Virus record (IMG/VR): IMGVR_UViG_3300048856_000121
Location: 1-40,643 of that record
Origin: a virus
Lineage: Duplodnaviria; Caudoviricetes
Reading direction: 5' to 3' (one strand)
Length of the DNA stretch: 40,643 bases
The translations under genes and the position numbers were made by a program. The notes beneath the pieces were generated by a model. The model worked only from the letters and a program-made list of their open reading frames with translations, had not been told where the DNA came from and did no database searches. Shown here one piece after another: positions 1 to 40,643 of the stretch; the stretch's first letter is position 1, and every line of letters starts with the position of its first letter.

Positions 1-180
1 ATGGCTTACGCAGGCACGATCAGCCCGCCCCGCGCTCGCATCCCGCGCCTAGGGTTCCAGATCAAGGTGACGCGCGAGAAGGGCACGGGCGGCGGTGCCC
101 CCGATCCAGAGGACAAGCGGAGCATGTTCCGCCGGCTTTGGGACGGCCTGCGCAATCTGGTGAAGGTGCGGGTGAGGTGA
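1..180 (+). CDS. Hypothetical protein, 59 aa (MAYAGTISPPR...VKVRVR)
   Basis: ATG at 1; TGA at 178-180 overlaps the next GTG start (GTGA). Confidence 0.55.
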   Translation: MAYAGTISPPRARIPRLGFQIKVTREKGTGGGAPDPEDKRSMFRRLWDGLRNLVKVRVR

Positions 181-401
181 CCTTCACCGAGGATGCAGCG
201 CGCTTCACCGCGGCGCTGGAAGATCTTGGCTTCACGCAGGCGAGCTTCTGCCGGTTCCTGATGGACCATGGCGATCCCAGGAAGCTCCCTGCCCTGCAGC
301 GTCAGATCGGGCGCTTCTCGCGGGGAGAGAGGTCAGTCAGCGGCGAGATGTGGGTGCTGCTGGGTCTGCTGAAGCGGCAGAAGGGCCGAGAGCAGGAATG
401 A
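177..401 (+). CDS. Small HTH (XRE-like) DNA-binding protein
   Basis: LEDLGFTQASFCRFL...IGRFSRGERSVS resembles an XRE HTH; GTGA coupling to the upstream ORF. Confidence 0.65.
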   Translation: MTFTEDAARFTAALEDLGFTQASFCRFLMDHGDPRKLPALQRQIGRFSRGERSVSGEMWVLLGLLKRQKGREQE

Positions 402-434
402 GAAACCGGCCGGCAGGTCTCCCCACCAGGCGGC
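402..434. repeat. Degenerate copy of the 744-778 terminator hairpin
   Basis: gaaaccggccggcagg-tctccccacc-aggcgg versus gaaagccgcccggcagg-attgctcccacc-gggcgg. Confidence 0.5.
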
Positions 435-610
435 GTTAAAAAACCGAACCGTAATTAGGTCAGAGGGTTCGGCCGTATCTCGTGCTGTAGGCCGAGTTCG
501 AAACCGGCTGCCTGAAGGAAGCGCTCCAAAGGAGTGCCCTGTACCGTCAGATGGTGCCCCTGCGTGTCCATCCACGCCGCTACAGCCTGAGGATCATAGC
601 ACGGGTGCGC

Positions 611-675
611 TCAGCCTTGTCGCATGAGATCGGCCATCCGCTTGGCCCTCGCGGGAGTTTGTCTCGCCCACAGGC
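611..675 (-). pseudogene. Relic 3' end of a second endolysin gene
   Basis: Encodes LWARQTPARAKRMADLMRQG*, versus LWAKQTPARAKRMADLMREG* at the end of the intact endolysin. Confidence 0.85.
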
Positions 676-743
676 AGAGAGCGGAAGACGGCGCGCTGGA
701 GGAAGGACATAGCAACGCTGTGGCACGACCGAGGCTGCCAAAC

Positions 744-783
744 GAAAGCCGCCCGGCAGGATTGCTCCCACCGGGCGGATTTA
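744..783. terminator. Probable intrinsic terminator downstream of the lysis genes
   Basis: Stem CCGCCCGG (749-756) / CCGGGCGG (771-778) flanked by AAA and ATTT. Confidence 0.55.
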
Positions 784-967
784 ATCTTCTCGCCTCCAGC
801 CCCCCAGCCGGAAGCTGCGCCAGCGGTTTCCCCACCTGCTGGCGCCGCGGGTGAGTAGCGGCGTCAGCAATCATCACGCAAGAGTGATTTCTTGCATGGC
901 GTGCAAATACATGCCCGGACCTGCCGGATTAGGGCATACTCGGAACTCACGGGATTGCGAGTTCAGT

Positions 968-1135
968 ATGAGCACAGAGTTCTGGGTGCGTATGTGGCAC
1001 GGGCAGGCAGCGAGCCTGATGCGCTACGAAGGCGAGACCGCAATCGTGTACGTAGCCGGCGAGGAACTGCACTTACCTAAGGAGACTTGGCAGTCTCTCC
1101 CGCCATACGAGAGCGTTCGGGTTGTAGCGGCGTAA
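968..1135 (+). CDS. Hypothetical protein, 55 aa (moron)
   Basis: MSTEFWVRMWHG... has protein-like composition; followed by hairpin tcggcgg/ctgccga near 1141-1163. Confidence 0.5.
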   Translation: MSTEFWVRMWHGQAASLMRYEGETAIVYVAGEELHLPKETWQSLPPYESVRVVAA

Positions 1136-1171
1136 CTCACTCGGCGGGATCGTTCGCTGCCGAATGGGAAT

Positions 1172-1819
1172 TCACCCCTCCCGCATCAGATCCGCCATCC
1201 GCTTCGCCCGCGCCGGGGTCTGCTTAGCCCACAGGCTGTTCAGCATGCCGGAGGCGGCGCCGGCGTAGTCGCCGCGCTCCACCATCGCCAGGGTGTTCTT
1301 GAACGCCATCAGCCCGGCGATGCCCATCTGGAAGGCCATGGCCTCCAGCACCATGCGGCGAACCGGCGTCAGGCGCGTGGACCATGGCAGCGCCTTGGCG
1401 ACCTGCTCCCGCACCTCCACCACATCGTTGGCCAGCAGATAGCGCGCCTCGGATGCGGTGATACCCTTGCGGTTCAGGGCGCGGCCAATGCCGATGGTCG
1501 GGTGGCCAACCACCTGCGTGCCCCGCCCGATGGCCTTGCCGGTCGCATCGTCATAGACGGTCAGGCGAAGGCCCTCCTCCACGATCAGGAGATCGGTCAG
1601 GGCCGCAACGGGATCGGTGGTCGCCACAGGCGCCTCCTTCGGGATGGAAGTGTTCGCCGGGGCGGGAGGAACCTCCCCCACCCCGTAGACGGGCACCACC
1701 TGCCCGGGGTGATAGACCCCGGGCACGGGCACCAGAGCGGCGGGCGCTTGGGCGGTGCCAGCGGCCGGAGCCTCCCGCCCCAAGCCCAAGAAAGCGAACA
1801 GGCGGTCGAGGAAGGTCAT
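1172..1819 (-). CDS. Endolysin, GH24 / T4-lysozyme-like muramidase with N-terminal extension
   Basis: EEGLRLTVYDD...PTIGIG (E-D-T triad), MAFQMG, SLWAKQTPARAKR motifs. Confidence 0.93.
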   Translation of the reverse strand: MTFLDRLFAFLGLGREAPAAGTAQAPAALVPVPGVYHPGQVVPVYGVGEVPPAPANTSIPKEAPVATTDPVAALTDLLIVEEGLRLTVYDDATGKAIGRGTQVVGHPTIGIGRALNRKGITASEARYLLANDVVEVREQVAKALPWSTRLTPVRRMVLEAMAFQMGIAGLMAFKNTLAMVERGDYAGAASGMLNSLWAKQTPARAKRMADLMREG

Positions 1820-2172
1820 TGCCCCTTCACCTCGCCAGCCTTGATCGCGGACAGCGCGCGGTTGATGGCGCGCTCTGCCGCCGCCTGCCCGCCATCCAGG
1901 ATGCGTGCTGCGTCCGGCAGCCCCTTCACCATCTCGGCCGCCTTGGCGGGAACGCTGGCCGCCGGGTTCGTCGGGTCCGCGATCTCCGCAGCGGCACCGG
2001 CCGCCACGTCAGTCCAGCGGCGCCAGGCGCGGGTGGTGATGAACTCGGTCAGCGCGGCGCGGGCCACAGGGAGCAGCGCCAGGACGGCGTATCCGGCCAG
2101 GCCGAGTAGGCCAGCAGCCAAGGCCCGCAGCAGCGCATCAAGCGCCACGCGGATATCCTCCCATGTCTCCAT
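1816..2172 (-). CDS. Holin candidate, single transmembrane segment
   Basis: Hydrophobic LAAGLLGLAGYAVLALLPV; ATGA overlap with endolysin; GGAG SD. Confidence 0.6.
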   Translation of the reverse strand: METWEDIRVALDALLRALAAGLLGLAGYAVLALLPVARAALTEFITTRAWRRWTDVAAGAAAEIADPTNPAASVPAKAAEMVKGLPDAARILDGGQAAAERAINRALSAIKAGEVKGQ

Positions 2173-2282
2173 GGCGGGTCACTCCAGATTGTCAGGGATG
2201 CCGGGATGCGCCCCGGCTGCGGTTACTCAGGACAGGGAAGCCGCCTTTAGGCTAAGCTTGCGCCTGTGGATGAGGGCTAGAC

Positions 2283-2513
2283 GTGGCCGAGCAACGAACG
2301 ACCCTAACCACCGAGCAATTGCGGGTGCTGAAGTTTTGCGCCCGATCGCCCGGATGGATCAGCTTGCTGGAACTGGAAACCATCAAGCTGCTGGAGCCGG
2401 ACGATGTGGTAACGGTGCCCTCACTCGTTGAGCGAAACCTGCTCCGACATGAAGCCGTCATCCAAGCGGTAGCCATCACCCCCGCAGGGCAGGTGCTGGC
2501 AGATGAACACTGA
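2283..2513 (+). CDS. Small winged-helix-like hypothetical protein (antisense moron)
   Basis: LTTEQLRVLKF...SLVERNLL...ITPAGQ pattern; stop abuts the convergent stop at 2514. Confidence 0.6.
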   Translation: MAEQRTTLTTEQLRVLKFCARSPGWISLLELETIKLLEPDDVVTVPSLVERNLLRHEAVIQAVAITPAGQVLADEH

Positions 2514-4310
2514 TCAGCTCAGCGCGACGCTCAGCAGCGGGTCGCGGGCATAGTCGGACGCCTGGGTAAAGGGCGCGCCATCGGCTGGCAGGGCATCGAA
2601 TAGCGCGCGGGCCTCGGCATCGCCGAAGAGGTCGGCATAGCCGGCGAGGGTCGAGCGTGCCCACTGCGCGTAGTTGCCATCTGTCTTGGCCCAGCCGGCG
2701 CCATTGGACCAGTTGCGGGCCTTGGTCTGGGCGGTGATCTCAGCCCAGGTCGAGTAGATGCGGCCGGTCTTGGGATCGCTGATGGCCAGCAGGTAGGTCA
2801 CGCCATCGCGGCCGAGACCATCGAAGCGGCCCACCAGGAAGTTCCGCGCCCACTTCAGGTAGGTCAGCGCGTCCTCGTTGCCCCGCCGTGCCGCCGCGAT
2901 GGCGGTAGAGGCGAAGTAATCCTGCTGCCATGGCGGCAGCGCGCCCTTGGTGCCGTATTCGCCCGGCAGCCAGCCGTGTGCCTCGCCCTGCTGCTGCGTC
3001 CAGATCGGGATATTGTCCAGGATCCAGCGCCAGTTGGCTTCCGAGACGGCGGTGAAGTAGGCCTTCTCCGCGCTGCCATCCGGGCTAGCCCAGGCCGCCT
3101 CGTCGATCTGCCGCAGGGACCAGGCGGAGCCGCGGACCTGATTGCCCTGAACCACCAGCATGTCGGAGCTGCCCCTCGCGTCGGGCCAGATGCCGATGAC
3201 GTTCCAGGCGGCTTGGGCCTGCAGGTTGTCCAGGAAGGCGCGGCGGCCGGTCAGCAGGTAGGGCACGAACGACAGATCCGGCTGGTGCGGGCCATCCAGA
3301 TCCCAGCCGGTATCGCCCGGCACAGGCTGCAGCAGCGTGCCCCTGCCCGGCTCGCCACCACGGCCGTCGGTCCAGAGGCGCGGCCAGTCGGTCACGCGCA
3401 GCCACGTGCCGCGCTCTGCGTCCCAATGGTGCCAAGGGATGCCGCCGGCGGCTTCAGCTTGGGCGATGACATAGGCGCGCATCCGCTCGTCACGGGTCAT
3501 TATCGCGATGGCCTGGGGTGCCGTCGCTGGCCCGATGTCGGGACGACCACCAGTGCCGGGCATGTTCTGGGTGATGCCGCGCGGAGAGAACGGGTCGTCG
3601 CCCCAGGCGGCCATGGCCGCGACGTAGCGGTCCACAACAGCCTGATCGACCGGGCCGGCGTAGTTGGCCACCCCCGCCTTCCGCAGCGTCGTGGCATCAG
3701 GCCACGCACCGTCCGGCAGCGGACCGGCGCTCACCAGCCGGCCCCAGGCGCGGTACTGCTGGTGACGCGGCACGTCCTGGCGCAGCACATCGGCACCATC
3801 CAGTACGACGCGGACGGAGTAGCGCGCCTCGCCGCCGCCGGGACGCATGGAGATGTCGTTGCGGAACCACACATCGGCCCAGCGAACCCCGCCGCGTCGC
3901 CCGTGATCCACCACCAGCCGCAGCGAAGTCGAGCCAGCAATCTCGGCAGGCACCTCGACCATGAGCCGCGCATCCTCGGCCTCAGGCAGATCGACCGGCC
4001 AGAGCGTGCCGGCGGCAGAGGTGATCTCGATCCGCCCATTGCCCTGCGGTACCGGCGTTGGCTGCTCTGGCGTCGGCGTCACGACGACCGGCGGCTCAGG
4101 ATCGACGGGAGGCGGCGTGGAGACAATCGGCCCCTCGCCCAGCACCGTCATCGCCTCGCGCATCGCCCGCACCTCTCGCGTCATGGACGAGACGGCATCG
4201 GCCATGCGCGCCATGGCGGCATCAGTCACGCCAAGCTGCTCAGCGACGACTTCACGCACGATCACGCGCAGCCAAGCATCCAGCGCCGAGGCGCCTGATG
4301 GTTCGGTCAT
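2514..4310 (-). CDS. 598-aa protein: N-terminal helix, Pro-rich linker, large aromatic-rich domain (possible polysaccharide-active enzyme)
   Basis: Long ORF with strong codon bias; motifs GGRPDIG, HQPDLSFVPYLLTG, QVRGSAWSLR, PWQQDY; start MTEPS at 4310; function is inference. Confidence 0.7.
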   Translation of the reverse strand: MTEPSGASALDAWLRVIVREVVAEQLGVTDAAMARMADAVSSMTREVRAMREAMTVLGEGPIVSTPPPVDPEPPVVVTPTPEQPTPVPQGNGRIEITSAAGTLWPVDLPEAEDARLMVEVPAEIAGSTSLRLVVDHGRRGGVRWADVWFRNDISMRPGGGEARYSVRVVLDGADVLRQDVPRHQQYRAWGRLVSAGPLPDGAWPDATTLRKAGVANYAGPVDQAVVDRYVAAMAAWGDDPFSPRGITQNMPGTGGRPDIGPATAPQAIAIMTRDERMRAYVIAQAEAAGGIPWHHWDAERGTWLRVTDWPRLWTDGRGGEPGRGTLLQPVPGDTGWDLDGPHQPDLSFVPYLLTGRRAFLDNLQAQAAWNVIGIWPDARGSSDMLVVQGNQVRGSAWSLRQIDEAAWASPDGSAEKAYFTAVSEANWRWILDNIPIWTQQQGEAHGWLPGEYGTKGALPPWQQDYFASTAIAAARRGNEDALTYLKWARNFLVGRFDGLGRDGVTYLLAISDPKTGRIYSTWAEITAQTKARNWSNGAGWAKTDGNYAQWARSTLAGYADLFGDAEARALFDALPADGAPFTQASDYARDPLLSVALS

Positions 4311-4356
4311 GATGGATTTCCGGTTGTGATGATGCCGGCGGCCGGCCGGCGGCGGG

Positions 4357-4758
4357 TTACTTCGCGGGTGGGAGCGGGATCGGATCTTCCACGCCGTCAG
4401 GAAGATGCAGGTTCTCGCTCCAGGTCGGCTGTGGATGGCCCTGGATGCGCGCCGCGCTCTCTGCCACCTGCCGAGCATCCAGCGTGTGGCGCTTCATGTT
4501 GTGGGCCGCGTGGAACCACCACAAGCTGATCTGATACCAGCGCAGTCCGCTCCGGCGCTCGTATTCGCGCTCGTCCTCTGCCCTCTCAAGTTTTTCCTCC
4601 AGCCGCTCGTTCTCGGCTGTCAGGCTCGCCACAGTGGCCTCGGCGGCCTTGCTGCTCCGGTTCATGCTCGCCGCGTAGATGACACCGATGGGCGTCAGGA
4701 TCGCAGCCAGGGCAGTGCCAGCGGCAGCTACCAGCTTCTCCACGCCCTCCAACTGCAT
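4357..4758 (-). CDS. Membrane-anchored coiled-coil protein (lysis-associated candidate)
   Basis: N-terminal TM segment then ENERLEEKLERAEDERE coiled coil. Confidence 0.7.
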   Translation of the reverse strand: MQLEGVEKLVAAAGTALAAILTPIGVIYAASMNRSSKAAEATVASLTAENERLEEKLERAEDEREYERRSGLRWYQISLWWFHAAHNMKRHTLDARQVAESAARIQGHPQPTWSENLHLPDGVEDPIPLPPAK

Positions 4759-4759
4759 C

Positions 4760-5179
4760 TCAGTAGTGCCTCCAGAGCCGGTACAGCACGGCGCCAGCCA
4801 GCAGCGGCGCAGCCAGGGCCGGCACCAACAGGGGATTGGTGTTGATGTCGGACAGAACGGCGTTGACGAAGACGGTCAGGATGAAGTGCGACCAGAACAC
4901 AAGTGACGAGCCGGCCGCGCAGAGCCGTGCCTGATAGCCCCACTTCGTTCCGCCGAAGCGGAGCGCCAGCACGTGCATCCCTGCGAGTAGCAATCCCGCA
5001 ACAGTCCAAGTGATGGGCGAGATGGCGACTGTGAGCGTCAGGCTGGGGCGTTGGTGCAACTCGGGATAGTTGGACAGCGCGTAGATGAATTGCAGCCCGC
5101 CGAGCATCGCGCACAGAAGTTCACCCCACTCAGGTGTCCGGAACGGGTGCAGCAGGTAGTTGATGGTGCGCCTGGGCAT
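4760..5179 (-). CDS. Membrane protein with about 4 TM segments (holin-like candidate)
   Basis: Four hydrophobic stretches; GAGGGAG SD upstream. Confidence 0.7.
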   Translation of the reverse strand: MPRRTINYLLHPFRTPEWGELLCAMLGGLQFIYALSNYPELHQRPSLTLTVAISPITWTVAGLLLAGMHVLALRFGGTKWGYQARLCAAGSSLVFWSHFILTVFVNAVLSDINTNPLLVPALAAPLLAGAVLYRLWRHY

Positions 5180-5182
5180 GCA

Positions 5183-5224
5183 TCACTCCCTCAACCACGT
5201 GCGGATGCGGCGGATGGCGGTCAT
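5183..5224 (-). CDS. 13-aa mini-ORF MTAIRRIRTWLRE
   Basis: ATGA overlap with the upstream stop at 5221; contains the SD of the next gene. Confidence 0.35.
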   Translation of the reverse strand: MTAIRRIRTWLRE

Positions 5225-5502
5225 GGCGACTGGCCATCCAGCACGGCCCGCGCCCGATCGACCACCCAGGCATCTCCCTCGGGCAGATCATGCGGCGACA
5301 GGGCAGCCACGCGCTGGAGATGCTGCGCCAGCCACGTGTACTCCGCCGCCAAGCTCGGGTGCTCAGCCCCCGCACCGCCGCCCTCGATGGTCAGGAACAG
5401 GCCGCGCAGCCCTTCCGGGAGGCCATCCACATCGACGGCCGCGATCTCCAGCAGCCCTGCACGGAGGCGCCTGATCTCCGCAATCGCGCCGGTGCCGCTC
5501 AT
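5221..5502 (-). CDS. Hypothetical protein, 93 aa
   Basis: ATGA overlap with the upstream gene; operon context. Confidence 0.65.
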   Translation of the reverse strand: MSGTGAIAEIRRLRAGLLEIAAVDVDGLPEGLRGLFLTIEGGGAGAEHPSLAAEYTWLAQHLQRVAALSPHDLPEGDAWVVDRARAVLDGQSP

Positions 5503-6248
5503 GCCAGAACTAGCCCGCGATCAGCCATCCGTTCCTTCGAACGGGTGAAGATGCTGGAGATGGCAGTGGCGTCCTTGGCGTCGGGGAACGGAATGAACTC
5601 GGCCAGATCCAACGGGGTCTCCGTGTAGCCAGCCTGCGTCCGGTAGGCGTTGCCGACCGCCATCTTACGCATCGGGGTGGCAAGCGTCTTGGCGCCGGTC
5701 TTGGTAGCGGTCTTGAGTGGACCAGAGCCGGCGCTGATGTAGATCGTGCGATCTGTCGCAGTGCGGGAGACCGCGCCGAACAGCCACACATCAGCAGGGG
5801 CAGAACCCGAACCGGCATCCAGCGCTGACGAATAACCCCTAGGGAAATCAGCGAAGCGGCCGAGGTTGTTGACGAAGAGGAATTCGCCGCCCGCACCGGC
5901 ACTTCCTGTCTCCGAGCCAAGCAGAATGGAGAAGAGGCCCGCCGCAGCATGGTGGCGGAACACAAAGCACTCGGTGCCGACCGCGTTGTCATCGAACGGC
6001 GTGGTCAGGGCAGAGACACCACCGCCGGGCAGCGTCAGATAGGCGCCGGGATAGGTGGGCGCCAAGCCGGTTGGTGTCAGCACCAGCCCGGACTTGGTGC
6101 CGATCAGCGAAGAACTGCTGCCCTTGTCGAACAGCCAGTGATCGATGGCGCCAGCCTCATAATCCGGGTAGTCCGGCATCAGCGAGGCCGGCACCTTCGG
6201 CAAGGTCGTATCGGTGACGGTCACGTCCACAACGGTGACAGCAGGCAT
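5499..6248 (-). CDS. Beta-sandwich (LamG/concanavalin-like) virion-associated protein
   Basis: HWLFD...WLFGAVSR...RTIYI...LDLAEFIPF pattern; follows the tail fibre. Confidence 0.65.
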   Translation of the reverse strand: MPAVTVVDVTVTDTTLPKVPASLMPDYPDYEAGAIDHWLFDKGSSSSLIGTKSGLVLTPTGLAPTYPGAYLTLPGGGVSALTTPFDDNAVGTECFVFRHHAAAGLFSILLGSETGSAGAGGEFLFVNNLGRFADFPRGYSSALDAGSGSAPADVWLFGAVSRTATDRTIYISAGSGPLKTATKTGAKTLATPMRKMAVGNAYRTQAGYTETPLDLAEFIPFPDAKDATAISSIFTRSKERMADRGLVLA

Positions 6249-6258
6249 GTGCCGTTCC

Positions 6259-8358
6259 TCAATTTCGGGTTGTCAGGAGGTATTCGACCGCGGCGTCCAG
6301 CACATCGCCTGGCGGGGCGGTGTAGGGGCCGAAGGGGTCGCAGTAGATTTTATTCATGCCGACGCGGCTTGAGACGTAGGATCGCCGGTTTGGCTTGTCC
6401 CAGCCTCTGAGCCAGCGCATCTCCAGCGCGTAGCCGGACGGACCCCAAAGCTTTATGTCACCGGACTTGGTTGTGATCTGCGCGAAACCATCCTGGCTTA
6501 CGTCCTCGACTTCCCAGAACCGATCATCGCGAGCCGCCGCATTGCTGATCACCGTCCCATTGCTGTGGGTGCGGGCGACGCAAGCCATGGCGAGGTAGGC
6601 GCCAACCGCGCCACCCGGGTAGGTCAGCCCAACCAGATGCTCGACGCGATTGGAGAGCACCCACCGCACGCCGCCGTCATCGCGCGTGAATTCCCAGCGC
6701 CGCAGCAGGTCGTAGACCTGATCACCCTTGGGCACCCATGTGGTCTCGGTGGTTGACCCGGGCCGCCAGCCGGCCGACCGCTGGAACATCTCGAAGCGCC
6801 GGCACTCGATCCGCTGCCCGGCGTTGATGGTGATCGGCACCCCGTCCGCCATGGCGAAGAAGCTGGTCTTCTCTTCGTTGCCGTGGTTGTTGCCGCCGAC
6901 GAAGTTAGCCCAGCCTGCCGCCTGAAGCGCACACTCCTGCTCGCCCTCGATGAAGATTTCCTGGCCAAGGGTGAAGGCGCCGTCGTTGCCGATGGCGCTC
7001 TCGTAGACGTTGTGGACCCGCCACACGTCGCTGTTCTTCGCCGGCTGCGCCAGGTTCTTGATGACGAAGGTGACGTACTTCGCAGAGTTTGCGATCTGCC
7101 CCTTGGCGTGCAGGCGGATCTCGGTCGCGGACACGACCTGCGCCACCATCTCGGGGCGGAGGGCGCTGATGCCGGCGCCGACCAGCGGGTACCGCTGCCC
7201 TGTATCACGATCGTGCCATTCCAGAAGTCGCCGGCTCGGCACCGCGACCTTGGTGGCTACCACCCACCTGCCATTCAGGAGAAATGGCGGAATTTGGCGA
7301 ATGCCGCTTGTCCGCGTGTCCACAGCTTGGACCTGCGCAGCGGTGGCAGGAGGCCGCCAAGGCAGACCTGTGGCGACCACTATGCCGGCCAGCAGCGTCC
7401 GGTCTGTGTTGACGAGAGTAGGCTGAACCCACTCGCCTTCCACGAGAACCGGGGGCATCTCAATAATCGACTTCACGCGGTTCTGCGTCGCCGCCAGCCC
7501 GGTGCCGACCGCTGCCAACGTCAGGCTGCTGGTCTGCACCCAGGCGCCGTTCCGCTTCGTGTAGATGCCGTTCAGCGCCGGGTTCGGGTCGCCGATGACT
7601 TGGACCGATTTGTTCTCGGCGTAGCTGCCCAGCACCGCCTCGATCTGCACGCGCGTATCGTAGCTATCGGTCAGGGACAGAGCGGCGGTGGCATTCGCGG
7701 CAGCCTGTTCCGCCTCGGCCACCTTCGTGCTGGTGGTCGCCGCGACCTGCTGCGCGGCGTCCCGCGCCGTCTCTGCTGCGGTGCGCGCACCCTGCGCCGC
7801 GATCCGCTCTTCGCGCGACATGTCCGCCGCGCCGAGCGCAACGGCCTCACTGGCGGCGGCATCGTCGGCGAAAGGCTTTGCGGCATCCGCGCCTGCCTTC
7901 GTGCCGGCCCGCTGCGCCTCGGGAAGCGCGGCACTGACCGCCGCCGCCGCCGCCACGGCCTGGACCTGTCCCCAGTCCGGTGTGCCGGTGCTGGTCAGCG
8001 TGACCTGGCCGATGGAGGACACGTCGAAGATCGCTTCCGCCGTCTGCACGATGGGCGTGGCGATGCTGAGCCAGACGGTATAGGTGCCGGGGACAGCGGT
8101 GGGGACAACCACCTGCCACGTCCCTGGCGCCGTTTCCACGGCCGTCAGCGGCTGCGCGGCGCTCTCGTCTTCCACGGTGCCCGGCATCCAGTAGAGCGCC
8201 GCGACACCCGTGGCGCCCGGCACCAACGCGCCAGTCTGATCGTCCCGCACATCGAACCAGACCGGCACATCCGAGCCGATGGTGACGCGCTGACGACGCG
8301 CGGACTTCCTGGGGCCTAGGCGCGGCTCCAGGAGCACGTCGAGGGCAGTGCCCGACAT
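6259..8358 (-). CDS. Tail fibre / receptor-binding protein
   Basis: N-terminal beta domain, Ala-rich helical repeats, DPNPALNGIYTK motif, large C-terminal domain; tail-distal position. Confidence 0.8.
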   Translation of the reverse strand: MSGTALDVLLEPRLGPRKSARRQRVTIGSDVPVWFDVRDDQTGALVPGATGVAALYWMPGTVEDESAAQPLTAVETAPGTWQVVVPTAVPGTYTVWLSIATPIVQTAEAIFDVSSIGQVTLTSTGTPDWGQVQAVAAAAAVSAALPEAQRAGTKAGADAAKPFADDAAASEAVALGAADMSREERIAAQGARTAAETARDAAQQVAATTSTKVAEAEQAAANATAALSLTDSYDTRVQIEAVLGSYAENKSVQVIGDPNPALNGIYTKRNGAWVQTSSLTLAAVGTGLAATQNRVKSIIEMPPVLVEGEWVQPTLVNTDRTLLAGIVVATGLPWRPPATAAQVQAVDTRTSGIRQIPPFLLNGRWVVATKVAVPSRRLLEWHDRDTGQRYPLVGAGISALRPEMVAQVVSATEIRLHAKGQIANSAKYVTFVIKNLAQPAKNSDVWRVHNVYESAIGNDGAFTLGQEIFIEGEQECALQAAGWANFVGGNNHGNEEKTSFFAMADGVPITINAGQRIECRRFEMFQRSAGWRPGSTTETTWVPKGDQVYDLLRRWEFTRDDGGVRWVLSNRVEHLVGLTYPGGAVGAYLAMACVARTHSNGTVISNAAARDDRFWEVEDVSQDGFAQITTKSGDIKLWGPSGYALEMRWLRGWDKPNRRSYVSSRVGMNKIYCDPFGPYTAPPGDVLDAAVEYLLTTRN

Positions 8359-8384
8359 GGCAATACTCCAGATTGTGGGGACGA

Positions 8385-8798
8385 TCAGAGGAGGACGGCG
8401 GCCCGGAACAGGTCGTCGATGCCCTCGCTGTCGAGGCCGAGGTCAGCCGCGATGGAGTTCAGCAGCGCATGATCACGCCGCACCTCCAGCGCGAAGTCCC
8501 ATTCTTCCTGCGCTTCCTCGCCGGCCGCGGCGATGGCTTCCTGGACCTGGGGCAGCAGGCCGGCCGACCGCAGCGCCTTGCGGGCTTGCAGCGGCGTGAC
8601 GCTCTCCGGCACGGGGATGCGGGTCGAGGCGCCGTCGCCGACCTGGGCCAGCGCCGCATTCAGCGCCGCCTGCGTCACGCCATCCACATACAGTCGCTCA
8701 CCGTCATAGCGGCGGGCGGCCATGTCCCCGTTGCCCGCGAGAGTGGCGATCCGGACCAGATCCGCCTGCGGGGAAACAAGCACAGATGCAGCGGCCAT
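8385..8798 (-). CDS. Conserved tail-fibre-associated protein
   Basis: VPESVTPLQARKAL...EWDFALEVRRDHALL...IDDLFRAA motif typical of genes next to phage fibres. Confidence 0.75.
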   Translation of the reverse strand: MAAASVLVSPQADLVRIATLAGNGDMAARRYDGERLYVDGVTQAALNAALAQVGDGASTRIPVPESVTPLQARKALRSAGLLPQVQEAIAAAGEEAQEEWDFALEVRRDHALLNSIAADLGLDSEGIDDLFRAAVLL

Positions 8799-9586
8799 CA
8801 GAGCCTCACCACCGTCAGGTTCGTCGCGAGGGTGCCGCCGGCCACCAGCGCGGCGCCGCTGTCCTGCGAGACCTGCATGGTCAGCGTGTCGTTGGTGTTC
8901 AGGCCGCCACGCCAGGAGCCGCGCAGTCCAACCTGCCCAAGCCCTGCGGCGACCTTCTGGTCAACTGCGAGTGCCAGGCTGTTGTTGATGACAAGCGATA
9001 GATTGCGGATACCAGTGCCGTTGCTGGCGAACAGCACATTGGCCTCGACAGAGTAGATGCCCCCCATGGGGAGCACGACGCCATTGTAGTTGCCACCGGA
9101 CCCTGAGGCGCCGCCTAGCGTGTTGGCCCCCACCGTGTCGAACGAGAATGTGGTGGCCGTCGCGTGCGGGATCGAGCGCGCAACCGTCGAAGACAACTGG
9201 CTGGTCAGCGCCTGCGACATCATGGAGTTGGGCAACAGGCCATCCGTATCCAGAAGCGGAATGCGCGCCGCATTGGGGGTCACGAACAGGTACTTGGTCC
9301 CGGTGCCCCAACTCACCGCCGATTGCGTGCCGGTATGGTTGCGGACAACCAGCGCCCGGGTCACCGTCGCGGGGCTGCCGGAGGTGTAGACCCCCTCGAA
9401 GACTTCGCGCTGGGTCGGAGCCGTCAGGCTGTCCACCACCGTGCAGCAGACCCGCGAGCCGCTCGCGATGCCGGCCTGCGCGAAGGTCAGATGTCCGGCC
9501 ATGGCCGCGCCCAGCGTGTAGGTGCCGGTGCCCGTCGTCGCGGTCTGCACCAGCACCGCATCACCGATGACCAGTGGCGTTCCCAT
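8798..9586 (-). CDS. Minor tail protein with C1q/TNF-like C-terminal beta domain
   Basis: N-terminal DAVLVQTATTGTGTYTL...EVFEGVY; C-terminal GGIYSVEANVLF...LNTNDTLTMQV. Confidence 0.75.
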   Translation of the reverse strand: MGTPLVIGDAVLVQTATTGTGTYTLGAAMAGHLTFAQAGIASGSRVCCTVVDSLTAPTQREVFEGVYTSGSPATVTRALVVRNHTGTQSAVSWGTGTKYLFVTPNAARIPLLDTDGLLPNSMMSQALTSQLSSTVARSIPHATATTFSFDTVGANTLGGASGSGGNYNGVVLPMGGIYSVEANVLFASNGTGIRNLSLVINNSLALAVDQKVAAGLGQVGLRGSWRGGLNTNDTLTMQVSQDSGAALVAGGTLATNLTVVRL

Positions 9587-10368
9587 CAGAGATCTTCCTC
9601 GATTGAAATGTCGGATGACCAGCGGCGAAAGGTGGCCAGCTTTGGCGCCGGTGGCTCAGTGAAGTGCCCCAGCACGCCGTCACGCGCCGGCATGGCCTCA
9701 AAGGGACTGCCGAAGACCTGCCCGGTGGTGCCGGCCATCAGCGCCAGGTTGTCCAGCGCGAGAGCATCAGCCTCGGGGAGACCCGGGAAGGACCACTGGA
9801 CCCGCCGCCGAACGGCGCCGCGCATGGCGTAGCGGATGCCCGAGACACCGGCTCGCTCGTTGCTGCCGGCGTCGATGTAGCCGCGGCTCTGGCCGTAGGA
9901 CACGGCGCGCGACGACACGAGGACCGGCCCCACCCAGACACGCCCCAGCTGCAGGTATCGGTCCGCAGCGCCAGACGTGAAGGTGAAGGTCACGAACTGC
10001 GCGCTGATGCCGACCGGCGCCACGAAGACCCAGAGGCCGGTTCCTGCCGTCACAAGCGGCAGCAGTCCGCTGTTGAACACCTCCACGCCGGCAGAGGAGG
10101 CCGCCGCCAGCCGTACCCTGGCGGCGGCACTCGGCTGCACCCCATCACGCGGCCACGCCAGCAGGAACAGCCGCAGTTCCGATCGCACCACCCCCAGATT
10201 GACGGTGATCGAGATCGTGTTGCCGCCCGTCCAGAGGCCCGACCGCCAGACATCCGCGATCTGCGGCGTCAGCACCGAGCGGATGCCAAGGCCCGCCGCT
10301 TCACTGGTCGTGCTGATTTCCGCCGTGGCGCCTGCCGCAGCGTTCTCCCAGGCCAAGATGGCGCCCAC
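9586..10368 (-). CDS. Minor tail (tail tip) protein
   Basis: YLQLGRVWVGP motif; coupled within the tail operon; GTG start. Confidence 0.75.
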   Translation of the reverse strand: MGAILAWENAAAGATAEISTTSEAAGLGIRSVLTPQIADVWRSGLWTGGNTISITVNLGVVRSELRLFLLAWPRDGVQPSAAARVRLAAASSAGVEVFNSGLLPLVTAGTGLWVFVAPVGISAQFVTFTFTSGAADRYLQLGRVWVGPVLVSSRAVSYGQSRGYIDAGSNERAGVSGIRYAMRGAVRRRVQWSFPGLPEADALALDNLALMAGTTGQVFGSPFEAMPARDGVLGHFTEPPAPKLATFRRWSSDISIEEDL

Positions 10369-10370
10369 GT

Positions 10371-12080
10371 CTACCCCCAGAGATTGAGTTCGAGCCGGTC
10401 GCCCCGGATGCTCAGGCCACGCACCAGCAGAGATTTGCCCTGCGACAGCGCTCGAATGGTCGGCCAGGCCAGGGACACGATGGTGCCCGGCATGACCATC
10501 GCCGGTGCAATGCCGGCCGTTCCCGAACGGATGCTGACCCGCCAGGAGCGCCGCGGCACGCCGAACAGGGACAGCAGGCGATCGGCCAGCGCCTGGGCCG
10601 CCGCGCCCCCGGTGAAGACGCTTTGCAGCACATCGGCGTCCACCGCGGCCGGGTAGGCCGCCTGCGCCGCCAGGTTCAGGCCGGTTACCACCTGATTGGG
10701 CTGGCTCCAGTAGGTCCGCAGCGCAGCGGCCACCGCCTCGGCACTGTCAGCGCCCCCCTGCACACGGTCGAGGACGCCATAGGCAACCCGGGCCCGCCAC
10801 CAGGGCGCCGTCTGCTGCCGCTCCTCCGTTGGAGGTGCCGCGAGCATCCAGGGCTCCAGCGTGATCGAGGGCCCTTGCTCCTCCGGCGCCTGGAGATAGC
10901 CGCCATAGAGCCGCCCGAAGGCATCACCGCCCCACCAGCCGCCGACACCCGCCGCCAGCCGCTCCATGGCATCCGCGACCGTGCCGCCGGTCACCAGCAG
11001 GCCCGCCTCGCCGGTCGGCCAGGAATAGAAGGCCTCCGGCGCGGCGCGCGCACTGTCCAGGCCGCCGGGCCCGCGCAGCAGCTTGATCGCGATCCCCGCC
11101 GCAGTCGCGGAATAGCCGCCCGTCGCCGGGTCCGCGTCGCCCTCGGCGCCGACCGTCACCAGAGATGGCGTGGAGCCGAGCCGGATGTGCCCGGTCTGGA
11201 GGCAGGTCAGATAGGTGCCCTCCGCCACCACGGCGGCCTCCAGCGCGGCATAGGTCGGCACATTGCCAGCCGGGGTGATGTCCACGGCCCGGTCCCGCAC
11301 GCCGTTGATGGCGCTGAGCGGCCCGACGCCGACCAGGTAGATCAGCCGCGCCGCATCCACCTGGATCGGCTCCAGATTAAGCCGCCGTCCATAGAGCCGC
11401 TGCATGTTCTGCCCTGCCAGGCTGGCCGCGCCGTCCTGGCCGCCGGTGCCGCCGAAGGTCGGACAGGCCGGAACGGCGAGGTCGCGCGTGGCCGAGACCA
11501 GCGTCAGAGACAGTCGGCTGCCGCCATCCAGCGCCCGGGCAACCCGCATCTCGGCGATGCGGCCCACCTCGTAGCTGGCGGCGTGCCGAGGGCGGCGGTG
11601 AGGGCCGCGGCGGACCACCGCGGCGCATCCCGGCAGCGCCCAGTCGCCCGCCAGAGCGTCCAATCCACCGTCCGTGTTGGCGAGCAGCACCTCGCCGGCC
11701 GTGACCTCAGTGCGCCGCGCCTCCTGCGGATAGACCGGCACCTGGAACACCAGCGCCGGCGGCTCGATCATGCGGCTGGGCCACGACTGGTTAGGAGCAT
11801 CCGCATCGTCCGGCTCGGTGATCCAGCCGCGATCCGAGACCCTCACGGTCGGCGCTGGCGAGGCCGTATCCGCCGGCACGGCATAGGCGCTGACCGGCAG
11901 GGCCGACACCAGCCCGAAGGGTGCCGGCACCGGCTGCCCCGCGGTCGGCGCCGCGATCTCCAGCGTCCAGACAGCCTCCGCCGGCAGGTCTGGCGCCTTG
12001 AAGCCGCCGCTGCTGGCAGCGATGGAGGCCGCCGCCCACCAGGCGGAGACCGGGGTTGAGGAGACCGGGCTGATGATCAT
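10371..12080 (-). CDS. Tail tip/hub protein, 569 aa
   Basis: Start MIISPVSS overlaps the tape-measure stop (ATGA); LANTDGGLD, YGRRLNLEPI motifs; ends LNLWG. Confidence 0.8.
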   Translation of the reverse strand: MIISPVSSTPVSAWWAAASIAASSGGFKAPDLPAEAVWTLEIAAPTAGQPVPAPFGLVSALPVSAYAVPADTASPAPTVRVSDRGWITEPDDADAPNQSWPSRMIEPPALVFQVPVYPQEARRTEVTAGEVLLANTDGGLDALAGDWALPGCAAVVRRGPHRRPRHAASYEVGRIAEMRVARALDGGSRLSLTLVSATRDLAVPACPTFGGTGGQDGAASLAGQNMQRLYGRRLNLEPIQVDAARLIYLVGVGPLSAINGVRDRAVDITPAGNVPTYAALEAAVVAEGTYLTCLQTGHIRLGSTPSLVTVGAEGDADPATGGYSATAAGIAIKLLRGPGGLDSARAAPEAFYSWPTGEAGLLVTGGTVADAMERLAAGVGGWWGGDAFGRLYGGYLQAPEEQGPSITLEPWMLAAPPTEERQQTAPWWRARVAYGVLDRVQGGADSAEAVAAALRTYWSQPNQVVTGLNLAAQAAYPAAVDADVLQSVFTGGAAAQALADRLLSLFGVPRRSWRVSIRSGTAGIAPAMVMPGTIVSLAWPTIRALSQGKSLLVRGLSIRGDRLELNLWG

Positions 12081-15000
12081 GACGCCAGCAGCCTCTGATC
12101 GCGCAGTTCCTCGTAGAGTGCGTTCACCTGGTCGGTGAGCCTCGACAGCGCGTCGGTATTCGGCGCCATGTAGCGCGCCAGTCCCGCTTCCCAGTTTGCA
12201 GAGAACCCCGGCAGATCCAGCGTTGCGCCCAGGCTGCGGGTCGCGCTCAGCACCATGTCGCGCACCGCCGTGCCCTGCGCGCCCGTGGCGTTGTAGGCAT
12301 AGTTCGTATCCAGCAGGGTCTGTGCGGCGCTGGTATAGGCGGACAGGTCCCCACCATTGCGTGCCGACGAGAGCGCCGCCGAATACTGCTCTTGCGCCGC
12401 CAGGAACGCCTGCTGGGACGAAACGCCAGGGCCACTCACCTCCTGGCGGTCCAGGAAGGTGGTCAGGATCTCGGACTGCGACCGCAGGGTCTCCAACGCA
12501 TCTAGCCGCTGGGACATGGACGCTTCCTCGATCTGCGCCGACCGCTCGGCATAGTCGCGCTCGATCTGAAGCCGCTCTTCGGCCTGCACCTTTGCCAACA
12601 GGGTCAGGTCGGTGATGCCGTCCGCTGCGGCCGCCATCCACTCCGCCTGCGCCCGGCGTTCATAGTCCCACTTCGCCCCCTCCAGCGTGTTGCCATTGCC
12701 GCTGGCAGACTGGATGCGGTCCCAGAGGCTGTTGGTATTGTTCGTCACGGCCAGATCCCGCTGCCGTGTCAGTGACCCATACTCGGCATCCAGCGTCTGC
12801 CACCGGCCGGAAACCAGCGGCTGCCGCTCAGCTTCGCTCAGCCCCAACTGAATGAGCTGCTCGTTCAGCGCCTTGACTTCCGCCGACGATGTGCGGGCCC
12901 AGCCATTGATCTGCTGCACCAGAGGGCTGACGCCGGCGGCAGTTTCCCGCCGCAGATCATCGCTCTGCTGGATCGAAATCAGCGTCTGCGCGCGCTGCTC
13001 GATCAGCCCGTCGATGCTCTTCTGGCGCACCGTGTTCAGTTCAGCCTCAGAGAGCCCCAGCGACTTGGCCTTGGCGATGGCCTCATCGATCGGCGCCACC
13101 AGGGCGTTGATCTGCTGCGTGAAAGCCGGGAGCGGGTCGCCCCTGGCACCGGCGGTCAGTTGCTTGAAGACGCCGTTGTACCAGTCGAGGTTCTGCAGCG
13201 TCGCCTCGGTGCCGCTGCTGTGCGAGATGACCGACTGCACTTCCGCCGAGGCCAGCCCCTTCATGCTGTCGATCAGCGCCTGGGTCATGTCCTGGACGAG
13301 CTGCCCGATACTCTCCTCGTTGCGCTCGTACTCGTGCCAGGTGCCGCCGCCGGGACCATAGAGGGCGGCGATGCCGTCGCGATTGCCGGCCTTGATCTCG
13401 TAGTTGAACGGGATGGCCGTGGCGCCCGTGACGGTTTGCAGCCCCTCCGCCAGGGTCTTCACCTGCTGGCCGACCTGGGAAGCGAGGTCGCGGTTCTCCT
13501 GGCTGAAGCGATCACCCGTCAGGCCGGTGACCTCGGATGTGCCAGCGTGCAGATTGCCGCGGTACACGCCCGTCATGTCGGACGGCTTCTGGCCCGGCAG
13601 CAGCGAGCCGATGATGGCCAGCACTGCCGCCGCCGCCAGGCCACAGGGACCGGCCGCCGCCAGCCAGGGGGCCGCAGCCATCAGGCCGCCGCCCACCGCG
13701 CCGCCGGCCGCCGCCAGGGTGCCCAGGCCGCCCACAACACCAGCGACACCGCCCGCCGTCTGTACCGCGCCGCCGACGCCGCCGCGATTGATGCCGGAGT
13801 AGATGCCATAGGCGCCGCCCGCCACACCGGCGACACCGCCGATGGTGCCCATGGTCGTGCCGAAGAACGCTGGATTGGCTTGGCTCATGGCGGTTTGCGC
13901 TGCGCCGCCTGACATATCGAGAGCGAAGGCTGTGCCACCAGCAGCAGTGCTGCCGAGGCCACTACCCGCGGCGCCAGTGGCAGAGAACAGACCGGTGTTG
14001 TAACCCCAGGTGTTGGCTGCGTTGCTGAGCGCGCCGCCGAGGCTGCCGCCCGTCCCCCCGGTGAGGTCGTAGACTAGGCTGCCGCTATCGTAGATGGACG
14101 ATCCGCCGATGCCACCAGACAACTTGAACAGGCCACTCGCGGTGTCGAAGTAGGACACGCCGCCGGAGGAGGTGGCCGTGGTGCCGGCGCCGAGCGCATC
14201 ACCGACACCGGTGCCCGTCAGGCTGCCAAGCACCCCTTTGATGGCCGGCTGGAACACCAGCTGCGACAGGGCGGCCTGAGCCGCCGTCCGCAACGCCGAG
14301 CCGAACACCGCTGCCGCAGCCTGCGCGGGCGACTTGCTCTTGTCGAAGGCCGTTTCCAAGGCGCTATAGGTCTCGCGCGCCATGCTGTCGCCCCAGCGCT
14401 CCGCCGTGCGATCCAAGTCACGCTGAGCGCGCTCCATGGCGCGCTGCTGGTCCTTCTCAGCCTTCTCGCGCGCCTGGGTCGCCTTCTCCGCGTCCCTTTC
14501 GTTCTGCTGTTCCTGCTTGCCCCGCAGCCGATCCAGGTAGGTCTCGACGCTGGCGGCGCGCTTGAAAGCAGCACCTTGCGTGCCGTCCTCGTTGATCTCG
14601 TAGGCGGTGGCCAGGTACTCGCGCGTCTCCTTGGCGGCCCTATTGGCGCTGTCCGCGATCTTCTTCAGCGCCTCGTCGCGCTGCGTGGTCGCTTGCGCGG
14701 TCAGCGTCTCCGCATCCGCTGCGGTGATGTATCCCTCGCGCAGCTTCGCGTTGATCTCACCGACTTTCGATTGATATTCCTGCTGCGCCCTGAAGCGGTT
14801 GTCCAGGCTGGCCCGCAGTGCATTGACGCCCCCAGGGTCCGCCGAAAGCGGCCCGTACTCCTCGGCGCCAAGACGCCCGGCATTACCCAGCCGCTTCAGC
14901 GCCTCGTTCATCTCCCCGATCTTGCCGGAAGTCCGCTCGATATCCTGCTCAAGGCCCTGCACGCGCGCTCGTGCCTGGAACAGGTTGCCGCGGTCGGTGA

Positions 15001-15724
15001 GGGCTTCACCTTCCGTCACGAGCTGACCGCTCGCACGCGCACGAGCCCGCGCGGCCTCTTCCCGAGCCGCGTATTCCTCCAGCCTCGCCAGATATGTGCG
15101 CGCTTCGGCGAGTTCTGAGACGTTGCCCTCGTTCCGCTGCACAGCGCCGGCCAGCAGCGTCTGCGTGCGGGTCTGGAGTTCTGACCGCGCAGCATTCGCC
15201 GAGGCAGCAGAGCGCTCCGCGTTCGTGAGGAAGAGGGCGTTCACCTCCAGCAGGACGCTCTTCAACTGCGTGGCGGCGGTTGCCATGCCCTCAAAACTGG
15301 CCTTGGCTGACCTCTCAGCCTCCTTCGCATTGTTCCCGACCGTCAGGAGCCCTGTCGCCAGCGTGCCCACCATCAGCACGGCGCCGGCGATGGCGCCGGC
15401 AGGACCGAAGACCCCTAGCAGCTGAGCGCCCTGGACACCGAAGGCCTGAAGGGCGTTGCCGCCCATGGCCACCTGGGTGGCGAAATCCTGGACCTGGTAA
15501 CCGGCCTGGCCCATGACAGAGCTGAACCGCTGCATCCCATTGGAGGCAGAGCCTGCTGCCGGCTCGATCTTCTGCACCGCGGGCGCGGCGCGATTGGCGC
15601 CGTCCTCCAGCGCCTTCATGGCCGCTGCGCCATCATCCTTAAAGTCGCGCAGCGTTTTGCGGATGGTCTCCGCCTCAGTCATGGTGAGACGAATGGCGAT
15701 GGAGCGATTGCCGCGAGCAGCCAT
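12077..15724 (-). CDS. Tail tape measure protein, 1215 aa
   Basis: QAGYQVQDFATQV...QGAQLLG lambda-like TMP motif; long helical Ala-rich sequence with a Gly-rich hydrophobic segment. Confidence 0.93.
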   Translation of the reverse strand: MAARGNRSIAIRLTMTEAETIRKTLRDFKDDGAAAMKALEDGANRAAPAVQKIEPAAGSASNGMQRFSSVMGQAGYQVQDFATQVAMGGNALQAFGVQGAQLLGVFGPAGAIAGAVLMVGTLATGLLTVGNNAKEAERSAKASFEGMATAATQLKSVLLEVNALFLTNAERSAASANAARSELQTRTQTLLAGAVQRNEGNVSELAEARTYLARLEEYAAREEAARARARASGQLVTEGEALTDRGNLFQARARVQGLEQDIERTSGKIGEMNEALKRLGNAGRLGAEEYGPLSADPGGVNALRASLDNRFRAQQEYQSKVGEINAKLREGYITAADAETLTAQATTQRDEALKKIADSANRAAKETREYLATAYEINEDGTQGAAFKRAASVETYLDRLRGKQEQQNERDAEKATQAREKAEKDQQRAMERAQRDLDRTAERWGDSMARETYSALETAFDKSKSPAQAAAAVFGSALRTAAQAALSQLVFQPAIKGVLGSLTGTGVGDALGAGTTATSSGGVSYFDTASGLFKLSGGIGGSSIYDSGSLVYDLTGGTGGSLGGALSNAANTWGYNTGLFSATGAAGSGLGSTAAGGTAFALDMSGGAAQTAMSQANPAFFGTTMGTIGGVAGVAGGAYGIYSGINRGGVGGAVQTAGGVAGVVGGLGTLAAAGGAVGGGLMAAAPWLAAAGPCGLAAAAVLAIIGSLLPGQKPSDMTGVYRGNLHAGTSEVTGLTGDRFSQENRDLASQVGQQVKTLAEGLQTVTGATAIPFNYEIKAGNRDGIAALYGPGGGTWHEYERNEESIGQLVQDMTQALIDSMKGLASAEVQSVISHSSGTEATLQNLDWYNGVFKQLTAGARGDPLPAFTQQINALVAPIDEAIAKAKSLGLSEAELNTVRQKSIDGLIEQRAQTLISIQQSDDLRRETAAGVSPLVQQINGWARTSSAEVKALNEQLIQLGLSEAERQPLVSGRWQTLDAEYGSLTRQRDLAVTNNTNSLWDRIQSASGNGNTLEGAKWDYERRAQAEWMAAAADGITDLTLLAKVQAEERLQIERDYAERSAQIEEASMSQRLDALETLRSQSEILTTFLDRQEVSGPGVSSQQAFLAAQEQYSAALSSARNGGDLSAYTSAAQTLLDTNYAYNATGAQGTAVRDMVLSATRSLGATLDLPGFSANWEAGLARYMAPNTDALSRLTDQVNALYEELRDQRLLAS

Positions 15725-15727
15725 GGA

Positions 15728-16468
15728 TCAAGCCTCTCCTCTTGCCGTCGCCGCCAAAGCTACGATCCGATCACCCGCGCGATCCGCCGCCGCGTCGATG
15801 TCCAGCCGCTTGCCGGGCTGAACCTGCCTGGACATGATGAACATCGGGACAAGGCCGTACTTGAGAATTGCCTGTGTCCGGAAGGCGCGGTCCCGCACTT
15901 TGCCGCGGCCTGTGTTGACCTCGACGTTGCGGTTGCCGACGAACAACTGAACGCGTCCCCTTCCCCGGCGTGACTTCCCACCCAGGCTGGAAGCTTGTCG
16001 CACCCTGAGGCACCAGAGCTTGATTTCGGGGTTAGACGTAGGAATGACGACTGTCTGCCTCTTCGCCGCGATCATCTCTTCTACCGAGACGCGCATCCCG
16101 CCCCGGCGCCCTGCGTTTCGGCGCCCGGCCGTGGCATTGTAGCCAGTCGGCCAGACCAGCCACTTGCCCCGCTTCACCGTGATGACCTCGCCGGTATCGA
16201 TGGGCTGGATGATGTTGGGGGCCCGGGTCCAGACAAAGCCGGTGGGATGCAGCGTGGGGTTCAACGGGTTTCGCGGGTAGGTCTGGCGCTTCCACGCATT
16301 CGCCACGCCCTGCCCCCGGCTCAACGCGGTCAGGGTCTGCTGCTTCAGCTCGTTCTGGAGGCTGACGCCAGCCTGATCCATCGCATCGCGGAAGTCGCGC
16401 GCCAACTCGCGCTGGATGTCAGTCATGACGGCATCGAAGCTGCCGTCGATCTGGCACCGCAGGCGCAT
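15728..16468 (-). CDS. DUF6441-like basic tail/neck protein
   Basis: GGAGG SD before MRLRCQIDG; ANAWK, VPMFIM..QV..GKRLD motifs; family name from recall. Confidence 0.7.
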   Translation of the reverse strand: MRLRCQIDGSFDAVMTDIQRELARDFRDAMDQAGVSLQNELKQQTLTALSRGQGVANAWKRQTYPRNPLNPTLHPTGFVWTRAPNIIQPIDTGEVITVKRGKWLVWPTGYNATAGRRNAGRRGGMRVSVEEMIAAKRQTVVIPTSNPEIKLWCLRVRQASSLGGKSRRGRGRVQLFVGNRNVEVNTGRGKVRDRAFRTQAILKYGLVPMFIMSRQVQPGKRLDIDAAADRAGDRIVALAATARGEA

Positions 16469-16484
16469 GAACGGCCTCCAACTG

Positions 16485-16505
16485 AAAAAGGCGCCCGGAG
16501 GCGCC
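16485..16505 (-). terminator. Intrinsic terminator-like hairpin just upstream of the DUF6441-like gene SD
   Basis: Minus strand GGCGCC-TCCG-GGCGCC-TTTTT. Confidence 0.55.
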
Positions 16506-16611
16506 CGCTGTGTCAGGAAAGACCCGCGCGGACGGCCAGCGCACAAGTTCTGGCTACCCCTTCGCGAGGGATTTGGTTAACTACGCGCAATAGTTGAGGA
16601 GAATACGTCCA

Positions 16612-17232
16612 ATGCGCTTCTGGGCCTTGCTAGCCGCCCTGTTCTTGGCGGGATGTGCCTCAGGTGGACGAGAAACCTGCCCAGGATGCGGCAGAGGGGA
16701 CGCCGCTGCCCTTCAGGCGAAAACTGAAGCTTATGACCGGCAACGAGAAGCAGACCGCCAAGCCTACATCTACCGTGATCTTTCTCCTGCCGAGCGGACT
16801 AAACGCACCCGCGAGGACGAACTCCTGGAACGCGCCCTCACCAGTTCCCCCGACTACATGGCGGCCCTACGCCGCGCAGCCGTTGCCAATGTTGATGCTG
16901 AAGAGCCCCCTGCTCCAGCAGGCCGTCGCAACCGCGCCGCCGAGGCGCAGGCCCGAGAGCAGCGCATTACTGCCGAAGAGGCCAGACTGTCGGATGCTGT
17001 GGAGCTTCGCCGCCGCTCACGCCTGGCGCAGCAAGGTCAGAACGATCGCGCAGCCCGTCTGAATGCTGCCCGCGCTGCATGTGACGCCCAGGCCTCGTCT
17101 GTTGGGGCCGGCATCTACACGCCATACTCGCATCGCCAGGGTGTCCTTGGGTCAGCATTAACAGGCGCGATTGCTTCGGCGTCCGCTGAAGAGCAGGCTC
17201 GGGCCGGGTGCTACCGGGCATATGGCCTGTAG
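16612..17232 (+). CDS. Lipoprotein moron
   Basis: GAGGAG SD; signal peptide MRFWALLAALFLAG|C with LAGC lipobox; antisense to the tail operon. Confidence 0.8.
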   Translation: MRFWALLAALFLAGCASGGRETCPGCGRGDAAALQAKTEAYDRQREADRQAYIYRDLSPAERTKRTREDELLERALTSSPDYMAALRRAAVANVDAEEPPAPAGRRNRAAEAQAREQRITAEEARLSDAVELRRRSRLAQQGQNDRAARLNAARAACDAQASSVGAGIYTPYSHRQGVLGSALTGAIASASAEEQARAGCYRAYGL

Positions 17233-17235
17233 GGA

Positions 17236-17541
17236 CTAACCCTCCCCCCTCTCCAGCTTCTCCAGCGTCGCGTTCACGCCCGCCAGCAGCCGGAAGGCGT
17301 CGAAGGTCCAGGCGGCCTGATCGTTCAGGCCACCGCCGTCCGGCCAGTTGGTCGTGACGCCGTAGCCGTCGCGGCTGCTGATCCACAGGCGGGCGAGGTC
17401 CATGTAGGCGGAAGGGGTGGTCAGGCGCGGATTTGCTTCGACTTCTTCGCCCGCGACGAGGTAGCGCCCGCCGCCGAGCGGCTGTTCCGGCCCGGCGTAA
17501 CCCTCGGGGTCCCGGAGGACTGCGAGGGCGTTGCGGAGTTT
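17236..17541 (-). CDS. Tail assembly chaperone T segment, expressed as a G-T fusion by -1 frameshift
   Basis: Open -1 frame from the GGGAAAC site: KLRNALAVLRDPEG...WPDGGGLNDQAAWTFDAF...EG*; absent from the ORF track. Confidence 0.85.
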   Translation of the reverse strand, partial: KLRNALAVLRDPEGYAGPEQPLGGGRYLVAGEEVEANPRLTTPSAYMDLARLWISSRDGYGVTTNWPDGGGLNDQAAWTFDAFRLLAGVNATLEKLERGEG

Positions 17542-18074
17542 CCCTCCGCACCCTTGCCCGGCTGCGCCATCTCGTGGGCCTTCCAGCCGACCATGATGAG
17601 TTCGGCCTCCGGCACGGCGTCGAGCAGATCCTCCCGCACCGTCTCATTCCGACGCTCGAAGGGTGGCAGGCTATCGCCCGACCAGCCGCGCACGGCGTAG
17701 AGGAAGAACACGAAGGGAATGGCTGCCATGTGCCGGTTCCGGCGAGCCAGCAGGGCCGTATAGGCGGGGGAGGACTGGCAGGCCGTCTCGATCTTCGCCG
17801 CCTTAGCCATGATCTTCTTATCGTCCGGCGCGGCCTGGGCCTCGTCCAGGATCGCCAGCAGGTCGTCCAGATCGGCGGGGCCCGCCTCGCGCAGCACGTC
17901 GCGCATGGCGGCATACATGGTGGCCTGGTCGGGATAGACGCCGCCCTCGGCAATGACCGCGGCGCGGGCACGCATGCGCTCCCGCACGGTCAGAGGGGCG
18001 ATGGTGTAGGTGCGCGGGGAGCCGGGAGGGGTGAATTCCTCCACGTCGCGCTTGCTCAGGATGGGGGTGTCCAT
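17421..18074 (-). CDS. Tail assembly chaperone G
   Basis: Between tail tube and TMP; start MDTPILS with AGAGG SD; ...EGNSATPSQSS C-terminus. Confidence 0.85.
   Translation of the reverse strand: MDTPILSKRDVEEFTPPGSPRTYTIAPLTVRERMRARAAVIAEGGVYPDQATMYAAMRDVLREAGPADLDDLLAILDEAQAAPDDKKIMAKAAKIETACQSSPAYTALLARRNRHMAAIPFVFFLYAVRGWSGDSLPPFERRNETVREDLLDAVPEAELIMVGWKAHEMAQPGKGAEGNSATPSQSSGTPRVTPGRNSRSAAGATSSRAKKSKQIRA
17538..17544 (-). other. Programmed -1 ribosomal frameshift slippery site G GGA AAC
   Basis: X XXY YYZ heptamer in the correct phase of G; the -1 frame is open to 17236. Confidence 0.85.
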
Positions 18075-18078
18075 GGTG

Positions 18079-18167
18079 CCTCTTGTCGGAGAGGTTGAAA
18101 GGTGGAGGCGGGCCCCGACAGACCCGCCTCCTTCGCGCGCGCGAGGCGCTTCCGCTGTCGGGCGGAA
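18079..18167 (-). promoter_or_regulatory. Three-hairpin structured RNA element with complementary loops, covering the chaperone SD
   Basis: H1 TTCCGC-CCGACA-GCGGAA; H2 GGAGGCGGG-TCTGTCGGGG-CCCGCCTCC; H3 CCTCT-CCGACA-AGAGG. Confidence 0.7.
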
Positions 18168-18171
18168 CGGG

Positions 18172-19347
18172 TCAGAAGCAGGCCAGGTAGCCGCCGCTGT
18201 CGGCGCCATCGGCCGCATAGGTGATCTGGTTGGTGCTCAGGCCATCGCGGTTGCCGGGGTTGTTCTGAGTGACCCGTGCAACGGGCACAGTGAGGGCAAA
18301 TCGATTGCCTGGGGTGGAACCGATAATCGCCTGCAGAGACATTCCGACACCTTGCCGGAAATTGTTGAACAGGCTCACGTACGAGCTGGCTGAGACGTAC
18401 GGGTCCAGGGAGCCGCCGATGGCGCGGCTGACCGGCATGGCGGGGTCATAGCCCTCGGGCGCCTCGGGGTTGTCCGGCAGGATCGTGCTGACGCCCAGGT
18501 TCAGGGTCAGCGTGCGCACTTGCGCCGTCTGGCGGTTCAACTGGCACAGGCCATCCACGAAGCGCGGCGGGGTCGGCCGCACGATGCTGAGCGCGCCGGC
18601 CGGAAGCGCCGCGGTGTCCGGATCGGCCGCGAGCTGTGCCATGCCCTGGAACTGTATCTGGCCGATGCCGCCGGTGGTGAGCGTGATGGTCGCCGTGCCG
18701 ACAAAGCCGGTCAGGCGCCAGCGCAGGCCGTCCTTGAACAGGTAGATGGTCGCGGTCTTGTAGACCGTATCGTCCGAGGTGGGCGCGTAGAGGACGTGCG
18801 CCGGGATCTGGAAGCTGTCGGTGGTGCCCAGAGGCGGGGTGAAGGTGCGCCCCAGGCTGGCCACGCGGCCGGCCGTGTAGTCCACCACGGCATCGCGGCC
18901 GGTGCGGCCCGTGCCCGTCACCAGCATCGGCATGCCGCGATAAAGCTGCGCGGTGGACGCAAAGGGCGCTGCCAGGGTGGCACTGGTGGCCGTGCCGGCC
19001 GTCGCCGCCGTGGGGGCGCCGATGGAGGCGGCCGTCACCGTCTCCTGCATCGTGGCGCAGCGCAGCAGCCGGGCGAAGTTGGGCGCCGTACCCGGCAGCC
19101 CGGAGCCGCGCAGCACGGCCGTCAGCGTCACGTTGGCCCGTAGGCCGCCGACGATGCCCGGCGCATTGTCGAGCGACCCGGTGAATTCGTTGTTGGGCGT
19201 GACGCTCTGGTCCCAGGCCACCTCGCAGGTGCCGCCGAACCAGTCGTCGGCCGCCGGCGTGGAGCCGCCAAAGGCATCGGTGCCGGAGGTGGTTTCGATC
19301 TTCACCGCCACGGCGGAGAAGCGGTCACGAACGAGCTTCGCGCACAT
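18172..19347 (-). CDS. Major tail tube protein
   Basis: VAVKIETTSGTDA, P.FARLLRCATMQET, TATIYLFKDG, G.TPGNRF motifs; upstream of the chaperone. Confidence 0.88.
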   Translation of the reverse strand: MCAKLVRDRFSAVAVKIETTSGTDAFGGSTPAADDWFGGTCEVAWDQSVTPNNEFTGSLDNAPGIVGGLRANVTLTAVLRGSGLPGTAPNFARLLRCATMQETVTAASIGAPTAATAGTATSATLAAPFASTAQLYRGMPMLVTGTGRTGRDAVVDYTAGRVASLGRTFTPPLGTTDSFQIPAHVLYAPTSDDTVYKTATIYLFKDGLRWRLTGFVGTATITLTTGGIGQIQFQGMAQLAADPDTAALPAGALSIVRPTPPRFVDGLCQLNRQTAQVRTLTLNLGVSTILPDNPEAPEGYDPAMPVSRAIGGSLDPYVSASSYVSLFNNFRQGVGMSLQAIIGSTPGNRFALTVPVARVTQNNPGNRDGLSTNQITYAADGADSGGYLACF

Positions 19348-19385
19348 TGGCGGCGTGTCCTCTGCTCTGGATTAGGAAGCCGGGC

Positions 19386-19862
19386 TCAGGCCGCGGCGTA
19401 GGGATGCCCCGTAGGGCGAATGGAGACTGCTTCGAAGGTCGCGCTGAACTCGCCAGCGGCGACCGCGCTCTCTTCCAGGTCGTAGACGATGAAGTCGGCG
19501 CCGCCGCCGTCCCGGACCTCGTTCAGGTCGGTGCCGTCCGGCTGCCAGCCCATCAGGGCCGCAACCACCTGGGCATGGAGGGCGGAAAGAGCCTGCTCGC
19601 AGGAAAGGTCCTGGTCATCCTCGTAGGGGCTGGCCTTGGCGTAGCCGGTGACCACCGCACCGACAGTGTAGGTTGTCTCGCCGTACCCCTCGCCATCCGA
19701 GGACATCAGATCGCCGCCCCGCACGATCAGGCGTGGGAACTCGCCCTCGATGTCCTCGTTCGGCACAGCACGGCGGGCACGCTCAACCGGCACGTCCGGG
19801 ATCATCTCGGCCAGTCGGTTGGCGACAGCAGCCAGCAGGTACTCGCGGATCGGCGTCATCAC
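19386..19862 (-). CDS. Tail terminator protein
   Basis: MTPIREYLLAAVANRL... acidic; GTGA overlap with the upstream gene (alternative ATG at 19859). Confidence 0.75.
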   Translation of the reverse strand: MMTPIREYLLAAVANRLAEMIPDVPVERARRAVPNEDIEGEFPRLIVRGGDLMSSDGEGYGETTYTVGAVVTGYAKASPYEDDQDLSCEQALSALHAQVVAALMGWQPDGTDLNEVRDGGGADFIVYDLEESAVAAGEFSATFEAVSIRPTGHPYAAA

Positions 19863-20176
19863 CGGCCCCGACTGAACTGCAGGCGCCAACCCCAGCCGCG
19901 CCAGCCCGGACGGGCTTCCTCGACCTTCAGGTTTTCCATGACGCCATCCACCATCGCTGTCACGACATCGCCGCGCTGAGCCGGACCAATCCCCGCCTCA
20001 GCAGGCACAAGGCCGGCCAGAGGGCGCGCGGGGCGCCCTGTCGGCACGTCATCGAACTCCAGCACCAGTCTGATCCCGCGGATCGGCGGGCCGCCGCTGA
20101 CCAGGTAGTAGTCGGCGTCGATCCCGCCGGGCCCGCGCGCCAAGGCATTCGCCGCACGAGCCCAGGGATCGATCAC
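19859..20176 (-). CDS. Head-tail joining / head closure protein
   Basis: About 105 aa, PAQRGDVVT motif; position after capsid genes. Confidence 0.7.
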   Translation of the reverse strand: MIDPWARAANALARGPGGIDADYYLVSGGPPIRGIRLVLEFDDVPTGRPARPLAGLVPAEAGIGPAQRGDVVTAMVDGVMENLKVEEARPGWRGWGWRLQFSRGR

Positions 20177-20436
20177 GACCGGGGCGGCTCCTGCACCACT
20201 ACCGGCTCCGGTGCGGGCTCAGGGGCGGGCGCCGGCGGCACTGGGGGAGGCAGAACCTCCACCTTCGCGCCGGCCTCCACCTCGCCCTTCACCACCTCGA
20301 CGGCATGGCCGAGCGCGATCAGGTTCTCGGCCTCCGCCGTCGGCACGTCAGCCGCGACGCCCTCTTCCACGACCGAGCTATCGGCGAGGATGAGGCGCGA
20401 GCGCGGGACGAGACGGAGCGTCTTGGGCTTGCTCAC
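20173..20436 (-). CDS. Small head-associated hypothetical protein (gpFI-like position)
   Basis: GTGA overlap with the upstream stop; EAENLIALGHAVEV motif and Pro-rich tail. Confidence 0.6.
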   Translation of the reverse strand: MSKPKTLRLVPRSRLILADSSVVEEGVAADVPTAEAENLIALGHAVEVVKGEVEAGAKVEVLPPPVPPAPAPEPAPEPVVVQEPPRS

Positions 20437-20765
20437 GGGATGCACACTCCGTTCAAGCGCACCCGCACCAGCGCATCGCCGCTCGCCGCAGCAGCGATCG
20501 CCGCGCCGATCAGCTTGTTGTTGGTCGCCGTGGTGGTGACGTTGAAGGCGGTGTTGTCCCAGTAGACCGCGGCGCCCTGGGTCACGGCGCCGGTGGCCTT
20601 GGGCAGGTCCACCACACCCGTGGTCTGGATGACCACCGAAGCACCGCTGGCTGCGGCGGCCGTAGCCGCACCGAACAGAGTGCCGACGAGGGCGCCCGCA
20701 CCGCTGGTGAGGGTGCGAGGGGCGGTGACCGGGATCAGGTCCGCCTGCTGCACGTAGTTCTTCAT
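20433..20765 (-). CDS. DUF2190-family capsid decoration/cement protein
   Basis: MKNYVQ...GVVDLPKA...GAAVYWDN...VRVRLNG hallmark sequence. Confidence 0.9.
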   Translation of the reverse strand: MKNYVQQADLIPVTAPRTLTSGAGALVGTLFGAATAAAASGASVVIQTTGVVDLPKATGAVTQGAAVYWDNTAFNVTTTATNNKLIGAAIAAAASGDALVRVRLNGVCIP

Positions 20766-20826
20766 GGCTGCTTCTCCGGCAAGCCAGGGCGGCTCAGCGC
20801 CCCGGCAGCCTCAAGGTTGGGTCCGA

Positions 20827-22965
20827 TCAGGCACCGGGGTTGCGATACAGGCCGCGCCAGTCGATCGGCGCCGCGCCGAACTCCAGCCGCACGCGGAGCG
20901 ACATCCCGTCGATGGTGATGTCCTCTTCCTCCCGCACGTCCGGCGCCTGCACGCCATTGAGGAAGGCGAAGAAGATGCCCTCCTGCGCCGCCGGGTCGGC
21001 CATCAGGTACCAGGCATTGCCGGTCAGGAACGGCGAGACGATCAGGTCCAGCGAGTTGCGGAAGATGTTGGTGGTATTGTCGGCGTTATTGATGGTCTGG
21101 AGGAACTGCTGCGCCTCCGTCTCCTTGTCGGGGCTCACCACCAGGTAGCGGGGCTGCACCACGATGGGCCGCCCCTCCAGGCCCTTCTGCACCCGCATCG
21201 CCTTGCGCGCCGCGGCAATGGTCGTGGCGTTGATCGCCCCGCCGGTGCCGGCCAGGTTGCCGTGGTTGGCATGGAACAAGGACACACCGTCCGACATGGT
21301 AGGATTGCTGGTCAGGATGGACCAGAACGCCGTCGTCATGGCGTAGCTCGCCGCGCGGCCGAACATCTCGGGGAAGCGCGTCAGGGCACCGAGATCGTCG
21401 TTCACCAGCGCCTCGCGGGTGATGCCGATCATGCGGCCCCACTTGCTGATGGCGAAGCTCTCACCGTTCTCGGACACGCCGCCATAGGTGTAGGGCTGGT
21501 GCTCGCCCGTGCGCAGCAGTTCCGGCGCCTCGGACATGCGCAGGTAGCTGACCGGCTTGTAGTCGGAGTGCGACACCACCCGGACCAGCGGGCGCCAGTC
21601 CTGCGGGGCCTGCTCGTAGGCGTCCAGCAGCACCTTGCGGGCCACGTTCGCCAGCAGCAGCGGGAAGTCGCTGGTGGTCTGCAGGCCGGCCGAGGCCATG
21701 TAGCCGCGGCGGTTCAGTGCCGCGCCGGCGATGTCCTCGGGGCTCATGCCGGCGGGGCGGCCACCGGCGGCGGAGATGGACGCGCGGGCCATCTCGATCA
21801 GCGACAGGCCCATGTAGGGGCGGGCTTCGGCCGTCGGTTTCGCCTTGCCGACGCGGGCCAGCAACGCCGCCTCGGCACCCGCACGGAAGCCCTCGACCGC
21901 CAGGTCACGGGCGCCATGGAAGTATGCGGTGGGGCGGGCGGGCGTGGCGCGGCCGTCGATGATGGCGTCCTTAGCCTGCGCGAGGCTGGCCTTGCTGGCG
22001 AGCTGCTGAACAATCCAGTCGCTGGACATGCTGGCGCGTGCCGCGAGGGCCTGCAGCTCCGGCAGCGTGGCCGCCTGCTCCAGATGCGCGCCAGCCGGGT
22101 GGATCACCGGCTCATTCGCCGGCGTCGGCTGCGTGTTGGGGGTCGGAGTGGGCGGCACCACCTGCGGCTCCTGCTTCGGGGCATCCTGCGGGGCGGGCTT
22201 ACCGGCCCCGTTATCCTTGTCGGCCATGCCGGCCTCCTGCTGTTCAGCCTGTGCCGGTGCGACAGGCGGGGCCTCCGCGCGCGGACCACCCGCGGCGGGG
22301 ATCTTGGTGGCGAGGGCAACGGGGCCCTGCGCGCGAAGCTGAGTGAGGCCGCTGGGAGCGCGGGCAGCCGGCGCGGCGCGGCGCTCCTCCATGCGATGGG
22401 CAAAGCCCTTCTCGATGGCCTCTTCAGCGGTGAAGTAGGTCTCGGCAGCCATCAAGGCGCGGACTTCTGCCTCGGGCATGCCCGTTCGCTCGGCGTAGAT
22501 GGCGGCCTGTAGGTCATCCATGCGCCGGAGAGCCTCCATCTGCGTCGCGTGGTCGTCCGCGTTGCCGATAGTGAGGCCGTGGGCCTGGTGGATCATCAGC
22601 ATGGAGGCGCGAGGCATGACGGCCTCATCCGCTGCCATCGGCAGCCAGGAAGCCGCAGAGGCTGCAAGACCTTCCACCACCACCGTCACATGGCCGGGAT
22701 GGCGAGACAGCGCGTTGAAGGCGCTGAACCCCTCGAACACGAGGCCGCCCGGGCTGTTCACCCGCACCACCACGTCGCCATCATCCTGCGCCAGCGCCTC
22801 GCGCAGGCCAGAAGCGGTGAAATCGAGACCCACCACTCCCTCCAGCACGATCTCGCGCCCGGCCCGGGCCGGGGCACGGGCTGCGGGGGCAGCGGTGCCG
22901 GCCAGCAGGCGCGAGATATCGTCCGCGGCGGCGCGTGCCGCAGCGTTCATCTTCATGCGCTTCAT
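20827..22965 (-). CDS. ClpP-like (S14) prohead protease fused to major capsid protein
   Basis: VNSPGG, GLAASAAS, MLMIH, AETYFTAEEA in N-terminal part; TTSDFPLLL, ITREALVNDDLGA, DWRGLYRNPGA in capsid part. Confidence 0.93.
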   Translation of the reverse strand: MKRMKMNAAARAAADDISRLLAGTAAPAARAPARAGREIVLEGVVGLDFTASGLREALAQDDGDVVVRVNSPGGLVFEGFSAFNALSRHPGHVTVVVEGLAASAASWLPMAADEAVMPRASMLMIHQAHGLTIGNADDHATQMEALRRMDDLQAAIYAERTGMPEAEVRALMAAETYFTAEEAIEKGFAHRMEERRAAPAARAPSGLTQLRAQGPVALATKIPAAGGPRAEAPPVAPAQAEQQEAGMADKDNGAGKPAPQDAPKQEPQVVPPTPTPNTQPTPANEPVIHPAGAHLEQAATLPELQALAARASMSSDWIVQQLASKASLAQAKDAIIDGRATPARPTAYFHGARDLAVEGFRAGAEAALLARVGKAKPTAEARPYMGLSLIEMARASISAAGGRPAGMSPEDIAGAALNRRGYMASAGLQTTSDFPLLLANVARKVLLDAYEQAPQDWRPLVRVVSHSDYKPVSYLRMSEAPELLRTGEHQPYTYGGVSENGESFAISKWGRMIGITREALVNDDLGALTRFPEMFGRAASYAMTTAFWSILTSNPTMSDGVSLFHANHGNLAGTGGAINATTIAAARKAMRVQKGLEGRPIVVQPRYLVVSPDKETEAQQFLQTINNADNTTNIFRNSLDLIVSPFLTGNAWYLMADPAAQEGIFFAFLNGVQAPDVREEEDITIDGMSLRVRLEFGAAPIDWRGLYRNPGA

Positions 22966-22968
22966 CTC

Positions 22969-24510
22969 CTATTCGCCGGCCGGTTCGGTCGGGGCGGGCT
23001 GCCGCGGCAAAGCGGCGCCGGTGGCAGAGATCTCGATGGCTGCGTTCTGCCGGGGGTCCTGCGCCCCGCCGCTGTTGGCAACGCGGCGCGGGTCGGTGTC
23101 GAGAATGATGCCCTTCTCGTCCAGTGCTGCATTCGCAGCGGCGATCTCTTCGATCTGGTTCCGCCAGCCGTAGCCAAAGGAGCCCACCGCCTGCGGCCAA
23201 GTCTCGAAGCCGGCGCGCACCGAGGCGATGGCGGCGCCCACTTCCTTGGACGGGTCCAGCATCTCGAAGCGCGGTGGCGACCACGTGCACCGCGTCGCAT
23301 CCACGTCCAGTAGTGCAGCCTGGCAGGCCTCAGCGAAGGCGGCGCGAATGCCCTCCATCACCGGCACCCAGACTTCCCACTGGCTCCGCTCAACCGCCCG
23401 CTTGAATGCGAGGCGGCCGGCTCGGAGGCTGGAGTAGTTGGCCTGCCGCAGGTCACCCGTCAGCAGGTCGTAGGGCACGCCCCAGCCAGTCGCCGCGGCC
23501 ATGAGCTGGTGCAGGGCGAAGGGCTCGAAAGACGGGCTGCCCGTCGGCGTCAGAAAGGCCGGCTCGATGCCGGGCGGCAGCGCCTGCACCATGCCCGGCT
23601 CCAAATCGAAGCTGGGCAGGATCGGCGCACCGTCCTGGCCGAGTTGCGTGGCCGGGGCGTCGATGATCGAGCCGTCGGTCTTGAAGAACACGCCCAGCAT
23701 GGCCTGCGAGATGGCCGACTGCAGAGCCGCATCCTCGAAATCGTCCAACTGCCGCAGCCGCAGCAACGCAGGCGCACAGTCCGGCACGCCCCGGACGGCG
23801 CCAGGCCGCATCGGACGGTAGATGTGCTGCACCTCATCGGCCGAATAGCGGATCAGCTCGGCATAGCTGCCAATGGCCGCCGTGGGGTCGCCGGGGTGCG
23901 CCGGGTGCATCCAGTAGGCGTCGCGTTGCCCGTCGGGGCCGAACTCGATGCCAGCGATGACGCGCAGATTGACCCCCTCCGCCGGCATCACCTCCGGCAG
24001 CAGATCGGGCTCGCGCAGTTCCAGGGTCAGCGGCACTTCCAGGCGCCGGGCCCGCATCTGCCGCGCCGTCAGGCGGCGGTGCAGGATCAGGGCCTCTCCG
24101 GCTTCCGAACGGGTACGCGCGGCCAGAGCCATCATGGCGTTGAGGCCAAGGATGCCGGCATGGTCACAGCGGGCAATCCACCGATCCCACACGGCCTGGG
24201 CCCGCCGGTCTTCGAACTGCGCTTCAATGCCGGTGCCGATCTCGTAATCAGCGCGCAGATCCACCGCGCGGGCGGCATAGGGGTTGTCCCGCACCATGTC
24301 GCGTGACCGATCCCGCAGCAGGGCCAGATGCCGCGTCACGGCAGCATTCGGGCCCGTCCGGTCAGTCCTCCACCGGCCCAGACGCTCCGACCGGCGCCCG
24401 GCCGCATAAGCCATCGCGTCCAGTGCGGCGCGAGCCTGTGCACGACGGAGGCCGGCTTGCGGGCTCACCGCCGAGATGGCGCGGTCCAGGATGTTGAGAC
24501 GGAATGCCAT
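22969..24510 (-). CDS. Portal protein, lambda family
   Basis: LRDRSRDMVRDNPYA, GDLRQANYSSLRAG, LDPSKE motifs; start MAFRLN with TGATG overlap. Confidence 0.93.
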   Translation of the reverse strand: MAFRLNILDRAISAVSPQAGLRRAQARAALDAMAYAAGRRSERLGRWRTDRTGPNAAVTRHLALLRDRSRDMVRDNPYAARAVDLRADYEIGTGIEAQFEDRRAQAVWDRWIARCDHAGILGLNAMMALAARTRSEAGEALILHRRLTARQMRARRLEVPLTLELREPDLLPEVMPAEGVNLRVIAGIEFGPDGQRDAYWMHPAHPGDPTAAIGSYAELIRYSADEVQHIYRPMRPGAVRGVPDCAPALLRLRQLDDFEDAALQSAISQAMLGVFFKTDGSIIDAPATQLGQDGAPILPSFDLEPGMVQALPPGIEPAFLTPTGSPSFEPFALHQLMAAATGWGVPYDLLTGDLRQANYSSLRAGRLAFKRAVERSQWEVWVPVMEGIRAAFAEACQAALLDVDATRCTWSPPRFEMLDPSKEVGAAIASVRAGFETWPQAVGSFGYGWRNQIEEIAAANAALDEKGIILDTDPRRVANSGGAQDPRQNAAIEISATGAALPRQPAPTEPAGE

Positions 24511-24734
24511 CAGCGGATTGCCCGAACCCGGAAGACCTGGATGGGCGCTACCGTCCGTCGAGCCTCTCCGGTCACGTCCCGCCGCATCTGTTCCAGCGCA
24601 GCAATCTGAACCAGCAGTTCCTGCCCGGTCCGGTTGTAGACAGCCGAGCCATCCGGGTAGCGCAGTTGGCTTGTGGGATCGCCCAGCGACGTGCGCAGAG
24701 CTTTCAGCTGAGCGTCGATCTCTTCGACGGTCAT
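24510..24734 (-). CDS. gpW-like head-tail joining protein
   Basis: Between terminase and portal; GGAGG SD; LRYPDGSAVYNRT. Confidence 0.8.
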   Translation of the reverse strand: MTVEEIDAQLKALRTSLGDPTSQLRYPDGSAVYNRTGQELLVQIAALEQMRRDVTGEARRTVAPIQVFRVRAIR

Positions 24735-24933
24735 CGACGCCTCCCGAACCATGAGTTGTTGCCCGCGCGCCGCGGCGCATAGGGCGATGATGCCAATGGC
24801 GCTGCCGCTGGAACTGCAGACGCCTCTTCCGCTGCCGGGACGATGACCGAAGCGACAGGAGCGTCATCCCGCCCCTGCTGCAGATCCTGCCAGAACCGAT
24901 CGCCTTTGCGGTCAGCGCCTAGATCGCTCAGCG
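24731..24933 (-). pseudogene. Out-of-frame C-terminal tail of the large terminase
   Basis: ALSDLGADRKGDRFWQDL...SWFGRRR* ends in an ATGA overlap with gpW; reconnects to terL if one G is added near 24933. Confidence 0.7.
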
Positions 24934-26661
24934 CGCCCGGGCATAGGCCTCGCAGTCCAGCGCCTCGTTGCGCTCCCGCAGCTTGCGCCACTCCTGCCGT
25001 GCATACCCGGCCTTGGTCCGGACCGTGACCAGTTCCTCGGCCACGAGCTGTTGGCAGACCTCGGCATCAGCCCAGGTCGGCAAATGCACCCAGCCCGGCG
25101 GGAAGCCTTCCCCCGTCCGCGCCAGCCGCACCCGGCCGTAGAACTCGCCCTTCCAGTGCCCCGAGTTGACCGTCCAGAGCCGCAGCGCGCGCCGCAGCTT
25201 CCGTGCCCCGTCCTGCGCGTCCACATAGGACGGCTGCGAGACGGCCCGGCTGCTGTCGCTACCACCCTTCACCGGCATTAGGCGCTGAGGATGCCCCAGG
25301 CGCCTCAGATGGCCGTACACGGCCGCCGTGTCCCGGCCGCCGGTATCCACCGCCAGGCGGGCAATCGCCACGTCGGGCCCGCCGTCAGCGGCCGGAAACT
25401 GCCGCTCCAGCAGGCCCTGCACTCCGGCCCAGGTCTCCCACACCGCAGGCGAACCGTAGAATACCTCTCTCGCCACCAGCCAGCGCTCGAAGCCCGGGCC
25501 CCAGGCCCAGACGTAGACTTCGATGCGGTCGCCCTGGCAGTCGGCACCGGCCGTGAGGATCAATGCGCCCTTCGGCACTTCCCCCTCAGCGAAGTCCTCG
25601 CGCCGCTCCAGCAGCCGCTCGTATTCCGGCGCCTCGCCCTTCTCCCGCCAAGTCTCGCCGAGCGACGTGTTGACGAAGACCTGCAACAACTCCGGCGTCT
25701 TGGCCGCCAGGAACTCGCTCACCGTCTCGCCGATCGTGCGCCAGGGCGAGTAGAGGACCGAGATGTGAAAGCCCGCCACGGCCGCCCCTGGCCGCTCTGC
25801 GCGCCATCCGCCGCCCCGGGCCTTTGCCGTGGCAACCGCCTCCCAGCGTTCGGCGTCTGTCCATTCCGCACCGCAGAACTCGCAGTGGTAGGCAGCCGAG
25901 GCAATCTTCTCTTCATCGGTGAGAAGGGCATTGTTCCATTTGACCTGATCCCACCGCAGAACCTGCGGTTCTGCGCAGTGCGGACAGGGAACCCAGTACT
26001 TCCGACGGTCAGACCGCTCGTATTCCTGTTCGATCCGCGACCGGCCCGCCGTCTTGGGGCTGGAGACGATCAGGATCTTGCGGTTCCAGAAGTTCTGCGT
26101 CCGCTTGATGCCCTGGGCAATGGGGTCGCCCTCGCCACCAGCATTCGCGCCGTAGCGGTCCACCTCATCGAAGCAGACAATGCGGATATTCTTCGCCGCC
26201 AAGCCGGTCGGGGCGTTGGCGCCCACGATGTAGAGCCGGCCGCCTGGAAAAACCTTGTGCAGCGTCGTGTTCTGGCTGTCCCGGCTCCGTGCCGGCGCGA
26301 TCTTGCTCCGCAGGCTCGGGCTGTCCCGCAGCATCGGGGCCAGTTTGTCCCGCGACCATTCCTCGGCCGCCGTCTCGGTCGGGTAGACAATCAGGATCGG
26401 CGCCGGGTCCTGGCCAATGTGGAAGCCGGAGAGGTTGTTGATCACCTCCGTCTTGCCCACGCGGGCCGAGGCCATGAACACCACCCGCTCAACCCGGGGG
26501 TCGCCGATGGTGTCCATCACCTCCCGCAGGTATTCCGCGCGCGCCGTGCTCCACCGGCCAGGCTCCGCGCTCGTCTCCGCAGACAGGTAGCGATAGGTGT
26601 CCGCCCACTGGCTCAGCGTCAGCCTAGGCGGGGGTGCCAGCCTCCTCAGCGTCCGCGTCAT
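24928..26661 (-). CDS. terL: Terminase large subunit, lambda gpA family (C-terminus truncated by frameshift; alternative start 26748)
   Basis: LSQWAD, Walker A SARVGKT, FDEVD, EGDP, CPHC, NTSLGE, AVDTGG, RNEALDC motifs. Confidence 0.93.
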   Translation of the reverse strand: MTRTLRRLAPPPRLTLSQWADTYRYLSAETSAEPGRWSTARAEYLREVMDTIGDPRVERVVFMASARVGKTEVINNLSGFHIGQDPAPILIVYPTETAAEEWSRDKLAPMLRDSPSLRSKIAPARSRDSQNTTLHKVFPGGRLYIVGANAPTGLAAKNIRIVCFDEVDRYGANAGGEGDPIAQGIKRTQNFWNRKILIVSSPKTAGRSRIEQEYERSDRRKYWVPCPHCAEPQVLRWDQVKWNNALLTDEEKIASAAYHCEFCGAEWTDAERWEAVATAKARGGGWRAERPGAAVAGFHISVLYSPWRTIGETVSEFLAAKTPELLQVFVNTSLGETWREKGEAPEYERLLERREDFAEGEVPKGALILTAGADCQGDRIEVYVWAWGPGFERWLVAREVFYGSPAVWETWAGVQGLLERQFPAADGGPDVAIARLAVDTGGRDTAAVYGHLRRLGHPQRLMPVKGGSDSSRAVSQPSYVDAQDGARKLRRALRLWTVNSGHWKGEFYGRVRLARTGEGFPPGWVHLPTWADAEVCQQLVAEELVTVRTKAGYARQEWRKLRERNEALDCEAYARAR

Positions 26662-27208
26662 CAGCCGCGCCGCGACCGGCCCGGCGGCGAGCGCGATCTT
26701 TGATGGTGGAGACGGCTTCTGTTGCGGCAAGGTCGCCGCAGGCGTCATGTGCCAGCTCCGTCAGCTTGTCCTGGATCGCCAGCACCGTCTTTGCACCCAG
26801 CAGCAGCGGCGCGGCGCGCGAAGGAAGCGCCAGAACCTTGCCGCGCACCGCGTCGAAGATCGTCCCAACCACAGCCTCCATTTCTGGGGCCGGGATGAGT
26901 TCTGCCCGGAGCTGAGCGTTGATCAGTTCCAACTTGTCACCGCGCAGCCGGCTCTCGCGGGCGCGGTTCTTGTCGAGGTCTTCGGCGGCGTCAGAGCCAC
27001 CGGCCGCAGCCTTGCCTGCTGCAGGGCGAATGTGGGCGCAGTAGGCCTGAACCGCGGCGCCGAGCCGGTATTGTCCGCCAGGCTCGCCGGGAATGGTGCC
27101 ATCGTCGCGAAGCTCGCGGATGCGACGTTCGGAGAGGCCAAGGATCTGGCCCAAGACTGACGCCGGGACCACCGCCTCAATCACCTCGGCGGCGGAACCC
27201 CTGGCCAT
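26624..27208 (-). CDS. terS: Terminase small subunit, Nu1-like
   Basis: N-terminal HTH (LGQILGLSERRIREL), coiled coil, GGGAG SD; overlaps terL. Confidence 0.88.
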   Translation of the reverse strand: MARGSAAEVIEAVVPASVLGQILGLSERRIRELRDDGTIPGEPGGQYRLGAAVQAYCAHIRPAAGKAAAGGSDAAEDLDKNRARESRLRGDKLELINAQLRAELIPAPEMEAVVGTIFDAVRGKVLALPSRAAPLLLGAKTVLAIQDKLTELAHDACGDLAATEAVSTIKDRARRRAGRGAADDADAEEAGTPA

Positions 27209-27230
27209 TGTTCACTCCCTAGGAAACTCG

Positions 27231-27274
27231 TGCGCTCTTGCCACCCGCATACGTTGCAGTCCGGGGAAGGACCC
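27231..27274 (-). other. Putative cos site: cosQ plus cosN-like element
   Basis: Minus strand GGGTCCT (identical to lambda cosQ), then TGCG-GGTGGCAAGAG-CGCA about 20 nt later, just upstream of terS. Confidence 0.7.
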
Positions 27275-27299
27275 GTGACACACATGTCACACCCGCACC

Positions 27300-27435
27300 C
27301 ACTTGCGCCGGACCATCTTCGCAGCTTTCCGTGCAGCCCGTCAGCCCGGTCAGCGATCAGAAGCTCCCAATCGGGCTCCTCGACATCCATCCCAGGCCCT
27401 GCGATCACATCGAGTGCCATGTGCCGATCAGCCAT
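27300..27435 (-). pseudogene. Possible N-terminal relic of a P27-type small terminase
   Basis: MALDVIAGPGMDVEEPDWELLIAD resembles (from recall) alphaproteobacterial P27 terS N-termini; the frame degenerates into the cos region. Confidence 0.45.
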
Positions 27436-27700
27436 GGTTCACCCCAACGGCATTGCACACAGCCCGCCAACTCTCATCGCTCAGTTGGCCGGGGCTCAAC
27501 CGATGGTCGCAGACTTGCGGGAGGCCGGTGAGCCCGTCGATCATCCCCGTTTCACCGCGCACGGTGACGCTGGTAATCTGGGGCAGAAAGACATCGCTCC
27601 TTACCATCACGACGGACCGCACAGTGCCATGCTTTGTGCCGCCCCAAGTCGTCGAGTAGGTCACCTGGAGCGAAGGTCCGAGCGTGAGGCCTTGAGCCAT
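27428..27700 (-). CDS. Hypothetical protein, 90 aa
   Basis: ORF after the HNH gene; 8-nt overlap with the next start. Confidence 0.5.
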   Translation of the reverse strand: MAQGLTLGPSLQVTYSTTWGGTKHGTVRSVVMVRSDVFLPQITSVTVRGETGMIDGLTGLPQVCDHRLSPGQLSDESWRAVCNAVGVNHG

Positions 27701-27842
27701 TTCCGTTCCAAAACAGGGGAATAGGTCGAAACCCCCCCTTTGATTTTTGCTCCCTGCACAAAGGAAGGCCCCAGTCGGTCCAGACCCCCATCTCGGTCAG
27801 GTTTTGATCCCGCCCCCCAGTCAGGTTGGGCCAAGGATCGCC

Positions 27843-28196
27843 TCATCGAGGCGCTGAGGGCTGTCTGCGGTTCCAGGGGTGGGTCGGATCGAGTGGCCGT
27901 CCAGAGGCGTCAAAGCCCCGCACAGCGAGCCTGCCGCCGTTGCGTCGCTGCCCGTTGGCCAGCTCCTTCACGCTCCGGTCGTGGGGGCCGCAGAGGGTGC
28001 GCAGGTTGGCCAGGGTGTCATGCTGCGTCAGACCCACCGCGCCACGAGGCCGGGCCTTCACATGGTCGCAGGTCAGTTCCTGCGTCGGCGTCCGGCAGCC
28101 CAGCACCACGCAGCGGAAGCCGTCACGCCGGAAGCACTGTTCCCGCAGAGCCAGCCACTCGGGCGAGCCATAGAAAGGATCGCGCACCTTTGGCAT
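27843..28196 (-). CDS. HNH endonuclease (HK97 gp74-like, packaging-associated)
   Basis: FYGSPEW..LR, C..C, DHVK, NLRTLCGPHD, GFDASGRPLDPTHPW. Confidence 0.9.
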   Translation of the reverse strand: MPKVRDPFYGSPEWLALREQCFRRDGFRCVVLGCRTPTQELTCDHVKARPRGAVGLTQHDTLANLRTLCGPHDRSVKELANGQRRNGGRLAVRGFDASGRPLDPTHPWNRRQPSAPR

Positions 28197-28251
28197 TCTC
28201 GCGCTTTACCTGCTCTGTTGCTCGCGGCGGGATGGAAGCGAAGGGTAAGGA

Positions 28252-28503
28252 ATGCCTCACAACAGCAGTGCAAGGGTCGTGCTCGCAGTCTTCGGCTCGA
28301 CAGGGACGGAACCGGGGACCGCGCTCACAATCAACGAAGCACGGCCCATTGCGCGCCGCATGGGGGTGGCACAAAGGACGCTCATCGATGGCGCCATAGC
28401 AGGAACCAACCTGGGCTGGTTCAAGCTGGGGGGCACCAGCGAAACCCTGATCCTTACTGCTGCCGGCGCTGCCGAGCTGCGGAAAGGTCCAAGCCCGTCC
28501 TAG
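28252..28503 (+). CDS. Hypothetical winged-helix-like protein (antisense moron)
   Basis: AAGG SD; GWFKL...LILTAAG wing-like motif. Confidence 0.55.
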   Translation: MPHNSSARVVLAVFGSTGTEPGTALTINEARPIARRMGVAQRTLIDGAIAGTNLGWFKLGGTSETLILTAAGAAELRKGPSPS

Positions 28504-28528
28504 AGGCTGCCAGTCTCCAGATACGACA

Positions 28529-28558
28529 AAGCCCCAGAAGCGTGGGCTCCTAGGGCTT
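28529..28558 (-). terminator. Hairpin between the early operon and packaging genes
   Basis: Minus-strand AAGCCCUAGGAGC-CCAC-GCUUCUGGGGCUU; both mismatches become G-U pairs only on the minus strand. Confidence 0.55.
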
Positions 28559-28605
28559 CTAATCTGCTCAGCCCAAAATCTGGGCGCGCGAAAGGCCCGC
28601 CAGAT

Positions 28606-29124
28606 TTACGCTCTCGCCTGAGTGTTTGCAAGGGCTATTCGCTGCTTCTTTGCTTGGCTCGGGGTCAGGTCCACATCGACGTGTCGGCGGCGCCTGACAT
28701 CTGCCATGGCTGCCTCCAAGGCAGACTTGGCTGCAGACAGATTGCCCTCCACCCACTCATCCTCTCCGATTGCCTTGCCAAGTAGGCGGAGCGCTTCGGT
28801 CTCCACTTCCTTGGCGGCCTCCGGAACTACTGGAACGACATGCAGCATAACCACCCGCAGTGTGTTCGCCCGCTGCTGCAGGTTTGTCGTCATTCCTATC
28901 TTCAAGGCGCCGTCGCGCCCTAGGGCGATGTAGACCCACGCCCTCTCCCTCTGCTCCGGAAGGTGCCCACGGGTAGTGAGCGGGCGCGGCTTAGGGGCGG
29001 AGACCCGACGCGGTTGCTTCAGGCGTGCCGGATCGAAGACAAAGTTCCTCAACCCGTTCTCAGGATAGTCCGGACGGTAGTCGTCGCCCTCCAGGAACTC
29101 CTGGCTCATCTCAGGCTCACTCAT
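28606..29124 (-). CDS. GIY-YIG (T5orf172-like) nuclease domain protein
   Basis: WVYIAL...LKIGMTTNLQQR...E...EW motif; GGAGG SD; ATGA overlap. Confidence 0.75.
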   Translation of the reverse strand: MSEPEMSQEFLEGDDYRPDYPENGLRNFVFDPARLKQPRRVSAPKPRPLTTRGHLPEQRERAWVYIALGRDGALKIGMTTNLQQRANTLRVVMLHVVPVVPEAAKEVETEALRLLGKAIGEDEWVEGNLSAAKSALEAAMADVRRRRHVDVDLTPSQAKKQRIALANTQARA

Positions 29125-29636
29125 TTGAGCCTCCATTCGTCGGCCAGCCAGCCCAGGGCCTCGCGGGTCAGATGGGTAGCGCCCAGTGGCACAGCCTCGC
29201 CATGGACGGCTTGCCTCAGCCAGTAGGCATGGCGCTCACTGCATCGCCGCCTCACGTCATCCATGGCACGCTGGTACTCACGGTATGCCTTGACGGCCGC
29301 TTCCACCTGCTCCTGCGTGTAGATGTCCTCACCCGCTGGGGTGTAGGGCTTGCACACTTCGGACGGGTAGCCCTGCGGCTGAACGCGCTCGATCTTAGCC
29401 TCATCCCAAAGCCGGCGGAGCTTGCGCATGGCTGCCTGCTGACGGCCAGACCAGCCGCCAGGGTCGGCAGACGAAGCCTGTAGAGGGCGTGGCTCCCCAC
29501 TCGGCCGAGTGATGGCCCCTGCGGTGTCGTGGGCATAAGCCGTGGCCAGATACCGATCCCGGTCACTGTCGGTGGTCACATGCGCCCGGCTCTGCATCGT
29601 CGTGCCCACGGGCAGCGTGAGGCTGTGTCGGCTCAT
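29121..29636 (-). CDS. Hypothetical protein, candidate late-gene regulator (Q-like position)
   Basis: Near the end of the early-right operon; ends LREALGWLADEW-like; GAGGA SD. Confidence 0.65.
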   Translation of the reverse strand: MSRHSLTLPVGTTMQSRAHVTTDSDRDRYLATAYAHDTAGAITRPSGEPRPLQASSADPGGWSGRQQAAMRKLRRLWDEAKIERVQPQGYPSEVCKPYTPAGEDIYTQEQVEAAVKAYREYQRAMDDVRRRCSERHAYWLRQAVHGEAVPLGATHLTREALGWLADEWRLK

Positions 29637-30292
29637 GCTGATTTCCTCATCTGTATATACGATTTAACTTGCGTCGCGCTGCGTTCGTGTATATACAAAT
29701 AGCCATGCGCTACTCCTTCGACCCCGCCAAGGCCGCCTCCAACCTCACCAAGCACGGCGTGGCCTTCGAGGCGGTGGAGGGTTTCGAGTGGGAGTGGGCG
29801 CTGGTGATCGCTGACGTGCGGTTCGACTACGCTGAGCCCCGCATGCTGGCCCTGGCGCCGATTGGGGACAGGCTGCATGCGCTGGTGTTCTCCGTGGAGC
29901 GCCGCGCCGTTCGGGCGATCAGCCTGCGGATCGCGAGCAAGAAGGAGAACAGGCTCTATGAAGCGGAAGCTTAGGATGCCGACTGACGCCGAAGAGGCCG
30001 CCATCCAGCAGGGCATCGCGGCTGATCCGGAGAACCCGGAGTGGTCGGAGGAGGACTTCGCCCGAGCACGGCCAGCCGTCGAGGTGCTGGGGCAGGAGAT
30101 GGTTGACGCGCTGGCGCGACGGCGCGGGCGGCAGAAGGCGCCGGTGAAGGAAGCGGTATCGCTGCGCCTCGATGCGGACGTGGTGCGAGCCTTGCGTGAC
30201 AGCGGCCCTGGCTGGCAGAGCCGCGTCAACGACACGCTGCGGAAGGCGGTGCTGGGCAAGGCGAGCTGAGGAGGGAGCGCCGGCGCCATCAC
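29633..30292 (-). CDS. Antisense bridge ORF spanning brnTA
   Basis: GTGA overlap at start with GAGGAG SD, ATGA overlap at end; product not protein-like. Confidence 0.35.
   Translation of the reverse strand: MMAPALPPQLALPSTAFRSVSLTRLCQPGPLSRKARTTSASRRSDTASFTGAFCRPRRRASASTISCPSTSTAGRARAKSSSDHSGFSGSAAMPCWMAASSASVGILSFRFIEPVLLLARDPQADRPNGAALHGEHQRMQPVPNRRQGQHAGLSVVEPHVSDHQRPLPLETLHRLEGHAVLGEVGGGLGGVEGVAHGYLYIHERSATQVKSYIQMRKSA
29652..29699 (+). promoter_or_regulatory. brnTA promoter with two GTATATAC palindromic operators
   Basis: TTGCGT (29669-74), 17 nt, TATACA; palindromes at 29653-60 and 29688-97; no SD, so probably leaderless. Confidence 0.65.
29705..29974 (+). CDS. brnT: BrnT family ribonuclease toxin
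   Basis: FDPAKAASNLTKHGVAFE, DYAEPR, RAISLRIASKKE. Confidence 0.93.
   Translation: MRYSFDPAKAASNLTKHGVAFEAVEGFEWEWALVIADVRFDYAEPRMLALAPIGDRLHALVFSVERRAVRAISLRIASKKENRLYEAEA
29958..30269 (+). CDS. brnA: BrnA family antitoxin (ribbon-helix-helix)
   Basis: RGRQKAPVKEAVSLRLDADVV...GPGWQSRVNDTLRK. Confidence 0.93.
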   Translation: MKRKLRMPTDAEEAAIQQGIAADPENPEWSEEDFARARPAVEVLGQEMVDALARRRGRQKAPVKEAVSLRLDADVVRALRDSGPGWQSRVNDTLRKAVLGKAS

Positions 30293-30600
30293 CGCCCCCT
30301 CTCCTCATCCTTCGCGGCTCCGGGCTGAGTAGCTCTAATCCGAAGTTTGCGCAGACGCCGGGCCGCCGCTTGCTCGCGCTGGGACCAAGGGGACTGCGAT
30401 GCCCCTGCCCTGGACTGATCAAAGGGTACAGGATCCCCGCTGGGTCGGGTGACGTAGGAGTTGCCGCCGAGTGCTGCGGCCGTCTCCATGATCCTGTCCC
30501 GGTCTGCTTCGCTCATGCACCAGGGCTGAGGTCCGGTGCCGACGCGGATGCTGCCGGCATACTCAGTGACATGGGCCACGCCTTTCCGGGTGACATTCAT
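30289..30600 (-). CDS. Truncated paralog of 29121..29636
   Basis: Shared DRDR...TRPSG.P.P...WS.R.QAA.R.LR.L. Confidence 0.6.
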   Translation of the reverse strand: MNVTRKGVAHVTEYAGSIRVGTGPQPWCMSEADRDRIMETAAALGGNSYVTRPSGDPVPFDQSRAGASQSPWSQREQAAARRLRKLRIRATQPGAAKDEERGR

Positions 30601-31067
30601 GCAAGCGCTCCTACCTCACGGAGACGCTTGGTTTCTGCCTTCACTGCGGTGGCCGCTGCCTCAGCCAGGTTCACCCAATGGGTTCCGTCCGCATCCATCT
30701 TGACCAGCAGACCCATTGCCCAGGCAGCGATGAGGAAGCTTCCCTCGCCCACATAGTAATCCTGCCCCGGGGCCAGGTTCTGGAAGTACCGCTCAGCTAC
30801 GTGCTTCCAGCCATAGGTGGAGCGCCGCTTGTTCACGCCCTTGATGCGGGGCGCTTGGTCAATGAAGCGGGCCGCGCGTAGCACCTGAGCCACGCCCCAT
30901 TCACCTGTCATCTCCGCCCGCCGCTCAGCCAGCCGTTCCGGCCCGCTTCGCCGCATGTCGTAGCCGTTCCAGTGGCCGCCCCAGTGCAGGTGCACATCCT
31001 GAGCGCGATACATCTCAATGACGGAGACCGCGTTCTGCTCGATCTCGGCCAGGGTCAGCACCTTCAT
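30597..31067 (-). CDS. Hypothetical protein, 156 aa
   Basis: STYGWKHVAERY...YVGEGSFLIAA; overlaps at both ends. Confidence 0.75.
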   Translation of the reverse strand: MKVLTLAEIEQNAVSVIEMYRAQDVHLHWGGHWNGYDMRRSGPERLAERRAEMTGEWGVAQVLRAARFIDQAPRIKGVNKRRSTYGWKHVAERYFQNLAPGQDYYVGEGSFLIAAWAMGLLVKMDADGTHWVNLAEAAATAVKAETKRLREVGALA

Positions 31068-31438
31068 TAGCCGGCACTCCAGAAGGGCTTCTTGCTGTTG
31101 GATGGCTCACCCGGGACCATGGCCCGGGCCCAGGCGCATTCACGGATCTGGGCGAAGGCTGCGATCGCCTGCTCCATGACCTTGCTGTCAGCGCATCCAT
31201 AGAAGACGACGATCTCGGAGAAGACCCACTCCGGGGTCATGGTGCGCTCGCCCTTCTTCAGCCAGTCGGTGAAGCAGGCCCCGTGCTTGTACTGAGGCTT
31301 GCGCCATTCAGCCGGGACGCCAGTGTGCATCCATTCCTTGTCTCGGCCGTCCCGGATGACGAACATGTCCGTCACTCGCCTCGCCTCATTCAGGTTCCAG
31401 CCGATGAGCGCTTTGGCTGCGGGGATGAGGTCAGTCAC
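31067..31438 (-). CDS. Hypothetical protein, 123 aa
   Basis: GTG start MTDLIP with GGAGG SD; coupled to neighbours. Confidence 0.7.
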   Translation of the reverse strand: MTDLIPAAKALIGWNLNEARRVTDMFVIRDGRDKEWMHTGVPAEWRKPQYKHGACFTDWLKKGERTMTPEWVFSEIVVFYGCADSKVMEQAIAAFAQIRECAWARAMVPGEPSNSKKPFWSAG

Positions 31439-31664
31439 GGATAGCCTCCACGGCGCTGGTGAGGCTGGACAGGGTCTCGTTGATGATGCGGAGCTGCCCG
31501 CCGACGAACTCCACCGTGCCGTCTGGACGGGCCAAATCCCGCATGTGCTGCGCCACCTCTTCCTGTGCCTGGGCAAGCTTGAGGATCGCATAGGCAATAG
31601 CGAAGTGGCCGTCCACTGTCGCCCGGTTGGCGATGATCTCTTCCAACGCGTTCTGCATGCTCAC
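31431..31664 (-). CDS. Hypothetical protein, 77 aa
   Basis: GTGA overlap with the helicase stop; GGAGG SD. Confidence 0.7.
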   Translation of the reverse strand: MSMQNALEEIIANRATVDGHFAIAYAILKLAQAQEEVAQHMRDLARPDGTVEFVGGQLRIINETLSSLTSAVEAIRD

Positions 31665-33562
31665 TCCTCCCCCGTTGCAATGCTTGGGGTGTCATGGAAA
31701 CCAGGGCTGGAAAGCCGGCCCGTGCGGACATCGAGCTTCAGTCGGGCCTTCTGATACCGCTGGCCGAAGGCTTCGTAGCGAGCCTTCCAACAGTGCACTT
31801 CAGGGAAGCCCTCATCCCGGCGATAAACCGTGACGCCGAGGTCCGCCTTGTTGAACCAGTTGGCGCCGCCGTTGATGTCGTAGCCATCGGCCACAGGATA
31901 GCTGCCGGTCTTCGGGTCCTTCTGCAGCTTGGTCGGGTGGGCCGCGATGATGATCCCCATCCCTTCCGCCCTGCCCCAGGCCTTGAGCTTCCTCAGCCAG
32001 CGGCCGGTGTACTGTGTCTCGCTCTCTTGCCGCGTGAACTGGTGCTCGAACTCGTTCCAGGGGTCGAGAACCAGCAGGCTGCGAGGATACCTGCGCTTTG
32101 CCTCCTCGGCCCTTGCCAGAACCCAATCGAGGGTCATCTCGACGTCCGGATTGTCGGACCATAGGAACGAGATGCGACGGGCGATCCATTCCTCAGCCTT
32201 CTGCAGAATGTCCTTGGGGACGTAGCCACCGGCCTCCCGCATTGGTCGCCCGAGGAAGACGGACGCAACACGCAAGGCCAGCGTCTCAGGCCGGTTGTCC
32301 TCCGGGCTGCACCAGACGATGCCGATGTCGTGCTTGGCCGCCGTATAGGTCAGCCAGGTCCGCAGCAGGCTCGACTTGCCATGGCTGGGCACGCCGGTGA
32401 CGATCGTGAGCCAACCACCGCCTGCCGGGATCTTCGCGATCTCATCCAGATTGGCGATGCCGCTGACCATGCCGGTCGGCTCCCGGCCGGTGTGCAGGAA
32501 CGCATGCAGCGCACCCGGCTTCAGATCGAAGATGCCCTCCAGCGGCCAGGGCTCCGCAGCCTCAATGGCAGCCCGCACTACCTCGGCACCGTGGTGCATG
32601 AGGACATCGTTGGCGTCTTTGCAGCCGTCCGGCCAAGTCACGCGCCAGCACCGGGCGCGGCCCAGGCGACGAGCCAGTTCCTCCGCGAGGTAGCCGCCCG
32701 GCACGTCGGCGTCCGTCGCGATGACGAACCGCTTCACCTCGGCCAGCACGTCGCCGCAGTTCTCCAGGGGGTCGAAGCGCTGGTCATCCTGCCGCTTGGG
32801 ATCATCCTCGCTTAGCAGCTTGTTCGGCGAGCCATCGGGCAGGCTGACCACCTGGCGGAGCCCGGCTTCCCAGCAGGCCATCACGTCCATCTCACCCTCA
32901 ACCAGGACCACCACGTCCGGGGTCTCGATCGCGTCGGCGTTGAACAGCGTGCGCAGGCTGTCGCGGTCCTGCATGAACTGCTTCCGGCAGGAGCGGAACT
33001 TCCGGTTCACCACCTCGCCGCGCCAACGGTAGGGGAACACGGCCGTTTCAGCCGGGGACCAGATCAGTTCACCCTCTCCGTCCTTCACGGGCTTGCCGTC
33101 CTCGTCCAGTTCCGGCCACCGCTTGGTGGTGCCGTACACGCCGAAGGCCGCCACGGTCTCCTCGCTGATCCCCCGCCGGGCGAAGAAGCCCAGCAGAGCC
33201 TCGTCACGCCGCTGCATCTCCGGCGGGTCCAGGACCGGCGCCACCGCCGGCGCGCGCTCGCGGCGGAGGAGGGGTTGGTCGAGAACCTGCGCCGCGCCCC
33301 GGCCATCGCTGATCCTGCCGCATCCGGGGACGATGCTGGAGCCCGGGCACTTGCCGCGGAAGCAGTGCCAGGTCGCGCCCAGCCCATCCGCATCGACCTT
33401 CACCGACAAGCTGGTTTCCTTGTCGCCGCACGCCGGGCAGACGACCTTCGCGTCCCGGCCAGCCACCAGCCGGGCCCGCCCCGCGCGGATGCCGGCCTCG
33501 GCGAAGATGTCCGCCAGGGTGTCGCCGACGACCAGGCGCTTCCCTTCGATGCGCTTGGCCAT
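31661..33562 (-). CDS. Bifunctional primase-helicase (Twinkle / T7 gp4-like)
   Basis: Zn finger CPAC...WHCFR..C; TOPRIM EGEMD and DAD; Walker A GVPSHGKS; LDPWNE; AHPTK; NKADLG. Confidence 0.92.
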   Translation of the reverse strand: MAKRIEGKRLVVGDTLADIFAEAGIRAGRARLVAGRDAKVVCPACGDKETSLSVKVDADGLGATWHCFRGKCPGSSIVPGCGRISDGRGAAQVLDQPLLRRERAPAVAPVLDPPEMQRRDEALLGFFARRGISEETVAAFGVYGTTKRWPELDEDGKPVKDGEGELIWSPAETAVFPYRWRGEVVNRKFRSCRKQFMQDRDSLRTLFNADAIETPDVVVLVEGEMDVMACWEAGLRQVVSLPDGSPNKLLSEDDPKRQDDQRFDPLENCGDVLAEVKRFVIATDADVPGGYLAEELARRLGRARCWRVTWPDGCKDANDVLMHHGAEVVRAAIEAAEPWPLEGIFDLKPGALHAFLHTGREPTGMVSGIANLDEIAKIPAGGGWLTIVTGVPSHGKSSLLRTWLTYTAAKHDIGIVWCSPEDNRPETLALRVASVFLGRPMREAGGYVPKDILQKAEEWIARRISFLWSDNPDVEMTLDWVLARAEEAKRRYPRSLLVLDPWNEFEHQFTRQESETQYTGRWLRKLKAWGRAEGMGIIIAAHPTKLQKDPKTGSYPVADGYDINGGANWFNKADLGVTVYRRDEGFPEVHCWKARYEAFGQRYQKARLKLDVRTGRLSSPGFHDTPSIATGEE

Positions 33563-34539
33563 CAGTGATACCCTCCGACGCCGTTCAGCGCCGGCGCATC
33601 CGCCGGGTCATGGTCGAGCAGCAACGCCTGCTCCCAGTCGATCCCCCAAAGCTCCCCCTTCTCATCGCGGGTCTTCGGGCTGAGGAGCCAGTCCAGCGAG
33701 GCAGCCCAGCCGCGCTCGTTCTCGCCCCGGTGGTGCGGTGAGGCAGCGCAGGCGCGGAACAGGTCGCGCAGGGCGCCGACGCCGCCGTGGGACTTTTCCA
33801 GCGCCTTGGCGATCAGCTCCGGCCGGCCCTTCTTCCGCAGCCCATCGGCGCGCGGCATCTTGCCCTGGACGCTGTCGTTCCAGGCATCCAAGACCGCCAG
33901 CATCGTCTCCTCGTCCGGGGCTGACTTGCGGGCCCGGCGGCGCGCCGATGCAGCTGCAGGCAGAACCGCCACCGAGGCGGGAGGCTGGAACAGATCATCG
34001 CCAGCCCCTCCCCCGCTTGCGGGGGGTAAGGGGGGAGAGACTTCTGAACGAAGTGAAGAAGTCTCTTCTTCCTTCTTCCTCCCTCCTCCTATCTGCGGAG
34101 GAATTTCCCCACTGGTTCCGAACTGGTTCCCCACCGGTACGGAACCACTACCACCTTCATCATCAGTGAGTTCGGAACCAGTTCCGACCGGGCGCACGTA
34201 CAGCCGCAGATCGTTCGGAAGCGGATGCACGTATTTGGGCTTCTTAGGGCGCTGGAACTTGCAGAAGTTCCGAATAGCTCCGTACTGACGGCCGCCTGAA
34301 GTGAACAGCCGGACCATGTTCAGGCGCTCCAGGTGGGGAAGCAGTTCCCCAACTCCGGCCGTCACAGCGGGCAGGTACCGCGCCTTGAGGGTGAGAGGCT
34401 TCACCTCGAACACCCCATTGTCGTCGGCCTCCATGAGCAGGCCGAGCCACAGCGGGATCGCCAGCGGGGCGTCGATGGTCAGCTGCATGAACGCTTCGTC
34501 GGTATGCAGGCCGGGGTGAATGCTGCGGATGCGCGCCAT
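33562..34539 (-). CDS. Phage replication initiator protein
   Basis: MARIRSIHPG...ADDNG...IRNFCKFQRPKKP N-terminal domain; C-terminal GENERGWAASLDWLL. Confidence 0.88.
   Translation of the reverse strand: MARIRSIHPGLHTDEAFMQLTIDAPLAIPLWLGLLMEADDNGVFEVKPLTLKARYLPAVTAGVGELLPHLERLNMVRLFTSGGRQYGAIRNFCKFQRPKKPKYVHPLPNDLRLYVRPVGTGSELTDDEGGSGSVPVGNQFGTSGEIPPQIGGGRKKEEETSSLRSEVSPPLPPASGGGAGDDLFQPPASVAVLPAAASARRRARKSAPDEETMLAVLDAWNDSVQGKMPRADGLRKKGRPELIAKALEKSHGGVGALRDLFRACAASPHHRGENERGWAASLDWLLSPKTRDEKGELWGIDWEQALLLDHDPADAPALNGVGGYH
34100..34190. repeat. Iterons of the putative replication origin
   Basis: ACTGGTTCC at 34111 and 34122, inverted GGAACCA at 34141 and 34174, next to a pyrimidine tract inside the initiator gene. 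Confidence 0.7.
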
Positions 34540-34540
34540 G

Positions 34541-34705
34541 TCAGTGCACTTTCCGCTGGGCAATGACGGCATCGACCATTTCTTCCGCCTGCTGGCGGCT
34601 AATGCCGAACTGCCCCATAGCCATCTCGACGAAGATCTCGCGCGGGAACTCGACACCACGGAGGTCGCAATCAGGCGGCGTCATGGGCTCAGGCAGCTTG
34701 CTCAC
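34541..34705 (-). CDS. 54-aa ORF with a DUF1376/YdaU-like N-terminal motif
   Basis: MSKLPEPMTPPDCDLRGVEFP...; GTGA overlap; stop 1 nt before the initiator start; not in the ORF track. Confidence 0.6.
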   Translation of the reverse strand: MSKLPEPMTPPDCDLRGVEFPREIFVEMAMGQFGISRQQAEEMVDAVIAQRKVH

Positions 34706-34821
34706 TGATCACCCCCATCACGGCCCTTACGGGCCTGCTCCAGGCACCACTGCCCAGCGTCAATCAGGCGTTCGCCCGTCCAGACCAGGACGTCCGAAGC
34801 CTTCCGCCACATCCACCGCAT
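34702..34821 (-). CDS. Hypothetical protein, 39 aa (MRWMWRKASD...)
   Basis: Stop overlaps the next GTG start. Confidence 0.4.
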   Translation of the reverse strand: MRWMWRKASDVLVWTGERLIDAGQWCLEQARKGRDGGDQ

Positions 34822-35146
34822 GGACTTTTTCCCTGGCTTCGAGCGCGGCCAGCTCGGCGCGGAGGCGCGCGGCTCGCTCGCGGATGAGATGAATTCGCGC
34901 CAGCCGAAGGGCATCTGCTTCCTCGGCTGGTATGAGGCGGGCCTGGCGGTACCAATGACCGCGGGCCCGCGCGTAGCTGAGGCCGAGAGCGCGTGCGGCA
35001 CGACCGATGGCCGCCTTGACGCTCTCGCCTGGCACGGCAGGCTCGGCGGCCTCCCGCACGATCTGCTGTGCTTCCTCAGGAACAGTGCACGACATCACGG
35101 CCCCCTCGGACGGATTGTCCGAGCTTGGAACTCGATTGGTGGACAC
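34760..35146 (-). CDS. CII-like HTH regulator (start uncertain, 35146 or 35095)
   Basis: SVKAAIGRAARALGLSYARARGHWYRQAR HTH; between cro and replication genes. Confidence 0.75.
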   Translation of the reverse strand: MSTNRVPSSDNPSEGAVMSCTVPEEAQQIVREAAEPAVPGESVKAAIGRAARALGLSYARARGHWYRQARLIPAEEADALRLARIHLIRERAARLRAELAALEAREKVHAVDVAEGFGRPGLDGRTPD

Positions 35147-35978
35147 CTCGAACAGCTCCTCTGTCAGGGTTGCTCTCGCCAGAGACGACAACCTGTTGGG
35201 CAGAGGAGTGAGGAATGGAGATAACCGCCGGCGTCAGCGAGGACGGGCGGCAGGCGCGGATCCAACTGGGCTGGTCTGAGGTTGCGACCCTCGGGCCAGT
35301 CGAGATGGAAGCCACGATCTGGAACCTGGTGGCGGCGCGTGCGGCCATGCAGCCACCGCGCCGCCCAACCTGCTTCGCCTCCATGCGGATTGTCTTGGGA
35401 GACGGCCTGCACGCCGAGAACGACGTGAACGGCAAGCTGTTGGCCGTGCACCATCCGGGGCTGGGCTGGGTCGGCGTCACGGTCAGCAAGGAGGACGAGA
35501 CGCTCATCACGAACGCCTTCACCACGCCGCCGGCGTCACCCATCATCTGGTGGCCGCGAGACAAGCCGCAGGATGAGCCGCCATTGGGGAGGTAGGCGCC
35601 ACAGCCAGGTTGCCGATGAACCACTCCGTTGCCGGAATGGTCCGTCGGCTTCACCATGGGGGTGCCACCTAACCCATGGAGACCTGAATGGCTGAGAAGG
35701 TAATCGTTCCGGTAAAGACCGACAGCGGATCGCCTGAGCGTGTGGCTTATGATCTGTTCCGTGACTTCGTGAACGCAGGACTGCTCGTGACAGACGGTGA
35801 CCGCGTGCGGAATGCCCTTGATCTGTATGCCCGCTGCCTGCGCGCAACGAGGGGGTACCGCCCCGTGGACGATTGATCGGTGGTGGCCGGCGCCCTCTCC
35901 GGAACGGCGCCGGCCATGACGAAATTCATGGCAAGTGAGGCCACGGACGGCGCGACGGGATTGGAGGCTTAGCATCAC
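35076..35978 (-). CDS. Antisense bridge ORF (300 aa) spanning two plus-strand morons
   Basis: GTGA overlap with the cro stop plus GGAGG SD; ends just inside the CII-like gene. Confidence 0.35.
   Translation of the reverse strand: MMLSLQSRRAVRGLTCHEFRHGRRRSGEGAGHHRSIVHGAVPPRCAQAAGIQIKGIPHAVTVCHEQSCVHEVTEQIISHTLRRSAVGLYRNDYLLSHSGLHGLGGTPMVKPTDHSGNGVVHRQPGCGAYLPNGGSSCGLSRGHQMMGDAGGVVKAFVMSVSSSLLTVTPTQPSPGWCTANSLPFTSFSACRPSPKTIRMEAKQVGRRGGCMAARAATRFQIVASISTGPRVATSDQPSWIRACRPSSLTPAVISIPHSSAQQVVVSGESNPDRGAVRGVHQSSSKLGQSVRGGRDVVHCS
35215..35595 (+). CDS. Hypothetical protein, 126 aa (moron)
   Basis: GAGGA SD; LLAVHHPGLGWVGV motif; strong codon bias. Confidence 0.7.
   Translation: MEITAGVSEDGRQARIQLGWSEVATLGPVEMEATIWNLVAARAAMQPPRRPTCFASMRIVLGDGLHAENDVNGKLLAVHHPGLGWVGVTVSKEDETLITNAFTTPPASPIIWWPRDKPQDEPPLGR
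35688..35876 (+). CDS. Small hypothetical protein, 62 aa (moron)
   Basis: GGAG SD; SPERVAYDL...LDLYARCLRA helical hairpin. Confidence 0.7.
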   Translation: MAEKVIVPVKTDSGSPERVAYDLFRDFVNAGLLVTDGDRVRNALDLYARCLRATRGYRPVDD

Positions 35979-36241
35979 GCCGCCCTCCCCTCTGATGTGA
36001 CACTCTGTGTTGTCACCTGGTTGGGCTTGGGCAGGTCGAAGAAGTCCGTCGGCGATAGGAGGATGGGAGGACGCATTCGCTCTCCCGCTGCAATTATTTC
36101 GGGGATGCGCCTGGCAGGCACAACGCCAGTAGAAGCCCAGCCCCAAACGGTAGATTGCTTAAGACCAAGCACCCGCGCCAGGGCCGATTGACCGCCAAAT
36201 GCGGTTATAACGCGGTGGGACGGCTTCGAATAATCGCTCAT
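35975..36241 (-). CDS. Cro-like / YdaS-like HTH regulator
   Basis: VITAFGGQSALARVLGLKQSTVWGW...VPARR; divergent from the repressor. Confidence 0.88.
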   Translation of the reverse strand: MSDYSKPSHRVITAFGGQSALARVLGLKQSTVWGWASTGVVPARRIPEIIAAGERMRPPILLSPTDFFDLPKPNQVTTQSVTSEGRAA

Positions 36242-36295
36242 TGCGGTTGTCGACCTACCGCAAATTCCCGTTGGAGGTCAACCGCATTCTTCGAT
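36191..36295. promoter_or_regulatory. OR-like operator array (ACCGC-N5-GCGGT) and divergent promoters
   Basis: Sites at 36191, 36233, 36257, 36281 (last three 24 bp apart); minus-strand -35 TTGACC at 36276-81. Confidence 0.75.
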
Positions 36296-36307
36296 AGGTG
36301 CTAGGTC

Positions 36308-36886
36308 ATGAAGAGCCCTACCAGACGTAAGGATCCAGGAGAGGCTGAGCGTCCAGTTTGGGCGAAGAAGCTGATCGAGCTACGCCAACGGCAAGGCCTC
36401 TCTCAGGCCGCATTAGCGGTAGAGGCTGGCCTGTCCCAGTCAGCTATAGCCGACTATGAGAGAGGGAGATCCACGCCCAATATCAGAATGATGAACCGGC
36501 TGGCCAGTGCCTTGAAGGTATCCGTTACCGAGTTCGTAGACACGGACCACCTACATCAGCGCAAAGTACTAAGTGACGATGATGCTTTAGTCGGGAATAG
36601 AATACAGGAACCTGTCAACGTTTCTTATACAGACAGCACTGAATATGATCCTTACTTCATGACTATGCACAGGAAGATAGCCGAGATTGCTAAAGAGAGC
36701 AAAATTGCGGCATGGAACAGAAGCTCAATGATTGTGTTCCTCACTCGCCAAGCCTGGGCAAAAGTGATGACGGAAGATCAAACTAAGTCTATCGATGACA
36801 GAGTGGCTAAGGCACTGATCGACATCCAACGCTTCTACGACATCCTGAAAGCTGCCCCATTTATGGGACCAGATCCGACCGACTAA
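36308..36886 (+). CDS. CI-like XRE repressor without a recognisable S24 peptidase domain
   Basis: LIELRQRQGLSQAALAVEAGLSQSAIADYERGRSTP HTH_3 motif. Confidence 0.88.
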   Translation: MKSPTRRKDPGEAERPVWAKKLIELRQRQGLSQAALAVEAGLSQSAIADYERGRSTPNIRMMNRLASALKVSVTEFVDTDHLHQRKVLSDDDALVGNRIQEPVNVSYTDSTEYDPYFMTMHRKIAEIAKESKIAAWNRSSMIVFLTRQAWAKVMTEDQTKSIDDRVAKALIDIQRFYDILKAAPFMGPDPTD

Positions 36887-36927
36887 CGCTTTTAGCGGTT
36901 GTCATAACCGCTTTTTGCGGTAAAACT
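36885..36927 (+). promoter_or_regulatory. OL-like operators and pL-like promoter
   Basis: AACGC-TTTTA-GCGGT (36885) and ACCGC-TTTTT-GCGGT (36907) overlap TTGTCA...TAAAACT. Confidence 0.75.
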
Positions 36928-36955
36928 GCCTCCGTACCCCACGGAGGCACTTACC

Positions 36956-37789
36956 GTGCATTCGCTCCCCAACACTCCCGACCTGCTTGTCGCGGCCGAC
37001 ATCGCCGCGGCGCAGGGTCCGGCGCCCGCCCTGTCCATCGTCATCCATGGCGGTGATGCTCGCATCCTCGACACCGACTTGGCTAAGCGACTTGGCTTCG
37101 GCCTTCCTCGTGAAATCCGTCGGCTGATAGCGCGTCACGGTGACACGCTATCCAAGATGGGCCCGCTCCCCCAGGTGGAGGAGGTTGTCGGCAAGGGGCA
37201 GAAGGCCAACGCCTACTATCTGAACCGCAAGCAGGCGATCTTCATCACCGCGAAGTCCGAGACGCCGCGCGCGACGGACATCACCATTGAGATCGTTGAG
37301 CGCTTCGACGCCTATGAGCGCGGCGGCGCTGCCGGTGTTCGGACGCTGGCTCGGCCCACTGCGGTCAAGGAAGTCGCCGCCACCTTCCGCGCCTACCACG
37401 GCATTGCCCGCCTGGCCGGCCTCGACCGCAACCAGGCATCCCTGTCTGCCGGCCGGGCCACCAAGGCTGTCACCGGCGTGGACCCGCTGGAAGCCCTGGC
37501 CATCAAGCACCTTGTCGCACCCCAGCAGGAGGCGGCGCTGACGCCCTCCGACCTGGGCGCGCGCCTCGGCGGCAAGTCCGCTGTCGCGGTCAACAAGATC
37601 CTCGCCCAACGTGGTCTGCAAACCAGCCATCGAGCCGCTAAGGGCCAGCAATACTGGCAGCCGACCGCCGCGGGTGAACCGCACGCGGTGTGGCTCGATA
37701 CCGGCAAGCGCCACAGCGATGGCACCCCCGTTCGGCAGCTCAAGTGGGCTGCCTCCATCCTCCCCCTCATCGAAGGAGGCGCTTCGTGA
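36956..37789 (+). CDS. Phage antirepressor-like protein
   Basis: RILDTDLAKRLGF...YYLNRKQAIFITAKSET N-terminal domain; LTPSDLG...VNKIL..RGLQ...QLKW C-terminal domain; GGAGG SD. Confidence 0.8.
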   Translation: MHSLPNTPDLLVAADIAAAQGPAPALSIVIHGGDARILDTDLAKRLGFGLPREIRRLIARHGDTLSKMGPLPQVEEVVGKGQKANAYYLNRKQAIFITAKSETPRATDITIEIVERFDAYERGGAAGVRTLARPTAVKEVAATFRAYHGIARLAGLDRNQASLSAGRATKAVTGVDPLEALAIKHLVAPQQEAALTPSDLGARLGGKSAVAVNKILAQRGLQTSHRAAKGQQYWQPTAAGEPHAVWLDTGKRHSDGTPVRQLKWAASILPLIEGGAS

Positions 37790-38019
37790 TCTCCGCTCCC
37801 TTTTCTGCCCACCCGGCGGTTTCGCGCTGCCTGACCCGCGCTGTCGAGGCCGCCGATCGCGGTGACCGGCTTGAGGCGCAGTACTGGCAGTCCGCTGCCG
37901 CTGCGGCGCACCGCCGCGCAGCTGTGCCAAGCCCTGTCCGTCCCGGCATTCTCACCCGGCTCGTGCGGCGGTTTACAAAACCGCTGGCTGGCCCTGTTGG
38001 TAAGGAGCGCCTCGCATGA
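37786..38019 (+). CDS. Hypothetical protein, 77 aa
   Basis: AGGAGG SD, GTGA start overlap, ATGA end overlap. Confidence 0.6.
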   Translation: MISAPFSAHPAVSRCLTRAVEAADRGDRLEAQYWQSAAAAAHRRAAVPSPVRPGILTRLVRRFTKPLAGPVGKERLA

Positions 38020-38813
38020 GCACGCGCACCAAGCCGAACACCGAGACCTTCACCGCCCCAAAGGCAGTGGCTGCAATCGCGGCGAAGGTTGCCAAGCCCG
38101 CCCGCCGCAAGACCAGCGCCAAGGCGGCAGAAGACCCTGACGCGTGGATCGAAGGCCTGGTTAACGACCACATTGCCAACATCGAGGCATTGAACCTCGG
38201 GCCAGATGAAGGCCCTGAAGCCGATGCTCTCTGGGCGCAGTACGAGGGCACACGCGACGCCATCGGCCACGCCAAGCCGGTCGGCATTCGCGGGTTGCAG
38301 GCCAAGGCACGCGCAGCCAAGCGCGAGGCCTGGACCCCGAAAGGCGAGAAGCCGGCGAACACCCCGGCTGCGGATTATGCCTGGGAGTTGGTCAACGCCA
38401 TCCTGCGCCTTGGCCCCGGGCTGGATCTTACCGGGGCGGACAACGAATTGATCGCCGACCACGAAGCCCTGGATGCGCTGGAGCGGCAGTGGTTTGCCCT
38501 GTTCGACACGATTGAGAATGACAGGGAACGCGACGCAGCGGCGGCACCGATCAGAGCGGCACAGGAGCCGATCATGGACCGCCTGGCGCGGCGCCGGGCC
38601 ACGACTGCTGCCGGCCTAGCTGCCCGTCTCCGCTCCCTCCTCGTGATGGAGCCTGAGAACGACTACGACGCGAACGCCAACAGTTCTGGCGCCGATGCGG
38701 ACGAGCGCCTGGAAAGCATGATCCTCCGCGACTTGAGCGATCTGCTAGGCGTTCCGACGAAGGGGCCGCTGGCGCAGCAAGAGGCGGCCTCGAAGGCGGC
38801 AGGGGCCACCTGA
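38016..38813 (+). CDS. Hypothetical helical protein with internal repeat
   Basis: AAGGAG SD; repeats AKPVGIRGLQAKARA / RRATTAAGLAARLRS. Confidence 0.75.
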   Translation: MSTRTKPNTETFTAPKAVAAIAAKVAKPARRKTSAKAAEDPDAWIEGLVNDHIANIEALNLGPDEGPEADALWAQYEGTRDAIGHAKPVGIRGLQAKARAAKREAWTPKGEKPANTPAADYAWELVNAILRLGPGLDLTGADNELIADHEALDALERQWFALFDTIENDRERDAAAAPIRAAQEPIMDRLARRRATTAAGLAARLRSLLVMEPENDYDANANSSGADADERLESMILRDLSDLLGVPTKGPLAQQEAASKAAGAT

Positions 38814-38941
38814 TGGAACACATCAGCGCCCCCATCGTCCGGGTCGTGGCGAACACTATGCAGAAGATGGTGGAGGCAAAGAAAGCCCCGCCTCCCTACC
38901 CGCACCCACCGCGTCACCCGTCACAGGAGCGCCGGTCGTGA
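38813..38941 (+). CDS. Hypothetical protein, 42 aa (MEHISAPIVRVV...)
   Basis: TGATG start overlap, GTGA end overlap. Confidence 0.45.
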   Translation: MEHISAPIVRVVANTMQKMVEAKKAPPPYPHPPRHPSQERRS

Positions 38942-39498
38942 TCGCAAAGAAGAAGTACCAGGGCTTCCGCATTCCGTCGGATGCGGCCGAAGCGGCGGCA
39001 GCCCTGACATTCGACGAGGCACGGCGTGATCCGGCCGGATCAGGGGGCTCTGACGAACGCGCACTCCTTCGGGTTCAGGTTTATGAACAGATAGCTCGCA
39101 GCTCGCCGGTGCAGCGGACGTCCCTGACGCTCGCCAGCTCAACCTGGTCAAGGCCGGCCTCTGCGATGAAGGTGGAGAGGATATCTTCGGCACTGTCTTG
39201 CAGTGAGCCGGCTGGGAAGTTGGCCACCACCAGTGCCATCACTCGTAATCCCCAGAGGCGTGTGATGGCGTCACCCTCGGCAATGACATCACTCACCAGA
39301 TCCAAAGCAAGCTCACACGTTTCTAGTTTTACCCGTTCCGCCCCATGCGTCATGGCTATGCTCTCGACGTTCTCACCAAGTGGTAGTTCCGGCAACCGCC
39401 ACACGCACAGGTGGAAAAATGTAAAGATTTGCAAAGCGAGACCGGGACAGTTACGGGCCTTGAGCAATACCGCCCAGGCCGGGGAGTGCGCAGCATGA
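38938..39498 (+). CDS. Bridge ORF spanning an antisense gene
   Basis: GGAG SD, GTGA start overlap, ATGA end overlap. Confidence 0.35.
   Translation: MIAKKKYQGFRIPSDAAEAAAALTFDEARRDPAGSGGSDERALLRVQVYEQIARSSPVQRTSLTLASSTWSRPASAMKVERISSALSCSEPAGKLATTSAITRNPQRRVMASPSAMTSLTRSKASSHVSSFTRSAPCVMAMLSTFSPSGSSGNRHTHRWKNVKICKARPGQLRALSNTAQAGECAA
39081..39353 (-). CDS. Hypothetical helical protein, paralog A
   Basis: Aligns with 39724..40020 (LAL...TR...L..MA..VA..P.G..QD.AED.L...IA...L). Confidence 0.7.
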   Translation of the reverse strand: MTHGAERVKLETCELALDLVSDVIAEGDAITRLWGLRVMALVVANFPAGSLQDSAEDILSTFIAEAGLDQVELASVRDVRCTGELRAICS

Positions 39499-39698
39499 AG
39501 GCCTGCAGCAATCCGGCAAATCGCGCAGCCGCGGAGGACATGATCGAGCTCCTGACCCAACGGCTCGACGCCATGGACGGCGATCCGCACCTGGAACTGG
39601 ATCAGGATGGGGAGTTAGAGGATGCCGAAGAGAGCCAGCAGGCGCCGACGCTCGCTCACTATCACGCCACCGATCGGCGGATCAGGAAGGCGGCATGA
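39495..39698 (+). CDS. Acidic hypothetical protein
   Basis: IELLTQRLDAMDGDPHLE motif; ATGA overlaps at both ends. Confidence 0.7.
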   Translation: MKACSNPANRAAAEDMIELLTQRLDAMDGDPHLELDQDGELEDAEESQQAPTLAHYHATDRRIRKAA

Positions 39699-40234
39699 AG
39701 GGCGCCACCATCCTCCAAAATCCTCAGAACTGCTTTCGCAAACTCGGCTCAGCTTGTTCGTTCAAGCTTAGGCGTTTCATGCCGGCTTTTAAACCGCCCC
39801 GCCGGAACCTCCGGATGACGTCCATTTCGTCATGCTCGAGGTCGCAGCGAGCGATTGCAGCAGCAAGTCGATCCTCAGCCGCATCCTGGGCGTCTCCAGG
39901 TGGGTATCGCGCGACAATGACAGCCATCAGGCATAAGGAGGTGAAGCGGGTGCTGGGTGGCGATGTATGGAAGCCTCGTTCCGTCACCGACAGAGCCAAG
40001 TCCAGTTCGGCTTCGGACATCAGCCCGCCCCTCAATCCCATCGACCCACCCCCTTATGCTTCGTTAAGAGCGCGAGCCGACGGCAGCGGCGCGCGTTCAT
40101 GCTCAGGAAGGTTCAAATCGCGGCCCCCGTGCGTTCCAAACGTGACATTGTCGTGGCATCGCCGGGCGGGGGGTTCAGAAATTTCTGCCTGCTTAGGGCT
40201 CGCGCAAGAAGTGAATGGCGATGCAGCCCCGTGA
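39695..40234 (+). CDS. Bridge ORF spanning an antisense gene
   Basis: ATGA start overlap; stop lies within the first codons of the excisionase. Confidence 0.3.
   Translation: MKGATILQNPQNCFRKLGSACSFKLRRFMPAFKPPRRNLRMTSISSCSRSQRAIAAASRSSAASWASPGGYRATMTAIRHKEVKRVLGGDVWKPRSVTDRAKSSSASDISPPLNPIDPPPYASLRARADGSGARSCSGRFKSRPPCVPNVTLSWHRRAGGSEISACLGLAQEVNGDAAP
39724..40020 (-). CDS. Hypothetical helical protein, paralog B (alternative start 40041)
   Basis: Aligns with 39081..39353; GAGG SD. Confidence 0.7.
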   Translation of the reverse strand: MSEAELDLALSVTERGFHTSPPSTRFTSLCLMAVIVARYPPGDAQDAAEDRLAAAIARCDLEHDEMDVIRRFRRGGLKAGMKRLSLNEQAEPSLRKQF

Positions 40235-40643
40235 GCCTACCCGCCGCCTCCTCCTGCCGCCGGGCATGGAGCCGCGCTACCTCTCGCGGGAGGAGGCCGC
40301 GGCCTACCTAGGCGTGTCGGCCGACACCTTCGACGACGAGGTGGCATCCGGCATGTGGCCGGCGGCCAGGCGCCGCGGCAGCAAGGGCGCTCGCCTGACC
40401 TGGGACCGGAAGGTGCTCGACACCTATGCGGACCAGGCCGCCGGCATCCTACCCTCCCCCGCTCCCGAGCCGGAGGCTGCCTTCAGCCCGCCGGCGCCGA
40501 TCCGAGCCCTGGCGGCCGACGCAAGCCTGCCACCGCCGCTCCACACGCAGCCTAAGCTGACGGCCGAGGCCGCAGCCCTTCGAGGTATTCAGAATGCCCC
40601 GCCCCGCAACCGGCCTAAACACCGTCAGCCGACGCCGGCCTGA
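40215..40643 (+). CDS. Excisionase-like (AlpA/HTH_17) protein
   Basis: RYLSREEAAAYLGVSADTFD...G.WP...WDRKVLD; overlaps the likely integrase start. Confidence 0.82.
   Translation: MAMQPREPTRRLLLPPGMEPRYLSREEAAAYLGVSADTFDDEVASGMWPAARRRGSKGARLTWDRKVLDTYADQAAGILPSPAPEPEAAFSPPAPIRALAADASLPPPLHTQPKLTAEAAALRGIQNAPPRNRPKHRQPTPA
40594..40643 (+). CDS. Probable integrase 5' end (runs off the window)
   Basis: GAGG SD then MPRPATGLNTVSRRRP; position after the excisionase. Confidence 0.5.
   Translation, partial: MPRPATGLNTVSRRRP

Follow-up and report, generated by a model that had tools for sequence, protein, structure and literature searches.

Results

Gene order and RNA hairpins at the tube-chaperone junction

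The window, which is the whole 40.6-kb stretch of viral DNA analysed here (40,643 nucleotides), encodes on its minus strand a lambda-like morphogenesis operon with terminase, portal, protease-capsid, tube, chaperone and tape measure genes. The tail tube gene (18172..19347, minus strand) encodes a protein of 391 aa that was assigned to phrog_290 (E 6e-6). It also matched the Pfam family Phage_tube_2 (PF18906) with an E value of 6e-6 and 26.6 bits, slightly below the cut-off of 27, and PF18906 was present in several homologs of this tube. Named relatives of the tube are found in Roseomonas, Falsiroseomonas and Rhodospirillales. The gene downstream, encoding tail assembly chaperone G (217 aa; 17421..18074, minus strand), had no PHROG or Pfam match and was recognized from its place between the tube and tape measure genes and from a conserved slippery site. 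At this site, the heptamer GGGAAAC (17538..17544, minus strand), a -1 frameshift would lead into the 102-codon T reading frame (17236..17544, minus strand, -1 frame) and yield the GT fusion. Across 106 homologous chaperone loci, AAAAAAC or GGGAAAC was in frame at 103 and T lay in the -1 frame at 105, which bears out an earlier preliminary description of the downstream gene as a true G/GT chaperone. Between GT and the next tail gene, on the opposite strand, lies a 212-aa gene with a lipoprotein-like N-terminus (16594-17232, plus strand); it had no PHROG match and is likely a moron.

The tube stop codon (18172-18174) and the G start codon (18072-18074) are separated by a spacer of 97 nt that, on the minus strand, folds into three hairpins, and the coordinates and loops first reported for them were confirmed. 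H1 (18150..18167, minus strand) is a 6-bp hairpin with the loop CCGACA (18156-18161) and a putative decoy for the H2 loop; as had been reported, it begins 4 nt past the tube stop. H2 (18104..18131, minus strand) is long and stable, at about -25 kcal/mol, and presents UGUCGG (18115-18120) as a candidate repressor loop. H3 (18079..18094, minus strand) is a weak 5-bp hairpin of -4.7 kcal/mol with the loop CCGACA (18084-18089), and its 3' arm is the Shine-Dalgarno sequence AGAGG (18079-18083), so that the ribosome-binding site of G does lie within a stem as proposed. A perfect 12-nt palindrome, TCGCGCGCGCGA (P; 18133..18144, minus strand), abuts the 5' side of H2 and is a predicted site of RNA-RNA dimerisation. 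A fourth CCGACA is present in the last tube codons (18198-18203, minus strand), in a small possible hairpin that is not kept in L003.

Folding of the entire region gave a modest advantage over shuffled sequences (z -1.97; 8/200), and CCGACA occurs 35 times in the window against 26 expected. Because the folding advantage is modest and the loop word is no rarity, the argument against chance is built on homologs. In the window, this element was the single SD-linked match of a de novo triple-hairpin finder. Judged by comparison with its homologs, the set of three hairpins is real and conserved.

Conservation and covariation of stems and loops

The element is about 90 bases long and variable in sequence, and it occurs in many phages of alphaproteobacteria ahead of tail-chaperone genes and some other late genes. 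Viral sequences were searched with a pattern that named the three loops and the Shine-Dalgarno sequence and required no stems. All three stems were present in 73 of the 111 distinct viral matches listed, compared with 2 real elements among the 95 matches listed for a control pattern of the same design with another loop triple. In metagenomes, 22 of the 106 pattern matches listed passed. Pooling and removal of near-copies left at least 99 elements, of which one or two (L262, L440) are possibly misassigned; the sampling of loop variants centred on a single tube family and on the phrog_5707 family. The H2 stem measured 10-12 bp in 88 of 99 pooled elements, and the median folding energy of H3 across elements was -4.2 kcal/mol. 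A covariance-model scan of 151 class-wide genomes, with 26 candidates scored in each, gave two matches and was too insensitive for an estimate of prevalence; the second match, L412, is degenerate and doubtful. Comparison of the element with cultured phages by blastn returned the source record alone.

Stem covariation was assessed in a 54-sequence alignment (A2) whose rows had been picked for having stems. Both-side changes were found at 20 of 21 pairs and 93.6% of cells pair. These changes affected all 5 modelled pairs of H1 and 12/12 pairs of H2, and in H3 98% of cells were paired. The loops changed together as well. Seven loop triples were recovered (CCGACA, CCCACA, CCCGAA, CCGCCA, CGCACA, CGACCA and CCUGAC), each matched by its own H2; H2 and H3 pair at 6/6 positions in all seven families and in none of the 42 cross-family combinations. 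The loop complementarity that had been noted in the window is thus conserved in homologs and covaries. The H1 loop covaries with H2, G-U wobbles included, and a few contacts are reduced to 5/6 pairs (L153 and L408 at H1; MinM1 at H3). CCGACA was strongly dominant among the loop sequences of the matches listed, and the close kin L555 and L564 are one triple change apart. Among 1134 stem positions, G-U outnumbered A-C on the sense strand by 78 to 12, which argues that the structure is formed by RNA. Since the sequences are related, these counts overstate the number of independent events. Pairing did not extend by strand invasion beyond the 6-bp loop match, as the H2 flanks paired with the H1 and H3 flanks no better than with those of swapped partners.

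Several known kinds of element were considered. The Rfam search called for in the preliminary description was run on the window and 8 homolog loci and gave no match at the gathering threshold to any Rfam 15 family, among them riboswitches, C4 and phage cis-elements (best E 0.59, far below threshold). An intrinsic terminator was rejected: 96 of 99 elements have at most three T in the 8 nt after H2, and H2 went unflagged in the window. Read-through or bypass by way of the open frame at 17421-18218 was rejected since the frame relation is not conserved; spacer lengths are spread over the three phases (19/22/21), and just 16 of 62 cases have an open downstream frame. A host REP-like repeat was likewise rejected, as no chromosomal repeat family was found. 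The host-genome pattern search was positive in 6 of 244 genomes, none of which had the H2 stem, and the covariance model gave 0-2 matches per genome in 5 carriers, with one copy in the window.

A conserved palindrome adjoins H2

P of at least 10 nt was present in 71 of the 99 non-redundant pooled elements, compared with 4.5% of dinucleotide shuffles; among flanking 24-mers from the neighbouring DNA, 2-3% held a palindrome of this size. The sequence of P varied greatly, with 31 different central 10-mers among the pooled elements and 10 different self-complementary 4-mers at its centre, and its position was nearly fixed, with the centre 17-21 nt upstream of the H2 loop in 72 of 76 elements. By comparison across elements, therefore, self-complementarity of P at a fixed distance from H2 is under selection. 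As a hairpin P is marginal (median -0.8 kcal/mol) and as a duplex it is strong (-19.5 kcal/mol). Cofolding of two copies gained -16.9 kcal/mol, compared with -7.2 kcal/mol for shuffled linkers, and the real linker was better in 73 of 77 elements. In 5 of 77 elements P has a central UG, for which a tandem wobble in an RNA duplex is the sole way of pairing. Correlations among the lengths of H2, P and the linkers did not separate the models, and the negative ones arose partly from the calling of stem ends.

The P of the window can itself fold as a weak hairpin (-3.6 kcal/mol). In a minority of elements (L219, L240, L260, L266 and others), a closed hairpin capped by a UUCG- or GNRA-type loop takes the place of P; these four retain all three matching loops, and dimerisation through P is therefore not possible for them. 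Where a 4-nt loop could be scored, it was self-complementary in 67 of 88 elements. Since a hairpin loop needs no self-complementarity, selection is best read as acting on an intermolecular duplex. P thus points to the pairing of two mRNA molecules, and the pattern of conservation makes selection for dimerisation probable.

Genomic context and mobility of the element

Among 133 distinct sequences that follow related tube genes, 33 carry the element; the finder had given 34 matches at tube loci, of which one (L082) was removed by eye as spurious. At most tube loci that lack the element, the spacer is 8-50 nt long or a gene has been inserted. A tree of 122 tubes required at least 10 gains or losses of the element, 7 of them forced by strong branches, which indicates that the element is optional and mobile. 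Within the L035-L071 clade, in which the tubes are near-identical, the CCGACA and CGCACA loop families are interleaved on the tree (L043 is sister to L044), and this suggests cassette exchange by recombination. An orphan H3 is duplicated at a gene insertion in L231 (minus strand, some 460 nt beyond the element) and L549, and L544 and L561 carry H1-H3 fusions from which P and H2 are deleted. These arrangements suggest that the repeated loops serve as recombination points for the gain or loss of accessory genes.

The genes upstream of the element encode tubes (phrog_290, phrog_158) or phrog_5707 proteins, the latter located behind the major capsid gene. Those downstream encode tail chaperones (phrog_313, phrog_8233), methyltransferase-domain proteins, nucleotide-sugar epimerases, small inserts and Acb3. 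The element is therefore not specific to tube-chaperone spacers, for it also precedes capsid-region enzymes and Acb3. The CBASS inhibitor Acb3 (PF25187, E 5e-80) lies directly behind the element in L165 (686-1492, minus strand), outside any tail module; homologs of this gene are present in L168, L170 and L254, and a look-alike in L233. Given this position, an anti-defence gene may be dosed by the element RNA.

In 57 of 92 elements, H1 starts at most 12 nt after the stop codon of a long ORF. The others comprise 10 that lie farther from a stop, 5 without flank and 20 without a long ORF nearby; by eye, 9 of these 20 follow a shorter or truncated ORF, and two others of the 20, those of L166 and L468, are preceded by a terminator-like hairpin with a U-run. 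Coupling to translation of the tube, as put forward in the preliminary description, is thus possible for most elements, which lie within 12 nt of a stop, and is not required, as some have no nearby upstream stop and two follow a terminator-like hairpin.

Two cultured phages carry the element. In Azospirillum phage Cd it lies between gp40 and gp41. In phage MinM1 (L164; ON981384, deposited as Synechococcus phage MinM1), whose tube is 43% identical to that of the window, the element has stayed beside the chaperone after a 2.2-kb insertion and abuts the stop codon of a foreign gene; an Arc/antirepressor cassette lies between tube and chaperone. The element is otherwise found in phages of alphaproteobacteria, and the actual host of MinM1 may be a co-cultured bacterium. 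The full element was not present in Bradyrhizobium phage ppBdUSDA122-1 or EBPR siphovirus 3.

Other structured spacers were seen at the same junctions. Just behind a phrog_5707-like gene, L568, L569, L571 and L583 have another conserved structured motif that begins GCGGCTAGGGT, contains CCCGAA and occupies the place of the element. At the same phrog_5707-like junction, the spacers of L570, L573-L575, L578-L580, L584-L588 and L593-L595 have a TTGACA-like hexamer directly after the stop, then a long hairpin with a terminal U-run before the Shine-Dalgarno sequence. The freshwater relatives L039, L122-L124 and L127 have an unrelated, hairpin-rich tube-G spacer of 50-95 nt.

Geometry of the loop contacts and the role of H2

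The reach of the loop contacts was assessed with a rod-and-chain model of 65 elements, a crude one that ignores excluded volume and real kink angles. In this model, a kiss between H2 and H3 within one molecule, with both stems intact, was feasible in 0-2% of elements. As the linker between H2 and H3 is mostly 0-4 nt, such an intramolecular kiss is out of reach in the model, and the contact must therefore either join two molecules as a kiss or be a pseudoknot for which H3 has to open first. Both were feasible in the same model: the H-type pseudoknot with H3 opened fits one molecule in 94% of elements, and the intact-stem kiss across P in a dimer was reachable in 88-98% and had the highest effective concentration of the five arrangements modelled. 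Two readings thus remain from geometry. The kiss between H1 and H2 was reachable in 34-77% of elements as monomers and across P in 63-88% as dimers, and because it remains reachable in the dimer, geometry does not settle polarity. The competition of H1 and H3 for H2 that was proposed earlier is thus not supported as a kiss of intact H2 and H3 stems in one molecule.

The sequence around the start codon bears on polarity. An extra CCGAC lies between the Shine-Dalgarno sequence and the start codon in 14 of 98 elements, where shuffles gave a mean of 0.74, and in 11 it overlaps the AUG; none of 77 tube loci without the element has such a copy. Azospirillum phage Cd repeats its own variant of the target word over the AUG. 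Since the target of H2 is repeated over the start codon, H2 is probably a repressor. Four of 101 H3-type hairpins lie before genes in the absence of H2, and one of these genes is a tail chaperone (L231), so that H3 alone seems not to block translation, an argument drawn from 4 loci of unknown fitness. A hairpin as weak as H3, with its median of -4.2 kcal/mol, is insufficient to block initiation by itself. The weakness of H3, the additional sites over the AUG and the orphan H3 hairpins together favour H2 as the repressor.

Discussion

Comparative evidence identifies the element as a new four-part cis-RNA (H1, P, H2 and H3) and argues strongly for its self-dimerisation. Its three stems, the covarying loop triple, the Shine-Dalgarno sequence held in H3 and the excess of G-U on the sense strand are all established by comparison of homologs. 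The preliminary interpretation is supported in part; it missed the conserved palindrome, the most unusual part of the element.

We propose, tentatively and with a probability of roughly 0.4 for the mechanism as a whole, that the element is a concentration-sensing translation brake that works through an mRNA dimer. In a lone transcript, H1 would be made first and bind the loop of H2 over the single-stranded linker. H3, weak at about -4 kcal/mol, would then admit ribosomes, and the downstream gene would be translated. When late mRNA is abundant, P may form a duplex of 10-14 bp between two molecules. This duplex would act as a strut that brings the H2 of one molecule within reach of the H3 of its partner; reciprocal kisses between the H2 and H3 loops of the two molecules would then lock the Shine-Dalgarno sequence of each. 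Melting of H1 by a ribosome that finishes the upstream gene would release H2 and so favour the locked state. The predicted outcome is negative feedback on chaperone G/GT at high levels of late mRNA, such that G/GT, a capsid-region enzyme or Acb3 would no longer increase in parallel with the abundant product of the structural gene upstream. We lean slightly towards the broader view that the element is a protein-free mRNA concentration sensor, in which a two-fold symmetric P dimer and swapped kissing loops flip the next ribosome-binding site, and that it is a portable cassette which decouples the dose or timing of chaperones, capsid-modifying enzymes and Acb3 from those of structural genes.

A different polarity, near the idea of the preliminary description, would have H2 activate translation, as in the repY-repZ genes of IncI and IncB plasmids. 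H1 would hold the H2 loop while H3 shuts off the Shine-Dalgarno sequence; once a terminating ribosome melts H1, or the P dimer removes it, the H2 loop would be free to form an H-type pseudoknot with CCGACA in an opened H3, which would expose the Shine-Dalgarno sequence. With P as the trigger, this arrangement would act as a threshold switch, the gene being turned on when the mRNA level is high. The pseudoknot loop is long enough in nearly all of the modelled elements, and the known repY-repZ precedent works in this way, as described in excerpts of PMC4705826. The placement of H1 close behind a stop codon in most elements, including those that follow shorter or truncated ORFs, is consistent with activation by coupling, as is the MinM1 element, which moved with the chaperone and still abuts a stop; such tight spacing would however be expected in compact phage genomes in any case, and some elements have no upstream stop or, in L166 and L468, lie behind a terminator-like hairpin. 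Against activation further stand the weakness of H3, which would hardly need such help to open, the extra target sites over the AUG, which would be harmful to an activator, and the occurrence of H3 without H2 ahead of a chaperone. We therefore regard an activating pseudoknot as unlikely.

The element could instead control the amount of mRNA, with H2, the H1 kiss and the P duplex forming a 3' barrier, a processing site or an attenuator behind which upstream mRNA accumulates; fragments left by trimming could then use P to act in trans. Phages commonly reduce expression after abundant structural genes, and the element does follow such genes, namely the tube or the phrog_5707 gene behind the major capsid gene. 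H2 is also very stable. However, H2 is not followed by a U-run in nearly all elements, the terminator scan of the window did not flag it, and the matching loop and the Shine-Dalgarno sequence in H3 would be left unexplained, which makes this account improbable.

That no RNA dimer forms at all, P being an intramolecular stacking helix or the hairpins being protein-binding or DNA-level sites, could be argued from the tetraloop-closed variants that substitute for P, from the weak hairpin available to the P of the window and from a dominance of CCGACA such as a protein site might show, but it is more improbable still, given the needless self-complementarity of most 4-nt loops, a P sequence that varies freely as a protein site would not, loops that change in complementary triples and the sense-strand excess of G-U.

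If the dimer brake is correct, it would represent a new class of riboregulator, one that has its own transcript as ligand. The excerpted accounts in PMC7357161 and PMC12990946 describe natural RNA dimers as rarely reported, and the balance of G and GT is essential according to the excerpted PMC4493119. The brake would explain how unequal amounts of tube and chaperone arise from one late operon. The element is short, has 7 natural loop families without full cross-pairing and 31 palindromes, and occurs in cultured phages (Azospirillum phage Cd and MinM1), which makes it directly testable and a useful part for synthetic biology.

Comparison with known systems

No description of the element was found in the literature searched, most of it outside subscription journals, including the main texts of Weinberg 2017 and Fremin 2023; the excerpts seen of a 2026 review (PMC12990946) and of a 2026 preprint likewise do not describe it. 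Fremin et al. 2023 (PMC10690425) list ten unnamed candidate RNAs before Phage_TAC genes. Three of these precede Phage_TAC_4, two of them predicted terminators of 46-51 nt and one of 87 nt, in phages of Comamonadaceae. These candidates resemble the element in being structured RNAs at the same gene junction, before a tail chaperone; they may overlap with it, and it is possible that the element has a prior, unnamed listing there or elsewhere.

Palindrome-driven RNA homodimers include HIV-1 DIS, the oskar 3' UTR and the hatchet ribozyme (excerpts of PMC7357161), and further OLE, ARRPOF and HYER (excerpts of PMC12990946). The element shares with them a GC-rich self-complementary segment, and P of MinM1 is centred on GUGCAC, the DIS palindrome, as given in PMC7357161. 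In contrast to the element, none of those described in these excerpts is a phage or bacterial intercistronic element that gates a ribosome-binding site (PMC7357161, PMC12990946), and the palindrome here is an unlooped linker of 10-14 nt, not an apical loop. As in DIS-like systems, the self-complementary segment is selected and exposed, the dimer itself being a prediction from cofolding. Our literature search found no mRNA of bacteria or phages in which translation is controlled through pairing with a second copy of the same mRNA.

The P1 c4 antisense system has an X - X' - X layout within one phage transcript. In phage P4, seqA, the CI RNA and seqC are arranged in the same way, with targets upstream and downstream of the central complementary unit, according to excerpts of PMC4825925. 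The element likewise has a central complementary unit with targets on both sides. Unlike it, P4 CI is an antisense RNA that is released by processing and serves immunity control by terminating transcription (excerpts of PMC4825925), whereas here the units are hexaloop hairpins in a stretch of about 90 nt, in late operons and with a palindrome. The neighbours of the element are tube and chaperone, capsid-region and accessory genes, not an immunity or antirepressor operon.

The closest parallel is repY-repZ of ColIb-P9 and of IncI-alpha, IncB and IncL-M plasmids. In the excerpted account (PMC4705826), two partners compete for one loop, a stem hides the Shine-Dalgarno sequence directly 3' of one of these partners, and an upstream stop codon lies beside the switch. 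The element, too, has a loop complementary to a site just 5' of a stem-held Shine-Dalgarno sequence. In the plasmids, as excerpted from the same source, the competitor is a separate antisense RNA (Inc), whereas here it is the cis hairpin H1; the terminating ribosome there opens the Shine-Dalgarno stem itself (PMC4705826), whereas the stop codon here is about 80 nt from H3 and abuts H1. The element further differs in its setting among phage late genes, in its self-complementary palindrome and in that no antisense gene is evident. By analogy, the element would work most like the ColIb-P9 repZ switch, in which one loop serves two partners and the Shine-Dalgarno sequence is hidden.

Follow-up and report, generated by a model that had tools for sequence, protein, structure and literature searches.

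Noncontiguous Operons and Translation Opposite Genes

Operons that hold a gene on the opposite strand have been described as noncontiguous operons in Staphylococcus aureus (menE-menC-MW1733-ytkD) and in phage 80alpha (tha-1/ith-1, orf11, orf17, and orf72), where the strands switch between lysogeny and lysis (PMC11087260, PMC11034616, PMC7154746). One of these accounts describes the region facing the inverted gene as untranslated, ascribes read-through to runaway transcription in Gram-positives, and poses in its discussion the unsolved problem of how, in bacteria that couple transcription to translation, RNA polymerase gets past an inverted gene with no ribosome behind it (PMC11034616). Rho-dependent polarity is relieved by translation (PMC12360218). 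In Culex narnavirus 1, a genuine gene is overlaid by a reverse frame without stops, the translation of which may count for more than its product; however, such ambigrammatic narnaviruses are eukaryotic RNA viruses with one genome-long frame and no operon, neighbor coupling, or Rho (PMC8316113). Termination-reinitiation at ATGA and TGATG junctions is described, in the account cited, for functional gene pairs and not for filler frames opposite genes (PMC6728339).

The window analyzed here is a 40,643-nt stretch of DNA from a temperate proteobacterial phage in which four inserts place opposite-strand genes between co-oriented operon genes, as in noncontiguous operons. Unlike the stretches described there, those opposite the inserts in this phage are open coupled frames (hereafter, bridges B1 to B4), with -4 and -1 junctions at their ends identical to those of termination-reinitiation pairs. 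No translated bridge across an inverted operon gene was found in the literature searched. The bridges offer a sequence-level answer to the crossing problem, testable by one silent nucleotide change. On balance, we favor the explanation that the inverted cargo is bridged by neighbor-coupled, stop-free frames so that ribosomes may cross the inserts and Rho may be kept from ending the early transcript.

Lambda faces the same problem and has N/nut-tR1 positioned in the cro-cII interval, the slot of B2. Lambda uses an antiterminator protein and an RNA site, whereas here a reading frame covers the interval. The impression that no N-like antiterminator is evident was borne out, as none of the 65 proteins matched an N family in Pfam or PHROGs, which leaves room for a divergent N. 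Shadow ORFs of GC-rich genomes are also long antisense frames without a product. However, these are mostly in register with random ends, whereas the bridges run in every register, extend through spacers, and have their ends fixed at gene junctions.

Organization of the Early Region

The left early arm begins with a Cro-like repressor (35975..36241, minus strand; PF15943, PF14549, and phrog_35), and a CI-like repressor (HTH_3, E 4e-16) lies at 36308..36886 on the plus strand. An operator-like palindrome, GCGGT..ACCGC, is located between them (36243..36261) and has five matches in the window compared with 0.98 expected. A second such palindrome (36895..36911), between cI and the antirepressor, suggests that the right arm may be a separately repressed lytic operon. 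The gene in the cII position (34760..35095, minus strand; phrog_26665, function unassigned) is cII-like by position only; homologs are present in 24 of 401 genomes and no match was found in GenBank phages. A search of both operon strands in the early region gave no terminator-like sites. Together with the coupling, we infer from this that the flanking genes are co-transcribed across the inserts.

B1 (29633..30292, minus strand, 219 codons) spans brnT (29705..29974) and brnA (29958..30269), both on the plus strand. The two genes are adjacent and exceed the curated cut-offs of PF04365 (E 3e-19) and PF14384 (E 1e-22), respectively, which identifies them as a BrnT/BrnA type II toxin-antitoxin pair. 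The bridge starts in a GTGA on the stop of a gene at 30600-30289 (minus strand), a truncated copy of the gene family of its downstream partner, whose new C-terminal tail supplies both the Shine-Dalgarno (SD) sequence and the GTGA. It ends in an ATGA shared with the start of that partner (29121..29636, minus strand), a conserved phage protein of unassigned function near the end of the left arm. This partner matched only unnamed phage clusters and is not called Q; no match was found in the genome contigs searched. In a relative (L001), a single 180-aa gene occupies the B1 locus and brnTA is absent.

B2 (35076..35978, minus strand, 300 codons) begins at the GTGA that holds the cro stop and reaches 17 nt into the cII-position gene, opposite two plus-strand genes, moron 1 (35215..35595, 126 aa) and moron 2 (35688..35876, 62 aa). 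On the right arm, B3 (38938..39498, plus strand, 186 codons) starts in a GTGA on a 42-aa ORF (38813-38941) and ends in an ATGA overlapping a 67-aa gene (39495-39698), for which no match was found among the viral contigs searched. Its cargo is paralog A (39081..39353, minus strand, 90 aa), a member of a small family present outside prophages in Teichococcus genomes. Paralog A had no match among the metagenome contigs searched, and the weak matches obtained in an atlas search were set aside. B4 (39695..40234, plus strand, 179 codons) starts in an ATGA, covers paralog B of the same family (39724..40020, minus strand, 98 aa), and ends 17-20 nt into an excisionase-like gene (xis; 40215..40643, plus strand; phrog_66).

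A direct check found all four frames stop-free over the extents that the initial annotation had given them. Each begins in a GTGA or ATGA that holds the upstream stop, with a purine-rich SD-like motif before the start, and finishes at or just beyond the downstream start. Overlaps of -4 or -1 are found at all four 5' ends and two of the four 3' ends; at the other two (B2 and B4), the bridge overlaps the next gene by 17-20 nt. These two also run past a TGA beside the downstream start in another frame, which counts against the bridge reading. Through the bridges, both early arms (7.6 and 3.7 kb) are translatable without gaps, by 13 and 7 links. By contrast, several junctions of the late operon have gaps of 38-97 nt. 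The inverted lipoprotein-like gene in that operon (16612..17232, plus strand) is unbridged as initially described, with 6, 8, and 3 stops in its antisense frames and no coupled relay; the early-versus-late contrast thus involves a single late insert.

A reversal of roles, with the bridge as the gene and the cargo as its shadow, was ruled out because the cargo strand scores as coding in 25 of 25 cargos checked. It is also contradicted by the homologs of brnT, brnA, moron 1, and the paralogs. Cargo genes were called with a simple custom gene finder, and few have family matches.

Codon Register and Chance of Open Frames

As proposed initially, four of the six cargo genes (brnA, moron 1, and paralogs A and B) are out of codon register with their bridges, where stops are indeed more common (0.023 per codon in phage core genes, compared with 0.0066 in register); brnT and moron 2 are in register. 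The out-of-register frame used is the wobble-aligned one, in which the third positions of bridge and cargo codons coincide. Given these shared positions and the presence of zero or one Tyr in each of the four wobble-aligned proteins, keeping this frame open costs less than the average would imply. Cargos with wobble-aligned bridges contain little Tyr (5 of 1410 versus 24 of 1129 residues), a pattern that partly follows from the open frame and was not counted as separate evidence.

Null models preserved GC content, the cargo protein, and the upstream junction. Because within-gene codon permutation is blind to in-register bridges, a resampling null was added. Shuffling of cargo codons, suggested to decide whether open frames are expected here, gave a divided answer: single bridges are unremarkable at 65% GC, whereas the four jointly are improbable. 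For the single observed frame, per-bridge P values are 0.008-0.20 and their product is 1e-5 to 1e-6 across four null models. Under the most lenient null, which allows multi-step relays, the corresponding values are 0.05-0.35 and 3e-4. Cargo codons and spacers each contribute to this improbability, and composition and codon usage do not account for the openness. Antisense windows of 180-300 codons taken in register from core genes are free of stops in 39-51% of cases.

Related Prophages and Cargo Homologs

The cro-cII slot count started from 28 matches, of which 21 (19 with and two without cargo) were tested; Cro identity has PHROGs support in 17 of the 21. Those left out include two at contig ends (L141 and L035), two that look chromosomal (L142 and L146), and one without inverted cargo (L143). 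L153 likewise has no inverted cargo in this slot, and the distant primase loci L005-L026 were not used. When only -4/-1 internal links are allowed, a coupled ORF relay is present in 12 of the 19 Acetobacteraceae prophages with inverted cargo, compared with 2.7 expected (P about 2e-9) or, when only cargo codons are resampled, 3.7 expected (P 4e-8). The result holds without the three prophages that share moron 1 (9 of 16, P 1e-7) and with the two lowest nulls also removed (7 of 14, P 5e-5). Under a looser rule, 15 of 18 have a relay, and the misses are gaps of 1, 7, and 14 nt. The cargos vary between phages, and the relays use all three registers (9, 9, and 3). Moron 1 has four homologs inverted in this slot of related prophages. 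Relays are also present at 52-56% GC (L065, L066, and L061), and the reverse strand of the same DNA has mostly gaps. In two cargo-free relatives (L070 and L073), the slot holds a short ORF of 55-73 aa. Two more of the 28 matches (L144 and L145) and L139, from another search, were examined after the count and have no computed null: in L144 (prophage G146), the pair of inverted genes between cro and cII is unbridged and leaves a gap of 34 nt, whereas L139 and L145 fall short of the strict criterion by gaps of 2 and 9 nt.

The survey of related prophages suggested initially was thus favorable for the cro-cII slot but does not give a universal rule. In other slots of the relatives, bridges are found in three of seven cases on the left arm and two of 12 on the cI side, several of the latter 12 being at operon boundaries. 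In prophage G211, brnTA occupies a different slot and is again spanned by a 219-codon frame, and G062 offers a chromosomal case in which nirD continues across an inverted brnTA as far as nasA. Among 46 brnTA homologs (50 brnT loci minus four without a brnA call, with 30 further matches outside the sample), eight have a fully open antisense frame, approximately as expected from a mean of two stops; some of these open copies are chromosomal. Of 15 homologs in the paralog family, 14 have stops in the frame that B3 and B4 use, and 12 have an open in-register frame, which in the phage copies has four and three stops. In L168, the closest homolog of paralog B (71%) and one found outside phages, the B4 frame is already open, indicating that part of B4 was inherited. 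Among host-chromosome inversions, one of 23 has a coupled relay, in an unmatched control where only four of 23 have an ATGA or GTGA upstream junction.

Explanations for the Bridges

The shuffles, the related prophages, and the mostly closed frame in non-phage cargo homologs back the proposal that selection maintains an unbroken coupled path on the operon strand. Protection against Rho polarity would be the likeliest reason; it is consistent with known polarity biology, and Rho is present in three of three related Acetobacteraceae genomes. Ribosomes ending the upstream gene would reinitiate at the GTGA or ATGA, produce a peptide of no significance, and then pass on to the following gene. While crossing, they would cover antisense, mildly C-rich RNA of the type at which Rho normally terminates, although the C/G ratio on the bridged strand is only 1.03-1.30. 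The frames look sieved rather than recoded: an inverted insert would persist only with an antisense frame open and in phase, or relayable, and later stops would be purged. Antisense silencing of the cargo by the lytic transcript would match the known noncontiguous operons; the cargo is probably active in the lysogen, with its expression lowered by that transcript.

Alternatively, the bridges may serve translational coupling only, bringing ribosomes to the downstream start while transcription continues regardless. Nearly all links are -4/-1 overlaps, a type shown to couple translation (PMC6728339), and the xis start has a weak SD. However, the downstream partners of B1, B2, and B3 carry SD-like motifs of their own, so de novo initiation looks possible, and a short ORF ahead of the downstream start would suffice in place of 180-300 open codons; we regard this explanation as unlikely. 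Ribosome traffic might also protect the early mRNA against duplex formation with cargo mRNA and against RNase III/E decay, with Rho uninvolved. Bridging coincides exactly with complementarity to cargo mRNA, RNase III is known to process duplexes of this type (PMC7154746), and ribosome protection has been proposed for the narnavirus reverse ORFs (PMC8316113). Nevertheless, the relays extend over spacers beyond the cargo coding sequences, and a test of RNase III in phage 80alpha suggests that the enzyme is not the principal route there (PMC11087260), making this explanation a rather improbable one.

Similarly improbable, and already largely rejected, is that inserts replaced the interior of small coupled genes, with inherited start/stop overlaps and GC-rich chance giving the rest. 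The frequent openness of in-register core-gene windows, the short ORF in the cargo-free slots, and the frame open beforehand in L168 are compatible with such relics. Yet with GC, cargo protein, and upstream junction preserved, the null probability remains 3e-4 for this phage and 2e-9 over the relatives, the relay persists at 52-56% GC, and the reverse strand is mostly gapped. Finally, the bridges could be functional overlapping genes, as translated antisense overlapping genes under selection have reportedly been found in Pseudomonas (PMC8850804). B1 and B2 do align with antisense frames of relatives, but this similarity is confined to, and forced by, the cargo coding sequence. Bridges over different cargos are unrelated and range from about 50 to 300 codons. 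Their peptides have negative coding scores and a Ser/Arg-rich composition, and B2 has no homolog in a set of 5.8 billion proteins of comparable length. Variants found in the spacers of soil strains (10 nonsynonymous and four synonymous, only 14 sites) are at the neutral ratio. Among 22 listed strain variants, from 40 listed rows of 686, none makes a bridge stop, with fewer than one expected. Purifying selection on an antisense protein is not apparent from the neutral spacers, B2, or the unrelated bridges; the peptides look irrelevant as products, and a coding role is very unlikely.

If protection of the early transcript by bridging ribosomes is correct, it would yield a rule on the sites and reading frames at which phages can accommodate cargo, toxin-antitoxin pairs among them. 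It would also account for a class of long "spurious" ORFs dropped by annotation, and guide the design of reverse cassettes whose insertion causes no polarity. More tentatively, and with some doubt, a continuously translatable early transcript might replace protein antitermination in N-less proteobacterial temperate phages. Backward inserts would then have to be ambigrams that bridge ribosomes, a rule that would pick the host genes able to become morons, and the same sieve might act in tightly coupled chromosomal operons.

In the search for candidate cargo promoters, no match to the sigma-70 consensus was found, and a GAAC-N16-CGTC motif precedes paralog A (one of five upstream regions). An 11-bp GC hairpin (35884-35916) lies 3' of moron 2.

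Layout of the phage and its bridge ORFs

Family searches of its proteins gave the whole 40,643-base virus record a lambdoid gene order, in which cI and cro stand back to back. The left early arm extends to the replication genes, the right arm leads from an antirepressor gene to one that is excisionase-like, and the structural genes form a late operon. Close kin are Acetobacteraceae prophages, including one of Teichococcus deserti (primase 74%), and soil metagenomes contain near-identical DNA. Because an operator-like palindrome is present at both the cro/cI and the cI/antirepressor intervals, the right arm probably forms a second lytic operon under repression. Palindromes of the form GCGGT-N7/9-ACCGC, which are candidate repressor operators, occur five times in the window (0.98 expected), including 36243-36261, 36895-36911, 37968-37984, and 34946-34962.

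The initial annotation proposed that the cargo genes inverted in the early operons are all spanned by open frames on the operon strand, and the coordinates, starts, and ends of these bridges were confirmed. All four are stop-free: B1 (30292-29633, over brnT/brnA), B2 (35978-35076, over morons 1 and 2), B3 (38938-39498, over paralog A), and B4 (39695-40234, over paralog B). Their starts are GTGA or ATGA sequences that hold the stop of the upstream gene and are preceded by SD-like motifs, and their ends lie on the start of the next gene or 17-20 nt beyond. With the bridges, gap-free translatable paths lead from cro to 28606 in the left arm (13 overlapping links) and from the antirepressor to xis in the right arm (seven overlapping links). 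At several junctions of the late operon, 38-97 nt are left as a gap. The inverted late lipoprotein gene, which had been described as unbridged, is indeed interrupted by stops in each of its three antisense frames.

Judging from Pfam matches, homologues, and coding scores, the real genes are the cargo genes: BrnT and BrnA are above Pfam cut-offs, homologues exist for moron 1 and for both paralogs, and the cargo strands score as coding while the bridges do not. The protein search found no homologue of similar length for the B2 peptide, and none of the four bridges is a called protein in the collection searched. Spacer variants of soil strains alter bridge residues at a neutral rate (14 sites), and the peptide sequence does not seem to matter.

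Chance expectation and conservation among relatives

In this genome, the in-register antisense frame is open in 46% of 220-codon windows, and the wobble-aligned frame, which shares third codon positions with the cargo, in 0.4%. When cargo codons and spacers were shuffled and the observed frame was scored, P was 0.008-0.20 per bridge (product 1e-5 to 1e-6). A null that permits any multi-step relay (a chain of coupled stop-free ORFs) gave 0.05-0.35 per bridge and a product of 3e-4, which we take as the fair joint figure. The concern that open frames are simply expected holds in part for any one bridge, and not for the four jointly.

The gene at the cII position (34760-35095, minus strand; cII-like by position only) lies downstream of B2 and has matches at 28 places in 24 of the 401 genomes of the family. 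The slot from the cro stop to the stop of this gene was tested at 21 of these places, 19 of which have inverted cargo. Relays with only -4/-1 internal links cross 12 of the 19 versus 2.7 expected (P 2e-9), or 3.7 when cargo codons alone are resampled (P 4e-8). Nine of 16 slots keep the relay after loci sharing moron 1 are dropped, as do seven of 14 (P 5e-5) after the two strongest loci are also removed. If ten overlap offsets are permitted, 15 of 18 pass versus about 3.3 expected (sum of per-locus nulls), and the three misses have gaps of 1, 7, and 14 nt. Across the slots, cargos are diverse, GC ranges from 52 to 73%, and every register is used. Three further slot loci, for which no null was computed, show gaps of 2, 9, and 34 nt; G146 is a real counterexample (34-nt gap). 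Outside this slot, bridging in relatives is mixed (3/7 in the left arm and 2/12 on the cI side). Among inverted islands in host DNA, which serve as an unmatched control, 1/23 is bridged. The phage bridges are real, recurrent, and beyond GC bias.

Homologues of the cargo genes provide an internal control. Among brnT-brnA homologues, an antisense frame is open across the pair in 8/46, about the Poisson expectation; the eight comprise three evident prophages (G211 and the near-identical G104 and G087), one of unclear context (G275), and four chromosomal loci. In G211, brnTA directly follows cII, unlike its position here, and has its own 219-codon frame with -4 links. G104 and G087 likewise have an open frame across brnTA, but gaps interrupt the wider relay. 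Of 15 homologues in the paralog A/B family, 14 have stops in the bridge frame and 12 have an open in-register frame, whereas phage paralogs A and B have four and three in-register stops, respectively, and none in the bridge frame. For moron 1 in the slot, the wobble-aligned frame covers the gene in all five carrier phages. Because the sole homologue with an open bridge frame (L168) is also the closest relative of paralog B, the pattern suggests that inserts with an open frame were sieved and that new stops were then purged, not that the frames were recoded wholesale.

Possible mechanism and comparison with known systems

When nascent RNA is left untranslated, rut sites become exposed and polarity follows, and Rho suppresses antisense transcription inside genes (PMC12360218); -4/-1 overlaps give coupled translation (PMC6728339). 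Rho was found in three related genomes. Neither early operon strand has terminator-like sites, and the reported lack of an N-like antiterminator agrees with family searches of the window proteins, which matched no N family. Anti-polarity is the simplest reading and a likely one: ribosomes would reinitiate at the bridge start, travel across the insert, and hand over to the next gene, and this cover would allow the early transcript to escape Rho. The same sequence pattern is predicted if the bridges serve translational coupling alone, or if bridge traffic protects the transcript from duplex decay. In Staphylococcus aureus phage 80alpha, the lytic transcript silences the cargo (PMC11087260), which may also happen here.

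In gene arrangement, the early operons correspond to a noncontiguous operon. Work on such operons describes the stretch facing the inverted gene as untranslated and attributes read-through to runaway transcription in Gram-positives (PMC11034616, PMC7154746), whereas here the intervening strand appears to be kept translatable, a new feature of this layout. The closest case of a frame held open for the sake of translation itself is the narnavirus reverse ORF (PMC8316113). Searches of open-access literature, a scope without subscription journals and older lambda papers, gave no account of coupled filler frames spanning inverted genes of phages.

Insertion sites and other observations

Within 29121-30600, a truncated copy belonging to the 29636-29121 gene family occupies 30600-30289. 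A relative with a 98% identical primase (L001:3768-4310) has one intact 180-aa gene and lacks brnTA; therefore, the brnTA insert would have come with partial duplication or recombination. A candidate autoregulatory operator upstream of brnT and within B1 (29649-29709) consists of repeats, both direct and inverted, around TGTATATAC. A GAAC-N16-CGTC motif, which resembles a general-stress ECF promoter, begins 36 nt before paralog A (listed at 39317-39340, minus strand; upstream region 39354-39400) and was not found before the other four cargo starts. Short repeats with an in-frame MLGISPK-like reading occur in the 5' region of the cII-position gene here (35095-35190) and in several relatives (L062, L065, L066, and L068); by position, as in lambda, they could be establishment promoter sites that would also drive inverted cargo.

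In the T. deserti prophage (L002:3672-4588), the stretch that separates the last early gene from the late operon carries small paralogs, which occur in either orientation. Contigs of two soil runs join 31048 to 37755, omitting 6706 bases (the replication and immunity region), and are possibly a defective or satellite form. In G062 (L138:9793-11024; C11, about 119.4-120.6 kb), brnTA lies inverted within a nitrite/nitrate reductase operon of the chromosome. A gene called nirD-like from its Rieske-type motifs continues in its C-terminal part stop-free through the brnA and brnT antisense frame to an ATGA at the start of a molybdopterin oxidoreductase gene; farther upstream, the assembly shows an apparent frameshift.
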